Shown here one piece after another: positions 1-64,000 of a DNA stretch of 64,000 nucleotides. Every line of letters starts with the position of its first letter. Within the stretch, counting starts at the first letter, position 1. Where the stretch lies: contig CBDBIB010000003.1 of NCBI GenBank assembly GCA_965205945.1, forward strand, positions 96,001 through 160,000, read 5' to 3'. Source of the stretch: Bdellovibrionales bacterium. Lineage in GTDB: Bacteria; Bdellovibrionota; Bdellovibrionia; Bdellovibrionales; UBA1609. The position numbers and the translations under genes are program-made. The notes below the pieces were generated by a model. It was not told the DNA's origin. It ran no database searches and saw nothing but the letters and a program-made list of their open reading frames with translations.

Positions 1-411
1 TAAAACAGCTGATGAGATATCATGTTTTTTGCCATTTAAAACGATATGTCCATGTGAGATTAGTTGTTTGGCAGCAGGAATACTTGGAGCAAATCCAAGC
101 CTAAAAACAACATTATCTAAACGAAGCTCTAAGCGTCCAGCTAGTTTGTTTACCCAATTTGAAGAAGTGCCACTTTTAGAGTCTCTAATAAAACGTCTAA
201 GTTGTTTTTCACGTAGGCAGTAGTTTTTCATAACTTTTTGTTTTTCTTCTAATTGAAGCCCATAGTTTGAGTATTTTCTTCTTTTTGCCCCGTGCTCACC
301 TGGTGGATAAGGTTTTCTTTCTAAAGCACCGGCTTTGCTTAAGCCAGGTAGTTCGGAACCTAATCTGCGTTGAGTCTTAAAACGTGGCGTAGCTCTTTTT
401 TTTGCAGCCAT
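1..411 (-). CDS. rpsD: 30S ribosomal protein S4, runs off the window start (not in the ORF track)
   Basis: Manual translation: MAAKKRATPRFKTQRRLG..YPPGEHG..YGLQLEEKQK..LELRLDNVVFRLGFAPSIPAAKQLISHGH. GGAAGGA RBS upstream. Confidence 0.95.
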   Translation of the reverse strand, partial: MAAKKRATPRFKTQRRLGSELPGLSKAGALERKPYPPGEHGAKRRKYSNYGLQLEEKQKVMKNYCLREKQLRRFIRDSKSGTSSNWVNKLAGRLELRLDNVVFRLGFAPSIPAAKQLISHGHIVLNGKKHDISSAVL

Positions 412-590
412 TTTGTATCCTTCCATAGGGTCAGTTAAGACCGGAATTAAGTTTTAAAATTCCTGGGAAATTACCAGAAGCGGTGGTTAAACCACTGATA
501 AAGTAAAGGGTCAAGAAAGATAATGGGCACAGAAAAGGTTTTTCTTGTTCTCTAACATACAGCGTGTTAAGTCTTTTTGTTCTTAATTGA

Positions 591-632
591 CTTCTTGCTG
601 GGATATGAGTTCTGGCCAATGACCAAAAGGAG
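591..632 (+). promoter_or_regulatory. Putative S6:S18 ribosomal leader RNA
   Basis: TTCTTGC...GGCCA-ATGACC-AAAAGGAG directly before rpsF resembles the CCR-containing, SD-sequestering S6:S18 leader. Confidence 0.6.
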
Positions 633-639
633 ACCTGAA

Positions 640-1122
640 ATGGCATTAAAGTTTAAGAAATCTCAAGCTATGTGTTTATATGAAAGTATTATTATTATGA
701 ATCCTACGGCTTTAGAAGAAGAACAAAAGGCTTTATTTAAAAAAAATAAAGAAATTATACAAAGCTTTGGAGGATCGGTTTACTCTGTAGAAATTTGGGG
801 AAAACGTCCTCTTGCAAATCATATTAAAAAACATCAGATGGGAACGTACTTTCATAGTTATTTTACTGCAGGACCTGATGTTATTGTTGAACTTGAAAGA
901 ACTATGAAAAACAATGAGAAAGTTTTAAGATACATGCACTCAGGGCTTAATGGAGCTCAATCTATTGAAAAACATGCTGAGAATTTTAAGCAAATCTTAA
1001 AAGAATCTACTGAGAGAGTGCAAGAGGCTGAACTTAGAATGCAGAAAAAAAGAGCCGCACGTACACAAAGAGGATCAAATAAAGGTCGTGAAAGTGGGGG
1101 CAATAGTTATGAGAGACTTTAA
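640..1122 (+). CDS. rpsF: 30S ribosomal protein S6
   Basis: YESIIIMNP..WGKRPLA..ELERTMKNNEKVLRY. AGGAG RBS favours the ATG at 640 over 577. Confidence 0.95.
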   Translation: MALKFKKSQAMCLYESIIIMNPTALEEEQKALFKKNKEIIQSFGGSVYSVEIWGKRPLANHIKKHQMGTYFHSYFTAGPDVIVELERTMKNNEKVLRYMHSGLNGAQSIEKHAENFKQILKESTERVQEAELRMQKKRAARTQRGSNKGRESGGNSYERL

Positions 1123-1136
1123 AAGAGGTATTTGAA

Positions 1137-1598
1137 ATGAAAGTTATATTAAATCAAGATGTTAAAAATTTGGGGAAAATTGGTGAAATGGTTCTTGTTA
1201 AGGCTGGTTATGCTAGGAATTTTCTTTTCCCAAGAAAACTTGCTTGTGAAGCTACAGAAAAACGAATTAAAGAATTTAAACACCTTCAATCAGTAGCACA
1301 AGTTCAACAAGCAAAAGCTATTGAAGGAAGAAAAGAGACACTTTTAAAAATTCAAGGTCAAACAGTTCTGTTTTACGTTGAAGCAAGCTCTGATGAACAA
1401 TTGTTTGGATCTATAGGAGCTCTTGATATTTGTAGAAAACTTGAAGAAATAGGTTTTTTAGTAGATAAAAAAGATATTGTATTAGAAGATGTGATTAAAG
1501 TTTTAGGCCAACACAAAGCTAAAGTGGTATTTGGCAAAGACCTTGAAGCTGAAATTACAATCTCTGTTGGAAGAAAAATTAAAGAAGAAAAGGCCTAA
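1137..1598 (+). CDS. rplI: 50S ribosomal protein L9
   Basis: MKVILNQDVKNLGKIGEMVLVKAGYARNFLFP; LFGSI. Confidence 0.97.
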   Translation: MKVILNQDVKNLGKIGEMVLVKAGYARNFLFPRKLACEATEKRIKEFKHLQSVAQVQQAKAIEGRKETLLKIQGQTVLFYVEASSDEQLFGSIGALDICRKLEEIGFLVDKKDIVLEDVIKVLGQHKAKVVFGKDLEAEITISVGRKIKEEKA

Positions 1599-1699
1599 TA
1601 CTTTAGGATATGTAAAATAAGGAAGGCTTAAAGTTTTTAATAAAACATTTGCTAAAAAACTTTAAATCTTAACTAAAGTTTCATAAGGACCCTTCTTCT

Positions 1700-2138
1700 T
1701 TAGCTTTATCGTCACTAATAAAGACGCTTAAAAAACAATAAACTCTCTGCCGCTAGCTCTGATTTATTCTTACTTAAATCCCAGGCCTTCTTAAACCTTC
1801 TTCTGGCATCCATCATACACCCAAACCTTAGAGCTAAATCTTTTTCAATCTGGTTACAATAAGAATGCTCATCTGCTTATAAAACTCCAGTATAACCCCC
1901 TAAAAGCCTCTCACCCCAGGACTTCTCTTTTTTTCTCCTAAAACTTCAACCCTAGTTTCATCAATTCCTATATAATCTTCATCAAACATTCGCTCTTCTA
2001 AAACATTATAAAGAGGCATCAGTTTTCTAGAAATATTTATCAGCCAACTTGCTATCACTCCTCTTTTTAATGTGATCCCATAAAGTTTATACAGATCTTC
2101 TAGCCTATAAAGTGGAAGATGCTGAAAGTATTTACTAA
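1700..2138 (-). pseudogene. IS66-family transposase (TnpC) fragment
   Basis: KY.QHLPLYR, IDETRVEVL and GCMMDARRRF (compare CWAHARRKF). Contains stops and an internal deletion, and is cut by the IS982 end. Confidence 0.85.
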
Positions 2139-3159
2139 ACCCGAGTTCGGACTTTTCCAAGAATCTAAGTATAAATAAAAGATCACCTTAAGCCTTTTGT
2201 AAGATGTAGTTTTTTTTTAATCTGATCTGAAAAAAGGAGCTGGGAATGATTAAAGAGAACCAAATTATAGAGATTTTTACTCTTGTTGACGATTTTATTT
2301 TAGGACTAAATTACGAGCAGCGCAAACTCACACCCGGCAAAAGGAAGAGGGAGTTTTCCCCCTGCGTTATCTGAATCTAAAGTTATCACAATTTGTTTGT
2401 TATTCCAGTTTTCTGGTTTTAGAAATTTTAAAGCTTTTTATATAGGCTATGTTTTAAAATTTCTAAAACCTTATTTCCCAAAACTCTTGTCCTATAATAG
2501 GTTTGTAGAACTTAAAAAATATTGAGCACCTTAACTCTTTATTTTCCTAAACTCACTCATGGAATCAAATTACAGGAATATCTATTCTAGACTCAAGCCC
2601 CGTGAGTGTTTGTAACAACAAAAGAATCAGTCGCCATAAAACCTTTAAGGGGCTTTGAAAACGTAAAAAATTAACAATGGGCTGGTTCTCTTTAGTTTTA
2701 AAGTTCATATCATTATTTCTCATAAAGAAGAGCTCCTAAACTTCACTATGACCCCAGGAAACGTCCATGATACAAAACCTTTAGAGAATCTTACAGATGG
2801 TTTGTTTGGAAAGCTTTTTGGAGATAAGGGGTATATCTTAAAAGAACCTCTTTAAAAAAAACTTATGGCTAAAGGTGTTTAAGTTAATTACTAATTTAAA
2901 ATCAAATATGAAAAATAAGTTTGTACCACTTTTTGATAAACTTTTACTGAGAAAAAGATATATTGTTAAGACTGTTTTAGGAATTTTAAAGGAAGAGTTT
3001 CACATTGAACACTCTTAACATCAAAGTCTTAAAAAACTTTATAGTGAATCTTTTATCAGCATTAACTGCATATTGTCTGCGTCCTTTTAAACCAGCAATA
3101 CGTGCTTAAACCCATGAAAATAGAGTGTTAAACCAGATTTAAAAAGTCCCAACTCGGGT
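2139..3159 (+). mobile_element. Degenerate IS982-family insertion sequence
   Basis: Terminal inverted repeats ACCCGAGTTCGGACTTTT and AAAAGTCCCAACTCGGGT (1 mismatch); ~1.02 kb. Frameshifted transposase with IF.LVDDF, LSES.VITI, GDKGY and LLLRKR. Confidence 0.88.
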
Positions 3160-3183
3160 TATATAAGAAACAGCTTCTAAAAG

Positions 3184-3325
3184 AACTTAACTCTTGTTAA
3201 TGGCGACTTAACTACACATGTTACTAATATGAGCCATATGCATTGAGTAATGCAGCTTTAACAACCCCCTAACATCTCTGGTTGGAATACTTTTAAAGTT
3301 ATTAATATGGATGGTGTACTTTTAC
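3184..3325 (+). pseudogene. Degenerate relic of a BspA/DUF285 surface-repeat gene, paralogous to 9962-10100
   Basis: AACTTAACTCTTGTTAATGG..ACATGTTACTAATATGAGC..ATGCAGCTTTA aligns with the start of the 75-bp array in the downstream gene, with stops and indels. Confidence 0.85.
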
Positions 3326-3329
3326 AAAA

Positions 3330-3357
3330 CATGCCGATAAGGAGGATTATGTTACTA
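3330..3357 (+). other. dif/Xer-like recombination site (left copy)
   Basis: cATGCCGATAA-ggagga-TTATGTTACTA has 11-6-11 geometry, a XerC-like arm ending ATAA and a XerD-like arm starting TTATGTTA. Confidence 0.65.
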
Positions 3358-3870
3358 CGTCTGCTTTTAACCACATTATATTTAAGTTTGAAAAGCTGAT
3401 TTTAATTATAAAAGTGCTTAGACTGTAAATTTCTTTATAAAATTATTATGTTTCAATAATAATTACGTTTATTATTAACAAGATAAGGACTGCTTTAGAA
3501 TAATTACTCTATAAAAATATTTAATATTTAAAATATTCTTTTTTAATATCGCTTTAGATATTAAATAATCTTTATATTATACATATGCTGTTATTTTAAC
3601 CAGCATCTAAGTTTAAAAGCTTATTAAGATAACAGCATATGTATTATATAAAGATATTTAAATCTAATATTTAAAAAGCGAATATTAAATATTAAGTTTT
3701 TTTTAAAGTATTTATTTGTATAGCAGTCCTTATTATTTAAATAAGAAAATCTTGTTAATTGAAACGTAACTAATTTTGCAACATTTTTATGTTATAAAGA
3801 AATTTACACTTAAGCACCATAGTTAAAATCAGCAGGTCAAACTCAAAAATAATGTGGTTTTAAGCAGAAA

Positions 3871-3898
3871 TAGTAACATAATCCTCCTTATCGGCATC
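3871..3898 (-). other. dif/Xer-like recombination site (right copy, inverted)
   Basis: Reverse complement gATGCCGATAA-ggagga-TTATGTTACTA, 27/28 identical to the left copy. Confidence 0.65.
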
Positions 3899-3973
3899 TC
3901 ATACAAAAGCACAGATTTTAAATGAAAATAAAAATGTAGAATTAGAGCTAAAAAACTATTTAATTCCCTCTAA

Positions 3974-6900
3974 TTGTTAAGCTTTTCATCCGAAATATAC
4001 AATATGTATAGAGTATATGACTTATTAAAAAATTTCATAGAAATAAGTGTGAAAGCTCTAACTTTCTTCACAATTTTACTATTAACTCCCCATTCTCTAG
4101 CCACCCCAAGTTCTTTTGTTTTTCAAGGCCAAATTGTAAAACCCAATGGAGACGCTTTAGAAGAAAATAATGTCAGCTTTCTTGTTCAAGTTTTATCCTC
4201 CATGGATCATTGTCTTCTTTACGAAGAAAGTTTTAATCTTAATATGATAGGATCAAAGGGAGTTTTTAACTTAAACGTTGGGTCTGGAATAAACACAGGA
4301 AATGGAGGCTTAACAAATTTATCTAAAGCTTTAGACAATTCTTTTTTAAACAATAAAAGTCTTAGTTGTGCCTTTGGGTCTTCATACACTCCAACCTTAA
4401 ACGATACAAGAAGGCTTAGAGTAACTTTTGATCATGGCAGCGGCCCTCTTACTTTAACAAATGATCATATAATTCACAGTGTGCCCTATGCTCAGTATGC
4501 CGGCAAACTTGGTGGAAAAGCTGTTAATGATTTTATTCAAGTAAGTCGTGGTGTTACTCAAAGCAATTTAGAGACCGTGTTTGATAATGATGCCAATCAA
4601 AGAGAGCTTATGGCTTTAATTAATGGCAGCTCTAATCAATACTCCCCATTAAGCATCAGTGGAGCTAGCTCTTTACCGAGTTTTTCAAGCTCTCATCCAC
4701 CACCTAATTCTCAGGCAGGAGATATTTGGTATAACTCTACAAATAATCAAATCATGTACTACAATGGATCAGCAGCCACTGTTGTTGGTAAAGGTAGTGG
4801 AACTGTAACCAGTATTACAGCAGGAAGTGGCTTAAGTGGTGGAACCATTACAAACAGTGGTACAATTTTAATTGCACCAGGGGGTGTTTTAAACAGTCAT
4901 CTTGCAAGTGGTATTCATGCAAATAAAATCACAAGTGGAATTCTACCAAGCTCAGTGGTTCCCACAGGAACTGACAATACAAAACTTCCTCTTACAGGAG
5001 GGGTTTTATTAGGTGACCTTAATCTTAATAATAATCAGATTCTAAACACAAGTCATATTATGCAAAACCCAGGAAGTACCATGACCTTAGGTTCTTATAC
5101 GAATTTAGAAGAAGTTAGTCTTTTAGGATCTATGAACATGAGCAATGCTGGGGCTACTTGGTACAATAGTGACTCTGGAGCGCTTAAGTATTGGAATGGT
5201 GTTAGCTTAGAAGTTTTAAGCACCTTAAGTAGTGCATCAAGTGTTTTAGTCAATGCTCCTTTAACCTCTTCAGGTGGTAGCAACCCAACAATAAGCATCA
5301 ACCTTGGTAGGGGTTTATACAACAACAGTGGAAACATAGATTTAGATTTAGATTCTTCTGGGGGTTTAGAGTTTAATATAAATAAATTAAAAGTAAAAGT
5401 AGGAAGTGGTTTAAAAATTACGCCAAGGGGTTTAGAAGCAGATATAGGAAGTGGTTTAGGACAGCTCATGCAAGTGGACACTCTTCCTGTGTGTACTAGT
5501 GGGGAAAAGATTCAACGAAACCCTGGTGCTATAATAAGCTATTCTTGCGTGGCTGATATTGATACAGACACAGACACAAGTCTTTTAGGAAGCCAGGCTC
5601 AAGGGGATCTTACAGGAACCTACCCAAACCCTAGTCTTACACCAACGGGTGTAACCCAAGGGGCGTACCCAAAAGTTAGAGTTGATGTTAAAGGAAGAGT
5701 GGTTGAGGGTTTAAGTTTATTAAAATCTGATATACCAGATTTAAATGGAGAAAAGATCACTTCAGGAACCATTAGCACAGCTAGATTAGATGTTGGCACA
5801 GGGAGCAATCAGCTTATTAAGCTTGATAGCTCTTTAAGACTGCCTGCTGTTGATGGAAGTCGGCTTATAAACTTACCAAGTAGTGCTGATAATATGGGAG
5901 ATAGCGTAGCTCGATTAAATATAAATCTTAACCAAAATTATTTAAGTGGAGACGGTGATAATGAGGGAATTATTATTGATGCTAGTGGAAGGGTTGGAGT
6001 TGGTAAGGCTAGTCCTGAGGCTTTATTAGACGTTGCTGGAACAGCAAGAATAACACAAATTTGTGATGAAAGAGGAGCAAATTGTAAGGATGTGTCTGAA
6101 GGTTGGAGTTTAGCAAGTCTGGCGGCAAACACGGTGACCTACACTCCATTTGGAAACATTCAGGCTACAGATGTAGAAGGTGCACTTAATGAACTTGAAT
6201 CTAGAAAAGCTCCAATAACTAGAACTATTAGAACGGCTTTAAACAGTGGATTAAGTGGAGGTGGAGATTTATCGACTAATAGAAGTTTAAGTGTAGACAT
6301 TAACAAAACTACAGAAAAAACTACGGCTGATTCTTTAGACAGTGTTTTAATATATGATGTTTCTCAAAGTAGTCTTAAAAAAATAACACATTCAAACTTT
6401 TTAAACGGTTATTTAAAAGCTTCTTTAGGAAAAAGTCGAGGCAACGCAATGGATGCTGGTGGGGTGCCTAGTTGTGAAAGCAATGAAAAACTTCAAATGA
6501 GTAATGGCCCTATTTATTCCTGGTCATGTGAAGTTGATCAAAACACAAGTCTTTTAGGAAGCCAGGCTCAAGGGGATCTTACAGGAACCTACCCAAACCC
6601 TAGTCTTATACCAACGGGTGTAACCCCAGGGACGTACTCAAAAGTTAGAGTTGATGTTAAAGGAAGAGTGGTTGAGAGTTTAAGTTTATCAGAAAATGAT
6701 ATACCAGATTTAAATGGAGAAAAAATCACTTCAGGAACCATTAGCACAGCTAGATTAGATGTTGGCACAGGGAGCAATCAGCTTATTAAGCTTGATAGCT
6801 CTTTAAGACTGCCTGCTGTTGATGGAAGTCGGCTTATAAACTTACCAAGCAGTGCTGATAATATGGGAGATGGTATAGCTCGATTAAATATAAGTCTTAA

Positions 6901-9900
6901 CCAAAATTATTTAAGTGGAGACGGTGATAATGAGGGAATTATTATTGATGCTAGTGGAAGGGTTGGGGTTGGTAAGGCTAGTCCTGAGGCTTTATTAGAC
7001 GTTGCTGGAACAGCAAGAATAACACAAATTTGTGATGAAAGAGGAGCAAATTGTAAGGATGTGTCTGAAGGTTGGAGTTTAGCAAGTCTGGCGGCAAACA
7101 CAGTGACCTACACTCCATTTGGAAACATTCAGGCTACAGATGTAGAAGGTGCACTTAATGAACTTGAATCTAGAAAAGCTCCAATAACTAGAACTATTAC
7201 AACGGCTTTAAACAGTGGATTAAGTGGAGGTGGAGATTTATCAACTAATAGAAGTTTAAGTGTAGACATTAACAAAACTACAGAAAAAACTACGGCTGAT
7301 TCTTTAGACAGTGTTTTAATGTATGATGTTTCTCAAAGTAGTCTTAAAAAAATAACACATTCAAACTTTTTAAACGGTTATTTAAAAGCTTCTTTAGGAA
7401 AAAGTCGAGGCAACGCAATGGATGCTGGTGGGGTGCCTAGTTGTGAAAGCAATGAAAAACTTCAAATGAGTAACGGCCCTATTTATTCCTGGTCATGTGA
7501 AGTTGATCAAAACACAAGTCTTTTAGGAAGCCAGGCTCAAGGGGATCTTACAGGAACCTACCCGAACCCTAGTCTTATACCAACGGGTGTAACCCCAGGG
7601 ACGTACCCAAAAGTTAGAGTTGATGTTAAAGGAAGAGTGGTTGAGGGTTTAAGTTTATTAAAATCTGATATACCAGATTTAAATGGAGAAAAGATCACTT
7701 CAGGAACCATTAGCACAGCTAGATTAGATGTTGGCACAGGGAGTAATCAGCTTATTAAGCTTGATAGCTCTTTAAGACTGCCTGCTGTTGATGGAAGTCG
7801 GCTTATAAACTTACCAAGCAGTGCTGATAATATGGGAGATGGTATAGCTCGATTAAATATAAATCTTAACCAAAATTATTTAAGTGGAGACGGTGATAAT
7901 GAGGGAATTATTATTGATGCTAATGGAAGGGTTGGAGTTGGTAAGGCTAGTCCTGAGGCTTTATTAGACGTTGCTGGAACAGCAAGAATAACACAAATTT
8001 GTGATGAAAGAGGAGCAAATTGTAAGGATGTGTCTGAAGGTTGGAGTTTAGCAAGTCTGGCGGCAAACACGGTGACCTACACTCCATTTGGAAACATTCA
8101 GGCTACAGATGTAGAAGGTGCACTTAATGAACTTGAATCTAGAAAAGCTCCAATAACTAGAACTATTAGAACGGCTTTAAACAGTGGATTAAGTGGAGGC
8201 GGAGATTTATCAACTAATAGAAGTTTAAGTGTAGACATTAACAAAACTACAGAAAAAACTACGGCTGATTCTTTAGACAGTGTTTTAATGTATGATGTTT
8301 CTCAAAGTGGTCTTAAAAAAATAACACATTCAAACTTTTTAAACGGTTATTTAAAAGCTTCTTTAGGCACAAGTCGAGGCAACGCAATGGATGCTGGTGG
8401 GGTGCCTAATTGTGAAAGCAATGAAAAACTTCAAATGAGTGAAGGTCCTATTTATTTATGGTCATGTGTGACAGACACAAGTCTTTTAGGAAGCCAGGCT
8501 CAAGGGGATCTTACAGGAACCTACCCGAACCCTAGTCTTATACCAACGGGTGTAACCCAAGGGACGTACCCAAAAGTTAGAGTTGATGTTAAAGGAAGAG
8601 TGGTTGAGGGTTTAAGTTTATTAAAATCTGATATACCAGATTTAAATGGAGAAAAGATCACTTCAGGAACCATTAGCACAGCTAGATTAGATGTTGGCAC
8701 AGGGAGCAATCAGCTTATTAAGCTTGATAGCTCTTTAAGACTGCCTGCTGTTGATGGAAGTCGGCTTATAAACTTACCAAGCAGTGCTGATAATATGGGA
8801 GATGGCAGGGCTCGATTAAATATAAATCTTAACCAAAATTATTTAAGTGGAGACGGCGATGATGAAGGAATCACTATTAACAATAATGGTGATGTTTCTG
8901 TCTCTGGAAGCATTTCTACTCCAGGATCTATTAGTACATCTACTGTTACATTTTTAAAAAAAGTTGGAACAGTTACAACCCCTTGTGACAGTTTAACTGA
9001 GGGTACTTTAAGGTATAATTCTTTAGGAAAAAAACTGGAGTTTTGCGATGGGGTAGTGTGGAAAACTTTTTTAAGTAACAATGATCCAACAATTTCTATT
9101 ACAAACTCTTTAAGTGGATCTTACATTAATTCTATTAATGAGGGGGGTTTTAGGGTTTTAGGAACATGTTCTGAAGATGGTGAGCTTATCACATTTTCAC
9201 ATGGTACAAGCTTTATTACTTGTTCTAATAAAAGCTTTAGTGGTGATATTGATTTTTCAAGCCTAAGTGATGGTCCACTTTCACTAACTGCTAGTATCAC
9301 AAACATTGCTGGAAATTCTAAAACTTCAGGTGTTTTAAATCTAATAAAAGATACTAAACCCCCTATTGTCAGTATTGGAAGCCATATAATAAGCAGTTCA
9401 AATTCTATAGACTTTCCCATAACTGTAAGCCAAGACTTTAGTAGTATAAACCTAGAAAAGAGCAATGTCAGCCTTACTGGAGCTACTACAGGTTGCACAG
9501 TTTTAGTAACAAATGGAACAACTATTAATCCAAGTATTAGGATTTCAGACTGCAGTGATGAAACCGGAAATATTCAAATTACAATCGCCTCTGGTGTTGC
9601 ACAAGATGCAGCCGGAAACCTGTCTGATGTAGTTAGTTTAAGCACTGAAATACAAAATTTAGGAACCCCTTTTACAGCTAAATTTAGTATTTATGGTAGT
9701 GATTTAAATTTAAATCTTAGGTTAAATTCTTCTTATACATATAACTTTATGGTTCATTGGGGGGATGGAACCTCGGGAGTTGTTACTTCATCAAGTGATT
9801 TAGATAAAAATCATACTTATTCATCTTCAGGGACTTATATAGTTAAAATCACTGGGCGCTGCCCATATCTTAACTTTCGTGATAGCGAGCAAATAATTGA

Positions 9901-11215
9901 GGTTACAGAATTAGGAGACACAGGGTGGGAAAGTTTTAGTCATATGTTTTATAAAGCAGATAACTTAACTCTTGTTAATGGTGGCTCAACTAGACATGTT
10001 ACTAATATGAGCTTGATGTTTTATGATGCAGCTTTAGCTAACCCTGACACCTCTAACTGGGACACTTCTAAGGTTACTAGTATGAGCTGGATGTTTTTTA
10101 GTGCAGATTTAGCTAACCCTGACACCTCTGACTGGGACACTTCTAAGGTTACTAATATGAACGGGATGTTTTATGGTGCAGATTTAGCTAACCCTGACAC
10201 CTCTGACTGGGACACTTCTAAGGTTACTAGTATGAGCTCTATGTTTTATAATGCAGATTTAGCTAACCCTGACACCTCTGACTGGGACACTTCTAAGGTT
10301 ACTAGTATGAGCTCTATGTTTAATAATGCAGCTTTAGCTAACCCTGACACCTCTGACTGGGACACTTCTAAGGTTACTGATATGAGGTCTATGTTTAATA
10401 ATGCAGATTTAGCTAACCCTGACACCTCTGACTGGGACACTTCTAAGGTTACTGATATGAGCTCTATGTTTTTAAGTGCAGCTTTAGCTAACCCTGACAC
10501 CTCTAACTGGGACACTTCTAAGGTTACTGATATGAACTGGATGTTTTCTGATGCAGATTTAGCTAACCCTGACACCTCTAACTGGGACACTTCTAAGGTT
10601 ACTGATATGAGCTCTATGTTTTTAAGTGCAGCTTTAGCTAACCCTGACACCTCTGACTGGGACACTTCTAAGGTTACTAATATGAACGGGATGTTTTCTT
10701 ATGCAGCTTTAGCTAACCCTGACACCTCTGACTGGGACACTTCTAAGGTTACTAGTATGAGCTCTATGTTTTATAATGCAGATTTAGCTAACCCTGACAC
10801 CTCTGACTGGGACACTTCTAAGGTTATTTATATGAACTCTATGTTTTATAATGCAGATTTAGCTAACCCTGACACCTCTAACTGGGACACTTCTAAGGTT
10901 ATTTATATGAACTCTATGTTTTATAATGCAGATTTAGCTAACCCTGACACCTCTAACTGGGACACTTCTAAGGTTACTAATATGAGCTTGATGTTTTATG
11001 ATGCAGATTTAGCTAACCCTGACACCTCTGACTGGGACACTTCTAAGGTTACTGATATGGGGAGTATGTTTAATAATGCAGCTTCTTTTGATCAAGACAT
11101 CAGTTCATGGAATGTTTCTAACGTTCTCGATTGCGGCAGTTTTTCAAGCCGAACTTTAACTTCTTGGACTCGTGCTGAAAAACCTAATTTTACACGTTGT
11201 AGCCCTGGTTATTAA
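3974..11215 (+). CDS. Giant secreted fibre/adhesin: Bdellovibrio-type N-terminal domain, tandem fibre modules, Ig/PKD-like region and C-terminal BspA/DUF285 repeats
   Basis: 2413-aa ORF. Signal-like VKALTFFTILLLTPHSLA (true start may be GTG ~4049), FQGQIVKPNG..CLLYEE, GDLTGTYPNP and GRVGVGKASPEALLDVAG fibre motifs, VHWGDG..HTY, 25-aa repeats. Confidence 0.85.
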   Translation: MLSFSSEIYNMYRVYDLLKNFIEISVKALTFFTILLLTPHSLATPSSFVFQGQIVKPNGDALEENNVSFLVQVLSSMDHCLLYEESFNLNMIGSKGVFNLNVGSGINTGNGGLTNLSKALDNSFLNNKSLSCAFGSSYTPTLNDTRRLRVTFDHGSGPLTLTNDHIIHSVPYAQYAGKLGGKAVNDFIQVSRGVTQSNLETVFDNDANQRELMALINGSSNQYSPLSISGASSLPSFSSSHPPPNSQAGDIWYNSTNNQIMYYNGSAATVVGKGSGTVTSITAGSGLSGGTITNSGTILIAPGGVLNSHLASGIHANKITSGILPSSVVPTGTDNTKLPLTGGVLLGDLNLNNNQILNTSHIMQNPGSTMTLGSYTNLEEVSLLGSMNMSNAGATWYNSDSGALKYWNGVSLEVLSTLSSASSVLVNAPLTSSGGSNPTISINLGRGLYNNSGNIDLDLDSSGGLEFNINKLKVKVGSGLKITPRGLEADIGSGLGQLMQVDTLPVCTSGEKIQRNPGAIISYSCVADIDTDTDTSLLGSQAQGDLTGTYPNPSLTPTGVTQGAYPKVRVDVKGRVVEGLSLLKSDIPDLNGEKITSGTISTARLDVGTGSNQLIKLDSSLRLPAVDGSRLINLPSSADNMGDSVARLNINLNQNYLSGDGDNEGIIIDASGRVGVGKASPEALLDVAGTARITQICDERGANCKDVSEGWSLASLAANTVTYTPFGNIQATDVEGALNELESRKAPITRTIRTALNSGLSGGGDLSTNRSLSVDINKTTEKTTADSLDSVLIYDVSQSSLKKITHSNFLNGYLKASLGKSRGNAMDAGGVPSCESNEKLQMSNGPIYSWSCEVDQNTSLLGSQAQGDLTGTYPNPSLIPTGVTPGTYSKVRVDVKGRVVESLSLSENDIPDLNGEKITSGTISTARLDVGTGSNQLIKLDSSLRLPAVDGSRLINLPSSADNMGDGIARLNISLNQNYLSGDGDNEGIIIDASGRVGVGKASPEALLDVAGTARITQICDERGANCKDVSEGWSLASLAANTVTYTPFGNIQATDVEGALNELESRKAPITRTITTALNSGLSGGGDLSTNRSLSVDINKTTEKTTADSLDSVLMYDVSQSSLKKITHSNFLNGYLKASLGKSRGNAMDAGGVPSCESNEKLQMSNGPIYSWSCEVDQNTSLLGSQAQGDLTGTYPNPSLIPTGVTPGTYPKVRVDVKGRVVEGLSLLKSDIPDLNGEKITSGTISTARLDVGTGSNQLIKLDSSLRLPAVDGSRLINLPSSADNMGDGIARLNINLNQNYLSGDGDNEGIIIDANGRVGVGKASPEALLDVAGTARITQICDERGANCKDVSEGWSLASLAANTVTYTPFGNIQATDVEGALNELESRKAPITRTIRTALNSGLSGGGDLSTNRSLSVDINKTTEKTTADSLDSVLMYDVSQSGLKKITHSNFLNGYLKASLGTSRGNAMDAGGVPNCESNEKLQMSEGPIYLWSCVTDTSLLGSQAQGDLTGTYPNPSLIPTGVTQGTYPKVRVDVKGRVVEGLSLLKSDIPDLNGEKITSGTISTARLDVGTGSNQLIKLDSSLRLPAVDGSRLINLPSSADNMGDGRARLNINLNQNYLSGDGDDEGITINNNGDVSVSGSISTPGSISTSTVTFLKKVGTVTTPCDSLTEGTLRYNSLGKKLEFCDGVVWKTFLSNNDPTISITNSLSGSYINSINEGGFRVLGTCSEDGELITFSHGTSFITCSNKSFSGDIDFSSLSDGPLSLTASITNIAGNSKTSGVLNLIKDTKPPIVSIGSHIISSSNSIDFPITVSQDFSSINLEKSNVSLTGATTGCTVLVTNGTTINPSIRISDCSDETGNIQITIASGVAQDAAGNLSDVVSLSTEIQNLGTPFTAKFSIYGSDLNLNLRLNSSYTYNFMVHWGDGTSGVVTSSSDLDKNHTYSSSGTYIVKITGRCPYLNFRDSEQIIEVTELGDTGWESFSHMFYKADNLTLVNGGSTRHVTNMSLMFYDAALANPDTSNWDTSKVTSMSWMFFSADLANPDTSDWDTSKVTNMNGMFYGADLANPDTSDWDTSKVTSMSSMFYNADLANPDTSDWDTSKVTSMSSMFNNAALANPDTSDWDTSKVTDMRSMFNNADLANPDTSDWDTSKVTDMSSMFLSAALANPDTSNWDTSKVTDMNWMFSDADLANPDTSNWDTSKVTDMSSMFLSAALANPDTSDWDTSKVTNMNGMFSYAALANPDTSDWDTSKVTSMSSMFYNADLANPDTSDWDTSKVIYMNSMFYNADLANPDTSNWDTSKVIYMNSMFYNADLANPDTSNWDTSKVTNMSLMFYDADLANPDTSDWDTSKVTDMGSMFNNAASFDQDISSWNVSNVLDCGSFSSRTLTSWTRAEKPNFTRCSPGY
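5574..8872 (+). repeat. 969-bp (323-aa) in-frame tandem repeat, ~3.4 copies
   Basis: Units start at 5574, 6543, 7512 and 8475 (third unit is 963 bp); near-identical DNA. Confidence 0.97.
9998..11122 (+). repeat. 75-bp (25-aa) in-frame tandem repeat, 14 full units plus 1 divergent, BspA/DUF285 type
   Basis: Consensus VxxMxxMFxxAxLANPDTSxWDTSK; units run from 9998 in steps of 75. Confidence 0.97.
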
Positions 11216-11296
11216 TTTATTTTTTTTCTTATTCTGATTTGCTTCAGTTTGCTAAAGCACTTACTTATAAACACTCAATTAAAAAAACTTTCGTTT

Positions 11297-11968
11297 TTAT
11301 ATAAATTGAACTTTTTCACCGTGAAAGAAAAGGTCTACCTTACTAGAAAAATAAACACCCTCATCGCCTATGGCAATAAAGTCCCCGTCTTTAATTCCAT
11401 ATAAAGGAGAACTGTGCAGTGAACTATAAGCAAGTAAGTCTTTAATCATATTTTTAGAGCTTTTATAATGAGGGCAAATCTCAAAGGGTAAAAGGTTTAG
11501 TCCTTTAAAGTCCTTCCTTTCAAGATTGCACTCATCAGCATCTTTTGAAGGAAAACACGCCATCATTAAACTTGGGCTTAATACTATCCCCCCAGCACTT
11601 AAACCTATAATTATTTTTCCATTATTTAAATGCTTCTTAAAAGTAGAGAAAAGTCTTTTTTTCTTAATATTATCAAAAAAATAAAAAGTGTTTCCTCCAC
11701 CTAAAAAAACTATATCTGAGGTTTTGATTTTTTGTTTAATTTGATTTAGGCTTTCATTCTCTAATGCTGCTACTTTAAATTGTGTTGCACAAACATAGTT
11801 TTTAAAATCTTTTAGCATTTGTTTAATTTCATCTTTTAAACCCCAAGGCTCTGCCGGAATATAACAGATTTTTTTAAACTTTGGGTATTTTTCTTTTATA
11901 TACCTTAATGCTTTTATATTATCAGAAGTGTTTACGCCAGAAAGAAGAATAATATTTTTGCTGCTCAT
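11297..11968 (-). CDS. Peptidase S51 (dipeptidase E family)
   Basis: GGGNT, nucleophile motif GLSAG, CPHY. Confidence 0.85.
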   Translation of the reverse strand: MSSKNIILLSGVNTSDNIKALRYIKEKYPKFKKICYIPAEPWGLKDEIKQMLKDFKNYVCATQFKVAALENESLNQIKQKIKTSDIVFLGGGNTFYFFDNIKKKRLFSTFKKHLNNGKIIIGLSAGGIVLSPSLMMACFPSKDADECNLERKDFKGLNLLPFEICPHYKSSKNMIKDLLAYSSLHSSPLYGIKDGDFIAIGDEGVYFSSKVDLFFHGEKVQFI

Positions 11969-12493
11969 TTAGTGCACAGTTTTATTTTGAACCTGCATAT
12001 CTGTTAAAACCTTACCTCTAGCAATTTCTTCTTTTGTAGCATCTCGGATTTTTAAAATACTAATATTAAAAGTAAGATCTTCTCCAGCAAGTGGGTGATT
12101 TCCGTCAACTATAACAACCTGATCATCAAATTCTAAAACATGGAGCGCTACAGTTTCACCTTGAGGACCATGACTTTCAAACTTCATTCCTTTTACAATT
12201 TCTATTTCTCTTGGAAATAAACCTCGTTTCATTTCAACAACAAGTTCTTTTTTATATTTTCCATGGGCTTCTTCCGCTGAAAAAGAAAAATCCCCTTTAA
12301 AACCTTGGGTTTCACCTAATATACTGTTCTCTAAAGCTTTTAAAATTTGTCCATGACCTACTAGCAATTCGGCTGGATTGTCTGACGTTCTTGCTTCTAT
12401 TATACGTCCATCGCCATTTATAATAGAGTATGATACTAATATTACAGTTCCATTTTTAACTACTTTAGCCTCTTGTATTTTTTTAGCCATCAT
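11969..12493 (-). CDS. slyD: FKBP-type peptidyl-prolyl isomerase, SlyD-like
   Basis: VDGNHPLAGEDLTF..IRDATKEEI. Confidence 0.88.
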   Translation of the reverse strand: MMAKKIQEAKVVKNGTVILVSYSIINGDGRIIEARTSDNPAELLVGHGQILKALENSILGETQGFKGDFSFSAEEAHGKYKKELVVEMKRGLFPREIEIVKGMKFESHGPQGETVALHVLEFDDQVVIVDGNHPLAGEDLTFNISILKIRDATKEEIARGKVLTDMQVQNKTVH

Positions 12494-13158
12494 TATTCAC
12501 ACTCCTGAGAAAATCTATCAAAGAATTTTTTATCTAACATTATACTCTTTTTCGTTAGTTTCATAAACTTATTTTTTGAAATCTTAGCTCCTCCAAGATC
12601 TTCTAGCAAAGGAGACAACATCTGTGTATCAATAAAGGACACTCCCATAATTTCAAGCCTTTTAACTAGGGAAATCAATGCCACCTTTGAAGCTCCTGAC
12701 TCTAAAAAAAACATACTCTCACCTGAAATATACTTATCTGAGATCACACCATATACCCCACCAACTAGTTTTTTTTCAAATGTGTTTGTCTGTTTCCAGA
12801 CTTCAACCGAGTATGCTTTTTTCATTTTAAAAAGCTTTGTATATGCTTTTTTTATTTCCTCATTAATCCATGTACCTAGTTGCTCTTTTCTTGGTGTTTC
12901 TCCACAAAGTTTAATTACATCTTCAAAATTTTGACAGAAACTGACTTTAAATTTTTTTTTTCTAAGTAGTTTTTTTAAGGAATTTGGTATGTGTAGGTTT
13001 TTAAATTCTAAAACTCCTCTACTTTGAGGTGAAAACCAAGGGATAGCCTCTTGTCCATCTATAGGCCATGGGAAAATAAGATTTTTATATGCTAGAATAA
13101 GGTCTTCTACTAGAATATTTTTTGTCACTGCTACTAAATCATCTTTTGCAACACTCAA
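12493..13158 (-). CDS. aat: Leucyl/phenylalanyl-tRNA-protein transferase
   Basis: AY..IFPWP, WFSP..RG, TWI, SVEVW, GESMF, ASKVAL, IDTQ. Confidence 0.93.
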   Translation of the reverse strand: MSVAKDDLVAVTKNILVEDLILAYKNLIFPWPIDGQEAIPWFSPQSRGVLEFKNLHIPNSLKKLLRKKKFKVSFCQNFEDVIKLCGETPRKEQLGTWINEEIKKAYTKLFKMKKAYSVEVWKQTNTFEKKLVGGVYGVISDKYISGESMFFLESGASKVALISLVKRLEIMGVSFIDTQMLSPLLEDLGGAKISKNKFMKLTKKSIMLDKKFFDRFSQECE

Positions 13159-14594
13159 ACCTCTAATTCTCCAAAATATTCTTTTAAAAAGCTTTTAAAA
13201 CTCTCATCTTTTAAACGTATGAGCTGGATAAGTTTGTATAGTTTTATTTGTTGATTCTTAATAAGTTCTTTACTTAAACCCTTGGCAACATCTGGAACAT
13301 TTTTAACTAAAGCGGCTCCCTTGCGTAAGATTCCTTTTTCTAAAGTTAAACACTCCCACCTTATAAGAATATTGATAGCTGACTCCATCCTAAAGTCATA
13401 TGAGTTATAAAAATTCATTTTCTTTTTAAGTTCATCAAGCCTGTTTATAGGGTAGCCCATTTTTTTTGTTTCACAGATTTTATGATGAATCCATCTAATG
13501 GTATCTGAATCAGGGTGTCCCCATTTAATAAAATCCATTTGTATTTGAATATCTTCTTGGGAATAAAATAAATAACAGTTAGAATTTTCACCGTCCCTTC
13601 CTGCTCTTCCAAATTCTTGCACATATGCTTCTATAGAGCCTGGTAGTTCAAAATGTATAACTGATCTAATATTAGGTTTATCCACCCCTAAACCAAATGC
13701 TGGTGTTGCCAGCATTAAATCACAGTCACCTTTAATAAATTTTTCTTGATTTTTACTTCTTACGTGGTTTGAAAGTTTTGAATGATATTTTACGTAATAA
13801 AGTCCAGTTTCTTCTAAAAATTTACCAAATCGTTCTAAGTTTTTAATAAGTGAAAAATAGATTAACCATGGGCCTTTTTCTATTTTAATGAGTTTTATAA
13901 TATTTTTTCTTTTTTCTTCAAAATCAAAACACAGTTGAACATGGCAAAAAAGATTCTCTCTAAGGATTGAACCATAGTATTTAGATGTATTTTCTAAGTC
14001 TAAGCCTAGTATTTTAATTACATCCTCTTCTGTTTTTAAAGTCGCTGTTGCTGTACAGGCTAGTGTTGGAGGATTTCCTAAAAAACTTCTAATCTCACCA
14101 ATTTTAGAATAATCTGGTCGAAAATCATGACCCCATTGAGAAGCACAATGTGCTTCATCTAAAACAAAAAAATCTGGTTTTTTATTGCTTAAAGCATTAC
14201 AGAAATTTTTTTTTCCAAAACGCTCGGGAGTAACAAAAAATAAATTACAATAACCACTTAACCAAGATTCTAGTGAGGCCTTACGTTTTTTATTGTCTTG
14301 TTGAGAGTGCATACAGGAGGCTTTAATTCCAAAACTTTTAGCATTAGCTACCTGATCATCCATTAAAGCTATTAGTGGAGAGAGTACTAAAACAGAGCGA
14401 TTTAATGCCAAATATTGATAAATCAAGCTTTTTCCACCTCCAGTAGGCTTTCTTAAAAAGATATTCTCGCCTAATTTCAATGCAGAGATTGCTTCAAACT
14501 GATGATCTTTGAAAAAATCATATCCAAAATGATTTTTAAGGGTTTGTAATTCTTCTGGTGTTGGGGGCTTAGGGATTGTTTTCATATATTCCAT
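13155..14594 (-). CDS. recQ: RecQ-family DNA helicase
   Basis: PTGGGKSL, SPLIALM.DQV, DEAHCASQWGHDFRPDY, QEFGRAGRDG. Confidence 0.93.
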   Translation of the reverse strand: MEYMKTIPKPPTPEELQTLKNHFGYDFFKDHQFEAISALKLGENIFLRKPTGGGKSLIYQYLALNRSVLVLSPLIALMDDQVANAKSFGIKASCMHSQQDNKKRKASLESWLSGYCNLFFVTPERFGKKNFCNALSNKKPDFFVLDEAHCASQWGHDFRPDYSKIGEIRSFLGNPPTLACTATATLKTEEDVIKILGLDLENTSKYYGSILRENLFCHVQLCFDFEEKRKNIIKLIKIEKGPWLIYFSLIKNLERFGKFLEETGLYYVKYHSKLSNHVRSKNQEKFIKGDCDLMLATPAFGLGVDKPNIRSVIHFELPGSIEAYVQEFGRAGRDGENSNCYLFYSQEDIQIQMDFIKWGHPDSDTIRWIHHKICETKKMGYPINRLDELKKKMNFYNSYDFRMESAINILIRWECLTLEKGILRKGAALVKNVPDVAKGLSKELIKNQQIKLYKLIQLIRLKDESFKSFLKEYFGELEV

Positions 14595-14687
14595 GCTTCC
14601 ATTATTTTTAAATTCCTGCTAGATATTTTTGACTATTTAGTAGTATCAATATAATTGGGGGCTACTATATTTTTTAAGGAGAATCTC

Positions 14688-16793
14688 ATGGCAAAAGTTT
14701 GGGACTTAAATACAGTCCGTAATATCGGTATCTCAGCTCACATTGACTCTGGTAAGACGACCCTTACAGAAAGAATTCTTTTTTATGGTGGTAAAATTCA
14801 TGCTATCCATGATGTTCGTGGTAAAGATGGTGTGGGCGCAAAAATGGATTCTATGGAGCTTGAAAAAGAACGTGGGATTACAATTCAATCAGCTGCAACA
14901 AATGTTGATTGGAAAGATATTGAGATTAATATTATTGATACTCCAGGCCATGTAGACTTTACTGTTGAAGTTGAAAGATCGCTTCGTGTACTTGATGGCG
15001 CTATTTTAGTACTATGTGGTGTTGCAGGCGTTCAGTCACAGTCCATCACAGTTGATAGGCAGATGAAACGTTATAATGTGCCTAGAATTGCTTTTGTTAA
15101 TAAGCTTGATCGCTCAGGAGCTAATCCTTTTAAAGTTATGGAGGCCTTAAGAGAAAAACTTCACCATAATGCTGTTATGGCTCAAATTCCAATAGGAGTA
15201 GAGGATAAGCATGAAGGTGTTATAGATTTAGTGGAAATGAAGGCTTACTACTTTAAAGGTGACAATGGTGAAAATCTTATAGAAGAAAAAATTCCTGCTG
15301 ATTTAGTTAATCATGCTCAAGAGTATCGAAAAACGCTTATCTCAGTTGCTGCTGATTTTGACGATGCTGTTGGTGAAAAATTTTTAATGGAAGAAGAACC
15401 TACTCAGACTGAATTAAAAACAGCTATTAAAAAAGGGGTTTTATCTCTTAAATTAACACCTGTTTTTTGTGGATCTGCTTATAAGAATAAAGGCGTTCAA
15501 AAACTTCTTGATGCTGTTAAAGACTATCTTCCAAACCCTCTTGAAATTACAAACACAGGTTTAAATCAAAGTGATAATGAAAATGAAATTGTTCTTACTA
15601 ATGATCCTGATGCGCCGCTAGTTGCTCTAGCCTTTAAACTTGAAGAGGGTCAGTACGGACAGCTTACTTATATGAGAATTTATCAAGGTACTCTTAAAAA
15701 AGGTGAGTTTATTTATAATATGGTTGGCCAGAAAAAAGTTAAAGTTCCTAGAATCGTTCGAATGAATTCAAATGAAATGCAAGATATTAATGAAGCAAAG
15801 GCTGGCGATATTGTTGCATTGTTTGGTGTGGACTGTGCTTCTGGTGATACTTTTACTGATGGGCGTGCAAATATCACGATGACTTCTATGTTTGTTCCTA
15901 ATGCCGTAATTTCTTTAGCTATAGCGCCAAAAGATAAAGGTGGCGCATCTAATTTTACAAAAGCATTAAATAAATTTCGAAAAGAAGATCCAACTTTTAG
16001 GGTGCATAGAGATGAAGAGTCAGGACAAACAATTATTTCTGGAATGGGTGAGCTTCATTTAGAAGTTTATGTGGAGCGTATGAGGCGTGAGTTTAAAATT
16101 GAAGTTGAGACTGGACAGCCACAAGTTGCTTATAGAGAAACTATCGCCATTGCTGCAGACTACGATTACACTCATAAAAAACAAACTGGTGGATCTGGTC
16201 AATATGCAAAGGTTATTGGTTTAATTAAGCCTTTAGATCCGAACTCTGAGAGTCTTTATGAGTTTAATAGTAAAATAACTGGTGGGCGTATTCCTAAAGA
16301 GTATATAGGTGCTTGTGATAAGGGTTTTCAGGACCAAATGAAAAAAGGCACACTTATCGGTGCACAGGTTATAGGTGTTAGTATTGATTTAGTTGATGGG
16401 GCTTATCATGATGTGGATTCATCTGAGATGGCCTTTAAGATTTGCGCAATGGGTGCTTTTAAAGAAGCTTATGCAAAAGCCCAACCCTCAGCTTTAGAGC
16501 CTTTAATGAAAGTTGAAGTTTCTGCTCCCGAAGAGTTTCAGGGAAATGTTATGGGGCAAATCAACCAAAGACGTGGGATCATCCAAGGCTCTAATGCAGA
16601 CGAAGGCTTTTCTACGGTAGAAGCTGAAGTTCCACTATCTGAAATGTTTGGTTATTCAACAGAGCTTCGATCAGCAACACAAGGCAAAGGTGAGTTTACT
16701 ATGGAGTTTGCAAGATATGCTAAATGCCCGCATAATGTTCAAGATGAGCTTGCAAAAATCTATGCAGCCAAAAAAGCTAAAGAGAGTAAATAA
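14688..16793 (+). CDS. fusA: Elongation factor G (spdEFG1/mtEFG1-like)
   Basis: [40 protein letters not shown] before the ATG at 14688. Confidence 0.97.
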
Positions 16794-16797
16794 CAAT

Positions 16798-17331
16798 ATG
16801 ATTTTATCTGACGGTACTATCACAGATTTATTAGCAGAGGGGACTTTAAAAGTAAGTCCGTTATGTAAAGAGTCCCTTCAACCAGCGTCTATTGATTTAC
16901 GTTTAGGAACACATTACCTGAGCATTGAAGATCAATATATGTCATCAGGATGTATTTTGTTTTCTCAAGAAATTAAATATCGTGAGCTTAAGGGGGCTAC
17001 AATGATCATTCCTCCTCATTCATTTTTATTAGCAACAACAATGGAGTACATTGAACTTCCTGACAACATGACAGCTTTTGTTGAGGGTCGTAGTTCTATT
17101 GGAAGAATAGGCTTATTCATTCAGAATGCTGGATGGGTTGACCCTGGCTTTAAAGGTGAAATCACTTTAGAGCTTTATAATGCAAATTCTTTACCTATTA
17201 AACTTGAGGCTGGAAGAAGAATTTGCCAGTTAGTCTTATGTTCTATGGATAAGGCGGCATTAAAACCATATAATGGAAAATACCAGGGGCAGAAAAAAAC
17301 CACTGGAAGCCGTATTTTTCAAGATCTTTGA
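16798..17331 (+). CDS. dcd: dCTP deaminase
   Basis: MILSD, QPASIDLRLG, EGRSSIGR, AGWVDPGFKG.ITLEL. Confidence 0.95.
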   Translation: MILSDGTITDLLAEGTLKVSPLCKESLQPASIDLRLGTHYLSIEDQYMSSGCILFSQEIKYRELKGATMIIPPHSFLLATTMEYIELPDNMTAFVEGRSSIGRIGLFIQNAGWVDPGFKGEITLELYNANSLPIKLEAGRRICQLVLCSMDKAALKPYNGKYQGQKKTTGSRIFQDL

Positions 17332-17571
17332 GCCAGTTTAGGGTTATTTCTTAATTTAAAAGCTATATTTAAGAATAAAGCTGTATTTAAGCTTTTATCT
17401 TTGTCTCTTTTTATTTACAAACCCTTAGAATATGTAGTAAATTGTTTCTCTAACAGGAGTATTTGATACCTATATGGACAACGTCCCCATGCTTGCCTTT
17501 CAGGCAACAGAAGAAATATTAAATTTTTTATCTAATTCTTTAAATCAAGATTTTTTTTGCGTGGTAAAATC

Positions 17572-18630
17572 ATGAGTCTTCTTATAATTTATTTAGTCTT
17601 ATCAATTGTTGTTTCCTTTTTATGCTCACTTTTAGAGTCTGTGATTCTTTCTTTATCCCCTACCTATATTGCAGTTTTAGAAAAAGAAAATCATAAAAGA
17701 GGGGCTCTCTTATCTGATTTAAAAGATAATATTGACCGTCCACTTGCCGCTATTTTAGCTCTAAACACCACAGCAAATACAGTTGGAGCTGCCGGCGTTG
17801 GTGCACAGGTTTTAAGTATTTGGGGAAATGAATGGTTTGCCACTGCTTCAGGAGCCTTAACCTTCACAATTTTAGTGTTTTCAGAAATTATTCCTAAAAC
17901 CTTAGGGGCTGTGCATTCAAAAAGACTTGCCCCATTTTGTGCTATTATTATTAAATATCTAATTTATTTTACTTATCCTTTTGTTTTATTCTCTGAATTT
18001 CTTAGTAATATTTTAAACTCTAGCGATGACACTTCCATGACAAGGGAGGAGATGATTGTTACCGCGGAGCTTGGAGTAGATGATGGTGTTATTCAAAAAA
18101 ATGAGAGCCTTGTAATTCAAAACCTACTTACACTAAATAAGCTTAAAGTTACCGATATTATGACACCAAGGTCCGTAATCTTTTCATTAAATGGAGAGGA
18201 CTCTGTTGGACAGATTTTTACACAGCATAAAAAAATCGAATTTTCTAGAATTCCAATATTTAAAGGTAATTTAGATAATATAATTGGATTTGTACTTAGA
18301 TACAAACTTATGGAAGCCTATTCTCAAGACTTAGACAATTTAGAGGTCGAGAAATTGGCAAAACCTATTCATTCAGTTCCTGACACCATCACAGTTGCTG
18401 CTTGCCTTGATCAGTTTATAAAAAGAAAGGAGCATATTTTTATAGTAGTTAATGAATATGGTGAATCTGAAGGGATCGTTACCTTAGAAGATGTTGTAGA
18501 AACTCTTTTAGGCGTTGAAATTGTAGATGAGTTTGACTCAGTTGAAGATTTACGTAAGCACGCTCGTGATCTATGGAAAAATAGAAAAAATGCTATGGCG
18601 CACCTTCAAAAACCTGCTGCAGATGGTTAA
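17572..18630 (+). CDS. CNNM (DUF21) plus CBS-domain transporter/hemolysin-family protein
   Basis: SFLCSLLES, SEIIPK, IMTPR, FSRIP, GIVTLEDVVE.LLG.EIVDE. Confidence 0.9.
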   Translation: MSLLIIYLVLSIVVSFLCSLLESVILSLSPTYIAVLEKENHKRGALLSDLKDNIDRPLAAILALNTTANTVGAAGVGAQVLSIWGNEWFATASGALTFTILVFSEIIPKTLGAVHSKRLAPFCAIIIKYLIYFTYPFVLFSEFLSNILNSSDDTSMTREEMIVTAELGVDDGVIQKNESLVIQNLLTLNKLKVTDIMTPRSVIFSLNGEDSVGQIFTQHKKIEFSRIPIFKGNLDNIIGFVLRYKLMEAYSQDLDNLEVEKLAKPIHSVPDTITVAACLDQFIKRKEHIFIVVNEYGESEGIVTLEDVVETLLGVEIVDEFDSVEDLRKHARDLWKNRKNAMAHLQKPAADG

Positions 18631-18645
18631 AATAAAGAGGTTCTT

Positions 18646-19176
18646 ATGGGGTATAATAAAAATCTTGCAAAAAAAGTTTATGATGTTTCCCACATTACGG
18701 GAGATTTTTTATTAAGGTCAGGGCGGCGCTCAACAGAATATTTTGATAAGTATCGTTTTGAGGCCAATCCTTTTATATTATCTGAAATAGCTAAAGAGTT
18801 TATTTCATATATAAAGCCAGAACATGTTGCCCTAGCGGGTTTAGAAACCGGTGGTATTCCTTTAGCTACAGCACTTTCTCTTCTATCAGGAAAGCCTGTT
18901 TGTTTTGTAAGAAAAAAATCTAAAAACTATGGCACTTGTCAGTTTGCAGAGGGTCTTGATATTAAAAATAAAAATCTTTTAGTAATCGAAGACGTCGTTA
19001 CCACTGGTGGTCAGTTAAAAGAGTCCATAAAGGCTTTGCGCTCTTGTGGAGCTGTTATCACTCATGCACTATGTGTAATTATGCGAGGATCTAAGGAAGA
19101 AATTAAAACAACTCTTAAAAAAGAACTTAATATCGAGCTTGATTGGCTTTTTACTAAAGAGCAGCTCACTTTGTAA
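18646..19176 (+). CDS. pyrE: Orotate phosphoribosyltransferase
   Basis: GDFLLRSG, VRKKSKNYG, VIEDVVTTGG. Confidence 0.93.
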   Translation: MGYNKNLAKKVYDVSHITGDFLLRSGRRSTEYFDKYRFEANPFILSEIAKEFISYIKPEHVALAGLETGGIPLATALSLLSGKPVCFVRKKSKNYGTCQFAEGLDIKNKNLLVIEDVVTTGGQLKESIKALRSCGAVITHALCVIMRGSKEEIKTTLKKELNIELDWLFTKEQLTL

Positions 19177-19302
19177 ATAATATTTTAATAATTTATCGAT
19201 TCTTAAATTCAGATTTTACGTTTAAATCTTAGATGAATTATTAAAAGCCTTTAACATTATCTTTAATAAAACCCTTACGTAGGTATAAAATAATTTAACA
19301 GC

Positions 19303-19641
19303 TTGTTTTTAGAAAAGTTTTTTGAAATAATTTTTGATATGAAGCTTGTTTTAATGATTTTATCAAATACAAAGTACACTGTAATAGTATGTGCTTTGGT
19401 TTTATTCCTTGCATTATTTGTTAGGGGAAGCTTTTTTGATTATTTTAAAATGAAAGCATATCAAATAAAAATTGCTCAAGAGATTAAAGCTATTCAGGTT
19501 CTTTCTAAGGATTTTAAAAAGAAACTTGAAAAAGTAAATGATCCTCATTTTATAGAAAAACAAATCAAAGAGAGGTTTGATTTTGTAAAAGAGGGTGACC
19601 TAGTTTTTATTTTTTCAAGTCAATCTGAGGGTTCTTTGTAA
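19303..19641 (+). CDS. Septum formation initiator (FtsB/DivIC-like)
   Basis: One TM helix, coiled coil, DPHFIEKQIKERFDFVKEGDLVF. Confidence 0.7.
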   Translation: MFLEKFFEIIFDMKLVLMILSNTKYTVIVCALVLFLALFVRGSFFDYFKMKAYQIKIAQEIKAIQVLSKDFKKKLEKVNDPHFIEKQIKERFDFVKEGDLVFIFSSQSEGSL

Positions 19642-19788
19642 AAAGCAATGTCTGAGTACAAGGTATTTGAGTATTTAAGCTTGCCTTAGTAAGTTAAAAT
19701 GCCTATAGGCAGACAGAGTAAGAATTGTTGCGCGTCAATTTCTTAAAAGTCTTTAATAGTTTAAGGCTTAAAGCGTATAGTTTTATTT

Positions 19789-22296
19789 ATGAAAAACAAA
19801 CTCTATCTTGTTGATGTAAGTTCTATGTTTTTTAGAGCTTTTTTTGCAATCCGTGAACTTAAAAATTCAAAAGGATTTCCTACCAATGCTCTTTATGGGT
19901 TTTTATCCATGACAATAAAATTGTTAAAGGATTTTCAACCAACTCATATGGTTTATTGTCAAGATAGGAAAGAGCCTTCTTTTAGAAAAGAACTTGATCC
20001 ACGTTATAAAGCAAATAGATTAGATATGCCTGAAGATTTAGTTCTTCAAATGCCATATATTCAAAAGCTTATAGGTATTTTAGGTATTCCACAAATGGAT
20101 AAGCTTGGGTATGAAGCTGATGATGTCATAGGTTCTTTAGCGCATTGGGGGGTTAAGAACGGTTTTAAAGTTGTAATAGTAAGTGGGGATAAAGATTTTG
20201 CACAATTGATTAATGAGAATGTTGTTATGTTTGATCCTATGAAGGGGAAAACACTTGATATTAATGCTGTTCAAGAAAGATGGGGTGTTACACCAGAGCA
20301 GTTTATGGATTATTTAGCTATTGTTGGGGATAGTAGTGACAATATTCCAGGTGCTAAAGGGCTTGGGCCAAAGGGGGCCAAAGGGCTTTTAAAGGATTTT
20401 AAAGATCTTAATGGAATTTATAAAAACTTAGATAAAATAAAAGGGGCTACTTATAAAAAACTTTTAGAAAGTAAGGATGAGGTTTATTTATCTAAAAAGT
20501 TAGTAAGTATTGTTACAAATTTAAAACTTTTAAAAAAAACTGATGATGCAATGTTAAAAGAAATCAATCAAACTGATTTAAAAATTCTTTTTAAAGAGCT
20601 TGAATTTGAATCGTTTTTAAAAATTTTTGAAAGATCTAATGTTATTAAAAGCAAAGAATCTAAAGAAGAGGTTCAAATTATAGAAATTAAAAAAGTTAAA
20701 GATTTAAAAAGTTTTTTTCAAAGAAATGAAGAAGTTTTTTATATGGAATCTAATAGAGGTGAAGTTTTAGTTTCATCTAAGGATAAGTATTATGTTCTTC
20801 CTTACAAAGTAGAGGATTTGTTAGCTATTGGGAAAGTAGTTAAAGATTTGAATTTAAAATTTTTAGGCTTTGGACTTAAAAGTTTTTTTAGAAAACTTGG
20901 AGTATCAGATTTAAATGTCACAGATGATATTAAACTTATGTGCTACTCTTTAGTTTCAAATAACTGGGATTTTAAAAAGGCATACCTTTATTTTTGTAAA
21001 GAAGAGCTCTCAGATTTATTAACCACTAAAGCGTTACACAAAGCACAGATTAAGCTATATAAGCAACTTTCTAAAAGTTTGAGTAAGGAAACGTTTAAGC
21101 TTTATAAGGAAATAGATCTTCCTTTAATGAAGATCTTGTTGGATATGGAGTTTGAAGGAGTTTTGTTAGATGAAAAAATGCTCGTATCTCATAGCAAAGA
21201 ACTTAAGGCAAGAATCTTTAAAATTACAGAAGAAGTTAATACAATGGTTAAAAATCCATTTAATCTTGCAAGCCCTAAACAACTTGCAAAAGTTCTTTTT
21301 CAAGATTTAGGGCTAACCCCTCTTAAGAAAACTAAAACAGGGTTTTCAACAAATACGGATGTTTTAGAAAAGTTAAAGACTAAACATCCAATTTGTGAAA
21401 AAATTATTGAGTTTAGAGAATTAAGTAAACTTAATTCTACTTATGTAGATGCTATCCCAAAACTAATGAACGCTAAAACCAATAGAGTTCATACAACTTA
21501 TAAACAGGCGTTAACAACAACAGGAAGGCTTTCTAGTGTGAATCCTAATCTTCAAAATATTCCTATTCGTACAGAAGAGGGGAGGAGGATAAGAAAAGCC
21601 TTTATTGCAAAGCCTGGTTATGTTTTAGTATCAGCGGATTATTCTCAAATTGAGCTTAGAATTTTAGCTCATATAACAAGAGATAAAGGCCTTATGGAAG
21701 CTTTTTTAAATAATCAGGATGTGCATGCAAGAACTGCTGCTGAAGTATTTGGTGTGGCCTTAGATGAAGTCACGACTGAGCAAAGGCGCATGGCTAAGGC
21801 TGTAAACTTTGGAATTGCCTATGGCCAAGGAGCATATGGTCTGGCTGAGGTTTTAGGTATTTCTAGAAAAGAAGGCAAAGAGATTATTCAAAGTTATTTT
21901 TTAAAATTTCCAGGTGTAAAGGGTTATATTCAAGAAACTATAGAGGCGGCAAAGCAGGATTTTTTTACAGTAACGTTATTAGGAAGGAAAAGAGAGCTTG
22001 ATGAGTTAAAATCGTCTAATAAAATGCTTCAAAAATTTGGTGAGCGAGCTGCAATTAATGCTCCCATTCAAGGTATGGCTTCAGATTTAATTAAACTTGC
22101 TATGATTAAAGTGGTTGAAAAAGTAAAATCACCACTTTTACTTCAAGTGCATGATGAACTTGTTTTAGAGGTTAAAGAGGAAGATTTAGAGTCTGAGAAA
22201 ATATTAATTAAAAGTGCTATGGAAGGGGTTTATAAGCTTAATGTTCCACTTACTATAAGAATAGGTTCAGGGCACACTTGGAATGATGCACATTAA
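19789..22296 (+). CDS. polA: DNA polymerase I
   Basis: EADDVIG, GDSSDNIPG, TGRLSS.NPNLQNIP, ADYSQIELR, KAVNFG, QVHDEL. Confidence 0.97.
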   Translation: MKNKLYLVDVSSMFFRAFFAIRELKNSKGFPTNALYGFLSMTIKLLKDFQPTHMVYCQDRKEPSFRKELDPRYKANRLDMPEDLVLQMPYIQKLIGILGIPQMDKLGYEADDVIGSLAHWGVKNGFKVVIVSGDKDFAQLINENVVMFDPMKGKTLDINAVQERWGVTPEQFMDYLAIVGDSSDNIPGAKGLGPKGAKGLLKDFKDLNGIYKNLDKIKGATYKKLLESKDEVYLSKKLVSIVTNLKLLKKTDDAMLKEINQTDLKILFKELEFESFLKIFERSNVIKSKESKEEVQIIEIKKVKDLKSFFQRNEEVFYMESNRGEVLVSSKDKYYVLPYKVEDLLAIGKVVKDLNLKFLGFGLKSFFRKLGVSDLNVTDDIKLMCYSLVSNNWDFKKAYLYFCKEELSDLLTTKALHKAQIKLYKQLSKSLSKETFKLYKEIDLPLMKILLDMEFEGVLLDEKMLVSHSKELKARIFKITEEVNTMVKNPFNLASPKQLAKVLFQDLGLTPLKKTKTGFSTNTDVLEKLKTKHPICEKIIEFRELSKLNSTYVDAIPKLMNAKTNRVHTTYKQALTTTGRLSSVNPNLQNIPIRTEEGRRIRKAFIAKPGYVLVSADYSQIELRILAHITRDKGLMEAFLNNQDVHARTAAEVFGVALDEVTTEQRRMAKAVNFGIAYGQGAYGLAEVLGISRKEGKEIIQSYFLKFPGVKGYIQETIEAAKQDFFTVTLLGRKRELDELKSSNKMLQKFGERAAINAPIQGMASDLIKLAMIKVVEKVKSPLLLQVHDELVLEVKEEDLESEKILIKSAMEGVYKLNVPLTIRIGSGHTWNDAH

Positions 22297-22315
22297 ATTA
22301 TACATATTTATTTAG

Positions 22316-22704
22316 TGTAATCTAGCTAAAGTAAAGAGTTAGATTGTATTTATTGGCCTAAGTGCTGAAGTGGTTTTTCATTCAGATCGTGGGGTTAAAT
22401 ACGCTAGTGATGCTTACAGAAGGTTTTTAAAAAACAAAAAGATGAAGCCAAGTATGAGTAGGAAAGTGAATTGCTATGATAACGCATATGTTGAGAGTTG
22501 GTTTTTAAGTTTAAAAAAAGAATTTTTATATAGAAAAAACTATACTGGAGAAAGAGAATTAAGATCGTTGGTGTTTAAATATATTTAAGTTTGGTATAAC
22601 AAGAAAAAAAGACATTCTTTGTTTGATTATCAAAGCCCTAAAGGGTATATAATTAAACAGAACCTTGCATAGAAAAAAGTGTTCTATTTCCTTAGGCAAG
22701 TTCA
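22316..22704 (+). mobile_element. IS3-family remnant (integrase-core C-terminal fragment)
   Basis: FHSDRGVKYAS..MSRKVNCYDNAYVESWF.SLKKE with a premature stop. Probable right end ..GGCAAGTTCA; left limit uncertain. Confidence 0.8.
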
Positions 22705-22710
22705 CATGAG

Positions 22711-23958
22711 TTAAACAGTCTGTAGATATTTTTTGATTTTATCATGGAGGGTGCTTTTTGCAATTCCTAGGTCTTTTGCTGTTTTTCTTTGATTTCCAGA
22801 ATTTTTAGAAAGAGTTTGTAAAATCATTTGTTTTTCAAATTCTTTAACAACAGATTTAGATTTTGGTATTTTAGCCTTGTTTTGATAAAATTTACCTAAA
22901 AGGCCTTCTACACTATCACTTTGAACACCTTTTTGACTATAAATTACAGATGCCCTTTGGACTAAGTTTTTAAGTTCTCTAATATTTCCAAGCCAAGGGT
23001 GTTCTTTTAACTTTGAGATAGCTTCGGGTGAGAATCTTACTCTATATTGTCTAGCAAAGAAGAATAGTAAATCCTCAAAGTCTTCCATTCTTTCCGATAA
23101 TCCAGGAGGGTTTAATGTTAAAGTATGAAGTCTATAAAAAAGATCTTCTCTAAAAGAACTGTCTTGAACTTTTTTAAATAGGTTTTTGTGAGTAGAGGCT
23201 ATGATTCGAACATCAATTTTAAGAGCTTTATCACTTCCAACTGGGCGAATTTCCTTATTTTCTAGAGCTCTTAAAAGTTTTGGTTGGAGAGCTAGGGGGA
23301 GATCTCCAATTTCATCAAGTAAAAGAGTTCCACCTTGAGCTTGTTGGAAAGCGCCTTTACGACTTTTTGTAGCTCCTGTAAAGGCTCCTTCAATGTGCCC
23401 GAAGAGTTCACTTTCAATTAACTGTTCGTTAAAAGCTGAGCAGTTAATGCTAACAAGTTCACCATAGGCGCGTGGTGAGTTAAAATGTAGGGATCTTGCT
23501 ACAAACTCTTTACCCGTTCCAGAAGGTCCTAGAATAAGTACTGGCACTTCAGAGGCTGCGTAGACAGGAAGTTTTTCTAAATCAGCTTTCCATTTTTTAT
23601 TTTTAGATTGGTAGAATTCTTTAGGAATTTTAGAGTCTAGATCTAAACTCTCACGGTACTTGAATATAGAATTTCCAACCTGAATTTGATCATAAGCTTT
23701 TAAAGGGGCCTGTAGGACTTGCTCCCCATTTAAGAAGGTGCCATTTTTACTTTTTAGATCTTTAAGAATGTATTGGGTTTCTTTTTTTTCAATTCTACAG
23801 TGTTTTTGAGATGCAAATGAGTCATTAAAAAAAACAAGGTTATTAGAAGGGTGTCGCCCAACAGAAAAAAAATCATCTAATTCAATGATTTTTTCTTCAA
23901 ATTCTATGAAATATCTTTCAGCAGGTTTTTTCTTTGTTTCAAGGATTTTAGTATTCAT
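22711..23958 (-). CDS. FHA-domain sigma-54-dependent transcriptional activator
   Basis: FHA (VGR..S..H..DL.SKNGTFLNG), GPSGTGKE, GAFTGA, LDEIG, C-terminal HTH. Confidence 0.93.
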   Translation of the reverse strand: MNTKILETKKKPAERYFIEFEEKIIELDDFFSVGRHPSNNLVFFNDSFASQKHCRIEKKETQYILKDLKSKNGTFLNGEQVLQAPLKAYDQIQVGNSIFKYRESLDLDSKIPKEFYQSKNKKWKADLEKLPVYAASEVPVLILGPSGTGKEFVARSLHFNSPRAYGELVSINCSAFNEQLIESELFGHIEGAFTGATKSRKGAFQQAQGGTLLLDEIGDLPLALQPKLLRALENKEIRPVGSDKALKIDVRIIASTHKNLFKKVQDSSFREDLFYRLHTLTLNPPGLSERMEDFEDLLFFFARQYRVRFSPEAISKLKEHPWLGNIRELKNLVQRASVIYSQKGVQSDSVEGLLGKFYQNKAKIPKSKSVVKEFEKQMILQTLSKNSGNQRKTAKDLGIAKSTLHDKIKKYLQTV

Positions 23959-24101
23959 GGGGCTCCCTTTTGTTTAAATATTTGTTAGAACTAGTAGTGT
24001 GCAAAAACTGGTTGCTCCTTAGAATTTGTTTAGCCTATAAGGTAGTAATAAAGGCATCCGGGTTTCGGATCAAATATAGATTAATGGAGTGAATTTTTTT
24101 T

Positions 24102-24686
24102 ATGAATAAGTACCCTTATTTTATAAAAAGTGCCTTAGGGCCAGAGACTTATCCTGTACATAAAGGGGTGGAGCTTGCTTTTTTAGGAGCTTCAAACTCT
24201 GGAAAATCCACTTTAGTAAACGCTCTTTTAGGTAAAGATTTATGTAAAACAAGCTCTAAACCCGGACATACAAGTCTTTTAAATTTTTTTGGAGTTAAAA
24301 ATGGACTTTATTTTGTAGATCTACCAGGCTATGGTTTTGCTAAAAAATCTGAAAAAGACCAAAGAAAATGGCAAAGAGCCATTGAGCTTTATTTAGTTAA
24401 GCGTGAAAATCTAGCTTTGTGCTATGTCTTATTTGATTTAAAAAGGGGATTTTTAAATAACGATTTTGATCTTTTAAAGTGGCTTAAGTATAATGGGGTT
24501 CCATACGCCATGGTTGCTACAAAAGTGGATAAACTTAATCAGAAAGAGGAGGCGCTGGCCTTAAGAGCAGCTAAGCAAATAGGATTTCAAGGAGGATTTT
24601 TTAAAACCTCTAGTGTAAAAAAAAAGGGTTTAAAGGAACTTTGGAGCCATATTGATGGTTTTTTAAAGGTTTCAGCTTCTCTTTAA
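24102..24686 (+). CDS. engB: Ribosome-biogenesis GTPase EngB/YihA
   Basis: GASNSGKST, TSSKPGHT, DLPGYG, TKVDK. Confidence 0.92.
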   Translation: MNKYPYFIKSALGPETYPVHKGVELAFLGASNSGKSTLVNALLGKDLCKTSSKPGHTSLLNFFGVKNGLYFVDLPGYGFAKKSEKDQRKWQRAIELYLVKRENLALCYVLFDLKRGFLNNDFDLLKWLKYNGVPYAMVATKVDKLNQKEEALALRAAKQIGFQGGFFKTSSVKKKGLKELWSHIDGFLKVSASL

Positions 24687-24695
24687 GATTTATTA

Positions 24696-25481
24696 GTGTT
24701 ATTTAGAAGACCCATGAAGCACATGGCGGTAATTCCAGCACGATTAGAATCAAAAAGGCTTGCTAAAAAGCCACTCCAGCTTATTAACCATAAGCCATTA
24801 ATTGTTTATGTAGCTGAAGAAGTAGAAAGAACAGGTGTTTTTAAACATATCTATGTGGCTACAGACTCTAAAGAGGTGTTTAATCTTTTTAAAGGTCATT
24901 CAGTAAAAGCCATTATGACATCGGTTAAGCATCAAAGTGGCACAGATAGAATCAATGAAGCCATTAGCAAAGTTCATGAGGATTTTGATACAGTCTTTAA
25001 CGTTCAAGGGGATGAGCCGTTTATTTATAAGCAGGACCTTTTAAACCTTAAAAACTCACTTGAGATGGGGTTAAAAATGATTTCTTTATACGAAGAAATA
25101 AAACCACAAGATATAAAGGATGAAAATAAAGTTAAAGTTATTTTAAACAACCAAAATGAAGCAATTTATTTTAGTAGATTTGGAATCCCTTTTTCAAAAA
25201 AAAATGCTTTAAATACTATAGACTCTAAATTTGTAGGTAAACATATAGGGGTTTATGCCTATGAAAAAAACTTTTTAAAAAGTTTTTGTGCTGAACCTAT
25301 GGGGCATCATGAAACTTTTGAAAAGCTTGAGCAATTAAGAGCACTGCAAATGGGTGAGAAAGTAAAAATGATTTTAACTAGAAATACCTATCAAAGTGTA
25401 GACACCATGAAAGATTTAAAAAAAGTAAATGAAATTTTAAATTTAAATAAGAAAAATAAAATAGAAGATAAAATAAGATGA
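24696..25481 (+). CDS. kdsB: CMP-Kdo synthetase
   Basis: [41 protein letters not shown]. Likely start is the ATG at 24714. Confidence 0.95.
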
Positions 25482-27091
25482 AAGATAAAAAAATTATATT
25501 TATAACAGGTGGTGTGATTTCTTCTATTGGAAAAGGTCTAACAGCAGCAAGCATAGGAGCGCTTTTAGAAGAGCGAGGTGTAAATGTAGGGATTATGAAA
25601 TGTGATCCATATATTAATATAGATCCGGGAACAATGTCGCCCTTACAGCATGGTGAAGTCTATGTAACAGAGGATGGTGCGGAAACAGATTTAGATTTAG
25701 GGCACTATGAAAGGTTTACATCAAGTATACTAACTCGTGGACATAGCATCACTGCAGGTCAAGTTTATGAGACTGTTATAGCAAGAGAGAGACGCGGTGA
25801 CTATCTTGGTGGAACTGTACAGGTGATTCCACATATTACAGATGAAATTAAAAAAAGAATTTTATCATTAACTAATGAGTGTGATGTTCTTATAGTAGAA
25901 ATTGGGGGGACAGTAGGTGACATTGAAGGGCTTCCTTTTATTGAGGCTATTCGTCAAATGAGAACTGACCTTGGGTTTGAGAATACAATTTTTATACATA
26001 TTACATTTATTCCATATATTAAAACAATAGGAGAGTTAAAAAGTAAACCAACCCAGCACTCAGTTAAAGCCTTAAGAGAAGTTGGAATACAACCTGATAT
26101 TTTGATTTGTAGAAGTGAGCAAAAACTTCCAGAAGAAGTTAAATCAAAAATTGGACTATTTTGCTCAGTGCATCCGAATTTGGTCATTGGAGCTGAAGAT
26201 TCAGTAAGTATTTATGATGTTCCATTAAAGCTTCACAGACAAGGGCTTGATGAAAGAATTTTTAAAAGACTAGGGTTAATAGGACATGAACCAGATCTTA
26301 AGAAATGGGAAGTTTTTACAGGAATTATTCATAACCCACAAACTAAAATAAAAATTGCCTTAGTTGGTAAATATGTGGATCTTAAAGAAAGCTATAAATC
26401 ATTACATGAAGCACTTATTCATGCAGGTGCTCAGATGAAAACTAAAGTTGAAATTGAATACGTAGATTCTGAAAAATTTGAAAAAAATAGTATAAAAGCT
26501 TTTAAAATTCTTAAAAAAGTTTCAGGAATTTTAGTTCCAGGTGGTTTTGGAGATAGAGGTATTGAAGGAAAGATTAAAGCTATTCAATATGCTCGTGAAA
26601 ATAATATTCCTTTTTTTGGAATATGTTTGGGAATGCAGCTATCAGCAATTGAATTTGCTAGAAATGTCTGTAACTTTCCTGAAGCGACAAGCCAAGAGTT
26701 TGAATCAAAAACCTTAAAAAAACCTATGGTTATTCATATTATGGAAAATCAAAAAAGTGTACTTAAAAAGGGTGGAACGATGAGACTTGGAGCCTATCCT
26801 TGTAATTTAGTAAAGGGGACTAAGGCATATAAAGCGTATAAAAATTTAAAAATCCAAGAAAGACATAGGCATAGGTATGAATTTAATAATGAATTTAAAA
26901 CTGTATTTCTTAAAAATGGTGGTTTTTTTTCAGGAATCAATAGCTGTCTAGATTTAGTTGAAATTTTTGAAATACCAATGCATAAGTGGTTTGTAGGAGT
27001 TCAGTTTCATCCAGAGTTTAAATCACAGCCTAATAACCCTCACCCATTATTTTTAGATTTTATTAAAAACTCTTTAAGCCTTGAAAGATAA
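25478..27091 (+). CDS. pyrG: CTP synthase
   Basis: [38 protein letters not shown]. Confidence 0.98.
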
Positions 27092-28091
27092 GATTATGAA
27101 AAAAAATAGAATAGATATAGCAACAAACGTTTTAGACATTGAGATTTCTTCCTTAAAGGTTTTAAAAAATAGAGTGGATGAAAAATTTAGTCTTGCAATA
27201 GATATTCTTTTAGAATCAAAAGGTAAAGTGGTGGTTACAGGAATGGGAAAATCTGGAATCATAGGTCAAAAGTTTTCTGCAACATTAAATTCCACAGGAA
27301 CGTCATCATTGTTTTTGCATCCGGCTGAAAGTTCTCATGGAGATTTAGGGGTGGTTTCTGCAGGAGATGTTATTGTTGCAATTAGTTACGGAGGAGGTAG
27401 TAGTGAGCTTGATTCGATTATTGAATATACAAAAAGAAACGGGATTAAACTCATAGGAATAACAGGAAACCTATCTAGCAAATTATCTAAAAATTCAGAT
27501 GTTGTTATTGATATATCTGTTGAAAAAGAAGCTTGTCCTTTAAACCTTTCTCCTACAGCAAGCTCTACGGTAACACTTGTAATGTGCGATGCACTTGCAA
27601 TGGTTTTATTGTATGAAAAAGGTTTTAGAAAAGAAGATTTTGCACAGCTACATCCTGGTGGAGCTCTTGGAAAAAAACTTTTAACAAGAGTAAAGGATGT
27701 GGTCTTTAAACAGCTTTATTTGCCAATGGTTAAAGAGAATGAATCTGTAAAAAATGTTGTAGATATTATGACAAACAGAGAGGTTCGAGGAATTTGTGGG
27801 GTTATTGATGATAAGGGTGTATTAGTGGGCTCCATTACAGATGGTGATGTAAGAAGATGGCTTGGAAAATTTTTTGAAAAAAAAGAAGATTCAAGTAATC
27901 TAAAAGCATTAGATCTTATGAGTAGTAACCCTAAAGTTATTGATGAAAATGAATTAGCTCAAAAAGCCTTATATTTAATGGAACATTTTTCAATCAGTTC
28001 ACTTTTTGTAGTACGAAAAGGAGAGGATATAGATTTTAGTCCTATTGGAATTTTACACATTCAAGATCTTTTAGATGCTAAAATTGCATAA
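27081..28091 (+). CDS. kdsD: Arabinose-5-phosphate isomerase (KdsD/KpsF/GutQ)
   Basis: TGMGKSG, HPAE..HGDLG, KEACP, HPGGALG, CBS pair. Confidence 0.93.
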
Positions 28092-28188
28092 ATATTTGTT
28101 TTAATGTTCTTTTTGGCTCACCTTTAGGCCACTTTGGCCTTGAATAGGTGTACACTTTACGTTTTTTTTGAAAAACTAATGAGCAATT

Positions 28189-28686
28189 ATGAAGATTAAG
28201 TTGAATTTAAAAAATATAAAGCTTTTTTTAAGTGATGTAGATGGAGTTATGACAGATACACGCATTTTCTTAGATGTTCATGGAAATTGGACAAGGCAGT
28301 TTTCTGTGTACGATGGTATAGGCTTAAAAAGACTTCAAGAGCGTGGAGTTCAGGTTGGAGTTATTACTGCAGCTAAAACTAAAGATATTAGAGAAAGGTT
28401 TGAATTTTTAAAAATAGATTTCTTTTATGAAGGGGTGAAGAATAAAGTTGATTATTTAGACAAGATTGTTGAAAAAACAGGCTTTTTGTTAAATGAGATA
28501 GTGTATATAGGAGATGATCTTATGGACCTTCCAGTTATAAAGAGGGTGGGGTTTGGTGTCACGGTTCCTCACGCTCTTAAAGGCATTAAAGATAAAGCAA
28601 GTTATATTACTAAGAACCCAGGTGGATTTGGTGCTGTTCGAGAAGTTTGTGAGATGATTATTTCAAATAAGGATGGTGAACTGTGA
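28189..28686 (+). CDS. kdsC: KDO 8-phosphate phosphatase
   Basis: DVDGVMTD, GDDLMD, GGFGAVRE. Confidence 0.93.
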   Translation: MKIKLNLKNIKLFLSDVDGVMTDTRIFLDVHGNWTRQFSVYDGIGLKRLQERGVQVGVITAAKTKDIRERFEFLKIDFFYEGVKNKVDYLDKIVEKTGFLLNEIVYIGDDLMDLPVIKRVGFGVTVPHALKGIKDKASYITKNPGGFGAVREVCEMIISNKDGEL

Positions 28687-29435
28687 CAATATTTAGAAAA
28701 TATATTTTCATTTTAGTAAACTTAATGTTTATAAGCCATGCTTTTTCTCAAGTTAAAATAACTTTTCCTGAAGAGGAGCTTGCAACAGAGTCTATTCTAC
28801 CAAAATTTGAAACAACATCAGCTGTTAAAAATAGGAAAGTTAATCATAAAGGAAAATTTGAAATAAACTTTATGGGAGGGATGGTGGCCTCAGAACCTAT
28901 TTATGACCCTTTAAGCTTTGGGCTGTCGTTATCATATCATTTTAACAATACTCAAGGAATTCATATAATGGGTTTAATGTTTAGCAGTGGCCTATCTAAG
29001 AGTGGTAAAAGTTTGCAAGAGGGAAATGTAATTTCAGATTCAGGAGATAAATCAGGGCAAAAATTTGATGCTTTAAAAGCACCACATAAAGAATCTATGC
29101 TTGCAATACATTATCAGTATACTTCATATTATGGAAAAATTTCTTTAACACATGAAAATATAATGAATTTAACACTATCTGGATTAATTGGTGGAGGATT
29201 TTACTCTATGAAGGGTTTAACAGTTCCGGCTGTAAACTTAGGATTAAGTCAAAGGCTTTATTTTAATTCAAGTGTGGCCTTTCGTTTTGATATTTTATTC
29301 TCAGTATTTAATGGTCCCAATATTACAAGTGCTGGAACAGTTAAGCCTAATGAGCCAGCTCCAGATGTTAAAGATTTTAATAAAACAATACAGTTTGATA
29401 CAAATATTTACATGGGGGTAAGCTTTCTTTTGTAA
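28683..29435 (+). CDS. Outer-membrane beta-barrel protein, GltA/B/H-like (gliding locus)
   Basis: Signal peptide, AVKNR, YGKISL, terminal aromatic beta-strand; operon context. Confidence 0.7.
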   Translation: MTIFRKYIFILVNLMFISHAFSQVKITFPEEELATESILPKFETTSAVKNRKVNHKGKFEINFMGGMVASEPIYDPLSFGLSLSYHFNNTQGIHIMGLMFSSGLSKSGKSLQEGNVISDSGDKSGQKFDALKAPHKESMLAIHYQYTSYYGKISLTHENIMNLTLSGLIGGGFYSMKGLTVPAVNLGLSQRLYFNSSVAFRFDILFSVFNGPNITSAGTVKPNEPAPDVKDFNKTIQFDTNIYMGVSFLL

Positions 29436-29505
29436 AACTTAATAAAGCTTAGAGTACGCATTAAGAACAAAGCTTTGGATAAGATCAGAGTTTTAGGGGT
29501 TAGAA

Positions 29506-30258
29506 GTGTTTAAAAATAAGATATTATTTTTTTTATTAGTATTTAAATTATTTTGTTTAAATATTTTTGCTCAATATAATGAGCAAGATCAATATGGTCA
29601 AAAAGTAAGTGTTGATTCTAAGCAATTAATTCAAAATATTGATGATTTAACGACGCTAGAAAACTTAAAAGATATTGCTGTAATTCAAAGAAAATTTTTG
29701 AAAAAAACTAAAAGATTTGAACTTTTTGGAGCGGCCAATATAGCCTTAAACTCTCAATATTTTAATCTTTTAGGAGTTAATTTTTCAGGAACATATCATT
29801 TTAGCGAAAGATGGGGTATTGAAATTCAAGGAATGTTTTTATCAAGTTTAGAAAAATCTCTTACAGAAGGTTTAAGAAGAGATCAGGCTATTCTTACACA
29901 GAATATAATAACACCAGAGTCTTATTACGGTTTAAATTTAAGGTGGTCACCAATTTATGGGAAAATGTCCTTGCGTGAAAAAACAATCAATCCTTTTGAG
30001 GTTTACTTTGCATTAGGATTGGGCATGACCGGTACAGACGACTCTCAATCAGTACTTACGGTTCATGGTGAGATTGGACAGGTGTATCCACTTTTAAAGG
30101 ACATAACCTTTAGGTGGGGTCTTGGGTTAAATAATTTTTTTGCAAATGCTAAGAGTGATTTAAAGGGATCTGTTCAAGGAGAAAAGGTGAATGCAAATTT
30201 ATTTTACTTATCTGCAGGCATGAGTATGTATTTTCCATTTAGTAAGGAGAGGCAATGA
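29506..30258 (+). CDS. Outer-membrane beta-barrel protein, GltA/B/H-like (gliding locus)
   Basis: VIQRKFL.KTKRFEL, WSPIYGKMSL; paralogous to the previous gene. Confidence 0.75.
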   Translation: MFKNKILFFLLVFKLFCLNIFAQYNEQDQYGQKVSVDSKQLIQNIDDLTTLENLKDIAVIQRKFLKKTKRFELFGAANIALNSQYFNLLGVNFSGTYHFSERWGIEIQGMFLSSLEKSLTEGLRRDQAILTQNIITPESYYGLNLRWSPIYGKMSLREKTINPFEVYFALGLGMTGTDDSQSVLTVHGEIGQVYPLLKDITFRWGLGLNNFFANAKSDLKGSVQGEKVNANLFYLSAGMSMYFPFSKERQ

Positions 30259-31778
30259 TAGTGAAAGTATATTTTTTATCACTAATTTTGATTTTTTTTA
30301 GTTCTTCTGTAAGCTTTGGTTCACAAAAGCTTAATAGGGCAAGAGGTTTAAATGATATAAAGAATTATATTAATGCTTCAAAAATTTTATATTCTTTATC
30401 AAGAAATTCTAGGTATAGAAAAGAGCAAGCTGCGATTGCATATGAAATGGCAAGAAGTTTTGAGGGATTAGGGCTTAAGCAGTCTGCAGTATTTCAGCTT
30501 ATTAGGGCTGTTAGATATGGACAGGGACAGAATTTAGTTCTTTCAAAATCTTTAGAAAAATTATCCAAATTAGCGTTTCAAGTTGGAGATAGCATCGGTC
30601 TTAATTATGCTCTTTCAAAGGTTAATTTAAAAAATTTTCCAAAAGAACAAAAACCAATTTTGTATTTTAGATTTGGAGAGGCATATCTTGGTGTAAATAG
30701 ATTTAAAAAAGCAATCAAAGCTTTTTTGAAAGTTCCTAAAGGTCATTATTTATATTCTAAGTCAAGATATTTAATAGGTCTTGCTTATTCAGAAGATGGG
30801 CAATTAAAAGAGTCTTATAGTGCATTCACACAAGCTGCTAACTCAAGAGCCGAAGCGGGTATTGCTGATGATGAGAGGGTTGCAGCCCTGATGGGGAGAG
30901 CAAGAGTTTTTTACCATTTGCAAAGATGGGATGATTCACTACAAGCTTATAGACTGATTCCAAGGGACAGTAAGTATTTTCATGATATGATGTTTGAATC
31001 TACATGGGCTATGCTTAGAGCTGGTAAATTTAGAAGTGCTTTAAGTAATTTTCAATCGCTACATTCAGAGTATTATGAAAGTTATTTTTATCCAGAGGCT
31101 ACGTTATTAAGAGCTATAGTTTATCTTTATATTTGTAAAATAGATGAGGTTAATAAAGTTATTAATTATTATGAGACTACATATAGCAAAATGTATGTAG
31201 AGTTGTCGAATTATTTAAAAAAAAATATAACGCCTAAAGCAGATATTCGTGAATTCATGGTTTTACTTAAAGATTTAAGTTCTGGGGGTGAAATTAACAA
31301 AGCATCGTATAAGATACCTTATGTAGTTTTAAGGCATTTAAATAGAAATTCAAAAGTTAAATCAAAAAGTGAATATTATTATAATATTCAAGATGAAATA
31401 GCTCGAGTGGATTTAATTCAGGGTTGGAGTAGATTTAAAATTAAAGCAGCTGTTAAAAATTCATTACTTATAAGAAAAAGATCTAGTTTAAAAAGATTAG
31501 GTAGAGTATTAAGAAAAGAAATAATTAAGATTAAAGATGAGCTTGTTGGATTTGAAGATCAAAAAGAGTTGATTAAATTTGAACTTATTTCATCAGAAAA
31601 AGAGCAAGCAAGAAAAAGGCTTGAAAGGCGGGATGGTTTTTTTAAGGATAAAAAAGATCTAAAAGTTAGTAGATTTTCATTTACAAAAGATGGTTATGAA
31701 TATTGGCCTTTTCAAGGTGAGTATTGGCTGGATGAAATTGGAAATTATCATTATTTAGGGGCAAGTCGTTGTGAATAG
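30255..31778 (+). CDS. TPR gliding protein, GltC-like
   Basis: TPRs; C-terminal YWPFQGEYWLDEIGNY...SRC. Confidence 0.8.
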   Translation: MIVKVYFLSLILIFFSSSVSFGSQKLNRARGLNDIKNYINASKILYSLSRNSRYRKEQAAIAYEMARSFEGLGLKQSAVFQLIRAVRYGQGQNLVLSKSLEKLSKLAFQVGDSIGLNYALSKVNLKNFPKEQKPILYFRFGEAYLGVNRFKKAIKAFLKVPKGHYLYSKSRYLIGLAYSEDGQLKESYSAFTQAANSRAEAGIADDERVAALMGRARVFYHLQRWDDSLQAYRLIPRDSKYFHDMMFESTWAMLRAGKFRSALSNFQSLHSEYYESYFYPEATLLRAIVYLYICKIDEVNKVINYYETTYSKMYVELSNYLKKNITPKADIREFMVLLKDLSSGGEINKASYKIPYVVLRHLNRNSKVKSKSEYYYNIQDEIARVDLIQGWSRFKIKAAVKNSLLIRKRSSLKRLGRVLRKEIIKIKDELVGFEDQKELIKFELISSEKEQARKRLERRDGFFKDKKDLKVSRFSFTKDGYEYWPFQGEYWLDEIGNYHYLGASRCE

Positions 31779-34700
31779 AAAATTAATTTTATTTTTTTTA
31801 ATAGGTATTTTTCCCATTACTATAGGCTTGGCTCAAACAGTTAAAGATGTAATTAAAAACATTGAAAAAAAACAAGGCAAGATTCCTATATATAAACAAA
31901 AAAAGATTCAAAAAAAAGGCCGTATCAAACTTGCTATTGAGCCGTCTAATCAATTCCCAGCTGTTTTTGCTAAAGGAACTGCAGAAAGAAATTTTGAAGT
32001 AAAGCTTAGTAAAGAAATTAAACAACTGCATCTTTTATCAAAAAGATTAGAAAGTGCTAATGCTAAGCAAAGCATCTGGATGCGTTTAGCAAAAGCTTAC
32101 TCTGAAAAAGCAGCTCTCTTAGAAAGAAGGGAGCAGGAAAAATACGATAAAGAATTAAAGATGTATTTTGCAGGCTCAATTAGTAAAAAACCTTTTTTAG
32201 ATCAATCACAATCACAAGTGTATAACAAAAGAGCAGTAAATTTATATAAAGACTACATAAAGAAATATCCAAAAGCTTTGGATTTAGATCAGGCTTTGTT
32301 TTTTTTAGGATATAATAGTGTAGGCCTTGATAGATCTAAAGAGGCTGCTAAATACTATCAAATACTTTCTAATAGGTTTCCTAAAAGTGATTATATTGAT
32401 GAGGCTAATTTATCGTTAGGGGATTATTATTTTGATAAAAATAAAAGAATTTTAGCAAAAAAATACTATTCTTTAGTGGTTGCAAACACGAGAAATTCTT
32501 TAGGAGTATTGGCTCTGTATAAGCTTTCTTGGGTGGAAAGAAAAATGGGTAACAATCAAAGGGCATTAAAGAACTTATTAAAAGTTATTAGACTTTCTAA
32601 AGATACAGGCTTAAGAAATCAACGAAGTATAGCTTTGGCAAAGGAAGCTAAAAAAGATCTTCCAATGTTTTATGTTGAAGCTGGAGATCCTAAAAATGCC
32701 ATAGTGTATTTTACAAATATAATGAGAAAAGATGAAGCTTCAAAAGCAATAGAAAAACTTGCATACTATTATGTTGATAAAGGGGATAAGGAAGAGGCTA
32801 AATATTTATTTAGTAAACTTATTAAAATAAACCCACAAAATGATAAAAGTTTTGATTATCAATATTCATTGGTAAATATGCAGGCATCCACAGGTCGTGC
32901 TGATTTATATGAAAAAGAGCTTTATAAGTGGATTAAAGGGTTTGGGCCAAAATCAAAATGGGCTCAAACTTTAAAGGATAAAGAAAAAGTTCAAAATTCT
33001 TTAAAAAAAATAGAGATTTCTTTAAGAAGTCATATTTTAAAAATTCATAATGATTCAAGGCGCTTAAAGAGTAGAGCTGCAATGCTTAGAGTAGAGAAAG
33101 GGTATGAGTTATACTTAAAGTCTTTTACAGACACTTTATATAATCCGGAAATGCAGTTTTATTATGGAGAGCTTTTGTATGAACTAAAAGCGTATAAAGA
33201 TGCGTATCAAGCATATCAAAAAGTTAAGCCCTCAAAGTATACTAAAAAAGCTAAGTTAAACTCAATTTTATCATTAGAAAAAATAATTCCTCAGGATGAA
33301 GAAGTTAGAGCTAAGGTTGGAAAATCTATAGAAGAACACACTCTTAATAAGAATGAGGAATTATTTATTCAAGCTGGTAAAGCGTATCTTGCAGATATTA
33401 AGAATAAAGAGCAAAGAGTTGATATTAAATATAGAATTGCAAGTATTTATTATTCTCATAACTACTTTGATAAATCAGAGGTGATTTTTAAAGAAATTAT
33501 TAAGGAATATCCAAATAGTAAATATTCGCGCTATGCTTCAGATTTAATAATAGACTCTTATAAGCTTAAGAAAGATTATGATGGTTTAGTAAAAGTAGGG
33601 TCTGAACTGATTAAAATTGGAAACAAAGTAGGCGGTGTGCAAACATCAAAGGTGAAAACAGTGTTAGAAAGATCAGCTTTTAAGAAAATTGAAGGTATGG
33701 TCGCTACAGCTCAACCTATTCAAATAGCTAAGGCCTTTGTTGAGTTTACTAAGACGTACCCGAACTCTGTTTTTCAGGATCAAGCTTTTTATAATTCTGG
33801 TATTTACTATGAAAAAGCAGGGGAGTTAAAAAACGCACTCGCTTCTTATGCTATGGTGTCTGATTCTTTAAAGAATAAAAGCTTATATAAGAATGCACAA
33901 AAATTCTCAACTTTTTTGTATGAAAAACTTGGCTACCTTATAAAAGCGGCTCGTTTATATGAAACTATGTCAGAATATAGTGATATTTTAACTCAAGATA
34001 AGATTAAATACCTTACAAATGCATCCATTATAAGAGAAGCTTTTAATGACCCGGTGGGGTTAAAAAAAATATTTTTAAACCTTAAAAAATATGATCAAAA
34101 AAAGAATGTGTATAAATATGAGTTTCGCTTAGCTAAAGTATATGAGAGAATTGGAAATTACAAGCTTGCAAAAAATCACTATATAAAGTTTTTTAATACA
34201 GCAAAAGGGGAGCCCTTTCTTCTTATTAAATCAGCTAGAAGAATAGGAGATTATTACCAGAATATAAAGGATTATAATAAAGCGCACTATTGGTTTAAGG
34301 CGTCCACCTTAGTATATAAAAAATTTAAGAATAAAGGTGCAAAGGCAGCAGTATCAGATGTGGCCTATTCAGCCTATAGGTTAAGTGATAAGCTATTTTA
34401 TAAATATTTAAATATTAAAATCCCTTTAGACCCTAAGAAACAACAACAGGTTGTTAATCAAAAATTAGTTTTAGTAGGTGAGATTGAGAAGAAAATGACT
34501 AATGTGATTAACTTTGATGATGGTTATACGATTGTTTCAGCTTTAAATAGAATGGGCCAGGTACACCAGCATTTAGCTTTTGCTCTTTTAAATACTCCTC
34601 TTCCTAAGGGTTTAACAAGTAAAGAAATTAAGGAGTATCAAAAATTGTTGCAAAAAACTGTTGAGCCATTTAAGAAGAACGCAATAACGGTTTATAAGAA

Positions 34701-35502
34701 AGCTTTGGAAAAAGGCAGAGCTTTAAATGTATATAATAATGACTATTTAACTATATTTTTTGAACTTTCAAAAATTGATAAAGACTATGCTCATTATAAG
34801 GTGCCATTCTTATCAGCGACTAAGCTTATGCAGTATGATGGAGACACAGCTTTAAAATATCCTGATCTTATAGAGTTTATGAAGAAACCTGAGAATATAT
34901 TTTTAGATGAAATAAGCACGCTCTTGTCAAAAAACCCTGAAGATACGAAGGTTTTATATATGCTTGCTCATTACTATCATATAAAAGGTTTTTCTGGAGT
35001 TTCAGATTTTTTCATGAATAAAGCTTCAAAAGAATTTAAGAAAACAGCAGACTATTTTGTAATGAAGGGTTTAAATAGAATGCTTGAAAATAAAAGGCGT
35101 GCAGCAATTAAAGAGTTTAATCAAGCCATTAAAGAAAATTCAAATAACTTAGTGGCAAGAGTGAACTTATCATCACTTTATGTGCAGTATGGTGGATATG
35201 AAGAAGTTTATAAGCTTTTAAAAAATAAACTTTTAGATGCTGCCATGCCTGAAAATATGAAGCGCTTTGTATTAAATAATTACGCATTAGGTTTAATTGC
35301 TAAAAATAGAGTTAATAAAGCTGTCATAGAACTTAAAGCAGCACTTTTAAATAAACCTGATTATATAAAAGCAATTGGAAATCTAGCAATTGTTGAAAAA
35401 GTTATTCAAAAAAATAAAGCCCAGCTATACTTTAGTCAATATAAAAAGCTTGCTAAGACACAGGTAGACCTTGATAGAATATTATTAATGGAGAATTTGT
35501 AA
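31771..35502 (+). CDS. Large TPR gliding protein, GltD/AgmU-like, possibly fused to GltE/AglT
   Basis: 1243 aa, signal peptide, many TPRs, operon position. Confidence 0.75.
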   Translation: MNRKLILFFLIGIFPITIGLAQTVKDVIKNIEKKQGKIPIYKQKKIQKKGRIKLAIEPSNQFPAVFAKGTAERNFEVKLSKEIKQLHLLSKRLESANAKQSIWMRLAKAYSEKAALLERREQEKYDKELKMYFAGSISKKPFLDQSQSQVYNKRAVNLYKDYIKKYPKALDLDQALFFLGYNSVGLDRSKEAAKYYQILSNRFPKSDYIDEANLSLGDYYFDKNKRILAKKYYSLVVANTRNSLGVLALYKLSWVERKMGNNQRALKNLLKVIRLSKDTGLRNQRSIALAKEAKKDLPMFYVEAGDPKNAIVYFTNIMRKDEASKAIEKLAYYYVDKGDKEEAKYLFSKLIKINPQNDKSFDYQYSLVNMQASTGRADLYEKELYKWIKGFGPKSKWAQTLKDKEKVQNSLKKIEISLRSHILKIHNDSRRLKSRAAMLRVEKGYELYLKSFTDTLYNPEMQFYYGELLYELKAYKDAYQAYQKVKPSKYTKKAKLNSILSLEKIIPQDEEVRAKVGKSIEEHTLNKNEELFIQAGKAYLADIKNKEQRVDIKYRIASIYYSHNYFDKSEVIFKEIIKEYPNSKYSRYASDLIIDSYKLKKDYDGLVKVGSELIKIGNKVGGVQTSKVKTVLERSAFKKIEGMVATAQPIQIAKAFVEFTKTYPNSVFQDQAFYNSGIYYEKAGELKNALASYAMVSDSLKNKSLYKNAQKFSTFLYEKLGYLIKAARLYETMSEYSDILTQDKIKYLTNASIIREAFNDPVGLKKIFLNLKKYDQKKNVYKYEFRLAKVYERIGNYKLAKNHYIKFFNTAKGEPFLLIKSARRIGDYYQNIKDYNKAHYWFKASTLVYKKFKNKGAKAAVSDVAYSAYRLSDKLFYKYLNIKIPLDPKKQQQVVNQKLVLVGEIEKKMTNVINFDDGYTIVSALNRMGQVHQHLAFALLNTPLPKGLTSKEIKEYQKLLQKTVEPFKKNAITVYKKALEKGRALNVYNNDYLTIFFELSKIDKDYAHYKVPFLSATKLMQYDGDTALKYPDLIEFMKKPENIFLDEISTLLSKNPEDTKVLYMLAHYYHIKGFSGVSDFFMNKASKEFKKTADYFVMKGLNRMLENKRRAAIKEFNQAIKENSNNLVARVNLSSLYVQYGGYEEVYKLLKNKLLDAAMPENMKRFVLNNYALGLIAKNRVNKAVIELKAALLNKPDYIKAIGNLAIVEKVIQKNKAQLYFSQYKKLAKTQVDLDRILLMENL

Positions 35503-35503
35503 A

Positions 35504-35767
35504 TTGATAAAGTGGAAAGTGCTTATTCCCTTAGTGATAATATTGTTTTGTGGTGTTTCTTATGGACAGTTAGAAGCAAAGCCACAAAAAAAAACAACTA
35601 AGCTTGATTTTGAAGATGAGCTTATTCAAGGTGATATTTCATCTCCAGATCTCTTGTTTATTTTAAAGAGTAAAAATGTTAATTATGGCAAGTTGTTAAA
35701 GCTTAGAGATAATTTTTTGCCTGAAATTAATGAAACTAAGCATGATGTCTTAAGAGGGTCTAAATGA
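35504..35767 (+). CDS. GltF/CglF-like small gliding protein
   Basis: Signal peptide, LDFEDELIQG...LLKLRDNFLPEI. Confidence 0.75.
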   Translation: MIKWKVLIPLVIILFCGVSYGQLEAKPQKKTTKLDFEDELIQGDISSPDLLFILKSKNVNYGKLLKLRDNFLPEINETKHDVLRGSK

Positions 35768-37893
35768 AAGGCCTTGTAGTTATTAGGGTATATAGAGAAA
35801 AAAGATTAATTGCAGTAAAACAGTTCCTATCGCCACAAATAGTAATTGGTCGTCAAAGTGATGCAGGCTTATCTTTAAATGATGAACTTATTTCGCCTCT
35901 TCATGCAGTCATAGAAAAAAGAGATGAGGGTTATTATATTTCAGATCTAGGCTCTGAGAGTGGTCTTTTTATTAAAGGTAAGAAGGTTTTAGAGGCTCTT
36001 GTTAAAGAAGGGGAACCTATTGAAATTGGACCATATTTTATTAAATTTTATGTGGGCATTCCAAAGCTTTCTTCTCTAGATGATTTTGAAAAAGAACATA
36101 GTAAGATTCAAGAGTCTGAAAGAAAGGTTGTAGAAAATAAAGTTAAGGAGGTTGATTTTTTAAAAGAGGATCTGCCTTTGCTGCCAAAGGATACAGATCT
36201 AGAGGAGCCTTACTTAGAAGAGGATCTGCCCTCACTGCCAGAGGATACAAACTCAGAGGTGCCTTATTTAGAAGATGAAAGAACTAGTCCAAACATAATA
36301 CTAGATGAGTCTTTAGATATAAAAGGTGAGAAAGCTGGTGTAAAAATTCAAAGTAGAAATATTGAAGATGCAATAGGTGCTCAAAAATTAGAGCCAATAT
36401 CTGGGGGTTATATAGCTCCAGTAAGTAACTATGATAATGTAGATGAAATTATAGATCCTTATTCAAGAGGACCTATATTAGAAGTGGTCATTTGTTGGAA
36501 AGAAAGAATTTTAAAAACGTATCATTTTTCTAATAAGCGTCAGATATTTATGTCTAATTCTAAAAATACAGATATACATATTCCCATTTCTAATAAAAAT
36601 ATGAAGTATAAGCTGGTTTCTTTTTCTGATGAATGCATTGTTCATGTAGCCAGTTCTATGGAGGGTGAACTTTATTATGATAATAAGCGTGAAAATCTTA
36701 AAGCTTTAACAACGGGCAGTGCTTTAATGAATTCAAGTCTTGGCGGGAAGGAGCTTAAGCTTGATCAAGGTCAAATGGTGAAACTTAATTTACTAAATGG
36801 CAAAGTTCTTGGGTATATAAGATTTGTTAAAGACACTCCTGCTACTATAAAGACTTCAGTTTTTGATTTTACGACATCTGAAGCTGTGGGAATTTTTATG
36901 TCCTTTGCATCAGTTTTGGTTATTGCACTGTATATGCTTTTTTATGTGCCGAGCACACTAGATGACACTGAGGATTTGTTACAAGACAGACTTAAAAAAG
37001 CAATAATTACGTTTAATCCCCCTCCTAAAGTAGATATTCCTAAAATATCAGTCCCAAAGGTTATAAAGCCTAAAATCACAAAAGTTTCTGAAAAACTTGC
37101 CAAAGTAAAAGCAAGCAGACCAAAACCAAAAGTTAAATCACCTAAAAAAGGTGCTCCTAAATCTGCTGCTCCAAGTAAAGTTAAAACTACGAATAAAGTA
37201 GGGTCGTCAAAACCTGGAGGCTCTATTAAAACAGGCAAAAAAGCCTCAAATATGAAAACAGCTAAGAAAGATCTTACAAAAACAGGGCTTCTTTCAGTTT
37301 TGAGTGGAGGGGGTAAAAACAAAGCTTTAAATAAAGCAACCTCAGGAGTAGGAACTACAATAGGTGTTGCTGACTCTAAAACAGGTTATCAAGGACAGCT
37401 TTCAGATCGAAAGGGTGAGGACATTGGAACAAAGCTTCAGGCTGGTCGTGGTGGAGAAGGTTTAAAGCTTATAGGTATTGGTGATTTAAAAACGTCAAGT
37501 AGAGGTGGTGGAGAAAATACTTATGGTGTCGGTGAGCTTGGAGGCAAAGGAACATCTACAATTATAGGTTTGGATGGGCTTAGTGAAGAGTTTTCTAGTA
37601 CCATTGATAAAGATGCTATTAGGAGATTGATTCAAAAAAATAAAAATTCTCTTAAAGGTTGTTATGATAGGGCCTTAACTCAGAACCAGAATTTAAACGG
37701 TAAGGTTTTACTTAGTTGGAGAATTGTTAATGGGGGAAAAATGACTCAACCTAAAGTTAAGAGTTCAACGTTAAATGATGTGGAAGTTGAACAATGCATA
37801 ATTAGCAGACTAAGGATTTTGACATTTCCAGACCCAGGGCCAAATGAAATCGCAGAAGTGGATTACCCGTTTGTATTTAGTAGATCAAAGTAG
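35764..37893 (+). CDS. GltG-like protein (FHA, TM helix, Pro/Lys/Gly-rich linker, TonB_C-like AgmX/PglI domain)
   Basis: IGR..S..HA..SDLGS; one TM helix; CYDRAL..L.GKV...VEQCI...FP....YPFVF. Confidence 0.85.
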   Translation: MKGLVVIRVYREKRLIAVKQFLSPQIVIGRQSDAGLSLNDELISPLHAVIEKRDEGYYISDLGSESGLFIKGKKVLEALVKEGEPIEIGPYFIKFYVGIPKLSSLDDFEKEHSKIQESERKVVENKVKEVDFLKEDLPLLPKDTDLEEPYLEEDLPSLPEDTNSEVPYLEDERTSPNIILDESLDIKGEKAGVKIQSRNIEDAIGAQKLEPISGGYIAPVSNYDNVDEIIDPYSRGPILEVVICWKERILKTYHFSNKRQIFMSNSKNTDIHIPISNKNMKYKLVSFSDECIVHVASSMEGELYYDNKRENLKALTTGSALMNSSLGGKELKLDQGQMVKLNLLNGKVLGYIRFVKDTPATIKTSVFDFTTSEAVGIFMSFASVLVIALYMLFYVPSTLDDTEDLLQDRLKKAIITFNPPPKVDIPKISVPKVIKPKITKVSEKLAKVKASRPKPKVKSPKKGAPKSAAPSKVKTTNKVGSSKPGGSIKTGKKASNMKTAKKDLTKTGLLSVLSGGGKNKALNKATSGVGTTIGVADSKTGYQGQLSDRKGEDIGTKLQAGRGGEGLKLIGIGDLKTSSRGGGENTYGVGELGGKGTSTIIGLDGLSEEFSSTIDKDAIRRLIQKNKNSLKGCYDRALTQNQNLNGKVLLSWRIVNGGKMTQPKVKSSTLNDVEVEQCIISRLRILTFPDPGPNEIAEVDYPFVFSRSK

Positions 37894-37906
37894 TTAGAAT
37901 AAATAA

Positions 37907-38590
37907 TTGTTGGAGGACAGTATGTTTGAGAATTGCACAGAAAGTTATAACTCATGGATAGCAGTACATTTTTGCCAAGGTGGATTTGTAATGCTTTTAA
38001 TAGGTGTTATTTTTTTACTGACACTATTTTTAATTATTGAAAGATTTATGGTTCTTTCAAAGCTTGCTGTTGATAAGGCAAGCGTGTCTTCTAATATTAG
38101 AGGCATGCTTTTAAGAGGAGATGTTAGACAAGCAATTACTTTTTGCGATAAAACACCTGCTCCATTAACAAATACAGTCCAAGCAGGGCTCATTCAAGTT
38201 TTAAATAGAAGACCTGATGAAGAAGTTCAAGTTGCCATGGATGCTTCAGTTTTAAGAGAAACACCGAAATTAGAAGGTTGGGTGAGCTTTCTAGCTATTT
38301 TTGGTAATGTCGCAGTTTTAGTAGGGTTGCTTGGAACAATCATTGGTATGATTAAATCATTTGGTGGTGTGGCAACAGTAGATCAGGCTGTAAAAGCGCA
38401 GATTCTTGCAGAAGGTATTTCTGAAGCTTTAAATTGTACGGCATTTGGTTTGTTTGTAGCAATTTTAGCAATTATTACTTATGGATTTTTTCAAATTAAA
38501 ATTTCAAGAACTATGAATGATATGCTTGAAATTAGTATGGATATAATGAATTTAGTAACTTCTAATAGAGATAAAATTCAAAGAACTTAA
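37907..38590 (+). CDS. MotA/TolQ/ExbB proton channel, AglR-like
   Basis: GLLGTIIGMIKSF, GISEALNCTAFGL. Confidence 0.9.
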   Translation: MLEDSMFENCTESYNSWIAVHFCQGGFVMLLIGVIFLLTLFLIIERFMVLSKLAVDKASVSSNIRGMLLRGDVRQAITFCDKTPAPLTNTVQAGLIQVLNRRPDEEVQVAMDASVLRETPKLEGWVSFLAIFGNVAVLVGLLGTIIGMIKSFGGVATVDQAVKAQILAEGISEALNCTAFGLFVAILAIITYGFFQIKISRTMNDMLEISMDIMNLVTSNRDKIQRT

Positions 38591-38616
38591 TAAATTTGAT
38601 TTAAGGAAGAACTAAA

Positions 38617-39096
38617 ATGGCTCAAATTGATGATGGTAAAGGTAAAAAATCAGCAAATGTTGAATTAAATATTGTTCCTGTCATTGATTTAATGAGTGTT
38701 TTAATTGTATTTTTACTTATTACAGCGGTTTGGAATCAAATTTCAATGATTCAATTAGGAACTTCTATATACGGTAAAAAAACAAATGATGAACAAATTA
38801 AACAACCAAAGAGTGCTCATATTACATTAAGGCTTGATATTCAAAGAAATGGTTATATTTTATTAATTGGTAAAACAACCATTTCTATTCCATTAAAAAA
38901 TGGTAAGTACAATGAAGTAGCTTTAAAAAAAGAGCTTTTAAAAATTAAAAAAAGATACCCTGAAAAAGAAAATATCTTTTTGTCTATTGATGATAAGCTT
39001 AATTATGAAACGATGGTTTTAGGTATGGATACTGCAATAGGGGAAGGTTTTCCTAACATTGATATAACTACAGGCAGTAGCAAACAGGGAATTTAA
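38617..39096 (+). CDS. ExbD/TolR-family protein (AglQ/AglS-like)
   Basis: ELNIVPVIDLMSVLIVFLLIT. Confidence 0.88.
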   Translation: MAQIDDGKGKKSANVELNIVPVIDLMSVLIVFLLITAVWNQISMIQLGTSIYGKKTNDEQIKQPKSAHITLRLDIQRNGYILLIGKTTISIPLKNGKYNEVALKKELLKIKKRYPEKENIFLSIDDKLNYETMVLGMDTAIGEGFPNIDITTGSSKQGI

Positions 39097-39098
39097 TT

Positions 39099-39683
39099 AT
39101 GGCTATTTATGTACCAGGAAAAAGAGACAAATGTGGAAGATTAAAAGTTGCAGCTAGATCAGCGGTTGCCGTTCTTTCTCTTACAGCGATGGTGGATATG
39201 TTTACAGTTTTAGTTGTATTTTTACTCATGAATTATCAGTCCACAGGTGAAGTTATTCCTATGAAAGAAAATGTGGATCTTCCACAAGCAAGTTCAGTGG
39301 ATGAGCTTGAACCTGCAAATGTTGTTGTAATAGATCCTGGGGGTATAGAGTTAAATGGTAAAAAATTTGAAACATTCGCTGAAGTTAAGGCTTCACAAAA
39401 TTGGATTCTTCCAAAACTTAAAAAAGCTATAGAAAAGCAAATTATTAAAGATAACAAAGAAAAAAAAGGTTCTGTGGCTGCTAAAATTCAAGATGCTGTG
39501 AAAAATGCTAAAGCTCCAGGTTCTACAAAAGCCTATATTGTTAGAAAAGTTACCATTCAAGCGGATAAGAGGACAGATATTCTTTCCTTAAAGAAAGTTA
39601 TGTATACAATTACTAAAGCTGGTGGAGAAGAGATAAATTTTGCAGTTTTAAAGATTCCTGATAAATCTATAGTTCCTGAATAA
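39099..39683 (+). CDS. ExbD/TolR-family protein (AglS-like)
   Basis: LTAMVDMFTVLVVFLL, IQADK..KKVMYT. Confidence 0.88.
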   Translation: MAIYVPGKRDKCGRLKVAARSAVAVLSLTAMVDMFTVLVVFLLMNYQSTGEVIPMKENVDLPQASSVDELEPANVVVIDPGGIELNGKKFETFAEVKASQNWILPKLKKAIEKQIIKDNKEKKGSVAAKIQDAVKNAKAPGSTKAYIVRKVTIQADKRTDILSLKKVMYTITKAGGEEINFAVLKIPDKSIVPE

Positions 39684-39757
39684 ATAAAACTCTACCTTAG
39701 TCCGTAAATTAACTTAGAAATGAACCAATTTAGTAATGTGCACGATATATTATAATT

Positions 39758-40324
39758 GTGAAGCTGCTTAATTTTTTTAAAAAAAGAAAGATTTTATTTC
39801 CAATTCTAGGAGCTTTTTTGATTATTTCATGCTTGATATTTTTTATGATTTTTAATTTTGGAATTGAAACTTTCAAAAATTCTAGGGAAATAGCATCAAA
39901 AGAAGAAAATAAATCTAATTTTAAAATTGAAAGAATAATTATAGCAGATTTATTTAAGGGTTTAAATAAAAGGCGTGTTAAGCATGGTGTAAAACCAACA
40001 AAAGAAGAGCAGTTTTTATTTGGTTTTTTAAAAGGCAATTATAGATTTTTTAAAGTTGAAAAAAATATGATGTCTTTGCATTTAAAGCAAGGAGAAAGGG
40101 CTTTACGGTTTATTACAGAGGCGCAGAAAAAAGATTTAGCTCAAAAGTTTAAAAATATATACTTAGGTAAAGGAGTAAGCCTAGTAGATTCTGTAGAAAA
40201 TAGATTTGTAGCCTCAAAACACTTATCTTACTCTCTTATTCAAAATAATACTATTTTAGGAGAATTAAGCCTAAAATTTTCTCAAGATCAAGGGCTTCTT
40301 AAAATAGTAATAAGTGGTTTATAG
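39758..40324 (+). CDS. Hypothetical membrane-anchored protein
   Basis: 188-aa ORF with an N-terminal TM segment. Confidence 0.6.
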   Translation: MKLLNFFKKRKILFPILGAFLIISCLIFFMIFNFGIETFKNSREIASKEENKSNFKIERIIIADLFKGLNKRRVKHGVKPTKEEQFLFGFLKGNYRFFKVEKNMMSLHLKQGERALRFITEAQKKDLAQKFKNIYLGKGVSLVDSVENRFVASKHLSYSLIQNNTILGELSLKFSQDQGLLKIVISGL

Positions 40325-40356
40325 AAATAAAGTAACTTAAATTTTGATTTAATGAG

Positions 40357-43350
40357 TTAAGATTGGTCTAAGAGGTCTGGGGAAAAACCTTGTCTAACAA
40401 GGTTTTCAGTTATAACACGAGGCTCTAAGAAGTTTTTAAGGTAATCAGGCCCTCCTGTTTTACTACCTAATCCGGAAAGTTTATAGCCTCCAAAAGGGTG
40501 TCGATTAACTATTGCACCAGTGATACTTCTATTTATGTATAAATTTCCACATTCAATTTCTTTGCAAGCTTGTTTAATGTGTGATGGTAATCTGGAGAAA
40601 ACACCTGAAGTTAATGCGTACTTAGTACTGTTTACAATTTTAATTGCACGATTAAAATTATGAGCTTTTATAACAGCTAAAACAGGCCCAAAGATTTCTT
40701 CTTGAGCAAGTTCACTGTCGGGGGCAACATCGAAGAATACGTGTGGTTCAATGAAACAACCAGTGTTAGAACAATCTTGAGCTTTTATAAACTCATATTT
40801 TTCTTTATTAGTTTTAATAAAACTAAGAATTTTATTATAAGACCTTTGATCTACAACAGGCCCTAGATAAAATTTTGGATTGGTGCTATCTCCAGTGTAA
40901 AGACTTTGAACAGCATTTTTTAATCTAAGGGTGAATTTTTCATATATTCCCTCTAAAACAACAACTCTACTTAAAGCTGAGCATTTTTGTCCAGAAAAGG
41001 CAAAAGCAGAATCAAGAACAGCTTGTATAGCCTGATCTAAATCAGCATCAGAATCTATAATTAAGGCATTTTTCCCCCCCATTTCAACAACACATTTTTT
41101 AACATGATGCTGTTCATCTAAGGTTTGTGAGGCTTTATTGATTATCTGAAGCCCTACAGCTTTAGAGCCGGTGAAACTAATGACAGAAACTTTAGGGCTT
41201 TCAACAATTCTAGCTCCAACACGTTCACCTAAACCAGGTAGGAAATGACAGGCTTCCTTTGGAATGCCAGAGTTTATGATTATTTCATAAAGTTTTAATG
41301 CCGTTAAACTACTTTGTTCAGCAGGCTTTATTAAGACAGTGTTTCCTGTAACAAGAGCAGAAACAGTCATTCCACAAAGAATCGCTAAAGGAAAGTTCCA
41401 AGGAGCAATGACAGAGACCACACCGCGAGCTTTATAGTGGTATAAGTTTTCTTCTCCGGGAGTAGAGCCAACACGAAATGGAAGGTTAAGTTTTTTCATA
41501 TCGTTTGCGTAGTATCTGCAAAAGTCAATGGCCTCAGTGATATCTGCATCAGCTTGATTCCATGGTTTTCCAACTTCAATGCTTTGAAGAGAAGCAAGTT
41601 TAAATCTATTCTCCTCAAGAAGATCAGCTACCTTATTGATTAAGGTAGAGCGACTAGAAACCAAAGTATTTGACCAGGTTTTTTGATAGTTAAAGGCTGC
41701 GGTTAAAGCCTCATCAGTTTCAGTATTAGTGGCTTCAAAAATAGTGTAAAGCGTTTGTTTGTGGTTGTTTGGATTTATACGATGGATTGTGCTTGTACCA
41801 GATCCGATTGTGCCATTAATAAAAGCATTAACTTTTAATGGTCCTTGATTAAACTCAAGCTTCCATTTTTCTAAGGCTTTATAGAATTTATCTCTGTTCT
41901 TACTTTGAGTAAAGTCAAGCAAGGGGGCGTTTGTAAAAGAGTTTTTCTTTTCTTTAAAAAACAAGCTTTCATCTGCATGAAACTGAGGTGTAGCTAAAAT
42001 TTTATTATGATCAATGTCTTTTTTTATCTTATTTTGTAAAAAAGATTGATTTGAAGAATTCTCAAGTAAACGTCTTACTAAATAAGCCATTCCAGGAACT
42101 AGGTCACCAATAGTAGCATATTCTCGTACTCTATAATACATTTTAGCAAAGGAACTTTTAAAGTTATCAGCCATTCCATAAAGCATTTGAATTTCAAAAG
42201 ATTTTTCTGGAATATTATTTTTTTTTGCAAAGGTAAGGGTCTCAGAAAGAGATCGGATATTATGAGAGCCTAAAGCAGTAAAAATATATTTATAGTTTAA
42301 AAGAAGTTTTTTAGCACATTTTTCAAAATTATAGTCAGAGTTTTCTTTATTTGTATAAACAGGCAGAGGCCAATGATTTTGCTTAGCATGTATGATTTCA
42401 AAATCCCAGTAAGCGCCCTTAACAAGTCTTATTGTAAAAGGAGTCGCCCTTTTTTTAGAAAAATCTATGAGCATTAAACAATCCTCATAACTGTCTCGAA
42501 GATAAGTTTGAATAACAATACCCCAGTGAGGGTATTGTTTAAATTCATCAAGCATTATGAGTTCTTTAAAAACTTCAAGTGTAAGGTTTTTATATTCATA
42601 ATGCTCCATATCTATATTTATAAAAACACCAAGTTTTTGTGCGGTTCTAAAAATAGGTTTTAAGCACTCTACTAAAGTGGCTTTGGTTTCTTCCCAGGCT
42701 GCAATTTTAATTTGAGAGTAAAGGGAGGAAAGCTTTACAGAAACATTTACGAGTGGAATTTTTCCAAGATGATTTTCATCAAGTAAAGAATTGTATTCCC
42801 AGTTTTTAGATTCAGTATGAAGCTTTTTAATTAAATCTAGGTATCTTTCTTTATATTCCTTAGCCTCTGGTTCTGAGAGCGTAGCCTCACCTAAAAGATC
42901 GACTGTAAAGGTCCAGTTCTTTTTTCTATTTTTATTTAATTTTTGAATAGCTTCTTTAGGTGTTTCTCCAGTGATAAAGAGCCGAGCCATGTCTTTTATG
43001 TTTTTATCCACAGATTTTGCAACAAGATTTGGAGCTAATTGACCAATGCTCGTGCTAGCTTGAAAAATAGAAGGCATTTTTCCATTCTTATCTTCAAAAT
43101 ATTCTCTAACATGGTTTAAAATATCATCACCAGAATTTAAATATGGAAACACATCTACAAATCTAAACATACGAGTTTTAAAATCAGTGCTTTTCATAGA
43201 CCAATCCATAACCTTTAAATACCACCACTCTTTATTTAAAATTGATTTTTTAGAAGAATAATTTTGACTATTTTTAAAAACATTCATTCCAAATTTTATA
43301 ACATTCGTATGATTATTGCTCTTAGGCAAAGCTTTAGATTTAAACCACAT
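40357..43350 (-). CDS. putA: Bifunctional proline dehydrogenase / P5C dehydrogenase
   Basis: DLLGEA, RLVKGAYWD, YLVRRLLEN, PWNFPLAI, EMGGKN, GQKCSA, EEIFGP. Confidence 0.95.
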   Translation of the reverse strand: MWFKSKALPKSNNHTNVIKFGMNVFKNSQNYSSKKSILNKEWWYLKVMDWSMKSTDFKTRMFRFVDVFPYLNSGDDILNHVREYFEDKNGKMPSIFQASTSIGQLAPNLVAKSVDKNIKDMARLFITGETPKEAIQKLNKNRKKNWTFTVDLLGEATLSEPEAKEYKERYLDLIKKLHTESKNWEYNSLLDENHLGKIPLVNVSVKLSSLYSQIKIAAWEETKATLVECLKPIFRTAQKLGVFINIDMEHYEYKNLTLEVFKELIMLDEFKQYPHWGIVIQTYLRDSYEDCLMLIDFSKKRATPFTIRLVKGAYWDFEIIHAKQNHWPLPVYTNKENSDYNFEKCAKKLLLNYKYIFTALGSHNIRSLSETLTFAKKNNIPEKSFEIQMLYGMADNFKSSFAKMYYRVREYATIGDLVPGMAYLVRRLLENSSNQSFLQNKIKKDIDHNKILATPQFHADESLFFKEKKNSFTNAPLLDFTQSKNRDKFYKALEKWKLEFNQGPLKVNAFINGTIGSGTSTIHRINPNNHKQTLYTIFEATNTETDEALTAAFNYQKTWSNTLVSSRSTLINKVADLLEENRFKLASLQSIEVGKPWNQADADITEAIDFCRYYANDMKKLNLPFRVGSTPGEENLYHYKARGVVSVIAPWNFPLAILCGMTVSALVTGNTVLIKPAEQSSLTALKLYEIIINSGIPKEACHFLPGLGERVGARIVESPKVSVISFTGSKAVGLQIINKASQTLDEQHHVKKCVVEMGGKNALIIDSDADLDQAIQAVLDSAFAFSGQKCSALSRVVVLEGIYEKFTLRLKNAVQSLYTGDSTNPKFYLGPVVDQRSYNKILSFIKTNKEKYEFIKAQDCSNTGCFIEPHVFFDVAPDSELAQEEIFGPVLAVIKAHNFNRAIKIVNSTKYALTSGVFSRLPSHIKQACKEIECGNLYINRSITGAIVNRHPFGGYKLSGLGSKTGGPDYLKNFLEPRVITENLVRQGFSPDLLDQS

Positions 43351-43745
43351 AGCAAATCCCCTTAAATAAAAAACTTATTAGTAGTCTATATTTTTAGAAA
43401 AAGGGATGTTTTAGGTATTTTTTTTCTTAGAATCTGACGCAGAGCTAAAAGAGCCTTATTTGTTACATTATAAACTTTGAGCTGGTGTTTTAGGTTTTAT
43501 TTTAAATCAGAGAACTTTAATTTAAAGTAGAATTTATTGACGTTTTATCCTAAAAAAAACTAGCCTTTAATTTAAGAATAGAAAAATGTAAGTTATTGAA
43601 ATAAAAAGGTAATTTTTAAAATTGCCTTATAAAACCCAGGGGTTACGCATGAGATTTTTTTTAGGCAGTAAATAGAGCCTGTAAATTAAATTGTATAAAT
43701 GCTTAATAATGTACTAGGGTTAAGCCTTCTTAAGATAAAAGAACT

Positions 43746-43768
43746 AAAGGGCTCATGATGAGCCCTTT
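43746..43768 (-). terminator. Perfect hairpin just 3' of the DUF1566-like relic (terminator and/or DGR homing hairpin)
   Basis: AAAGGGCTCA-TGA-TGAGCCCTTT, 6 nt beyond the stop codon. Confidence 0.7.
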
Positions 43769-43774
43769 TAAGCC

Positions 43775-44095
43775 TCAAAACCGCCGCACACACCGAACGA
43801 GCTGATCAGTGGGCTTATAAAAGTAATACTGATAGCCATCATCTGAGAACTTCTGGCCCCACGCACCCTCATTATTGTACTCTGTGGACAGTCAATACTA
43901 ATTAGTTAAATCTTTATTACTTTCACCATGATCAATTCCAAAGGTTGATATATAATTTTGTAACCCTGGAATATCGTAAAAATTTTGCGAACTATTATTC
44001 CAGCCTTTACTTAAACTATCAGTACCAGAACAAGTTACTGTAAAATCATCTAATGCATAAGAATTTGCCCCTGAACCTCCTAAAACACTTCCTGA
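43775..44095 (-). pseudogene. DUF1566/Lcl (C-type-lectin-fold) gene relic with a DGR variable-region-like 3' end
   Basis: One frame: SGSVLGG..TCSGTDSLSKGWNN..DLTN*Y*LSTEYNNEGAWGQKFSDDGYQYYFYKPTDQLVRCVRRF*. Confidence 0.78.
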
Positions 44096-44231
44096 TTATC
44101 TGACTCATAAGTGAGAGTTTTTCGTTAAATAAAAGTATGGTTTGAGTAAAGCATACCTTTTAAGTATATAAAAATCTTGGCAGGAAAGAAAGATATCTAT
44201 AACCTTATCATCAACAGTAAATTTAGTTTTT

Positions 44232-45515
44232 TTGGAGATGAGTGTGTTAAAAAAAGTAGTTTTAATTGCAAGTTCAAGAATTCCTTTTACAAGATCATTT
44301 ACTTACTATAAAAATAATACAGGTCAAGAGTTGATGACAGCAGCATTAAAAAATCTTGTTCAAAAAATGAGTCTTGAGGGCGGAAAAATTGATGATGTTG
44401 CTCTTGGTGTAGTGATGGTGCATGGATCTGATTGGAATATCTGTAGAGAATGTGTATTAAGCTCTGGGCTCTCACCACTAACACCAGCCTACGGTATTCG
44501 AAGGGCTTGTGGGACAAGTCTTGAAACAATTATTGCTATAGCAAATAAGATAAAACTAGGGCAAGTAAGGGTTGGAATTGCAGGGGGGTTTGACACTAAT
44601 AGTGATGCACCTATTGAGTTTAAAAGAAACTTTTCTAGTAAAATAATAAGGTTTAATCAAAGTAAAACAATAATGGAAAAAATTAAATCTGTACTTAATT
44701 TTAATATTCAGGATTTAAAGCCACTTTTTCCAAGAGTGGTTGAGGTGCGAACTAGAAAATCTATGGGAGAGCATTGTGAACTCATGGCTCAGCAATGGCA
44801 GATTACTAGAGATGATCAAGATCGATTTTCATTTAAAAGTCATCAAAAAGCAGCTGAAGCATATGAAGAGGGTTTTTATGATGATCTTGTTTGTGAATTT
44901 AATGGAGTAAAAAAAGATAGTATTCTTAGACTTGATACTACGGTGGAGAAACTTTCTAAACTAAAGCCTGTTTTTGATAAAAGTGAACTAGGAACTTTAA
45001 CTGCGGGGAACAGTACAGCTTTAACCGATGGTGCGTCATGTTTATTGTTGGCTGATGAGGAATATGCAAAAGAAAAAGATTTACCAATTTTAGCTTATTT
45101 TGTAGATGCACAAGCAGCAGCAGTTGATTTTGTTAAAGGAGAGGGTTTGTTAATGGCCCCTACAATAGCAGTGGCAGAGCTTTTAAAAAGAAATAATCTA
45201 GTATTTGATGATTTTGATTTTTTTGAAATACATGAAGCTTTTGCAGCTCAAGTTTTATCTACATTTAAAGCTTGGGAAAATGAGGAGTATTGTAAAACTA
45301 GATTAGGATTAGATAGGGCATTAGGAAGTATTCCAAGAAATAAGCTTAATATTAAAGGCGGCAGCCTTGCTTTAGGGCATCCTTTTGGTGGAACAGGGGT
45401 AAGAATTAGTGCAAATCTTTCAAAAATTCTTAATCAAGCAGGAAAAGGTAGAGGTCTTATTTCAATTTGTACAGGTGGTGGAATGGGAGTTGCTGCTATT
45501 TTTGAAAAATATTGA
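44232..45515 (+). CDS. Acetyl-CoA C-acyltransferase (thiolase, FadI-like)
   Basis: RACGTSL, EIHEAFAAQ, GGSLALGHPFG, SICTGGGMG. Confidence 0.93.
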   Translation: MEMSVLKKVVLIASSRIPFTRSFTYYKNNTGQELMTAALKNLVQKMSLEGGKIDDVALGVVMVHGSDWNICRECVLSSGLSPLTPAYGIRRACGTSLETIIAIANKIKLGQVRVGIAGGFDTNSDAPIEFKRNFSSKIIRFNQSKTIMEKIKSVLNFNIQDLKPLFPRVVEVRTRKSMGEHCELMAQQWQITRDDQDRFSFKSHQKAAEAYEEGFYDDLVCEFNGVKKDSILRLDTTVEKLSKLKPVFDKSELGTLTAGNSTALTDGASCLLLADEEYAKEKDLPILAYFVDAQAAAVDFVKGEGLLMAPTIAVAELLKRNNLVFDDFDFFEIHEAFAAQVLSTFKAWENEEYCKTRLGLDRALGSIPRNKLNIKGGSLALGHPFGGTGVRISANLSKILNQAGKGRGLISICTGGGMGVAAIFEKY

Positions 45516-45736
45516 GATTAAAAAATATATAAAGTAATAGAGTTTTCTTATGGCGTATTGCCGTTATAAAGGAGTTTAGGATAAAATTAAAGTTTTTTTT
45601 AAAATCAATAAACTTAGAGTTAAATAAGAAAATCTGTATAGATTAGGTGATTTTGATTTACTTACAAAGTTATTTTAAGGTTAAATTGTCATTAAACAGC
45701 ATGATCTTAATCTTTTAAAGGTATACTTTAGTACTC

Positions 45737-46354
45737 ATGGAAAATCTTAAGGGTGAGGCCTTTGTTCTTAAAACACTACCTTATTCTGAATCTGATTTAA
45801 TCTTATATGCGTTGTCTAAAGAACAGGGGGTGCTTCATTTTTTTGTAAAAGGAGCTAAGAACAGTAAAAAACGATTTTCAGGGGGTGTCTTACAACCCCC
45901 ACATTTAATTGATTTTCAAACTTTAAGGTTAGGTAGAAAACAATATGATAATGGAAGTTTGATTACTCTTAAAGAAGCAAGTCTTTTAAATGATTTTATT
46001 AAAATTCGTTTAAGTTATGTTTTTATGGAAACCTTATTTTCAATGATTAAGGTTGTTTTACCTTCAAGAACTGGGCACAAAGAGCTATTTAATCATTTTG
46101 GAGGAGCGTTAAAGGTTTTGCCAACAGTAAAGGATCAGAAAAGATTTTTTACTCATTTTGTTATTAGGTATTTATACATTGAAGGGGTTTTGCCTTTACA
46201 TGTTAAATTTTTAGATTTTATAAAAACTCCACTTAGTTGTCATAAGAAACTTTTAAATGTATCAGAGATTCAGAGTAATAGAGAAGTTAAATTTGCTAAA
46301 TATTTTTTAAAAACGTACTCTAATAGTAAGGAAAGTATTAAGTGGCCAAAGTAA
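45737..46354 (+). CDS. recO: DNA repair protein RecO (divergent)
   Basis: FVLKTLPYSESDLIL..SKEQG...KGAKNSKKRF. Confidence 0.85.
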   Translation: MENLKGEAFVLKTLPYSESDLILYALSKEQGVLHFFVKGAKNSKKRFSGGVLQPPHLIDFQTLRLGRKQYDNGSLITLKEASLLNDFIKIRLSYVFMETLFSMIKVVLPSRTGHKELFNHFGGALKVLPTVKDQKRFFTHFVIRYLYIEGVLPLHVKFLDFIKTPLSCHKKLLNVSEIQSNREVKFAKYFLKTYSNSKESIKWPK

Positions 46355-46854
46355 ATCTTAATTCTAAAAATAGGGCTTTATTTTTAGATCGTGACGATAC
46401 GATAATTACAAATATTCCTTATATGAGTAAAGTGGAGGATATAAATTATCTTCCAAATATTTTTGAAAAGTTAAAAGAAATTCAGGATTTTGGCTATAAA
46501 ATTTTTATTGTTACAAATCAATCAGGCTTATCTAGAAAGCTTATCACTTATAAAGAATTAGAAAAAATTCATTGGAAAATAATAGATGATTTCTCTTTAA
46601 AAGGGCTAAGGGTTTATAAGTATTATATAAGCCCATATAGTCACAAACATCCAAGACGTAAGCCTGGCCATGAGCTACTACTAGAAGCTCAGCGGGACTT
46701 TAATCTTGATTTAAAAAATTCTATTATGATTGGTGATGGTGATCGGGATATTAATGCTGGTTACAATGCTGGTTTAACTACATGTTTAAAAATAAAAGAC
46801 TCAAGTTTTTGGATGAATTTAGATCTTAAAGTATTTAAAAAATTATTGGTTTAA
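46342..46854 (+). CDS. gmhB: HAD-IIIA hydrolase, D,D-heptose 1,7-bisphosphate phosphatase-like
   Basis: FLDRDDT, VTNQSG, RKP, MIGD..RD. Confidence 0.8.
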   Translation: MAKVNLNSKNRALFLDRDDTIITNIPYMSKVEDINYLPNIFEKLKEIQDFGYKIFIVTNQSGLSRKLITYKELEKIHWKIIDDFSLKGLRVYKYYISPYSHKHPRRKPGHELLLEAQRDFNLDLKNSIMIGDGDRDINAGYNAGLTTCLKIKDSSFWMNLDLKVFKKLLV

Positions 46855-47760
46855 GGGGTGGTGTTTGTCAAGAGCCTCACTTAGATCTGAAAGTTCAAGG
46901 TGAGTGTATTTTTCAGTTGTGGATATATTTTTATGTCCTAAAAGCTCTTGAAGAATTCTTAGATCGCTTCCAGACCTTAGTAGATGAGTTGCAAAGCTAT
47001 GCCTTAAACCATGAGGACTAATTTTTTTACCAACAGATAAAAGGCTTCGTTTTACCACCCAGTCATAGACTGATCGTGTATTTAAAGGGGTGTTGCCATA
47101 TATAAATTTAAAATTTAAAGGTAGAATTGATTTAATTTGCTTACTTATAGTATTTGGTATGGCGATAAGGGAGGTTTTTCCACCTTTTTGAAGGCTTTTG
47201 ATTTGTGATTTTTTAAAATTGATATCCCCTATTTTAATGTTGGAGGCTTCTGTCACACGTAGGCCTGCAGTATACATTAAAAGACTAACAAGAAGTTCAT
47301 TTTTATACTTATTATTGTTGTTATTAAAGTCTTTAATAAGACTATTAAAGTAAGTCTCTGTTTCTTCATAGCTAAGGTATTTAGGAAGTGAACGATTGCC
47401 TTTACCTATGTGAGGAAGTTTGTAGGTAAAGTCTTTTCTACATTCACCGGATTCAAACATCCATTTAAGAAATCCTCTTAAAGTCGTAAGCCTCCGTTCT
47501 TTTGATGCTTTTGAAAGGGTTTTAATATTTTGTGGGAGATTAGAAATTAAGAGATCAATAGATACTTTTGATGTGTTTAATTTAGTGATTTTAAGGTTTC
47601 CATTTTTACATAGGTGTATTGAAGGGAATTCATGGATTTTAAAAAGTTTATTAAGATCTGCTTTTACTCCTCGAAGGCTATTTGCAGAGTAAAAGGATAG
47701 ATTGCCTTTATATTTTAAATACTTAGATAAATGAAGAGGGGTTATGTCAAAAATTGTCAC
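46843..47760 (-). CDS. Tyrosine recombinase, XerC/XerD family
   Basis: LPKYL, GLRVTE, SPHGLRHSFATHLL, QELLGH, TEKYTH; catalytic residues intact. Confidence 0.92.
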   Translation of the reverse strand: MTIFDITPLHLSKYLKYKGNLSFYSANSLRGVKADLNKLFKIHEFPSIHLCKNGNLKITKLNTSKVSIDLLISNLPQNIKTLSKASKERRLTTLRGFLKWMFESGECRKDFTYKLPHIGKGNRSLPKYLSYEETETYFNSLIKDFNNNNNKYKNELLVSLLMYTAGLRVTEASNIKIGDINFKKSQIKSLQKGGKTSLIAIPNTISKQIKSILPLNFKFIYGNTPLNTRSVYDWVVKRSLLSVGKKISPHGLRHSFATHLLRSGSDLRILQELLGHKNISTTEKYTHLELSDLSEALDKHHPLNQ

Positions 47761-47802
47761 TAAGGTTATTGTAATATTTTTTTTGAAAATTAGAAAATTT
47801 AC

Positions 47803-47831
47803 TTGCTTATTAACTAAGCATACTGTATAAA
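47803..47831 (+). promoter_or_regulatory. Putative sigma70 promoter
   Basis: TTGCTT-N17-TATAAA. Confidence 0.45.
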
Positions 47832-47874
47832 AGTCTTAAGACTATTTTTAATAGGAAGAAAAAGTCGGATAAAT

Positions 47875-47923
47875 AAAGGGGGGATTTGTGAGCATAGTGC
47901 TCGCTGATCCCCCCTTTTTTTTT
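47875..47923 (+). terminator. Intrinsic terminator-like hairpin upstream of the activator gene
   Basis: GGGGGGAT..GAGCA-tag-TGCTC..ATCCCCCC followed by T9. Confidence 0.8.
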
Positions 47924-47964
47924 GCAAGTGATTAGATTTAGATAAAATACTAAAGGAGCCTATT

Positions 47965-49029
47965 ATGCCATCAAAAAAAAATACCACAGAAACAAAAAAA
48001 CTTACTGAAAAGAGTAAACATTTTCTTAGAATCCCTCTGGGTCAATCACAGCAGGTATTTTCAAGCAAAGAAATTGTGTATCAGTCTGACGCTATGATTA
48101 AGTTAATGGGTATGGTTAATCAAGTTGCTCCTTCTAACGCAGCAATCTTAATTTTGGGTGAAAGTGGAACAGGTAAAGAGCTAATTGCTCAAGAAATTCA
48201 TGAAAAATCAAACAGAGCTCATAAACCGTTAGTTACTATTAACTGTGGAGCTTTAAGAGAAGCTCTTTTAGAGTCAGAGTTATTTGGGCATGAAAAAGGT
48301 GCTTTTACAGGTGCTTATGCTCAAAAGATTGGTTTAGTTGAAGTCGCTGATGGTGGAACTTTATTTCTAGATGAAATTGGTGAGCTTTCACCTGGTATTC
48401 AAGCTAAGCTTTTAAGATTTTTACAAGAAGGCGAGATTTATAGAGTTGGTGGTAAGGAAGCTATTAAAGTAGATATTAGATTAATTTCTGCAACAAATAA
48501 AGATCTTAAAAAAGAAGTTGAAGAAGGGGTTTTTAGGGAAGATTTGTATTATAGAATCAATACGATTGCTGTAGATGTTCCGTCGTTAAGAAAGAGAAAA
48601 GAAGATATTGGGGCCTTAGTTGATTATTTTTTAACTACTGGAATGCATAGATATTTAAACAGAGGTCTTAAGATTTCACCTGAAGCTTTAGATAAGTTAT
48701 TAAAATATGATTGGCCGGGTAATATTAGAGAACTTCAAAATATTTGTGAAAGGCTGCAAATATTATCTAAAGACGAAACTATTCAGGTCTTAGATCTTCC
48801 TGATTTTGTAAGGGTTCCAGGAGAAAAAGTTTTTAATAATGATTATAATTCATCTATAACTCTTCATGAGCTGGAAAAAAGTTATATTTTAAAAGCTTTA
48901 AATCATTTTGGTGGCAATAAAACTCAAGCAGCAAATGCTTTAGGTGTAACGATTAAAACTCTTTATAATAAGCTTCATGAGTATGGTGAGTTTGATCAAT
49001 TTGCAATTCATTCAAGAACTACTAGCTAA
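47965..49029 (+). CDS. Sigma-54-dependent activator with no N-terminal sensor/receiver domain
   Basis: GESGTGKE, GAFTGA, LDEIGE, WPGNIREL, HTH; only ~35 aa precede the AAA+ domain. Confidence 0.92.
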   Translation: MPSKKNTTETKKLTEKSKHFLRIPLGQSQQVFSSKEIVYQSDAMIKLMGMVNQVAPSNAAILILGESGTGKELIAQEIHEKSNRAHKPLVTINCGALREALLESELFGHEKGAFTGAYAQKIGLVEVADGGTLFLDEIGELSPGIQAKLLRFLQEGEIYRVGGKEAIKVDIRLISATNKDLKKEVEEGVFREDLYYRINTIAVDVPSLRKRKEDIGALVDYFLTTGMHRYLNRGLKISPEALDKLLKYDWPGNIRELQNICERLQILSKDETIQVLDLPDFVRVPGEKVFNNDYNSSITLHELEKSYILKALNHFGGNKTQAANALGVTIKTLYNKLHEYGEFDQFAIHSRTTS

Positions 49030-49074
49030 AGCCATACAGATAAAGAGGTGGTGCAAATTTTGTTATGTAGTTAG

Positions 49075-49678
49075 AGTGTATAATTTTTATTTGGAAAATA
49101 TAATACTAAGAGTTTATTAAGAAGTAGCTAAGTAAACCAATAAAAAGGAGAGTAAAACAATGAGAAAAACAATCATTTTAACATTAATGTTTTTAGGATT
49201 GAGTGTAAGTGCTTTTGGAGCACAAGATACAAGAATCGATGATTTTATTAGATGGTTAAAAGGATTGAGTGCAGATATTTTTGCAGAAGATATGACTTTA
49301 GAAGAATGTAAAGGCCTTGTAATAAGTACGGAAGAGAATAACATAATGCCTGGTAAGTTCTTTTCAGATCATCAAGCTAATTGTGTAAAGGTTTTTAACC
49401 TTAGATTCTGATCCTTATCCAAAAAACGAAAGTGTATAATTTTTATTTGGAAAATATAATACTAAGAGTTTATTAAGAAGTAGCTAAGTAAACCAATAAA
49501 AAGGAGAGTAAAACAATGAGAAAAACAATTATTTTAACATTAATGTTTTTAGGAGTGAGTGTAAGTGCTTTTGGAGCACAAGATACAAGAATCGATGATT
49601 TTATTAGATGGTTAAAAGGATTGAGTGCAGATATTTTTGCAGAAGATATGACTTTAGAAGAATGTAAAGGCCTTGTAA
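49075..49678 (+). repeat. 248-bp direct duplication (49075-49322 and 49431-49678)
   Basis: Two differences seen; covers the upstream region, RBS and first 54 codons. Confidence 0.95.
49160..49411 (+). CDS. Small secreted protein with two Cys
   Basis: AGGAG RBS, signal peptide ..VSAFG. Confidence 0.75.
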   Translation: MRKTIILTLMFLGLSVSAFGAQDTRIDDFIRWLKGLSADIFAEDMTLEECKGLVISTEENNIMPGKFFSDHQANCVKVFNLRF

Positions 49679-49797
49679 AAAGTGAGTATGGAAGAACAGC
49701 TCTTATAACTGCTGCATCCAAAGGTCACACTGAAATTGTAGACTTATTATTTAAAGCTGGAATTAGCGACGAATTTGAAGTTGGAGCTAACGAATGA
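49516..49797 (+). CDS. Small secreted paralogue fused to a single ankyrin repeat
   Basis: Same N-terminus, then YGRTALITAASKGHTEIVDLLFKAG. Confidence 0.7.
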   Translation: MRKTIILTLMFLGVSVSAFGAQDTRIDDFIRWLKGLSADIFAEDMTLEECKGLVKSEYGRTALITAASKGHTEIVDLLFKAGISDEFEVGANE

Positions 49798-50116
49798 AAA
49801 ATAAATAATCGTTTTTTGGTTATTATTAAGTGATTTAGATTAATTGTTAGTTTTAATGGAATAAAAAAGGTACAAAGACAATATTGTATCTTTTTTTATG
49901 TCTTTTCATAAACAAAAGTATTAAGGAGCTTTAAATTAATCTTGATGTTTAGATTTGAAAATATAATTGCGGCTTCTTAAACTCGGTTAATATCGATACT
50001 AGACATCTTTTTTACAGCACGCCTAAACCCTGATCTTTTATGGAGAGGTTTTTTTTGTAGCGCAGTGCGCACGAAGACAGGACCTCTCTTCTTAAGTGAT
50101 GTAAACTTAGCTCACT

Positions 50117-51520
50117 ATGAAAATGTGTGAGCTTTTTTCTTTTTTAGACCCTAGTTTTAATCAAGAGGTCTTAGATCTTACTGCAGATACGCGCAAAATT
50201 AAAAAAGGAAGTGTGTTTTTCCTGCTTCCTAGGGCAAATACTAAATTTATTGAGTACTTTAAAAAGTCAAAAAAAAGCTTAGCGTTTATCCACAGCTGCC
50301 AAGAGTATAAAGATAAAGGAGTTTTTGTAGACAATATTGAAGAATTATATTTCTCATCTTTAAAAGTTTTTTATAAAGAGTCTATTGAAAAATTAAAGGT
50401 TTATGGAATTACGGGTACAAATGGGAAAACAACAACGGCATTTATGTTTCATAGCTTTCTTAAGCTTTATGGTGTTCCTACTGGTTTATACGGAACTATC
50501 CATAATAGGTTTAAAGATAATGTTTTAAAAACAGGTTTAACATCTCCTGTAGCCGAAGATTTTTATAGATTTAATAATGAAAATTTTAAAAAAGGAATGA
50601 GGGCTGTTATCTGTGAAGTTTCCTCTCATGCATTAGATCAAAAAAGATTAAGCACTCAGTTTTTAGATGGAGCTTCTTTTTTAAGTTTCTCACAAGATCA
50701 TCTAGATTATCACAAAACAATGAAAAGGTATTTAGAGGCAAAAGTAAAAATAACGACACAAGCTTTAAAGAAAAATGGTTTTTTTATACTCTCTAAAGAG
50801 GTTAAAAAACTTAAAATTTGGCCAAAAGAATTTATAAAACTAGGAGAAAAGTACAATTTTAAAATTTTAAAAAGAAGCGCGCATGGAACAAGGTTTATAT
50901 TCTTAAAAGAAGGCAATGCGTTGGAGGGAGAGATTCCTCTTTTAGGGGATTATAATATTTCAAACTTTTCCATGGCTTTAGCAATGCTTTGTGAGCACTT
51001 TGGTAAAGATTTTTTTCCTGATGAAAGGGTTTTTAAGGATTTTGTTCAGATTCCAGGTAGAATGCAGCGATTAGATATTAGTAAAGATTCATCAGTATTT
51101 ATAGATTACTGTCACACACCAGACTCTCTTAGGGAAGCTCTTAAAACATTAAAACTTTTTTTAAAAGATAAAAAAATAATTTCTGTATTCGGTTGTGGCG
51201 GGGATAGAGATAGGGCTAAGCGCTCACTTATGGGTAATGTTTCAAAATGTTTAGCAGATGTATCAATCATTACAAGTGATAACCCTAGAGAAGAGGATCC
51301 AAAAGTAATTGTCAAGGATATTTTAAAAGGTATAAATGGCAAGGTATTTGTCGAACTTAAAAGAGAGCTTGCTATTCAAAAAGCTTTAAAGCTTGGAATA
51401 AAAGAGCCTTGTTATATACTTATTGCAGGCAAAGGACATGAGAGAACTCAGGAGATAAAAGGTGTAAAAAGACATTTTTCAGATGTTGAAGAAGTTTTAA
51501 AGTTTATTAAAAACAATTAA
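50117..51520 (+). CDS. murE: UDP-MurNAc-tripeptide synthetase (DAP-type)
   Basis: GITGTNGKTT, EVSSH, DHLDYH, FGCGGDRD, DNPR, AGKGHE. Confidence 0.95.
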   Translation: MKMCELFSFLDPSFNQEVLDLTADTRKIKKGSVFFLLPRANTKFIEYFKKSKKSLAFIHSCQEYKDKGVFVDNIEELYFSSLKVFYKESIEKLKVYGITGTNGKTTTAFMFHSFLKLYGVPTGLYGTIHNRFKDNVLKTGLTSPVAEDFYRFNNENFKKGMRAVICEVSSHALDQKRLSTQFLDGASFLSFSQDHLDYHKTMKRYLEAKVKITTQALKKNGFFILSKEVKKLKIWPKEFIKLGEKYNFKILKRSAHGTRFIFLKEGNALEGEIPLLGDYNISNFSMALAMLCEHFGKDFFPDERVFKDFVQIPGRMQRLDISKDSSVFIDYCHTPDSLREALKTLKLFLKDKKIISVFGCGGDRDRAKRSLMGNVSKCLADVSIITSDNPREEDPKVIVKDILKGINGKVFVELKRELAIQKALKLGIKEPCYILIAGKGHERTQEIKGVKRHFSDVEEVLKFIKNN

Positions 51521-51536
51521 AAGTAAAGAGAGCTTA

Positions 51537-52889
51537 GTGAAAGTAAAATTTTTTGAAAATTTTTTTGGAATTAGTTTTAATTTAGTTATTAAAGAGTTTA
51601 GTCAGATTTCAACTGACACAAGAAGTCTTAAAAAAGGGGCTTTGTTTGTTGCGCTAAAAGGTAAGAATTTTGATGGAAATAAATTTGTAAGAGAGGCTTT
51701 TAGTAAAGGTGCTGTAGCTGCACTAACCTCAGATAAAAGTATAAAGGAAAAGGTTGTTGTTGTTAAAGATAGCCTTAAAAGTTTTCAAAAACTTTCAAAA
51801 GCTTGGCAGGATGAAGTAGCACCTTTGGTTATTGGGATAACAGGGTCAAATGGGAAAACTACATCTAAATTCTTTACAGTACAGATACTAGAAAGCTTTT
51901 TTAAAATTTGCTATTCTCCAAAAAGTTTTAACAACAAGCTTGGTGTTCCTATTGCACAATCTTTGTTAAAAGAGGGGGATCATATTTTAATTGCAGAAAT
52001 TGGGACAAGTGCAAAAGGCGAGATTTTAGAACTCACAGACTTAATAAAGCCTCATATAGGTGTTGTAACAACAGTGGGGCCGTCTCATTTAAAAGGTTTT
52101 GGGACCGTGGATAAGGTGGCTTTAGAAAAAAGTGATATTTATAAATCTAATAGAATGAAAAAAGGAATTTTTAATTTAGATACTAAATGGACTAAAAAAA
52201 TGTTTGAAAATTTTAATGGAGAAAGAATTAGTTTTTCAACTCTAGATTCAAATGCAGATATTTACTTAAAAGCGCATCAAAAAGATATTGATGAGTTGAA
52301 TTTGTCAGGAAAAATCTTTGATGAAGAGGTTGAGTTTAAATGTAATATCTTTGGAAAACATAATGTTTATAATTTAATGACAGCATTAGCTATTGGTGTG
52401 GCTTTAGGTATTAAAGTAAAAAAACTTATTCAAAAGATACCAAATATAAAGACTCCATGGGGAAGGTCTCAAGTTTTAAAAAATTCTTATGGTGGTAAGG
52501 TTTTATTTGATGGGTACAACTCAAACCCTCAAAGTATGGAGGCTTTATTTGATGGTGCTATAGATATTATAAAATCAGGAACGAGTGTGCACTTTATTCT
52601 TGGTGAGATGTTAGAGCTTGGAAAAGCTACACATCAAATGCATAAAGAGCTTGGAAAGAGAGTGGGGGAGTTAAAACCAAGTTCAATTTCATTTATAGGA
52701 GCATCGTTTAAGCAGTTTGAGGAGGGACTTAAGAATTCTAATTTTAATAATAACTTAATAATATCAAGTACTTACTCTGATTCCCTTGCAATTGCTATAC
52801 AAACTATGTTAGACCCTAGGCAGACAATTATTGTTAAAGGCTCTAGAGGTATGAAGCTTGAACGTTTTTTTAATATTCTTGGGCTTTAG
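51537..52889 (+). CDS. murF: UDP-MurNAc-pentapeptide synthetase
   Basis: GITGSNGKTT, FNNKLGVP, D.YNSNP.SM, GEMLELG, KGSRGMKLE. Confidence 0.95.
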   Translation: MKVKFFENFFGISFNLVIKEFSQISTDTRSLKKGALFVALKGKNFDGNKFVREAFSKGAVAALTSDKSIKEKVVVVKDSLKSFQKLSKAWQDEVAPLVIGITGSNGKTTSKFFTVQILESFFKICYSPKSFNNKLGVPIAQSLLKEGDHILIAEIGTSAKGEILELTDLIKPHIGVVTTVGPSHLKGFGTVDKVALEKSDIYKSNRMKKGIFNLDTKWTKKMFENFNGERISFSTLDSNADIYLKAHQKDIDELNLSGKIFDEEVEFKCNIFGKHNVYNLMTALAIGVALGIKVKKLIQKIPNIKTPWGRSQVLKNSYGGKVLFDGYNSNPQSMEALFDGAIDIIKSGTSVHFILGEMLELGKATHQMHKELGKRVGELKPSSISFIGASFKQFEEGLKNSNFNNNLIISSTYSDSLAIAIQTMLDPRQTIIVKGSRGMKLERFFNILGL

Positions 52890-52938
52890 GCTTTGTTAAA
52901 CAGTTTCTGGCTTATTATCTTATATTTGGGAGAATTTA

Positions 52939-54015
52939 GTGCTTTATAAATTTTTAGTTGAATGTTTATCTGATTTTCCAGGGTTTAATGTTTTTAGATA
53001 TGTTTCTTTTCGAACGTTTGTAACGTTTTTTTCCTCTTTTTTAATTTGTTGGTTTTGGGGCCCTGCTTTTATTAGAGGACTGATTAAAAATCAAACTGGT
53101 CAAACCATTAGAGAAGATGGGCCACAATCGCATTTAAAAAAGAATGGAACACCGACAATGGGTGGAAAATTAATCTTAGCAGGTGTTTTTACTCCCGCTA
53201 TTTTTTGGATGGACCTTATTAATCCTTTAGTTCAAGTTGCACTAGTGATCACACTTTTCTTTGGCTTAGTTGGTTTTTTTGATGATCATTTAAAAGTAGT
53301 TAGAAAGAATCCTAGAGGTCTTCCTGGAAAATTAAGGCTTTTAATTGAATTTACAGTAGTAGGTTTTGCGGTTTTATACTTATTTTCTACAGGAGCTGTA
53401 GATGGAATTTTGTATTTTCCATTTTTTAAAAATTTAAGTTTAAATTTAGGATGGTTTTATATTCCATTTGCATGTTTTGTCGTTGTAGGTACAGCTAATG
53501 CTGTGAATTTAACAGATGGTCTTGATGGTCTGGCAATCGTTCCAGTAATGGTTTCAGCATGTGCTTTTATGATTTTTTCATATGCAGCAGGGCATGTGAC
53601 AATAGCAGAGTACTTAATGATTCCAGCGGTTCCAGGAGCTAGTGAGCTTGTTCCTGTGTGTGCGGCAGTAGTTGCCTCTGGAATGGCTTTTTTATGGTTT
53701 AACTCATACCCAGCTCAAGTATTCATGGGGGATGTAGGAAGTTTAAGTCTTGGAGGCTTTTTAGGTGCCATGGCAGTTTTAACAAAAAATGAAATTTTAA
53801 TGATTTTATTAGGTGGAGTTTTTGTAGTAGAGGCGTTGTCTGTTATTACGCAAGTAGCTTCATTTAAACTTACAGGAAAAAAAATCTTTAAAATGACTCC
53901 AATTCATCATCACTTTGAGCTAAAAGGGCATGAAGAATCAAAGATTATAGTAAGATTTTGGATTATATCCATTTTATTAGCAATTTTAAGCATAGCAACA
54001 TTAAAATTAAGGTAG
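52939..54015 (+). CDS. mraY: Phospho-MurNAc-pentapeptide transferase
   Basis: [30 protein letters not shown]. Confidence 0.97.
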
Positions 54016-54034
54016 AGACTTGAGGTATTAGGAA

Positions 54035-55426
54035 ATGATTATTGAAAGAGTACAAGATTTAAAAGATAAAAAGATACTTATTGTAGGCTTAGGTATGACT
54101 GGGGTTGCAGCATCTAAGTTTTTAGTTTCTAAGGGAGCAAAGGTTGTTGTTAGTGACCATAAATCAAAGGCTGAGCTTGCAAATTATTTAGAGATTATGG
54201 TTGATATAAATGTAGAGTATGATCTTGGTGGACATTCACCAAAGTTGTTTTTAGAGCAAGATATTATCATGTTAAGCCCAGGGATTTCATCACAATTAAA
54301 AATTTTTGAATATGCTAGACAAAATGGAGTTCATGTTACGGGTGAATTTGAATTTATGACTCAGTTTATTACAAAACCAATTATTGCTTTAACAGGAACA
54401 AATGGAAAAACTACAACTATTTCTTTAATTGTTGAGATGTTAAAAGAATCAGGTAAGAAAGTTTGGGTAGGAGGGAATTACGGAAAGCCTGTTAGTGAAC
54501 TTCTTATGAAAGAGGAAGAAGCTGATATTGTAGTTTTAGAAGTTTCAAGTTTTATGCTTGAGCATGTTGTAAACTTTAATCCACAAAATATTGTTTTTAT
54601 GAATTTAGCTGAAAACCATTTAGATCGCCATAAAACAATGGAGGAGTATGTTTATGCAAAAAGAAAGATATTCCTTAACACAAATCAGACTACAACAAGC
54701 ATTTTAAATGCTGATGACAATGCTGTTGTTGAGCTTGCAAGAGATCCAGCTGTTCAACGTGGCAGAATATTTTATTTTTCAAGAAAGCTCTCATTAGAGC
54801 CACAGATTATGAATATAGGTGGCGCTATTAATATTCATGATGAAATCAAAGTAAGAACAGGTCCAGACATTGAAGTGTTTTCTGTAGCTAAAATTAAAAT
54901 GAAGGGGCAACACTCAATTGAAAATATTATGGCAGCAATTTTAGCTGTACGTGAACAAAATGGAACACATAAGGCTATTCAAAAGGTTATTGATACTTAT
55001 ACAGGACTACAACATAGAATTGAATATGTTCGTCGTGTAGGTGGGGTTTCATTTTACAATGACTCTAAAGCAACAAATGTTCATGCTGTTATTAGAGCTT
55101 TAAAATCTTTTGATGAAAATGTAATCTTAATTATGGGTGGTAAAGACACAGCCTTAAACTATATGCCTTTAAGAGATGAAATTAGAAAAAAAGTTAAAAC
55201 GTTAATTTTAGTTGGTGAAGCTAAAGAACGTATTAATAGGGATGTTGGAGATTATTCTGAAACTTTCTTAATAGGTACATTTGATGAAGCTGTTTATTTA
55301 GCATATTCAAAAAGTAGAATAGAAGATACTGTACTATTATCACCAGGTGCATCTAGCTTTGATATTTTTGATGATTACCGTGAAAGAGGGGAGCATTATA
55401 AAAATTTGGTAATGTTGTTTAAGTAG
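54035..55426 (+). CDS. murD: UDP-MurNAc-L-Ala:D-Glu ligase
   Basis: TGTNGKTT, EVSSF, HLDRH, NDSKATN, LSPGASSFD. Confidence 0.96.
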   Translation: MIIERVQDLKDKKILIVGLGMTGVAASKFLVSKGAKVVVSDHKSKAELANYLEIMVDINVEYDLGGHSPKLFLEQDIIMLSPGISSQLKIFEYARQNGVHVTGEFEFMTQFITKPIIALTGTNGKTTTISLIVEMLKESGKKVWVGGNYGKPVSELLMKEEEADIVVLEVSSFMLEHVVNFNPQNIVFMNLAENHLDRHKTMEEYVYAKRKIFLNTNQTTTSILNADDNAVVELARDPAVQRGRIFYFSRKLSLEPQIMNIGGAINIHDEIKVRTGPDIEVFSVAKIKMKGQHSIENIMAAILAVREQNGTHKAIQKVIDTYTGLQHRIEYVRRVGGVSFYNDSKATNVHAVIRALKSFDENVILIMGGKDTALNYMPLRDEIRKKVKTLILVGEAKERINRDVGDYSETFLIGTFDEAVYLAYSKSRIEDTVLLSPGASSFDIFDDYRERGEHYKNLVMLFK

Positions 55427-55437
55427 GGTTTATATTG

Positions 55438-55468
55438 ATTAAGTGATTTTTTTTAAAAATCACTTAAT
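55438..55468 (+). terminator. Hairpin after murD
   Basis: ATTAAGTGATTTTT...AAAAATCACTTAAT. Confidence 0.6.
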
Positions 55469-55647
55469 TCTTATTGAAAACTTTATGAAAACTAAATTCA
55501 TAGTAAATGATTTTTAGATGAACCTTAAAAAAAACCATCCTCACTTTAAATACAAATGAAAGAAGAAAAAAGAGTTTTATATTAAATCAAGCTTGTTTTT
55601 ATTTAATATGCGGCTTAATAAATTTAAATTTGTAGGAGGTAAATAAA

Positions 55648-56838
55648 ATGAAAAACCTGATATTAATACTGGTTTTATTATTTGCAAATCAAGTCTTAGC
55701 ATTAACAATAAAAAATCTTAAAAAACAATTAGATGTTATGGCTGAGGAATTTCAAAATTTAAAATTTGAAAATAAAGAAGATGAAAAAGAACTTAGTATT
55801 CAGAATAGAATTAGAGGAAATAAAACTACACAGGGCGGGTATGGAGAATTTATTTATACAGATGCAGAAAGTAAGCTTGAAGATGGAAGTGTAAATTCTA
55901 AAAAAAATCCTATATGGGATGCTCAAAGATTTATTTTATATATAGGCTATGATTTTTCATCTAAATGGAAGCTTTTTAGTGAAATTGAGATTGAGCATGC
56001 AAAAGAAATTTATCTAGAACAGGCATATCTTTCTTATCAACACTCAAAAAAAATTCAATTTAATATTGGTGTTTTATTAGTCCCAATCGGAATTACAAAC
56101 CTTTATCATGAGCCAACAACGTTCCTAGCTACACAAAGACCAACTGTTGAAAAAAAAATTATTCCAAGTACGTGGAGAGAGAATGGTGTTTCTTTAACGG
56201 GACAATATAAAAATTTAAGATATCAGTTTGCGGTATTTAATTCACTTGTTTCTAATGGTTTTTCAAGTGATGGTGTAAGAGAAGGTCGTCAAAAAGCAAG
56301 CCAAACTGATTCAAGTGGGCTGTCTTTTGTACAACAAACGGATTATTTATTAGATAATTACGGGTTTATAGGGTTTTCTGTATATCATGGTGATGTGAGT
56401 GATATAGATTTAAATGTGGATCAAACAATTTGGGATTTACATGCTAATTTAAAACATAAAGGCTTTCAAATGAGGGTCTTATATACAGAACTTTTTTTAA
56501 CTAATGTTGATGATTTAAACGCTAAGTTAAACAATATAAGATTAAATTCTGTGGCTAAGAAAATGTCAGGCTACTTTGTGGAGTTAGGATATAATGTGTT
56601 TAAAGGGTTTAGAGAAGATGAGTTGATTCCTTTTATAAGGTATGAATCTTTAGATACGCAAAAAAGTTTGAGTCAAGGGTTTGTTAAAGATCTTTTAAAA
56701 GATCAAGAAAATATTACAATTGGCTTAAATTACAAACCTTTAACAGGTTTGGTTTTTAAGGCAGACTATACAGTTGGTAAAAACAAAGCTAAAAAAGGTT
56801 ATAATACTTGGAACTTTGGAGCGGGATGGAACTTTTAA
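55648..56838 (+). CDS. Outer-membrane porin-like protein
   Basis: Signal peptide, coiled coil, GGYGE, RFILY.GY, EIEIEH, HEPT, IIPSTWRE.G, terminal W.F. Confidence 0.8.
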   Translation: MKNLILILVLLFANQVLALTIKNLKKQLDVMAEEFQNLKFENKEDEKELSIQNRIRGNKTTQGGYGEFIYTDAESKLEDGSVNSKKNPIWDAQRFILYIGYDFSSKWKLFSEIEIEHAKEIYLEQAYLSYQHSKKIQFNIGVLLVPIGITNLYHEPTTFLATQRPTVEKKIIPSTWRENGVSLTGQYKNLRYQFAVFNSLVSNGFSSDGVREGRQKASQTDSSGLSFVQQTDYLLDNYGFIGFSVYHGDVSDIDLNVDQTIWDLHANLKHKGFQMRVLYTELFLTNVDDLNAKLNNIRLNSVAKKMSGYFVELGYNVFKGFREDELIPFIRYESLDTQKSLSQGFVKDLLKDQENITIGLNYKPLTGLVFKADYTVGKNKAKKGYNTWNFGAGWNF

Positions 56839-57305
56839 TAAGTTTAATATTATTAACAACAAATGTAATAGCTGATGATAAAATCAGAAAACATGCTTTT
56901 TTTAATACTTTTCAAACTTGTGCAATAAATAAAAATATACTGTATTTATCTAAAAAACAAAAAAAAGACATTATTAAAAGAAATAACTTTCGTTCGGTGC
57001 CAGGCGTATTTAAAATGTATAATGTTTTATGCAAAGGAGTGAAATTAAAGGTTTTTTTATTATCAGATTTAGTTAGAACTCATTATCAAAAAGTTTTTAT
57101 TAGCGTAAAAAACTCTAAAATTGACAGTATTAAAATAGTTCAGTTTGCAGAACCTAAAAAATATAGCCCCCCAAAGGGTTTTATTAATAAATTCATAGGA
57201 AAATCAGATTTTTTAAATATAGATGGTTTGACTGGAGCAACACTGACAAGATCTTCTCTTTTAAGAATTTCAAAACTTGCTATAGAATTAGATAAAATAA
57301 AATGA
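56808..57305 (+). CDS. Exported FMN-binding-domain protein
   Basis: Flavinylation motif IDGLTGATLT. Start uncertain. Confidence 0.72.
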   Translation: MELWSGMELLISLILLTTNVIADDKIRKHAFFNTFQTCAINKNILYLSKKQKKDIIKRNNFRSVPGVFKMYNVLCKGVKLKVFLLSDLVRTHYQKVFISVKNSKIDSIKIVQFAEPKKYSPPKGFINKFIGKSDFLNIDGLTGATLTRSSLLRISKLAIELDKIK

Positions 57306-57715
57306 CTAAGAATGAAAAATTTTTTTTGTATTTGGGGCTTTGCCTTTGTTTTTTAACAGGAATGGGAATGTTGGTACTTAAAAGTTTTTTTCAAGTTGCA
57401 GATGAATTTGGTCAGCAAGAGCATTGGCTTATGAGTGATTTTAAAATGCTCCATTATATATTTTCACCATTGCTGATAGTTTCATTTGGAGTCTTGTGGC
57501 AAGGTCATATTTTAAAAGGGATAAGGAATAAAAAACGAAGAAAAAGACTATCAGGTTTTTTCATACTCCTTGCCATGATTGTGCTTGTATTAACAGGGCA
57601 AATGATGCTTTCCTTAGTAAGTCAGGATGTTAGTTATTGGGTTGGGTGGATTCACTTGGTCACAGGGGTACTGATTTTTGCGGGCATCTTAAAACATGCC
57701 TTTAAAAAATATTAG
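57302..57715 (+). CDS. Four-TM membrane protein with His residues (possible haem binding)
   Basis: Hydrophobic helices; LH, GH and WIH residues. Confidence 0.6.
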   Translation: MTKNEKFFLYLGLCLCFLTGMGMLVLKSFFQVADEFGQQEHWLMSDFKMLHYIFSPLLIVSFGVLWQGHILKGIRNKKRRKRLSGFFILLAMIVLVLTGQMMLSLVSQDVSYWVGWIHLVTGVLIFAGILKHAFKKY

Positions 57716-58380
57716 CTTAAAAAATCTCCAAGTTTATTTAATATGTCTATAGGGATTTCATGTTTACCCTGAAACCAGTTTTCATCTATAATAAGGCCTT
57801 TTTGAGTGAGTTTTTCAGATAAATCTTTGCCGCACTTAAAAGGAAGTACAGGGTCTTGCTTACCGTGACTTATAAATACTTTTTTAGGGCTATTTGAGTG
57901 TTCCCAATGGTTATTGCCAAGAGGAGCACCTGACAGAGCGATGAGCCCTGTATAATTATCTACATTAGACATAAAAATATTTGAAGCCATCATGGCTCCC
58001 TGGCTGAATCCTCCAACATAAATAGAATTTTTTAGATTAAGGCTCCAAATGGTGTCTTTAATAGCTTGAAGGCTTTTCCTATAATCTTTGCTATCTATTG
58101 AGTAAAATTTTTCTAACGTTTCAGCATTCATATTAGGGTTAAAGCTTAAAAGAGTGGGGTTAAACCAAGCTTTTCCTCCAAATATAGCAAGCTCTGGGGG
58201 GCTAAGAGGGGCTTCAATAAAATACCAGTTTAAATTAAGTTTTGAAATTTTAGGGACTTTACAGAGTCCTATAAGATCTTTTGCATTTGCACCATAACCA
58301 TGAAGCATGATAATGGAAGGGTTGTTTGGGCTATTTTTAATTTTATAGGTTGTAAGTTTGGTATTCATAACCTTGTCCAT
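57712..58380 (-). CDS. Phospholipase/carboxylesterase (alpha/beta hydrolase)
   Basis: LHGYGA, GFSQG, HGKQDPV, KHEI. Confidence 0.9.
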   Translation of the reverse strand: MDKVMNTKLTTYKIKNSPNNPSIIMLHGYGANAKDLIGLCKVPKISKLNLNWYFIEAPLSPPELAIFGGKAWFNPTLLSFNPNMNAETLEKFYSIDSKDYRKSLQAIKDTIWSLNLKNSIYVGGFSQGAMMASNIFMSNVDNYTGLIALSGAPLGNNHWEHSNSPKKVFISHGKQDPVLPFKCGKDLSEKLTQKGLIIDENWFQGKHEIPIDILNKLGDFLS

Positions 58381-59264
58381 TTTGAAGATGCTTTTTGGAT
58401 TCTATTTTTTAAACCAATCCAACTCTTGTCTACCCAATTAGGGTTAAAGTAAATGATAATATATTTTGCTTTACCATCACATTGTCTAAGATCATCATAA
58501 AAATTATGTGAGGATTTTTTTGCAGATTTATTTAAAAAAAGTTGAATTGAATCATTTTCTTTACTAAATTTGTTAAGAGATTTTTGAGAAGAAAAAACAT
58601 AAACAGGAGTGTCAGGTTGGTAGTGGTTTGATTCAGATCCTGGCATATGACTTTGTTCTTTATAAGAAATTTTTAAACCTAAAGCTTTCTCAATATCAGT
58701 GTTGGTAATCTGTCCAGGTCTTAAGATGGTTAGTGTATCCACGTCTAAGATTGCTGACTCTATTCCAATATCACAGCGGCCACCATCTAAAACATCAACT
58801 TGTGGAAGTGTTTTTAAGACATGTTGAGCGCTGGTAGGACTTGTTTTTTTAAATATGTTTGCGCTTGGTGCCGCTAGGCAAGACCCCACTTCTTTAATGA
58901 CTTTTTGAAATAAATCTGATTGAGGAATGCGGACAGCTACTGATTCTAAACCTGATGTTATAAGATCAGAAACAAAGTAGTTATTTTTTTTACAAACAAG
59001 AGTTAAAGGACCTGGCCAAAAAGTATGAGCTAGTTTTTTAAAAACAGGACTTGGATTTTTAAGAAGCTTAAGGGCCATTCTAAGGTCACAAGCATGTACA
59101 ATGAGAGGATCGCTTAAAGGTCTTTTTTTTATTTTAAAAATCTTTTTAAGAGCATCGGGTTGATTAATAGGGGCAGCTAATCCATAAACAGTTTCTGTAG
59201 GCAGGGCCACAGGGGTTCCAGATTTTAAAAGTTGTATAGCTTTTTTTAGAGTAACAAGTCCCAT
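58365..59264 (-). CDS. sua5: Threonylcarbamoyl-AMP synthase (Sua5/TsaC)
   Basis: PTETVYGLAA, KKRP..DPLIVH, FWPGPLT, APSAN. Confidence 0.92.
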   Translation of the reverse strand: MGLVTLKKAIQLLKSGTPVALPTETVYGLAAPINQPDALKKIFKIKKRPLSDPLIVHACDLRMALKLLKNPSPVFKKLAHTFWPGPLTLVCKKNNYFVSDLITSGLESVAVRIPQSDLFQKVIKEVGSCLAAPSANIFKKTSPTSAQHVLKTLPQVDVLDGGRCDIGIESAILDVDTLTILRPGQITNTDIEKALGLKISYKEQSHMPGSESNHYQPDTPVYVFSSQKSLNKFSKENDSIQLFLNKSAKKSSHNFYDDLRQCDGKAKYIIIYFNPNWVDKSWIGLKNRIQKASSKWTRL

Positions 59265-59292
59265 ATTATGTGCAATTAATCAGACTTGAATC

Positions 59293-59805
59293 TTGAAAGC
59301 AAGAGTTTATACTTTCTTTATGAAGATACTATGTGTATGTTTAGGAAATATATGTAGAAGCCCAACTGCTCAAGGCGTTTTAAAACATATGCTTAAAGGT
59401 AAAGGGGAGTTTTTTATAGATTCTGCAGGAACATCAGGGTGGCATGAGGGCGATCCGCCAGATGGGCGCTCTACATATCATGCTAGTCTTAGGGGCTATA
59501 AGCTTGAAGGAGCCTCAAGGGTTATAGTTGAAAAAGATTTTGAAAAATTTGATGTGATTTTAGCAATGGATCAAAAAAATCAATTTGATCTTAACCAGAT
59601 GTGCTCTTCACCATTGTATAAAACTAAAATAAAATTAATTACAGATTATTGTAAATTTCATGAGCAAGATAAAGTGAGTTTAGGCGTTCCAGATCCGTAT
59701 TATAAAGGAGAAAAGGGTTTTGCAATGGTTTTAGACATTATAGAAGATGCGTGTGCTACTTTAGTTGATAAATGGACCTCTTTAAAAGGAAGAGAAATAG
59801 TATAA
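59293..59805 (+). CDS. Low-molecular-weight protein-tyrosine phosphatase
   Basis: VCLGNICRSP, DSAGT, VPDPYY. Confidence 0.95.
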   Translation: MKARVYTFFMKILCVCLGNICRSPTAQGVLKHMLKGKGEFFIDSAGTSGWHEGDPPDGRSTYHASLRGYKLEGASRVIVEKDFEKFDVILAMDQKNQFDLNQMCSSPLYKTKIKLITDYCKFHEQDKVSLGVPDPYYKGEKGFAMVLDIIEDACATLVDKWTSLKGREIV

Positions 59806-60091
59806 AAGTCTATTAAATATTTTAATTTTTACCTTTTATAAAACTTTAAAATCTAGAAAAAAAGTTTTATTCTTTGATGAAATAAAAACTTCGTGTCAGG
59901 TTACAGGAGCACTTTAAAGTTTAGCTGTGTTAAAACTAAAGGTAATGTTTTTTATTATTAGGCAGACGCTAGATTAAAGAAAAGTTTAAAAATCTTACAT
60001 AAAGTTGTAAATCTTAAGGGTTATTAATAATTTTAAATATTTTATTGATTAAGTTTTAGTAGCTTTTAAAGGGCTAAACGTACTTTTGAAT

Positions 60092-61477
60092 TCATTTTTG
60101 GTTCTTATTTAAATCATGGTCTAATAATCTAAGTTTTTTATAGTTTAAAACCCAATTTTGAGAAAAAGAAATGTGTTCTTTTTTAGTTAGAGAATAGTAT
60201 CTATTATATAAAAAGCAAATAAATTTAAAGGAGTAAGATGAGGCCCACTCTTCTTTACTTTCTATTTTCTTTTTTAAATCTAAAGCATTTAAAAATTGAG
60301 CATTACAACCTTTAATAGAATAAAAAACTTTTCCATAAAAAAGAACTCTCTTCTTAAAAATTAAGGCTAAAACACCAACACCAGAATTAATTAATGCCAC
60401 TACATGGGATATGTTTAAAATTTGATTTATATGAGCATTATTATTTATTAAATAAATATTATTCATATTAATATTTTTACCTTTAAAAGGCCATTTTTTT
60501 TCTAAAGGGTGTTTTTTTATAACTACAAAATAATCTGTATTAAATTTATTTGAAAAATCAAGAATCTCTTTAATAAAAGATTTATACCCCATGGGATTAA
60601 AGTATAAAATAACAGAATCCCATGGCCTTTGAAGGGGGACAAAGACAATTTTTCTCCCGTTGGCTTTCTTAATTATTTCTTTAATAATTTTGTTTGTTTT
60701 TTTTTCTCCGGCTTGTTTTTCTAAAGAAAGTCCTTGTTTTATTTGCTCCATTTTTTCCAAAGCTAAGGATTTTTCTTTATTAGAATACTCTAAGTCCCAG
60801 TACTCTTTGTTATAGTAAGGACTATCAAAATTAAAGCCCTTGTTATCAAGAATAAAGCTGCTAGGTAAAGCCCCTCGCTCAAAGATATAAAAATTCATGC
60901 CAATACTTTGAATTTTATTAAGTAAAACTTTTTTAAAAAAATTTTTATATGGAAGTATAAAAAAAACTCTATGAAGTTTGTTCTTAGATAATTTTTTTTT
61001 TAAGGATGTTTGGGGTAAGAAAAAGAGTTTAGTATATTTTTTAAATAAAATACTATTGTATCTTGCAAAGAGTGCTGAATTATTTATAACAAAGTTTTTA
61101 TCTTCACGATCTAGTATAAGTAGATTCTCTTTAATTCTTAGAAAAGGTGTGTCTTTGTTAAAGTAGGTTTGTTCTTTTATATTATTCATGGAAAGTATTT
61201 GAGGGTAGATACAACCTTTAATCTTTTTTTCCTCAGACAGGATATAATTAAATCTATTAAGGTAATATAATTTCCAAAATACTGATAATTTTTTAAATTC
61301 TTTAGTTTCTAAAATATAGCTATCTAATATAATGTTTTTGAATTTGATCTTGTTAGATAGTTGAATCATATCTTTAAAGCAAGTTACTAGAAATATTTCG
61401 TCGTTTTTTGGAATTAAGATATCTTTAATATTTTTATTTTTAAATGAGTGTTTTTTTTCAAAGATGAATAATTTCAA
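60092..61477 (-). CDS. Capsular polysaccharide synthesis protein (KpsC/KpsS-like domain)
   Basis: ERGALP, FVPLQ..WDS, KKHP, INSGVG..AL..K.V..G..FY; very AT-rich. Confidence 0.75.
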   Translation of the reverse strand: MKLFIFEKKHSFKNKNIKDILIPKNDEIFLVTCFKDMIQLSNKIKFKNIILDSYILETKEFKKLSVFWKLYYLNRFNYILSEEKKIKGCIYPQILSMNNIKEQTYFNKDTPFLRIKENLLILDREDKNFVINNSALFARYNSILFKKYTKLFFLPQTSLKKKLSKNKLHRVFFILPYKNFFKKVLLNKIQSIGMNFYIFERGALPSSFILDNKGFNFDSPYYNKEYWDLEYSNKEKSLALEKMEQIKQGLSLEKQAGEKKTNKIIKEIIKKANGRKIVFVPLQRPWDSVILYFNPMGYKSFIKEILDFSNKFNTDYFVVIKKHPLEKKWPFKGKNINMNNIYLINNNAHINQILNISHVVALINSGVGVLALIFKKRVLFYGKVFYSIKGCNAQFLNALDLKKKIESKEEWASSYSFKFICFLYNRYYSLTKKEHISFSQNWVLNYKKLRLLDHDLNKNQK

Positions 61478-61707
61478 AAATACTCCCTACTTAAAATAAT
61501 ATAATTAAAATAAAAGTTTACATCAACTATAGGTGGTTTAAACCATATGCGCTTGTCCTGTTATAAAGAGGTATTTTTTTGCTAGAACAAAGGAAAGTGG
61601 CCAGCTTGTGGTGACTTGTTTTTTTGTGTGAATTAAACAGGCAGTTGGCGGCTAAGTATAGTGTATAAAGTTTATTTCTAGTAATTATAATACCTTAACC
61701 ACAAAAA

Positions 61708-61794
61708 TGGTGCCTCGGGCCGGACTTGAACCGGCATGGTATTGCTACCGCAGGATTTTAAGTCCTGTGCGTCTACCTATTTCGCCACCAAGGC
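61708..61794 (-). tRNA. tRNA-Leu (TAA)
   Basis: GCCTTGGTGGCGAAATAGGTAGACGC-ACAGGACTTAAAATCCTG..GGTTCAAGTCC..GAGGCACCA; long variable arm; CCA encoded. Confidence 0.97.
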
Positions 61795-61898
61795 ACATAA
61801 ACTTTAGCTATTTTCTCATTAAATAGTGGATATGAAACTATAAAACGTATATAACGCATTATTCTAAAAAAAAGAAAAATCAAAGGAAAATCTAATAA

Positions 61899-62888
61899 AT
61901 GAATAAATCTAAGCTTATTGCCGCAACAATTACCATACTAATTTTGTTTGCTGTTCTTAGAGTTTTTAATTCTGGCTCCACTAAATCACCAACGCAAATA
62001 AAAAAAGAGGCTGGGGAAATTATGAGTGCTGCTTTAAAGGAAGACGGCCCTATGCTCTTAAAAAATTTAAAAACTACAAAAGTAAAATTGATTGATAAAG
62101 AAGATCTTAAGGGAAGTGCTATTTTAAAAAAAGTTAAAAAAAGTGCTAATATGAGTTTATTTTTTTCTAAAAAATCTGATTATGTATATTTTAAAGTTCA
62201 AGACGGTCTGGCTTTAGTTGGAGGGGATATAGTATTAGGGGAAATTAAAGAATGGCCTGAATTAAAAGGTAAGCTGAAAAACTCTTTGTTAAAAGATAAA
62301 CCTCTGGCATCTAAACTATGGAGGAGTTCAGAAATTCCTTTTGGATTTAATAGGGATTTTCCAGAAGATTTAAAGATTAAAGCTTTAGAGGCAATAAAAT
62401 ATTTTAACAAAGAGACAGTTATGGAGTTTGTTCCTATTAATATTGAATTTGATAAAGATGCTATTGTTTTTAAGTTTAGAGAAGGTGTTCCTTGTTCATC
62501 TTATTTAGGGCGAGTTGGTGGGTTTCAACCGATATACTTAAAGTCTTCATGTAGCACTCAGGATGTTATACATGAATTGATGCATGCCTTAGGCTTTGTT
62601 CATGAGCAACAACGAGAAGAGAGAAACCGTTATCTTAAGGTTTTGTGGGAGAATATCGATGAAAAATTTCAATATAATTTTGCAATTTTGCCAGATATAT
62701 TGGTTCATCAATATGAAGGTTTTGTTTTTAATATTAATTTTAACTCAGTTATGATGTATGATGATAAAGCTTTTGCAAAGCAGGGTTTAAAATCACTAGA
62801 ATCAATCATAAAAGATAAAATAGCCCCTATTAACAAGGGTTTATCAGATATTGATAAAGAAAGACTTAGGTTTCTTTATGGCATATAA
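61899..62888 (+). CDS. Astacin-family (M12A) zinc metalloprotease with an N-terminal anchor
   Basis: GDIVL, CSSYLGRVGG.Q, HELMHALGFVHEQQR, Met-turn SVMMY. Confidence 0.92.
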   Translation: MNKSKLIAATITILILFAVLRVFNSGSTKSPTQIKKEAGEIMSAALKEDGPMLLKNLKTTKVKLIDKEDLKGSAILKKVKKSANMSLFFSKKSDYVYFKVQDGLALVGGDIVLGEIKEWPELKGKLKNSLLKDKPLASKLWRSSEIPFGFNRDFPEDLKIKALEAIKYFNKETVMEFVPINIEFDKDAIVFKFREGVPCSSYLGRVGGFQPIYLKSSCSTQDVIHELMHALGFVHEQQREERNRYLKVLWENIDEKFQYNFAILPDILVHQYEGFVFNINFNSVMMYDDKAFAKQGLKSLESIIKDKIAPINKGLSDIDKERLRFLYGI

Positions 62889-62910
62889 GAAGATTTAAAA
62901 ATCTTTGAGT

Positions 62911-62938
62911 TAAAGGTCTTATTTAAGGGCTCCGATAA
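62911..62938 (+). promoter_or_regulatory. Possible sigma-28 (FliA) promoter
   Basis: TAAA-N16-TCCGATAA (consensus TAAA-N15-GCCGATAA). Confidence 0.3.
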
Positions 62939-62990
62939 AAGCTAGTAAGAGTAAATCTTTTAAAAAGCATCGATTCGGAGTAATTTTTAC

Positions 62991-64000
62991 ATGGTAAACT
63001 TGGTAAAACAAGCTGAGAATAAGAAAAATATAATATTGATTCCATCAATAATTATATCCTTACTTTTTGTTGCAGAAATATTCTTACTTTTTAAGAAAGT
63101 ACCAATTTTAAATATTTCTTTATTAATTGGGGTTTTAGGATTTTTAGGGGTTCTAACTCTTCATTGGTCATATCTTAAATCTTGTAGATACTTAATAAAA
63201 GCAGTAATTAAGAATTTGATTGAAAAAAAACCGCAAAATATTAATGGTTTGATTCTAAGGGACCTTTTAGTAAATAATTTTTCAGAATATTTAAGAAAGT
63301 CACATGTGTTTTTACCCAGAAGGTTTAAAAGTAAGAATGAGCTTTTAAGAATAGAAAAGCTTTCTAGCTGTATAAGTAAATATAAGGCTTATGCAGATTT
63401 AAACTTACTTGAAGAATTTTCAAAGGAAATTCTAATTAAAAACCAGGAATTTAGAGTTTTATTAAAGGAACTGTTCGTAGATATATCACTGTTTTTAATT
63501 CCAATGCTTGTGGTGCAGTTTTCAAGTTTTCAGAATACAGAAGTTTTAATACTAGTACTTTGTGTGATGAGGTTATTTACCTTTGGATTTTATTTTAAAC
63601 TTTTTAAGAAGAGTAGGAATGAAAAATCTAACTTTAAAAAAATTGAGCACTTTCTTTTTGGTAGTTTTGAAGATGAAAAAAGTACAGCTTCTAGGATTGA
63701 GTTGGATATTTTAAATATGGCAGATAGTAAAAGTGTATTTTTCTTGATTGATTCTTCTAGAAGAGGTGAGATTGAAGATTTAATAAGAGAACAAACATTA
63801 GGGAGTGGAAGCTTTAAAGAATGGTCAATTATTTCTGCAGAGAATTCTATTTATAAAAATAAAGTTAAATTAAGCAAAGCGTTTATTCTTTTTCCAAGTG
63901 AAATGTTGTTTCCTTTTGCAGAAATGCAGGAGTTTATTTCAGCTTTTAATAAGGTTATTGTTATAGATTCATCGCCTTCTTATGCTATTTCTCATAGTGA
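62991..64000 (+). CDS. Hypothetical multi-TM membrane protein, runs off the window end (not in the ORF track)
   Basis: GGAG RBS; MVNLVKQAENKKNIILIPSIII... stays open to the window end; about 4 hydrophobic segments. Confidence 0.75.
   Translation, partial: MVNLVKQAENKKNIILIPSIIISLLFVAEIFLLFKKVPILNISLLIGVLGFLGVLTLHWSYLKSCRYLIKAVIKNLIEKKPQNINGLILRDLLVNNFSEYLRKSHVFLPRRFKSKNELLRIEKLSSCISKYKAYADLNLLEEFSKEILIKNQEFRVLLKELFVDISLFLIPMLVVQFSSFQNTEVLILVLCVMRLFTFGFYFKLFKKSRNEKSNFKKIEHFLFGSFEDEKSTASRIELDILNMADSKSVFFLIDSSRRGEIEDLIREQTLGSGSFKEWSIISAENSIYKNKVKLSKAFILFPSEMLFPFAEMQEFISAFNKVIVIDSSPSYAISHS

Follow-up and report, generated by a model that had tools for sequence, protein, structure and literature searches.

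A probable family of Xer/dif-type invertible switches upstream of giant fibre genes in a Bdellovibrionales bacterium

Organization and folding of the window cassette

The window, that is, the whole analysed stretch of 64,000 nucleotides, carries near its start a short segment bounded by two inverted dif-like sites and followed directly by a giant fibre gene. The features used below are as follows.

3184..3314, + strand: flank A, the repeated outer flank on the gene-distal side, part of a duplicated cassette
3315..3330, + strand: outer extension of the left inverted repeat, consisting of GTRCTTTT and a variable 7-mer
3331..3357, + strand: left dif-like core site, with its XerD-type arm facing inward (XerC-type arm ATGCCGATAA, 3331-3340; hexamer GGAGGA, 3341-3346; XerD-type arm TTATGTTACTA, 3347-3357)
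3358..3611, no strand: L half of the interior, which repeats the R half in degenerate, inverted form
3612..3761, no strand: inner part of the R half, which contains the side hairpin (3733-3744) and varies between copy lineages
3762..3870, + strand: conserved R arm, candidate functional cargo, containing the conserved block ACAACATTTTTATGTTA
3871..3897, - strand: right dif-like core site, exact reverse complement of 3331-3357
3898..3913, - strand: outer extension of the right inverted repeat
3914..4048, + strand: flank B, fixed leader of the fibre gene
4004..11215, + strand: giant secreted fibre/adhesin gene, frame open from the ATG at 4004
46843..47760, - strand: XerC-like tyrosine recombinase gene, one of two candidate enzymes
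C2:242734-243642, outside the window: XerD-like partner

Flank A matched the far flank of five other elements (96-98% over 74-126 nt) and, at 74-80%, internal 3' parts of fibre genes (e.g., C3:105967-106084, which is window 9967-10084). These matches suggest that flank A is a remnant, lying on the gene's own strand, that is akin to the DUF285-repeat region at the 3' end of the fibre genes. Flank B was 98-99% identical across all nine gene-side flanks in the genome and partly conserved in a congener (G003). In an alignment of the nine copies, the GTRCTTTT plus 7-mer extension was common to both flank types, and the outer 7-mer occurred in two forms that were independent of the orientation of the interior.

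The product of the fibre gene ends in C-terminal DUF285 repeats (Pfam DUF285, E 5.5e-110). A GTG at 4049 aligns with the start codon of the congener and gives a signal-peptide-like N terminus (MKALTFF...). The nine fibre paralogues of the genome are 100% identical over their first 200 aa and differ in their C-terminal tips, with DUF285 present in six of nine, in 2 to 7 stretches; one of the three DUF285-less paralogues is cut by a contig end. A PDB sequence search with the fibre gave no match, and the ESM Atlas search with its N-terminal 700 aa gave phage-fibre-like families, all with scores under 0.9, which we treat as a lead only. Chimeric fibre proteins have been tied to prey recognition, as described in PMC10769870; searched by term, that paper yielded nothing on phase variation, inversion or recombinase.

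The earlier note had described a foldback along the full length of 3315-3913, and this was confirmed by both repeat analysis and folding. The segment forms a near-complete rod (z about -20 to -23), which perfect inverted 27-mers close. For positions 3300-3930, the DNA fold had an energy of -149.6 kcal/mol compared with -47.9 ± 4.5 in 20 dinucleotide shuffles (z -22.7), the RNA fold had an energy of -239.8 kcal/mol compared with -95.0 ± 7.2 in shuffles (z -20.1), and both resulted in a single long rod. Inverted repeats nested over the entire segment: 3315-3409 with 3819-3913 (95 nt, 83% complementary), 3424-3470 with 3762-3808 (47 nt, 83%), 3468-3500 with 3716-3748 (33 nt, 79%), 3513-3549 with 3667-3703 (37 nt, 81%), and 3560-3610 with 3613-3663 (51 nt, 82%). 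The perfect 27-bp block, in which 3331-3357 pairs with 3871-3897 and which reads ATGCCGATAA-GGAGGA-TTATGTTACTA, and the side hairpin TTATTTAAATAA at 3733-3744 were found just as that note had placed them; in keeping with the noncoding stretch that it had described, no ORF of at least 40 aa lies within 3315-3913.

Among the full copies of the segment in this genome, the rod fold is confined to the window copy, in which 220 of 231 base pairs belong to the rod (ViennaRNA MFE -238.0). In the seven other full copies, 62-84 of 178-195 pairs do so (MFE -125.7 to -145.1), and in the elements of the congener G003 the rod fold is absent (31-53 rod pairs of 178-191). The R halves of the two copy lineages differ at 42 columns, none of which showed a compensatory change in the L half. 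No Rfam family was found on the stretch at the gathering score, the only match at that score being a tRNA elsewhere in the window. With these zero compensated columns, the absence of the fold in the congener and no Rfam family, the segment does not show a structure kept via compensatory changes, the mark of a structured RNA. In the E-value mode of Rfam, sub-threshold matches to a plant miRNA precursor (38.9 bits against a gathering score of 100) and to a tmRNA fragment were taken as chance.

The two halves of the interior have diverged to different degrees. Compared with the reverse complement of the R half, the L half was 74% identical in the window copy and 59-60% identical in the other seven copies; the window L half has 53 derived differences in common with the L halves of the other copy lineage, and the congener lacks a counterpart of it. 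Between the window copy and the other seven copies, the R halves were 89-91% identical. Within the R half, the inner part (3612..3761) had no match in the congener, and the R arm was 96-98% identical among the copies of the genome and 76-78% identical to both elements of the congener. The R arm is thus the sole interior part kept between species, and it is also the sole arm left in a partial one-site copy at C1:289 kb. We regard it as a candidate promoter or leader, which faces the gene in the window copy.

We propose that the rod-like fold arose when, in the lineage of this genome, an inverted duplicate of the R half took the place of the half opposite the R arm; this duplicate would now be decaying, least so in the window copy. 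The long hairpin is most likely a decaying by-product and not the functional unit. The decayed inverted duplication that the earlier note had named as its refuting outcome would accordingly describe the interior hairpin, and it fails for the element as a whole.

Consensus scans of 3150-4100 found five sigma-70-like matches, compared with 7.8 ± 2.6 expected from shuffles, and no outward-facing match in the R arm. Because the consensus matches were no commoner than in shuffles, no promoter was called. Instead of a promoter, the R arm could hold a leader or a sequence that assists recombination.

Core sites and the chromosomal dif

The 27-mers have the layout of Xer/dif core sites as given in PMC2731167, with arms of about 11 bp, an inner dyad symmetry (ATAA ... 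TTAT) and a 6-bp centre. The dif of the genome itself is ATGCTGATAA-GGTATA-TTATGTTACAA at C1:58.6 kb, close to the point (61 kb) at which the cumulative GC skew of that contig peaks; the window sites are therefore not the terminus dif, in agreement with the earlier note. Relative to this dif, the switch site differs at 1 of 10 bases in the XerC arm, 3 of 6 in the centre and 1 of 11 in the XerD arm. The congener carries the same dif. The pattern GATAA-N6-TTATGTTAC had matches in 41 of 81 family genomes, exactly one match in 32 of these, and its reversed control had three matches in all. The dif of B. bacteriovorus HD100 is given as TCTTCTGATAA-GTTATA-TTATGTAACGG in PMC2731167, and the dif identified here resembles it. 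A MurE-like query of a genome contig collection gave just one distant match (35%), so that the description as Bdellovibrio-like draws in part on this resemblance. These comparisons support the view that the 27-mers are genuine Xer/dif-type sites and close paralogues of the genome's own dif.

In total, the genome contains 17 copies of the 27-mer (14 exact and three with one mismatch), which make up eight inverted pairs and one solo site. In the congener, the switch 27-mer is GTGCTGATAA-TATGGA-TTATGTTACTA. Between the two species, the arms are kept and the hexamer has changed in concert (GGAGGA versus TATGGA), remaining the same in both sites of each pair. For plasmid pXerC/D sites, PMC9947245 reports that the pairs active in recombination, giving reversible inversions, had an identical spacer. 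At C1:521 kb, the hexamers are unlike (GGAGGA and GGGGGA), and the switch at this locus may be locked because its hexamers differ. The natural variants thus comprise the hexamers GGAGGA, GGGGGA and TATGGA, one pair with mismatched hexamers and one single-site copy.

Two other readings of the site were set aside. Each site contains an inward-facing AAGGAGGA-N3-ATG that could be read as the RBS of a 16-codon ORF; the site of the congener, with its central TATGGA, lacks the motif, the congener ORF diverges after 12 codons, and the resemblance was taken as coincidental. The XerC arm includes GCCGATAA, which equals the sigma-28 -10 consensus; it faces inward, has no -35 partner and was likewise judged coincidental.

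Copies of the segment in two orientations

The genome contains eight full copies and one partial copy of the segment, with 455-513 bp between sites and core sites of 27/28 bp. All nine giant fibre paralogues have one copy directly upstream, and no copy was found elsewhere in the genome. Each copy lies in a fixed cassette consisting of flank A, the switch, leader B and a giant secreted fibre gene. The nine loci are dispersed over three contigs, the closest being about 9.5 kb from dif. IS debris adjoins several copies, e.g., at window 2138-3161. At two loci the far side bears a truncated B flank, which points to past exchange between loci. A pattern joining the XerD arm to the first part of the R arm gave no match in a genome contig collection, which possibly lacks near relatives, and a metagenome scan with it gave one match (L059), in which the remainder of the site is missing and which appears unrelated.

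At six loci the A and B flanks are the same and equally oriented, and the interiors between them occur in both orientations, with the junctions inside the sites. Three of them are R-proximal (C3:99 kb, which is the window copy, C2:176 kb and C2:61 kb) and three are L-proximal (C1:68, C1:521 and C2:116 kb); over all nine loci, four are R-proximal and five L-proximal. The two orientations between the same flanks were thus observed by comparing paralogous loci, not within one locus. C1:68 is flipped relative to C2:176 and C2:61, yet the three loci have L halves with 100% identity, indicating that the inversion was recent. The partial copy at C1:289 kb has its R arm next to an intact 1694-aa gene, and it is locked because it has one site only. 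The window copy is taken to be in the ON state because its R arm faces the gene. Since the halves of the window copy are 74% alike, its two switch states may differ less than those elsewhere.

All of the inversion evidence is comparative, from paralogous loci, because public Logan contigs break at the sites and do not include the interior. Logan contigs from four matching runs of two studies (word share at most 0.39), none of them recorded as RNA, end at the inner site edges, 3357 and 3871, leaving the interior uncovered; in runs X1-X3, 3427-3711 is uncovered. One contig of run X4 joins an L arm of the sister-copy type, a site and flank B, and it cannot be assigned to a locus because flank B is repeated at nine loci.

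The congener provides an independent replicate of the inversion. Two of its loci match over a left flank of 188 nt (95.7%) and over the right flank plus gene of 3921 nt (98.0%), and their 596-nt middle matches solely in reverse (96.8%), so the interiors are exactly inverted. The sole perfectly repeated stretch in these elements is the inverted 27-mer, and 27 bp is too short for efficient homologous recombination. With both orientations among the loci here and in the congener, the Xer-invertible switch in front of an adhesin, one of the options raised by the earlier note, fits the data. Only 2 of the 15 fibre paralogues of the congener carry a switch, indicating that the fibre gene family does not depend on it.

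Candidate recombinases, alternative explanations and biological meaning

Both a XerC-like and a XerD-like recombinase are encoded in the genome. Their best NCBIfam family matches were XerC-like (160 bits) and XerD-like (263 bits), both below the equivalog cut-offs. In all 41 family genomes searched, the XerC-like query had a match at E ≤ 1e-15; 37 of them had two matches, presumably the XerC-like and the XerD-like gene. In the congener, the only two Phage_integrase-family matches are the XerD-like and XerC-like genes. A serine recombinase is also present in both genomes, at unlike size (a 238-aa ORF versus a 628-aa open frame), and it may be an alternative enzyme candidate. At dif, XerCD normally depends on FtsK, which activates it at the septum, and this dependence counts, at nine dispersed sites, against a switch worked by XerCD.

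Several known systems resemble parts of this arrangement. In Ureaplasma parvum, the mba locus and the UU172 element are inverted by a Xer-family recombinase annotated XerC (PMC3599477), and the likeness lies in the phase variation of a surface protein by a Xer-family tyrosine recombinase that inverts DNA between short inverted repeats. The putative dif site was bound there by another recombinase, CodV, so the Ureaplasma invertase is a separate paralogue (PMC3599477). In contrast, the sites here are near-copies of dif, the only tyrosine recombinases of the congener are the XerC-like/XerD-like pair, the phylum is another one, and each of the nine genes has a switch to itself. Mycoplasma agalactiae likewise switches a variable surface-protein family with a Xer-like recombinase, through a dedicated xer1 beside the single clustered vpma locus and inversions that move genes relative to one promoter (PMC2268961), whereas the loci here are dispersed, each with its own small segment, and have no linked dedicated recombinase gene.

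The plasmid pXerC/D (pdif) sites of Acinetobacter also form inverted 28-bp pairs, and reversible inversions at pairs with identical spacers are attributed to host XerC/XerD in PMC9947245; those sites lie on plasmids, where they flank resistance genes or other cargo and function in plasmid shuffling (PMC9947245). The segments here are instead chromosomal and gene-less, fixed upstream of one gene family in the layout of a regulatory switch. Although the site order (C/D ... D/C) fits an Acinetobacter-type dif module, the lack of any ORF of at least 40 aa, the constant context, the chromosomal location and the absence from the plasmid collection do not.

Among classical invertible promoters, E. 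coli fimS with FimB/FimE, the Bacteroides capsule promoters and the C. difficile RecV switches use dedicated invertases and sites unrelated to dif. They share with the present family a segment of a few hundred bp with inverted repeats, a place just upstream of a surface-structure gene, and two orientations; here, no promoter was found by consensus scans. CTXphi and other IMEX use dif-like sequences and host XerCD, and the two inverted half-sites of CTXphi fold into one. IMEX elements lie at dif with directly repeated flanking sites and carry genes, whereas the elements here are dispersed away from the chromosomal dif, have inverted full sites, and have a fold that is not conserved.

Taken together, these results make it probable that the segments are a family of Xer/dif-type invertible switches for phase-varying fibre genes. 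An on/off switch is the most likely reading because nine dif-bounded copies, in either orientation, front each fibre gene. The main competitor, which we consider unlikely, is a functionless relic, in which an inverted duplication arose upstream of the genes and the orientations came about through rare homologous recombination between the inverted repeats or during duplication of the cassette, with no dedicated switching now. The decaying interior palindrome, the Logan contigs, which stop at the sites without the interior and give no within-population flipping, and the lack of a promoter in consensus scans would all suit a relic. A relic does not readily account for precise dif paralogues whose arms are kept between species while the interior beyond the R arm has diverged past recognition, for a hexamer common to both sites of a pair and unlike that of dif, for flipped and unflipped copies with identical L halves, or for an exact inversion in the congener at a repeat of just 27 bp.

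It appears improbable that the segment spread to nine places as a non-autonomous mobile element of the foldback type, whether MITE-like or Xer-moved, with the fibre genes as mere landing sites. The earlier note had offered such a gene-less mobile element, and it would suit the multiple copies without genes, the terminal inverted repeats, the IS debris beside several copies (window 2138-3161) and the truncated far-side B flanks at two loci, which point to past exchange between loci. This idea did not survive the survey of copies, since nine of nine paralogues carry one in the same cassette position and none lies away from the fibre family. Moreover, no target-site duplications were found (the 7-mers outside the sites are not direct repeats) and no empty site; the ends match dif and not any IS ends in the genome, the phage and plasmid collections gave no match, and insertion does not explain a variable orientation of the interior between identical flanks. 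Least probable of all is that the hairpin itself is the working part, be it a long structured RNA or a DNA substrate in folded single-stranded or cruciform form, like the attP of CTXphi; the structured RNA and the comparison with CTXphi come from the earlier note. Its extreme fold energy (z -20 to -23) and the position of two Xer-type sites at the stem ends, which a folded strand would bring together as one duplex site, speak for it. Against it stand the 0 of 42 differing R-half columns compensated in the L half, the lack of an Rfam family at the gathering score, a fold that is weak in the seven sister copies and absent in the congener, and an R arm that is constrained while the L arm decays.

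For the invertible switch, we propose that a Xer-type tyrosine recombinase, most likely the housekeeping XerC/XerD, would exchange strands across the central hexamers and so flip the interior. The private hexamer (GGAGGA versus GGTATA in dif) would let the switch sites recombine mutually and not with dif. A flip would bring the conserved R arm, with its putative promoter, to the fibre gene or away from it, turning the paralogue on or off. With flipping presumably ongoing and each paralogue switched by itself, a cell would display varying subsets of the nine fibres with their different C-terminal tips.

Literature searches found no dif-bounded switch of such a kind for Bdellovibrio. A bolder reading, which we hold only tentatively, is that the housekeeping XerC/XerD resolvase doubles as the invertase of nine independent switches, is insulated from dif only by the private hexamer, and shuffles the displayed prey-binding fibres. 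If this is true, up to 2^8 fibre combinations plus one locked copy would be available to a small predatory bacterium, as a cellular counterpart of the tail-fibre inversion of phages Mu and P1; related genera in the family appear to do likewise with type IV pilin genes. It would also mean that dif paralogues, and probably the essential XerCD pair, have been reused on the chromosome for gene regulation, with the central hexamer as the insulator between the chromosome job and the switch job. Bdellovibrio-type predators recognize a wide variety of prey. Were every fibre gene to have a switch to itself, the cells of a clonal predator population would differ in their fibre sets, which would bear on prey range, prey escape and the use of predators as living antibiotics.

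The element and its copies upstream of fibre genes

The candidate switch element at window 3315-3913 is non-coding, and an ORF scan found no ORF of at least 40 aa inside it. It is made of nested imperfect inverted repeats centred near 3611, whose outermost perfect block is the 27-mer ATGCCGATAA-GGAGGA-TTATGTTACTA at 3331-3357, with its exact reverse complement at 3871-3897; a small side hairpin is present at 3733-3744. The fold energies, with 20 dinucleotide shuffles as background, were as follows.

Fold as DNA, 3300-3930: -149.6 kcal/mol; shuffles -47.9 ± 4.5; z -22.7
Fold as RNA, 3300-3930: -239.8 kcal/mol; shuffles -95.0 ± 7.2; z -20.1

The hairpin described in the earlier note was thus confirmed in its inverted repeats, 27-mer and side hairpin. 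Read inward, the two sites (window 3337-3399, plus strand, and 3891-3829, minus strand) run as AAGGAGGA-N3-ATG into a 16-codon hydrophobic ORF, with the products MLLRLLLTTLYLSLKS and MLLFLLKTTLFLSLTC. The congener G003 keeps the first 12 codons of the inward mini-ORF on its R side without a ribosome-binding motif, suggesting that these ORFs are probably coincidental rather than genes.

The genome of the window (G000; 1.87 Mb, 5 contigs, the window being C3:96001-160000) contains eight full element copies, with 83-86% identity to the window copy, and a ninth, truncated copy with one arm and one site only. Of the 17 occurrences of the 27-mer, 14 are exact and three have central GGGGGA; together they form eight inverted pairs and one solo site. 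The nine copies each sit immediately upstream of a different gene in a set of nine giant paralogues (1256-2646 aa; one is cut by a contig end), here called fibre genes. Residues 1-200 of the nine fibre proteins are 100% identical, and their C-terminal parts differ, with two to seven stretches of DUF285 repeats in 6/9. A protein-language-model search with the fibre gave sub-threshold leads only, to phage-fibre-like families. At window 4004-4051, an ATG at the congener start position is separated from a GTG aligned with the congener MKALT signal peptide by 45 in-frame bases that the congener lacks, so that either ATG or GTG may be the true start codon of the G000 fibre genes.

The cassette layout was determined by a nine-copy alignment with flanks and a BLAST map of four landmarks. 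The order is constant: flank A (the outer flank, away from the gene), element, leader B (the gene-side flank) and gene. Flank A (~75-130 nt) is a relic akin to the repeats in the 3' part of the fibre genes and runs on the gene strand. From the outside inward, the element has an outer repeat extension (GTRCTTTT and 7 nt) and the 27-mer; beyond the interior of 455-513 bp, both recur inverted. The interior has two halves, L and R. The outer ~125 nt of R are 96-98% identical among copies; in L, the window copy shares 80-85% identity with the other copies, which have several deletions there. The best-conserved block of the R arm (the outer conserved part of R) is ACAACATTTTTATGTTA at window 3779-3797, the same block being present in two other examined regions, L019 and L015. 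It contains the 5-4-5 palindrome AACAT TTTT ATGTT as well as an 8-mer, TTATGTTA, shared with the XerD-type arm; it may serve as a further binding site for a recombinase or a regulator, or be due to chance. Three G000 copies have ACGTCTATTT twice in tandem, a 10-bp duplication adjoining the XerD-type arm on the L side, in either switch orientation:

C1:68103-68122, ACGTCTATTT duplication
C2:176059-176078, ACGTCTATTT duplication
C2:62478-62497, ACGTCTATTT duplication

In G003, the XerC-like gene and a gene of 172 aa are separated in region L058 (C5:523000-542000) by an inserted cassette comprising flank, switch and fibre gene. The G000 counterparts of these flanking genes (window 45737-49029) are adjacent, with slightly overlapping ORFs; since the cassette is absent between the same genes there, the whole cassette moves or duplicates as a unit. 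Upstream of the window cassette, ~1 kb of degenerate multicopy IS-like DNA (2138-3161) takes up the greater part of the ORF-poor stretch, 1.7 kb long, that separates the cassette from rplI; this DNA has matches of 77-96% at more than 10 places in G000 and very high contig depth in sequencing runs X1 and X3.

Inversion at dif-like sites

At six G000 loci the polarity of flanks A and B is the same, and the element is found in two states.

R-proximal to the gene: window, C2:176 kb, C2:61 kb
L-proximal to the gene: C1:68, C1:521, C2:116 kb

At two further loci, both L-proximal to the real gene, a truncated B fragment replaces A, and the one-site copy is R-proximal, so that all nine loci comprise four R-proximal and five L-proximal. 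The three copies C1:68, C2:176 and C2:61 have identical (100%) L halves, and C1:68 is flipped relative to the other two. A cleaner case is found in G003, where the left flanks of C5:412-413 kb and C5:531 kb are alike over 188 nt (95.7%) and their right flanks, gene included, over 3921 nt (98.0%), and the 596-nt middle matches in reverse orientation only (96.8%). The junctions lie at two 27-mers, GTGCTGATAA-TATGGA-TTATGTTACTA, which apart from a few flanking matches are the whole inverted repeat there. Because this 27-bp repeat of dif architecture sits at the exact inversion junctions, the comparison points to site-specific rather than homologous recombination. The arms are retained between G000 and G003 and the hexamer altered, alike in both partners of every pair, which fits the identical central regions that PMC9947245 reports as required for plasmid pXerC/D pairs giving reversible inversions. 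The sites with a GGGGGA centre in G000 are as follows.

C1:522063, GGGGGA-centre site
C3:589940, GGGGGA-centre site
C3:590423, GGGGGA-centre site

They represent both sites of one element and only one site at C1:521 kb, as expected if the variant spreads by strand exchange; the mixed-hexamer pair at C1:521 kb may be locked.

The pattern GATAA-N6-TTATGTTAC was present in 41/81 family genomes, with exactly one match in 32 of these 41, and the reversed control pattern gave three matches in total across the 81. The usual single-copy form, GATAAGTTATATTATGTTAC, closely resembles the published B. bacteriovorus HD100 dif, given as TCTTCTGATAA-GTTATA-TTATGTAACGG in PMC2731167. G000 has its single-copy-type site, ATGCTGATAA-GGTATA-TTATGTTACAA, at C1:58.6 kb, the cumulative GC-skew maximum of the contig being at 61 kb, and an identical 27-mer is found in G003. 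The switch site differs from the dif of its genome by one base per arm and 3/6 central bases. The Xer-type 11-6-11 site proposed in the earlier note stands; the note was also right to consider the element unlikely to be the terminus dif, the latter being elsewhere at C1:58.6 kb. The G000 dif (C1:58571-58598) is only ~1.5 kb beyond the 3' end of the fibre paralogue C1:60059-67999, whose switch is 9.5 kb from dif; this neighbourhood may be a hint to the origin of the switch sites.

Two candidate enzymes were found in G000, with scores that are below the NCBIfam equivalog cut-offs and are each the best family match for the protein.

XerD-like protein, G000: 302 aa, 263 bits
XerC-like protein, window 46843-47760, minus strand: 305 aa, 160 bits

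G000 also encodes a 430-aa integrase, two integrase fragments and a 238-aa serine recombinase. In G003, which has switches in both states, the XerD-like and XerC-like genes are the only two integrase-family matches, and the serine recombinase is of another size class (628-aa open frame). The XerC-like query had a match in 41/41 family genomes, indicating that these genes are housekeeping, and two matches in 37/41, taken as the XerC-like and XerD-like pair. Because the sites resemble dif and G003 has no alternative tyrosine recombinase, we infer that this candidate pair flips the switches.

Inverted dif-like pairs were also observed in other genomes of the family. Region L054 (G060:C1:290500-298500), from another genus, has sites at 3198-3214 (minus) and 4686-4702 (plus), 1.5 kb apart with central GTGTCT. 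Their XerD-type arms face outward, and each arm includes the ATG at which a type IV pilin-like gene starts (MLHTGKQKKQEK.GFSLIELLVV); the right-hand gene matches PF07963. A PD-(D/E)XK 'transposase' (PF12784) is encoded between the sites, and from its layout L054 looks like a toggle between two pilin genes. G088 (four regions of C1, L050-L053) has 13 dif-pattern matches, one with the dif-type centre CTTTTA and 12 with a private centre, GCTTAA or GCTTCA; 8/12 of the latter form four inverted pairs, 2.6-10 kb apart, with one hexamer per pair. Two interior ORFs scanned were YhgA/Rpn-like (PF04754), and small secreted-protein or pilin-like genes lie just outside the site pairs. Two inverted dif-type sites with central GTTATA are 41 bp apart at G034:C52:2842-2902 and 9.7 kb apart at G052:C1:1166851-1176573.

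The rod as a by-product

The whole-length foldback (rod) was compared among copies.

Window copy: RNA MFE -238.0 kcal/mol; rod pairs 220/231
Seven sister copies: RNA MFE -125.7 to -145.1 kcal/mol; rod pairs 62-84/178-195
Two G003 elements: RNA MFE -108.3 and -111.9 kcal/mol; rod pairs 31-53/178-191

The L half has 74% identity to reverse-complemented R in the window copy, against 59-60% in its sisters. The L halves of the window copy and a sister (C2:116 kb) were aligned with the reverse complements of both R halves. In columns where the R halves agree, both L halves share a difference from R at 53, showing that a single inverted copy of R is ancestral to all L halves; window L alone still matches R at 40 (mostly sister deletions) and sister L alone at 17. 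Where the two R halves differ, 0/42 columns had a compensatory pattern. In G003 only the outer R arm (3762-3912) is conserved (76-78%), and the remaining interior is unrelated to that of G000 and not palindromic. From the shared L differences, the missing compensation and the non-palindromic G003 interior, we infer that, in the lineage of G000, an inverted copy of the R half took the place of the half opposite the R arm and has been decaying since, the window copy being by this comparison the least decayed. The weak fold in the sisters, its absence from the G003 elements and the 0/42 compensatory columns rule out that the function lies in a conserved RNA or single-strand fold. Among the readings put forward in the earlier note, the invertible switch with Xer sites is supported, and the functional foldback is not. 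The family-wide data also contradict a reading of the element as an orphan of MITE type.

Proposed switching of fibre genes

Inversion would bring the conserved R arm up to leader B (ON), and the opposite orientation would leave it away from leader B (OFF), each paralogue being switched independently. Such ON/OFF switching of the fibre genes by the R arm is probable: the R arm is the only conserved cargo, and the locked one-site copy keeps R beside an intact gene. Against this reading, 13/15 fibre paralogues in G003 have no switch, and XerCD is normally FtsK-dependent. In promoter scans of the switch region no promoter was callable.

Inversion switches for surface proteins are classical. A literature search on Xer/dif inversion and phase variation yielded the Mollicutes, where Xer-family enzymes are described as driving surface-protein inversion switches (PMC3599477 and PMC2268961), and Acinetobacter, where host XerC/D are described as inverting DNA between plasmid pXerC/D sites (PMC9947245). 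On invertons together with XerC, XerD and dif, a review was, among the papers listed, the one covering all these subjects. In contrast to these cases, the sites here are chromosomal dif paralogues, apparently without a dedicated recombinase, with one switch per gene at nine dispersed genes, in a predatory-type bacterium and with a palindromised interior. Among the papers listed on Bdellovibrio phase variation and invertible DNA, none described such a switch in Bdellovibrio, the fullest match being on Pseudomonas flagellins, and the terms 'phase varia', 'inversion' and 'recombinase' were absent from the fibre paper PMC10769870. The finding offers a concrete way, open to testing, by which a predator's fibres could vary, and a natural system in which to study what keeps dif paralogues separate from dif.

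Follow-up and report, generated by a model that had tools for sequence, protein, structure and literature searches.

In the TAL effectors (TALEs) of Xanthomonas, the repeats are near-identical in DNA, carry hypervariable codons at fixed positions and vary in number, and recombination between repeats and between paralogues gives rise to new specificities. TALE repeats are helical, and their two variable residues read DNA bases, one per repeat. The variable lymphocyte receptors (VLRs) of lampreys are leucine-rich repeat (LRR) solenoids, in which diversity is introduced at a few positions per turn through copying of LRR cassettes, in a somatic, deaminase-driven assembly process. What enables Bdellovibrio-like predators to recognise prey that are so diverse and that change over time is still debated.

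The highly internally conserved (HIC) repeats of fungal NLRs, exemplified by the WD repeats of the Podospora anserina hnwd and het-d/e/r genes, are near-identical in DNA and evolve in concert both within and between paralogues, according to the portions of Chevanne et al. 2010 (PMC2873952) and Dyrka et al. 2014 (PMC4986451) drawn upon here. The same portions describe polymorphic repeat numbers, new unit variants arising by rearrangement, instability that was shown experimentally, and positive diversifying selection on a few codons that correspond to the ligand-binding surface of the recognition domain. For PARCEL tracts, passages of Roske et al. 2010 (PMC2996958) describe mostly unique, diverged units, with identical units being infrequent and helices predicted, and suggest that the respective open reading frames could be recombination reservoirs; the terms "synonymous," "gene conversion," and "concerted" do not occur in the main text of that paper. 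In Bdellovibrio bacteriovorus, the mosaic adhesive trimer (MAT) fibres presented in parts of Caulton et al. 2024 (PMC10769870) combine a conserved N-terminal MAT domain and a long fibre with exchangeable C-terminal tips, proposed to recognise prey epitopes, which are trimeric beta-sandwiches or known adhesive folds; a term search of the main text returned none of "leucine-rich," "DUF285," "BspA," and "solenoid." No description of identical repeats with hypervariable codons was found for PARCEL/DUF285 arrays or predator fibres in the titles and abstracts of part of the DUF285 and PARCEL literature. Here, we analyse such an array in a 64,000-nt stretch of a Bdellovibrionales genome (hereinafter, the window), for which the best reading, with a probability of about 0.65, is concerted evolution combined with diversifying selection on a putative binding face.

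A PARCEL Array in a MAT-Type Fibre Gene

TRF detected a single array at 9998-11081, with a period of 75, 14.5 copies, 91% matches, 0% indels, and a score of 1716. When cut from 9998, the array yields 14 in-frame units of the form VTxMxxMFxxAxLANPDTS[N/D]WDTSK, followed by a degenerate unit (Table 1). The protein encoded by the surrounding open frame matches both DUF285 (Pfam PF03382; 362.2 bits, cut-off 25; E 5.4e-110) and the PARCEL repeat (NCBIfam TIGR02167; 136.7 bits, cut-off 30), and a profile search identified Bdello_MAT_N near its N-terminus (145.6 bits, cut-off 60). The C-terminal position of the array in a protein with this domain supports its assignment to a putative MAT-type surface fibre, in line with the adhesin-tip location proposed in the initial annotation. 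The translation suggests the ATG at 4004 as the likely start, with a hydrophobic signal-like segment after it. The weak PKD match to the domain preceding the array covers residues 1911-1960 of P0001 (Pfam); this domain, together with the cap turn, is almost unchanged in all nine paralogues described below, and a few positions of the C-terminal tail differ between them.

Table 1. Features of the fibre gene and its upstream region, in window coordinates
Feature	Position	Strand	Basis
AT-rich segment directly upstream of the gene, flanked by 95-nt inverted arms (83% complementary)	3315..3913	.	
Open frame P0001, 2413 aa, giant secreted fibre protein	3974..11215	+	ORF translation, Pfam and NCBIfam matches
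N-terminal domain of the MAT (mosaic adhesive trimer) family at residues 34-191	4073..4546	+	NCBIfam NF053851 (Bdello_MAT_N)
Beta-rich (weakly PKD-like) domain and N-terminal cap turn before the array	9671..9997	+	predicted strands, weak PKD match, paralogue comparison
14 canonical 75-nt / 25-aa PARCEL (DUF285) units	9998..11047	+	TRF, unit cutting, AF2
Degenerate 15th unit with family-typical FDQDISSWNVSN motif, C-terminal cap turn	11048..11122	+	
30-aa C-terminal tail with two cysteines, then stop codon	11123..11215	+	low model confidence

In the AF2 model, the mean pLDDT is 86.2, with values of 97-99 over the array, and predicted strands at model residues 30-109 (pLDDT >90) make up the beta-rich domain that precedes it. 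DSSP assigned one beta-bridge per 25 residues of this model, at unit position 3. VIA-align comparison to the BspA-type LRR protein 4fs7 aligned 364 residues with a Z score of 21.8 and an rmsd of 5.4, the top 50 structural matches listed were all LRR proteins, and a VLR-containing complex (6bxa) was found among the Foldseek matches. A sequence search of the PDB returned no match for either the tip or the whole protein, nor to the solved MAT structures. The model confidence and the structural matches support the solenoid anticipated in the initial annotation: the tip is predicted to be an LRR-type solenoid with one repeat per turn. The single beta-bridge per unit and the conserved hydrophobic pattern suggest that the variable residues would be located on one exposed face, and the tip might bind a ligand on the prey surface.

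Identical Scaffold and Variable Codons across Nine Genes

Among the 14 units of the window, 15 of the 75 nucleotide columns are variable, and the remaining 60, including the scaffold reported in the initial annotation as free of synonymous change, are invariant. Indeed, each codon variant, at codons 2, 3, 5, 6, 9, 10, 12, and 20, changes the amino acid. All alleles listed in the initial annotation were correct, but codon 2 (T/I, variant in units 12 and 13) had been overlooked. The out-of-order recurrence of variable blocks also holds, with no differences in the unit pairs 4/11 and 12/13, one difference between units 7 and 9, two between units 1 and 14, and the half-block AATATGAACGGGATGTTT in common to units 3 and 10. 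Three units showed no excess folding compared with shuffled sequences (z +1.05), and dyad symmetry per unit amounts to one imperfect 18-nt palindrome (78% complementary), the test in the PARCEL paper itself being MEME-based.

Further arrays with the same scaffold, which the initial annotation had envisaged, do exist. Searching the genome for the 43-nt scaffold pattern, with up to 4 mismatches allowed, identified 119 occurrences, 111 of them exact, in nine arrays of 5, 6, 10, 11, 12, 14, 14, 16, and 31 units that are always spaced by 75 nt. Chance can hardly account for such a pattern. Thus, the repeat pattern initially observed in one gene is confirmed on a larger scale than stated, and the interpretation attached to it is supported in part, as detailed below. 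The 119 units represent 79 distinct DNA types, and their variation is confined to codons 3, 5, 6, 9, 10, 12, and 20, with rare variants at codons 2, 11, and 25. The same tip is also present on two short lipoproteins.

By itself, the invariance of the scaffold is unexceptional, given that the whole genes of the family are 98.6-99.75% identical. Codon bias was rejected as an explanation for the identical scaffold: ahead of the array, the fibre gene prefers GAT over GAC (98 versus 28 occurrences), whereas GAC is used for Asp codon 22 of the scaffold in 118 of the 119 units; scaffold codon 17, also GAC, never varies. Synonymous sites embedded in the variable block, namely, those of GTT, ACT, TTT, and GCA and the third positions of codons 3, 10, and 12, are likewise invariant in all 119 units, and therefore the alleles appear to be young rather than ancient.

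A sister species (G003) harbours 5 arrays totalling 36 units; these have the 30-nt core in common with the present genome and vary at the same codons, which are occupied by other alleles. With up to 2 mismatches allowed, the scaffold pattern was detected in 2 of 109 genomes of the family, namely, the genome analysed here (G000) and G003, and the only 3 of 117 related PARCEL proteins with scaffold identity of at least 0.9 between units come from these two genomes. An exact search for the scaffold in other strains or relatives gave 0 matches in the genome and metagenome contigs searched. The scaffolds of G000 and G003 differ by one synonymous change (codon 14, GCT versus GCA) in ~10 synonymous (S) sites, compared with a pS of 0.23-0.37 in the flanks. 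Selection on the scaffold DNA itself was considered and set aside, the cross-species identity being not significant (P about 0.14, hand calculation on ~10 S sites).

The 75-nt repeats and the ~7-kb, near-identical genes make it conceivable that the arrays, or the order and number of their units, are assembly chimeras. In particular, one paralogue is cut by the start of a contig, and its 6-unit array corresponds to window units 1, 2, 1, 12, 13, and 14, resembling a contracted window array. Public reads (Logan contigs X1-X3) cover the inside of the array in pieces of 60-75 nt and cannot bridge it, so that unit order and number rest on one assembly; a fourth run, X4, gave no coverage. However, independent short-read unitigs reproduce the variable blocks, with 87 of 100 contigs in X1 being at least 99% alike, and the depth of the scaffold-rich bin (545, 666, and 270) exceeds that of the single-copy flank (5.7, 5.5, and 4.5) roughly 60- to 120-fold, which fits about 119 copies. 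Furthermore, each of the nine arrays keeps the reading frame and an exact spacing of 75 nt within a unique context of its own, and the sister species displays the same pattern. We therefore consider an assembly artefact to be very improbable. At a depth of about 5x, coverage gaps such as the one at unit 3 in X3 carry no information.

Shuffling of Units and Sub-blocks

The six paralogues that were compared bear signatures of recombination. The Hudson-Kaplan Rm of 15 implies at least 15 recombination events among them, and in the four-gamete test, 1,321 of the 2,701 site pairs were incompatible. At the level of units, 69 of the 79 types can be pieced together from sub-blocks found in others, and linkage falls off within some 20-50 nt. 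Adjacent variable codons share high mutual information, and codon 20 shares none with the others. Neighbouring units are often near-duplicates: among 110 adjacent pairs, 18 are identical or differ by a single nucleotide, compared with 7.0 +/- 2.4 in within-array shuffles, none of which (0 of 2,000) reached 18. The near-identical neighbours, together with the mosaic structure of the sub-blocks and the violations of the four-gamete rule, are indicative of unequal crossover and gene conversion, and the recombinational shuffling put forward in the initial annotation is supported in this respect. The arrays evolve faster than the genes that carry them: the closest pair of paralogues differs at only 15 of 6,024 pre-array nucleotides, yet has only one run of two units in common.

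The presence of nine loci with interchangeable units, sub-blocks and short runs of which are common to different loci, could also be explained by programmed cassette switching of the pilE/pilS or vlsE kind, whereby one or a few expressed loci are rewritten from the other copies, possibly coupled to an invertible element upstream; an element bounded by inverted repeats is indeed located upstream of the gene. Unlike promoterless cassette fragments, however, each copy is a complete open frame that has an N-terminus of its own, comprising either the MAT domain or a lipobox. No more than 16 of the 79 unit types recur in more than one array, the longest common run being 3 units. Moreover, the fibre gene is embedded among housekeeping genes (ribosomal proteins S4, S6, and L9, peptidase S51, Leu/Phe-tRNA protein transferase, DEAD-box helicase, and EF-G), none of which is suggestive of diversification machinery, and no dedicated recombinase gene adjoins it. 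Such switching thus appears unlikely.

Probable Diversifying Selection at the Variable Codons

Shuffling alone is insufficient to account for the observed diversity: new alleles require point changes, and these are strongly biased towards replacement. Nucleotide diversity (pi) reaches 0.290 per nt across codons 3, 5, 6, 9, 10, 12, and 20. In the remainder of the unit it is 0.0068, and in the 6,024 nt that precede the array in 6 paralogues it is 0.0092, making the seven codons ~30-40 times more diverse than either. By a parsimony count of alleles per codon, 29 nonsynonymous steps and 1 synonymous step created the alleles of the seven codons, and 3 synonymous steps were counted in the whole unit. 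With nonsynonymous (N) sites taken from the seven codons and S sites from the whole unit, the rates are 1.61 and 0.21 steps per N and S site, respectively, and their ratio is 7.7 (binomial p 2e-5), versus 0.34 for the codons other than the seven. Thus, the per-codon comparison of replacement and synonymous change that the initial annotation had called for does reveal an excess at the variable codons, one that depends on the inclusion of S sites from the whole unit, the 29:1 steps in the seven codons alone being not far from the site ratio of ~6:1.

The proximity of these two ratios leaves some room for recent amplification of one unit with relaxed constraint only, whereby tolerant surface positions would have drifted without selection for diversity. 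In 1,305 units from 115 proteins of the family, entropy is highest at positions 9, 12, 6, 10, and 5 and low at positions 1, 4, 7, 8, and 21. By this measure, the hypervariable positions are the most variable ones of the whole PARCEL/DUF285 family, as would be expected if constraint were merely relaxed at them, and the high identity of the genes is compatible with a family that is young or homogenised. Nevertheless, drift cannot surpass the synonymous rate, whereas steps at N sites exceed those at S sites by the factor given above; nor would drift readily produce the elevated diversity relative to both the unit remainder and the pre-array region, or alleles at intermediate frequencies, such as those of codon 3 (S 41, D 39, N 25, and Y 11 among the 119 units). 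Relaxed constraint on its own is hence an improbable explanation.

The initial annotation further pointed out that the variants of codons 3 and 10 depart from AAT at its adenines and nowhere else, hinting at adenine-directed mutagenesis akin to that by diversity-generating retroelements (DGRs). The statement is true, but means only that the third-base T is fixed: in codons 3, 10, and 12, variation is restricted to the first two bases. This pattern does have the appearance of an AAY-type target, and most of the variable columns include A, as expected if a DGR or another site-directed mutator acted on the units. By contrast, columns 5 (C/T), 18 (T/G), and 75 (G/T) vary without A, the alleles of codon 6 (TCT, TTG, TGG, GGG, TTT, TAT, CGG, AAG, CAG, and CAT) fit no adenine template, and all 119 scaffold copies are located inside the nine coding arrays, so that there is no separate template copy. 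The genome, which is 97.3% complete, yielded 0 matches to the reverse transcriptase profile PF00078, with the control being positive in 3 of 14 genomes. Mutagenesis by a DGR or other retroelement was rejected, given the absence of reverse transcriptase matches in this genome and of a separate template, together with the nonadenine variation, and targeted hypermutation in general is highly unlikely.

A Model of Tip Diversification

Under concerted evolution with diversifying selection, the array would form the distal tip of a MAT-type fibre, an LRR-like solenoid in which each turn corresponds to one 25-residue PARCEL/DUF285 unit. The conserved V1, M4, M7, F8, A11, N15, W21, and other residues would build the solenoid core, and positions 3, 5, 6, 9, 10, and 12, situated on the short beta-strand and in the segment after it, would stack turn on turn into a ladder, the variable and probably ligand-binding surface; position 20 represents a separate N/D dimorphism. 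The units and the nine genes carrying them would evolve in concert, with units duplicated and lost by slippage or unequal crossover within the 39- to 44-nt identical scaffold, and with gene conversion within and between paralogues keeping the scaffold identical. Duplication, loss, and conversion, through a recombination pathway that we infer, would at the same time change the number of units (from 5 to 31) and recombine the variable sub-blocks, and amino acid replacements at the ladder positions would be retained by diversifying selection. This would give rise to nine tips of distinct length and surface, borne on fibres that are otherwise about 99% identical.

A more far-reaching and, in our estimate, rather doubtful version of this model would make the system a bacterial, germ-line analogue of the TALE and VLR logic. 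A code of six to seven residues per turn, stacked over 5-31 turns, would read a periodic polymer of the prey surface, such as O-antigen or another repeating glycan, and the DNA-identical 39- to 44-nt scaffold would provide an inherent substrate for recombination. The nine loci, each preceded by an invertible element, could then be quickly rewritten and resized, generating a clonal population with shifting prey specificities.

Comparison with Known Systems

In 2024, MAT fibres were proposed to be recognition devices that are diversified by swapping of tip domains (parts of PMC10769870). The locus described here suggests a second, faster route to diversity, in which a single type of tip has its surface rewritten turn by turn and its length changed by whole turns, with the diversity spread over nine otherwise identical fibres and two lipoproteins. 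The hypervariable turns likely tune what the predator can grab, and the scaffold could serve as a natural framework for engineered binders. Compared with the B. bacteriovorus tips covered in the same parts of that paper, the tip here would be a repeat solenoid of variable length, which also occurs on short lipoproteins.

The likeness to PARCEL/DUF285 proteins, as portrayed in portions of PMC2996958, encompasses the 25-residue tandem units, the combination of conserved hydrophobic and variable hydrophilic positions, the variable number of units, and the targeting to the surface or membrane. The tracts published there differ from the present arrays, in which 119 units are DNA-identical in the scaffold, diversity is concentrated in ~7 codons, an LRR solenoid is predicted, and dyad symmetry appears weak. 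With VLRs, the arrays share a predicted LRR solenoid with a few variable positions per turn, but there is no sign here of a programmed process or a dedicated enzyme. Similarly, the likeness to TALEs lies in the repeat DNA and the mode of variation, not in a one-unit-one-ligand-unit code; the turn here is predicted to be LRR-like and has about seven variable residues.

The locus thus appears to be a bacterial case of the mode, identical repeats with hypervariable contact codons, that is known from fungal NLRs and TALEs. Unlike the HIC repeats, which belong to eukaryotic intracellular STAND receptors and are of the WD, ANK, and TPR types, the LRR-like PARCEL units would be exposed at the tip of an extracellular bacterial fibre. 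The two kinds of repeats are not homologous but, as far as the cited portions of PMC2873952 and PMC4986451 extend, seem to follow the same evolutionary mode, manifested here in near-identical repeat DNA (91% matches), arrays of 5-31 units, and a replacement ratio of 7.7.

A repeat array at the C-terminal end of a fibre protein

Tandem Repeats Finder reported a single strong array in the window, and an in-frame cut from position 9998 yields 14 units of 25 residues, VTxMxxMFxxAxLANPDTS[N/D]WDTSK, within the fibre protein P0001 (see the table). As the initial annotation had claimed, the scaffold, that is, the DNA common to the units, carries no synonymous change: 60 of the 75 nucleotide columns are invariant across the 14 units, and every codon variant in the other 15 alters the amino acid. 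The column comparison reproduced its allele lists and its relations between units (4 equals 11, 12 equals 13, 7 is close to 9, 1 to 14, and 3 and 10 have half a block in common). Its list of variable codons (3, 5, 6, 9, 10, 12 and 20) stood as well, except that codon 2 (T/I) had been overlooked. The antisense frame inside the array is most likely a by-product of the stop-free repeat.

P0001 matches DUF285 (Pfam, E 5.4e-110) and the PARCEL repeat model TIGR02167 (NCBIfam, 136.7 bits, cut-off 30), and its residues 34-191 match the Bdellovibrio model for the N-terminal domain of mosaic adhesive trimer (MAT) fibres (NCBIfam, 145.6 bits, cut-off 60). The C-terminal 543 residues were modelled with AlphaFold2 from 49 aligned homologues out of 120 listed; the mean pLDDT was 86.2, with 97-99 in the array and low confidence in the final ~70 residues, and a beta-bridge recurs once per 25 residues, at unit position 3. 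The structural matches listed are leucine-rich-repeat (LRR) proteins without exception, the best being the BspA-type LRR 4fs7 (Z 21.8, rmsd 5.4, 364 residues aligned), and no sequence match to any PDB chain was found for the tip or the whole protein. Thus, the family matches, the model and the structural matches together predict that each unit of the array forms one turn of an LRR-like solenoid located distally, at the C-terminus of a predator surface fibre. The genes adjoining the fibre gene are housekeeping genes. The shaft segments have a period exceeding the 500-nt limit of our Tandem Repeats Finder run.

Coordinates of the array, the fibre gene, its paralogues and neighbouring features
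Feature	Location	Details
Nested inverted repeats	window 3315-3913	directly upstream of fibre gene, in 28.5% GC stretch; outer arms 95 nt, 83% complementary, 409 nt apart
Open frame (P0001)	window 3974-11215 (+)	2413 aa; array in same frame
Fibre shaft	window 3974-9600	P0001 translation: three to four near-identical ~330-residue segments, recurring SLLGSQAQGDLTGTYPNPSL…
Tandem array	window 9998-11081	period 75, 14.5 copies, 91% matches, 0 indels, score 1716
Antisense open frame	window 10246-10665 (-)	139 aa, entirely within array
Degenerate 15th unit	window 11048-11122	followed by 30-residue tail
Separate tandem repeat	window 36160-36275	54 nt, 2.1 copies, 84% matches
Short paralogue P0002	G000:C1:268208-270970	909 aa, 16 units
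Short paralogue P0003	G000:C3:400210-402000	585 aa, 11 units
Truncated paralogue	G000:C3:2-3544	contig C3 starts inside gene; 6-unit array
DUF285-like fragments	G000:C1:322242-322442, C1:644834-645106, C3:826229-826435	short; two with in-frame stops

Nine arrays with one scaffold

A search of the same genome (G000; 1.87 Mb, 5 contigs, 97.3% complete) extended the observation to 119 units that share this scaffold DNA and are spread over nine arrays (5, 6, 10, 11, 12, 14, 14, 16 and 31 units), every one at exact 75-nt spacing; 111 of the 119 copies match the 43-nt scaffold exactly. Six genes encode full-length fibres, with 2006-2008 residues ahead of the array, and one paralogue is truncated by a contig start. 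Its array reads as that of the window minus units 3-11 (types 1, 2, 1, 12, 13, 14), so that it either derives from a genuine contraction or reflects a contig-end assembly problem. The two short paralogues open with a lipoprotein-type signal (LVGC) and replace the MAT fibre by a choice-of-anchor-D-like domain, but have the PKD-like domain and the hypervariable array in common with the others; the tip module therefore sits on two different chassis. Apart from the nine genes, three short DUF285-like fragments look like decayed remnants of further copies.

Unit order and number are taken from one assembly. The region is present in three public runs of one study, solely as short unitigs unable to bridge the array. 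These unitigs reproduce the variable blocks (in run X1, 87 of 100 contigs are at least 99% alike), and the summed depth of the scaffold-rich bin (545, 666 and 270 in the three runs) relative to the single-copy flank (5.7, 5.5 and 4.5) fits about a hundred copies of the scaffold. The assembly may itself derive from these runs, which are therefore not independent support for it.

Diversity and selection

The six full-length genes, aligned without the two lipoproteins and the truncated copy, are 98.6-99.75% identical over the 6,024 nt upstream of the array, with variable sites clustered in the shaft part. Given this family-wide homogeneity, scaffold invariance is unremarkable by itself; the remarkable feature is instead the contrast in diversity, which is 0.290 per nucleotide at codons 3, 5, 6, 9, 10, 12 and 20, 0.0068 in the rest of the unit and 0.0092 in the pre-array region. 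The 119 units comprise 79 distinct DNA types. At codons 3, 5, 6, 9 and 10 there are 5-10 alleles each, with intermediate frequencies; codons 12 and 20 show two forms (~50:50), variation at codons 2, 11 and 25 is rare, and only three synonymous variants, all singletons, were observed.

Selection was measured by counting, per codon, the minimum steps that create the alleles. The seven hypervariable codons account for 29 replacement steps over 18.0 non-synonymous sites, and the whole unit for 3 synonymous steps over 14.3 synonymous sites, a rate ratio of 7.7 (binomial p 2e-5), although the 29:1 step ratio of the hypervariable codons taken alone is close to their site ratio. The ratio is 0.34 for the remaining codons; the corresponding figures upstream of the array are 49 synonymous changes over 1,362 sites and 66 replacement changes over 4,662. 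Synonymous sites embedded in the variable block (GTT, ACT, TTT, GCA and the third bases of codons 3, 10 and 12) are invariant, which argues against old alleles merely shielded from homogenisation. Across the wider family (1,305 units, 115 proteins), entropy is highest at positions 9, 12, 6, 10 and 5, which are hypervariable here.

Codon bias does not account for the scaffold, whose Asp codons are GAC in all but one unit, whereas GAT outnumbers GAC by 98 to 28 in the same gene. A mutator aimed at the hypervariable codons is not excluded by the 29:1 ratio; it is excluded because no reverse transcriptase and no template copy of the scaffold beyond the coding arrays were found in this 97.3% complete genome, and because some variable columns contain no adenine.

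Recombination among units

Among the six full-length paralogues, 1,321 of 2,701 site pairs are incompatible and the minimum number of recombination events is 15. Within the arrays, neighbouring variable codons (5-6, 9-10, 6-9 and 6-10) have high mutual information, which vanishes toward codon 20, and 69 of the 79 unit types could be assembled from sub-blocks of other types. Adjacent units differ by at most 1 nt in 18 of 110 pairs, versus 7.0 +/- 2.4 under within-array shuffling (0 of 2,000 shuffles reached 18), and units are most alike when adjacent, less so within the same array and least between arrays. Only sixteen of the 79 types occur in at least two arrays, the longest common run being three units; the two paralogues most alike, with 15 differences in 6,024 pre-array positions, have only one run of two units in common. 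Seven of the nine arrays begin with one or other of two unit types; such conserved edges are typical of evolution by unequal exchange. The mosaic types, near-duplicate neighbours and recombination events thus bear out the recombinational shuffling initially proposed. As a whole, the initial interpretation appears largely right but incomplete, shuffling acting jointly with selected point changes.

Relatives

The 30-nt core of the scaffold is present in 2 of 109 family genomes, our own included, and in neither of two public contig collections searched. The second of these genomes belongs to a congeneric sister species (G003), whose five arrays total 36 units with an identical core and the same variable codons (3, 5, 6, 9, 10, 11, 12 and 25), but with alleles that mostly differ (H, Q, R, E, K, A). 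By hand calculation (~10 synonymous sites, flank pS 0.23-0.37), the cross-species identity of the scaffold is not significant, at P about 0.14. The DUF285 arrays of other relatives are of the ordinary, diverged kind (67-79% matches). Between-unit scaffold identity has a median of 0.69 in 117 related proteins with at least 4 canonical units and reaches 0.9 in only three, all in these two genomes.

Comparison with known systems

The tip may form a ligand-binding surface with the variable residues on one exposed face. In evolutionary mode, the arrays resemble TALE repeats. They also match the repeats of fungal NLRs, which are described as near-identical through concerted evolution within and between paralogues, with diversifying selection on few contact codons (PMC2873952, PMC4986451). 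For the PARCEL/DUF285 family, Roske et al. 2010 (PMC2996958) predicted helices, found units to be mostly unique, and pointed to variable hydrophilic positions and to possible reservoirs for recombination; synonymous change and concerted evolution are not analysed in the main text of that paper. MAT fibres are the subject of Caulton et al. 2024 (PMC10769870), whose main text mentions neither LRR, DUF285, BspA nor solenoid tips. The locus unites elements of known kinds, namely PARCEL repeats, the tip of a MAT fibre and internally highly conserved repeats under diversifying selection.
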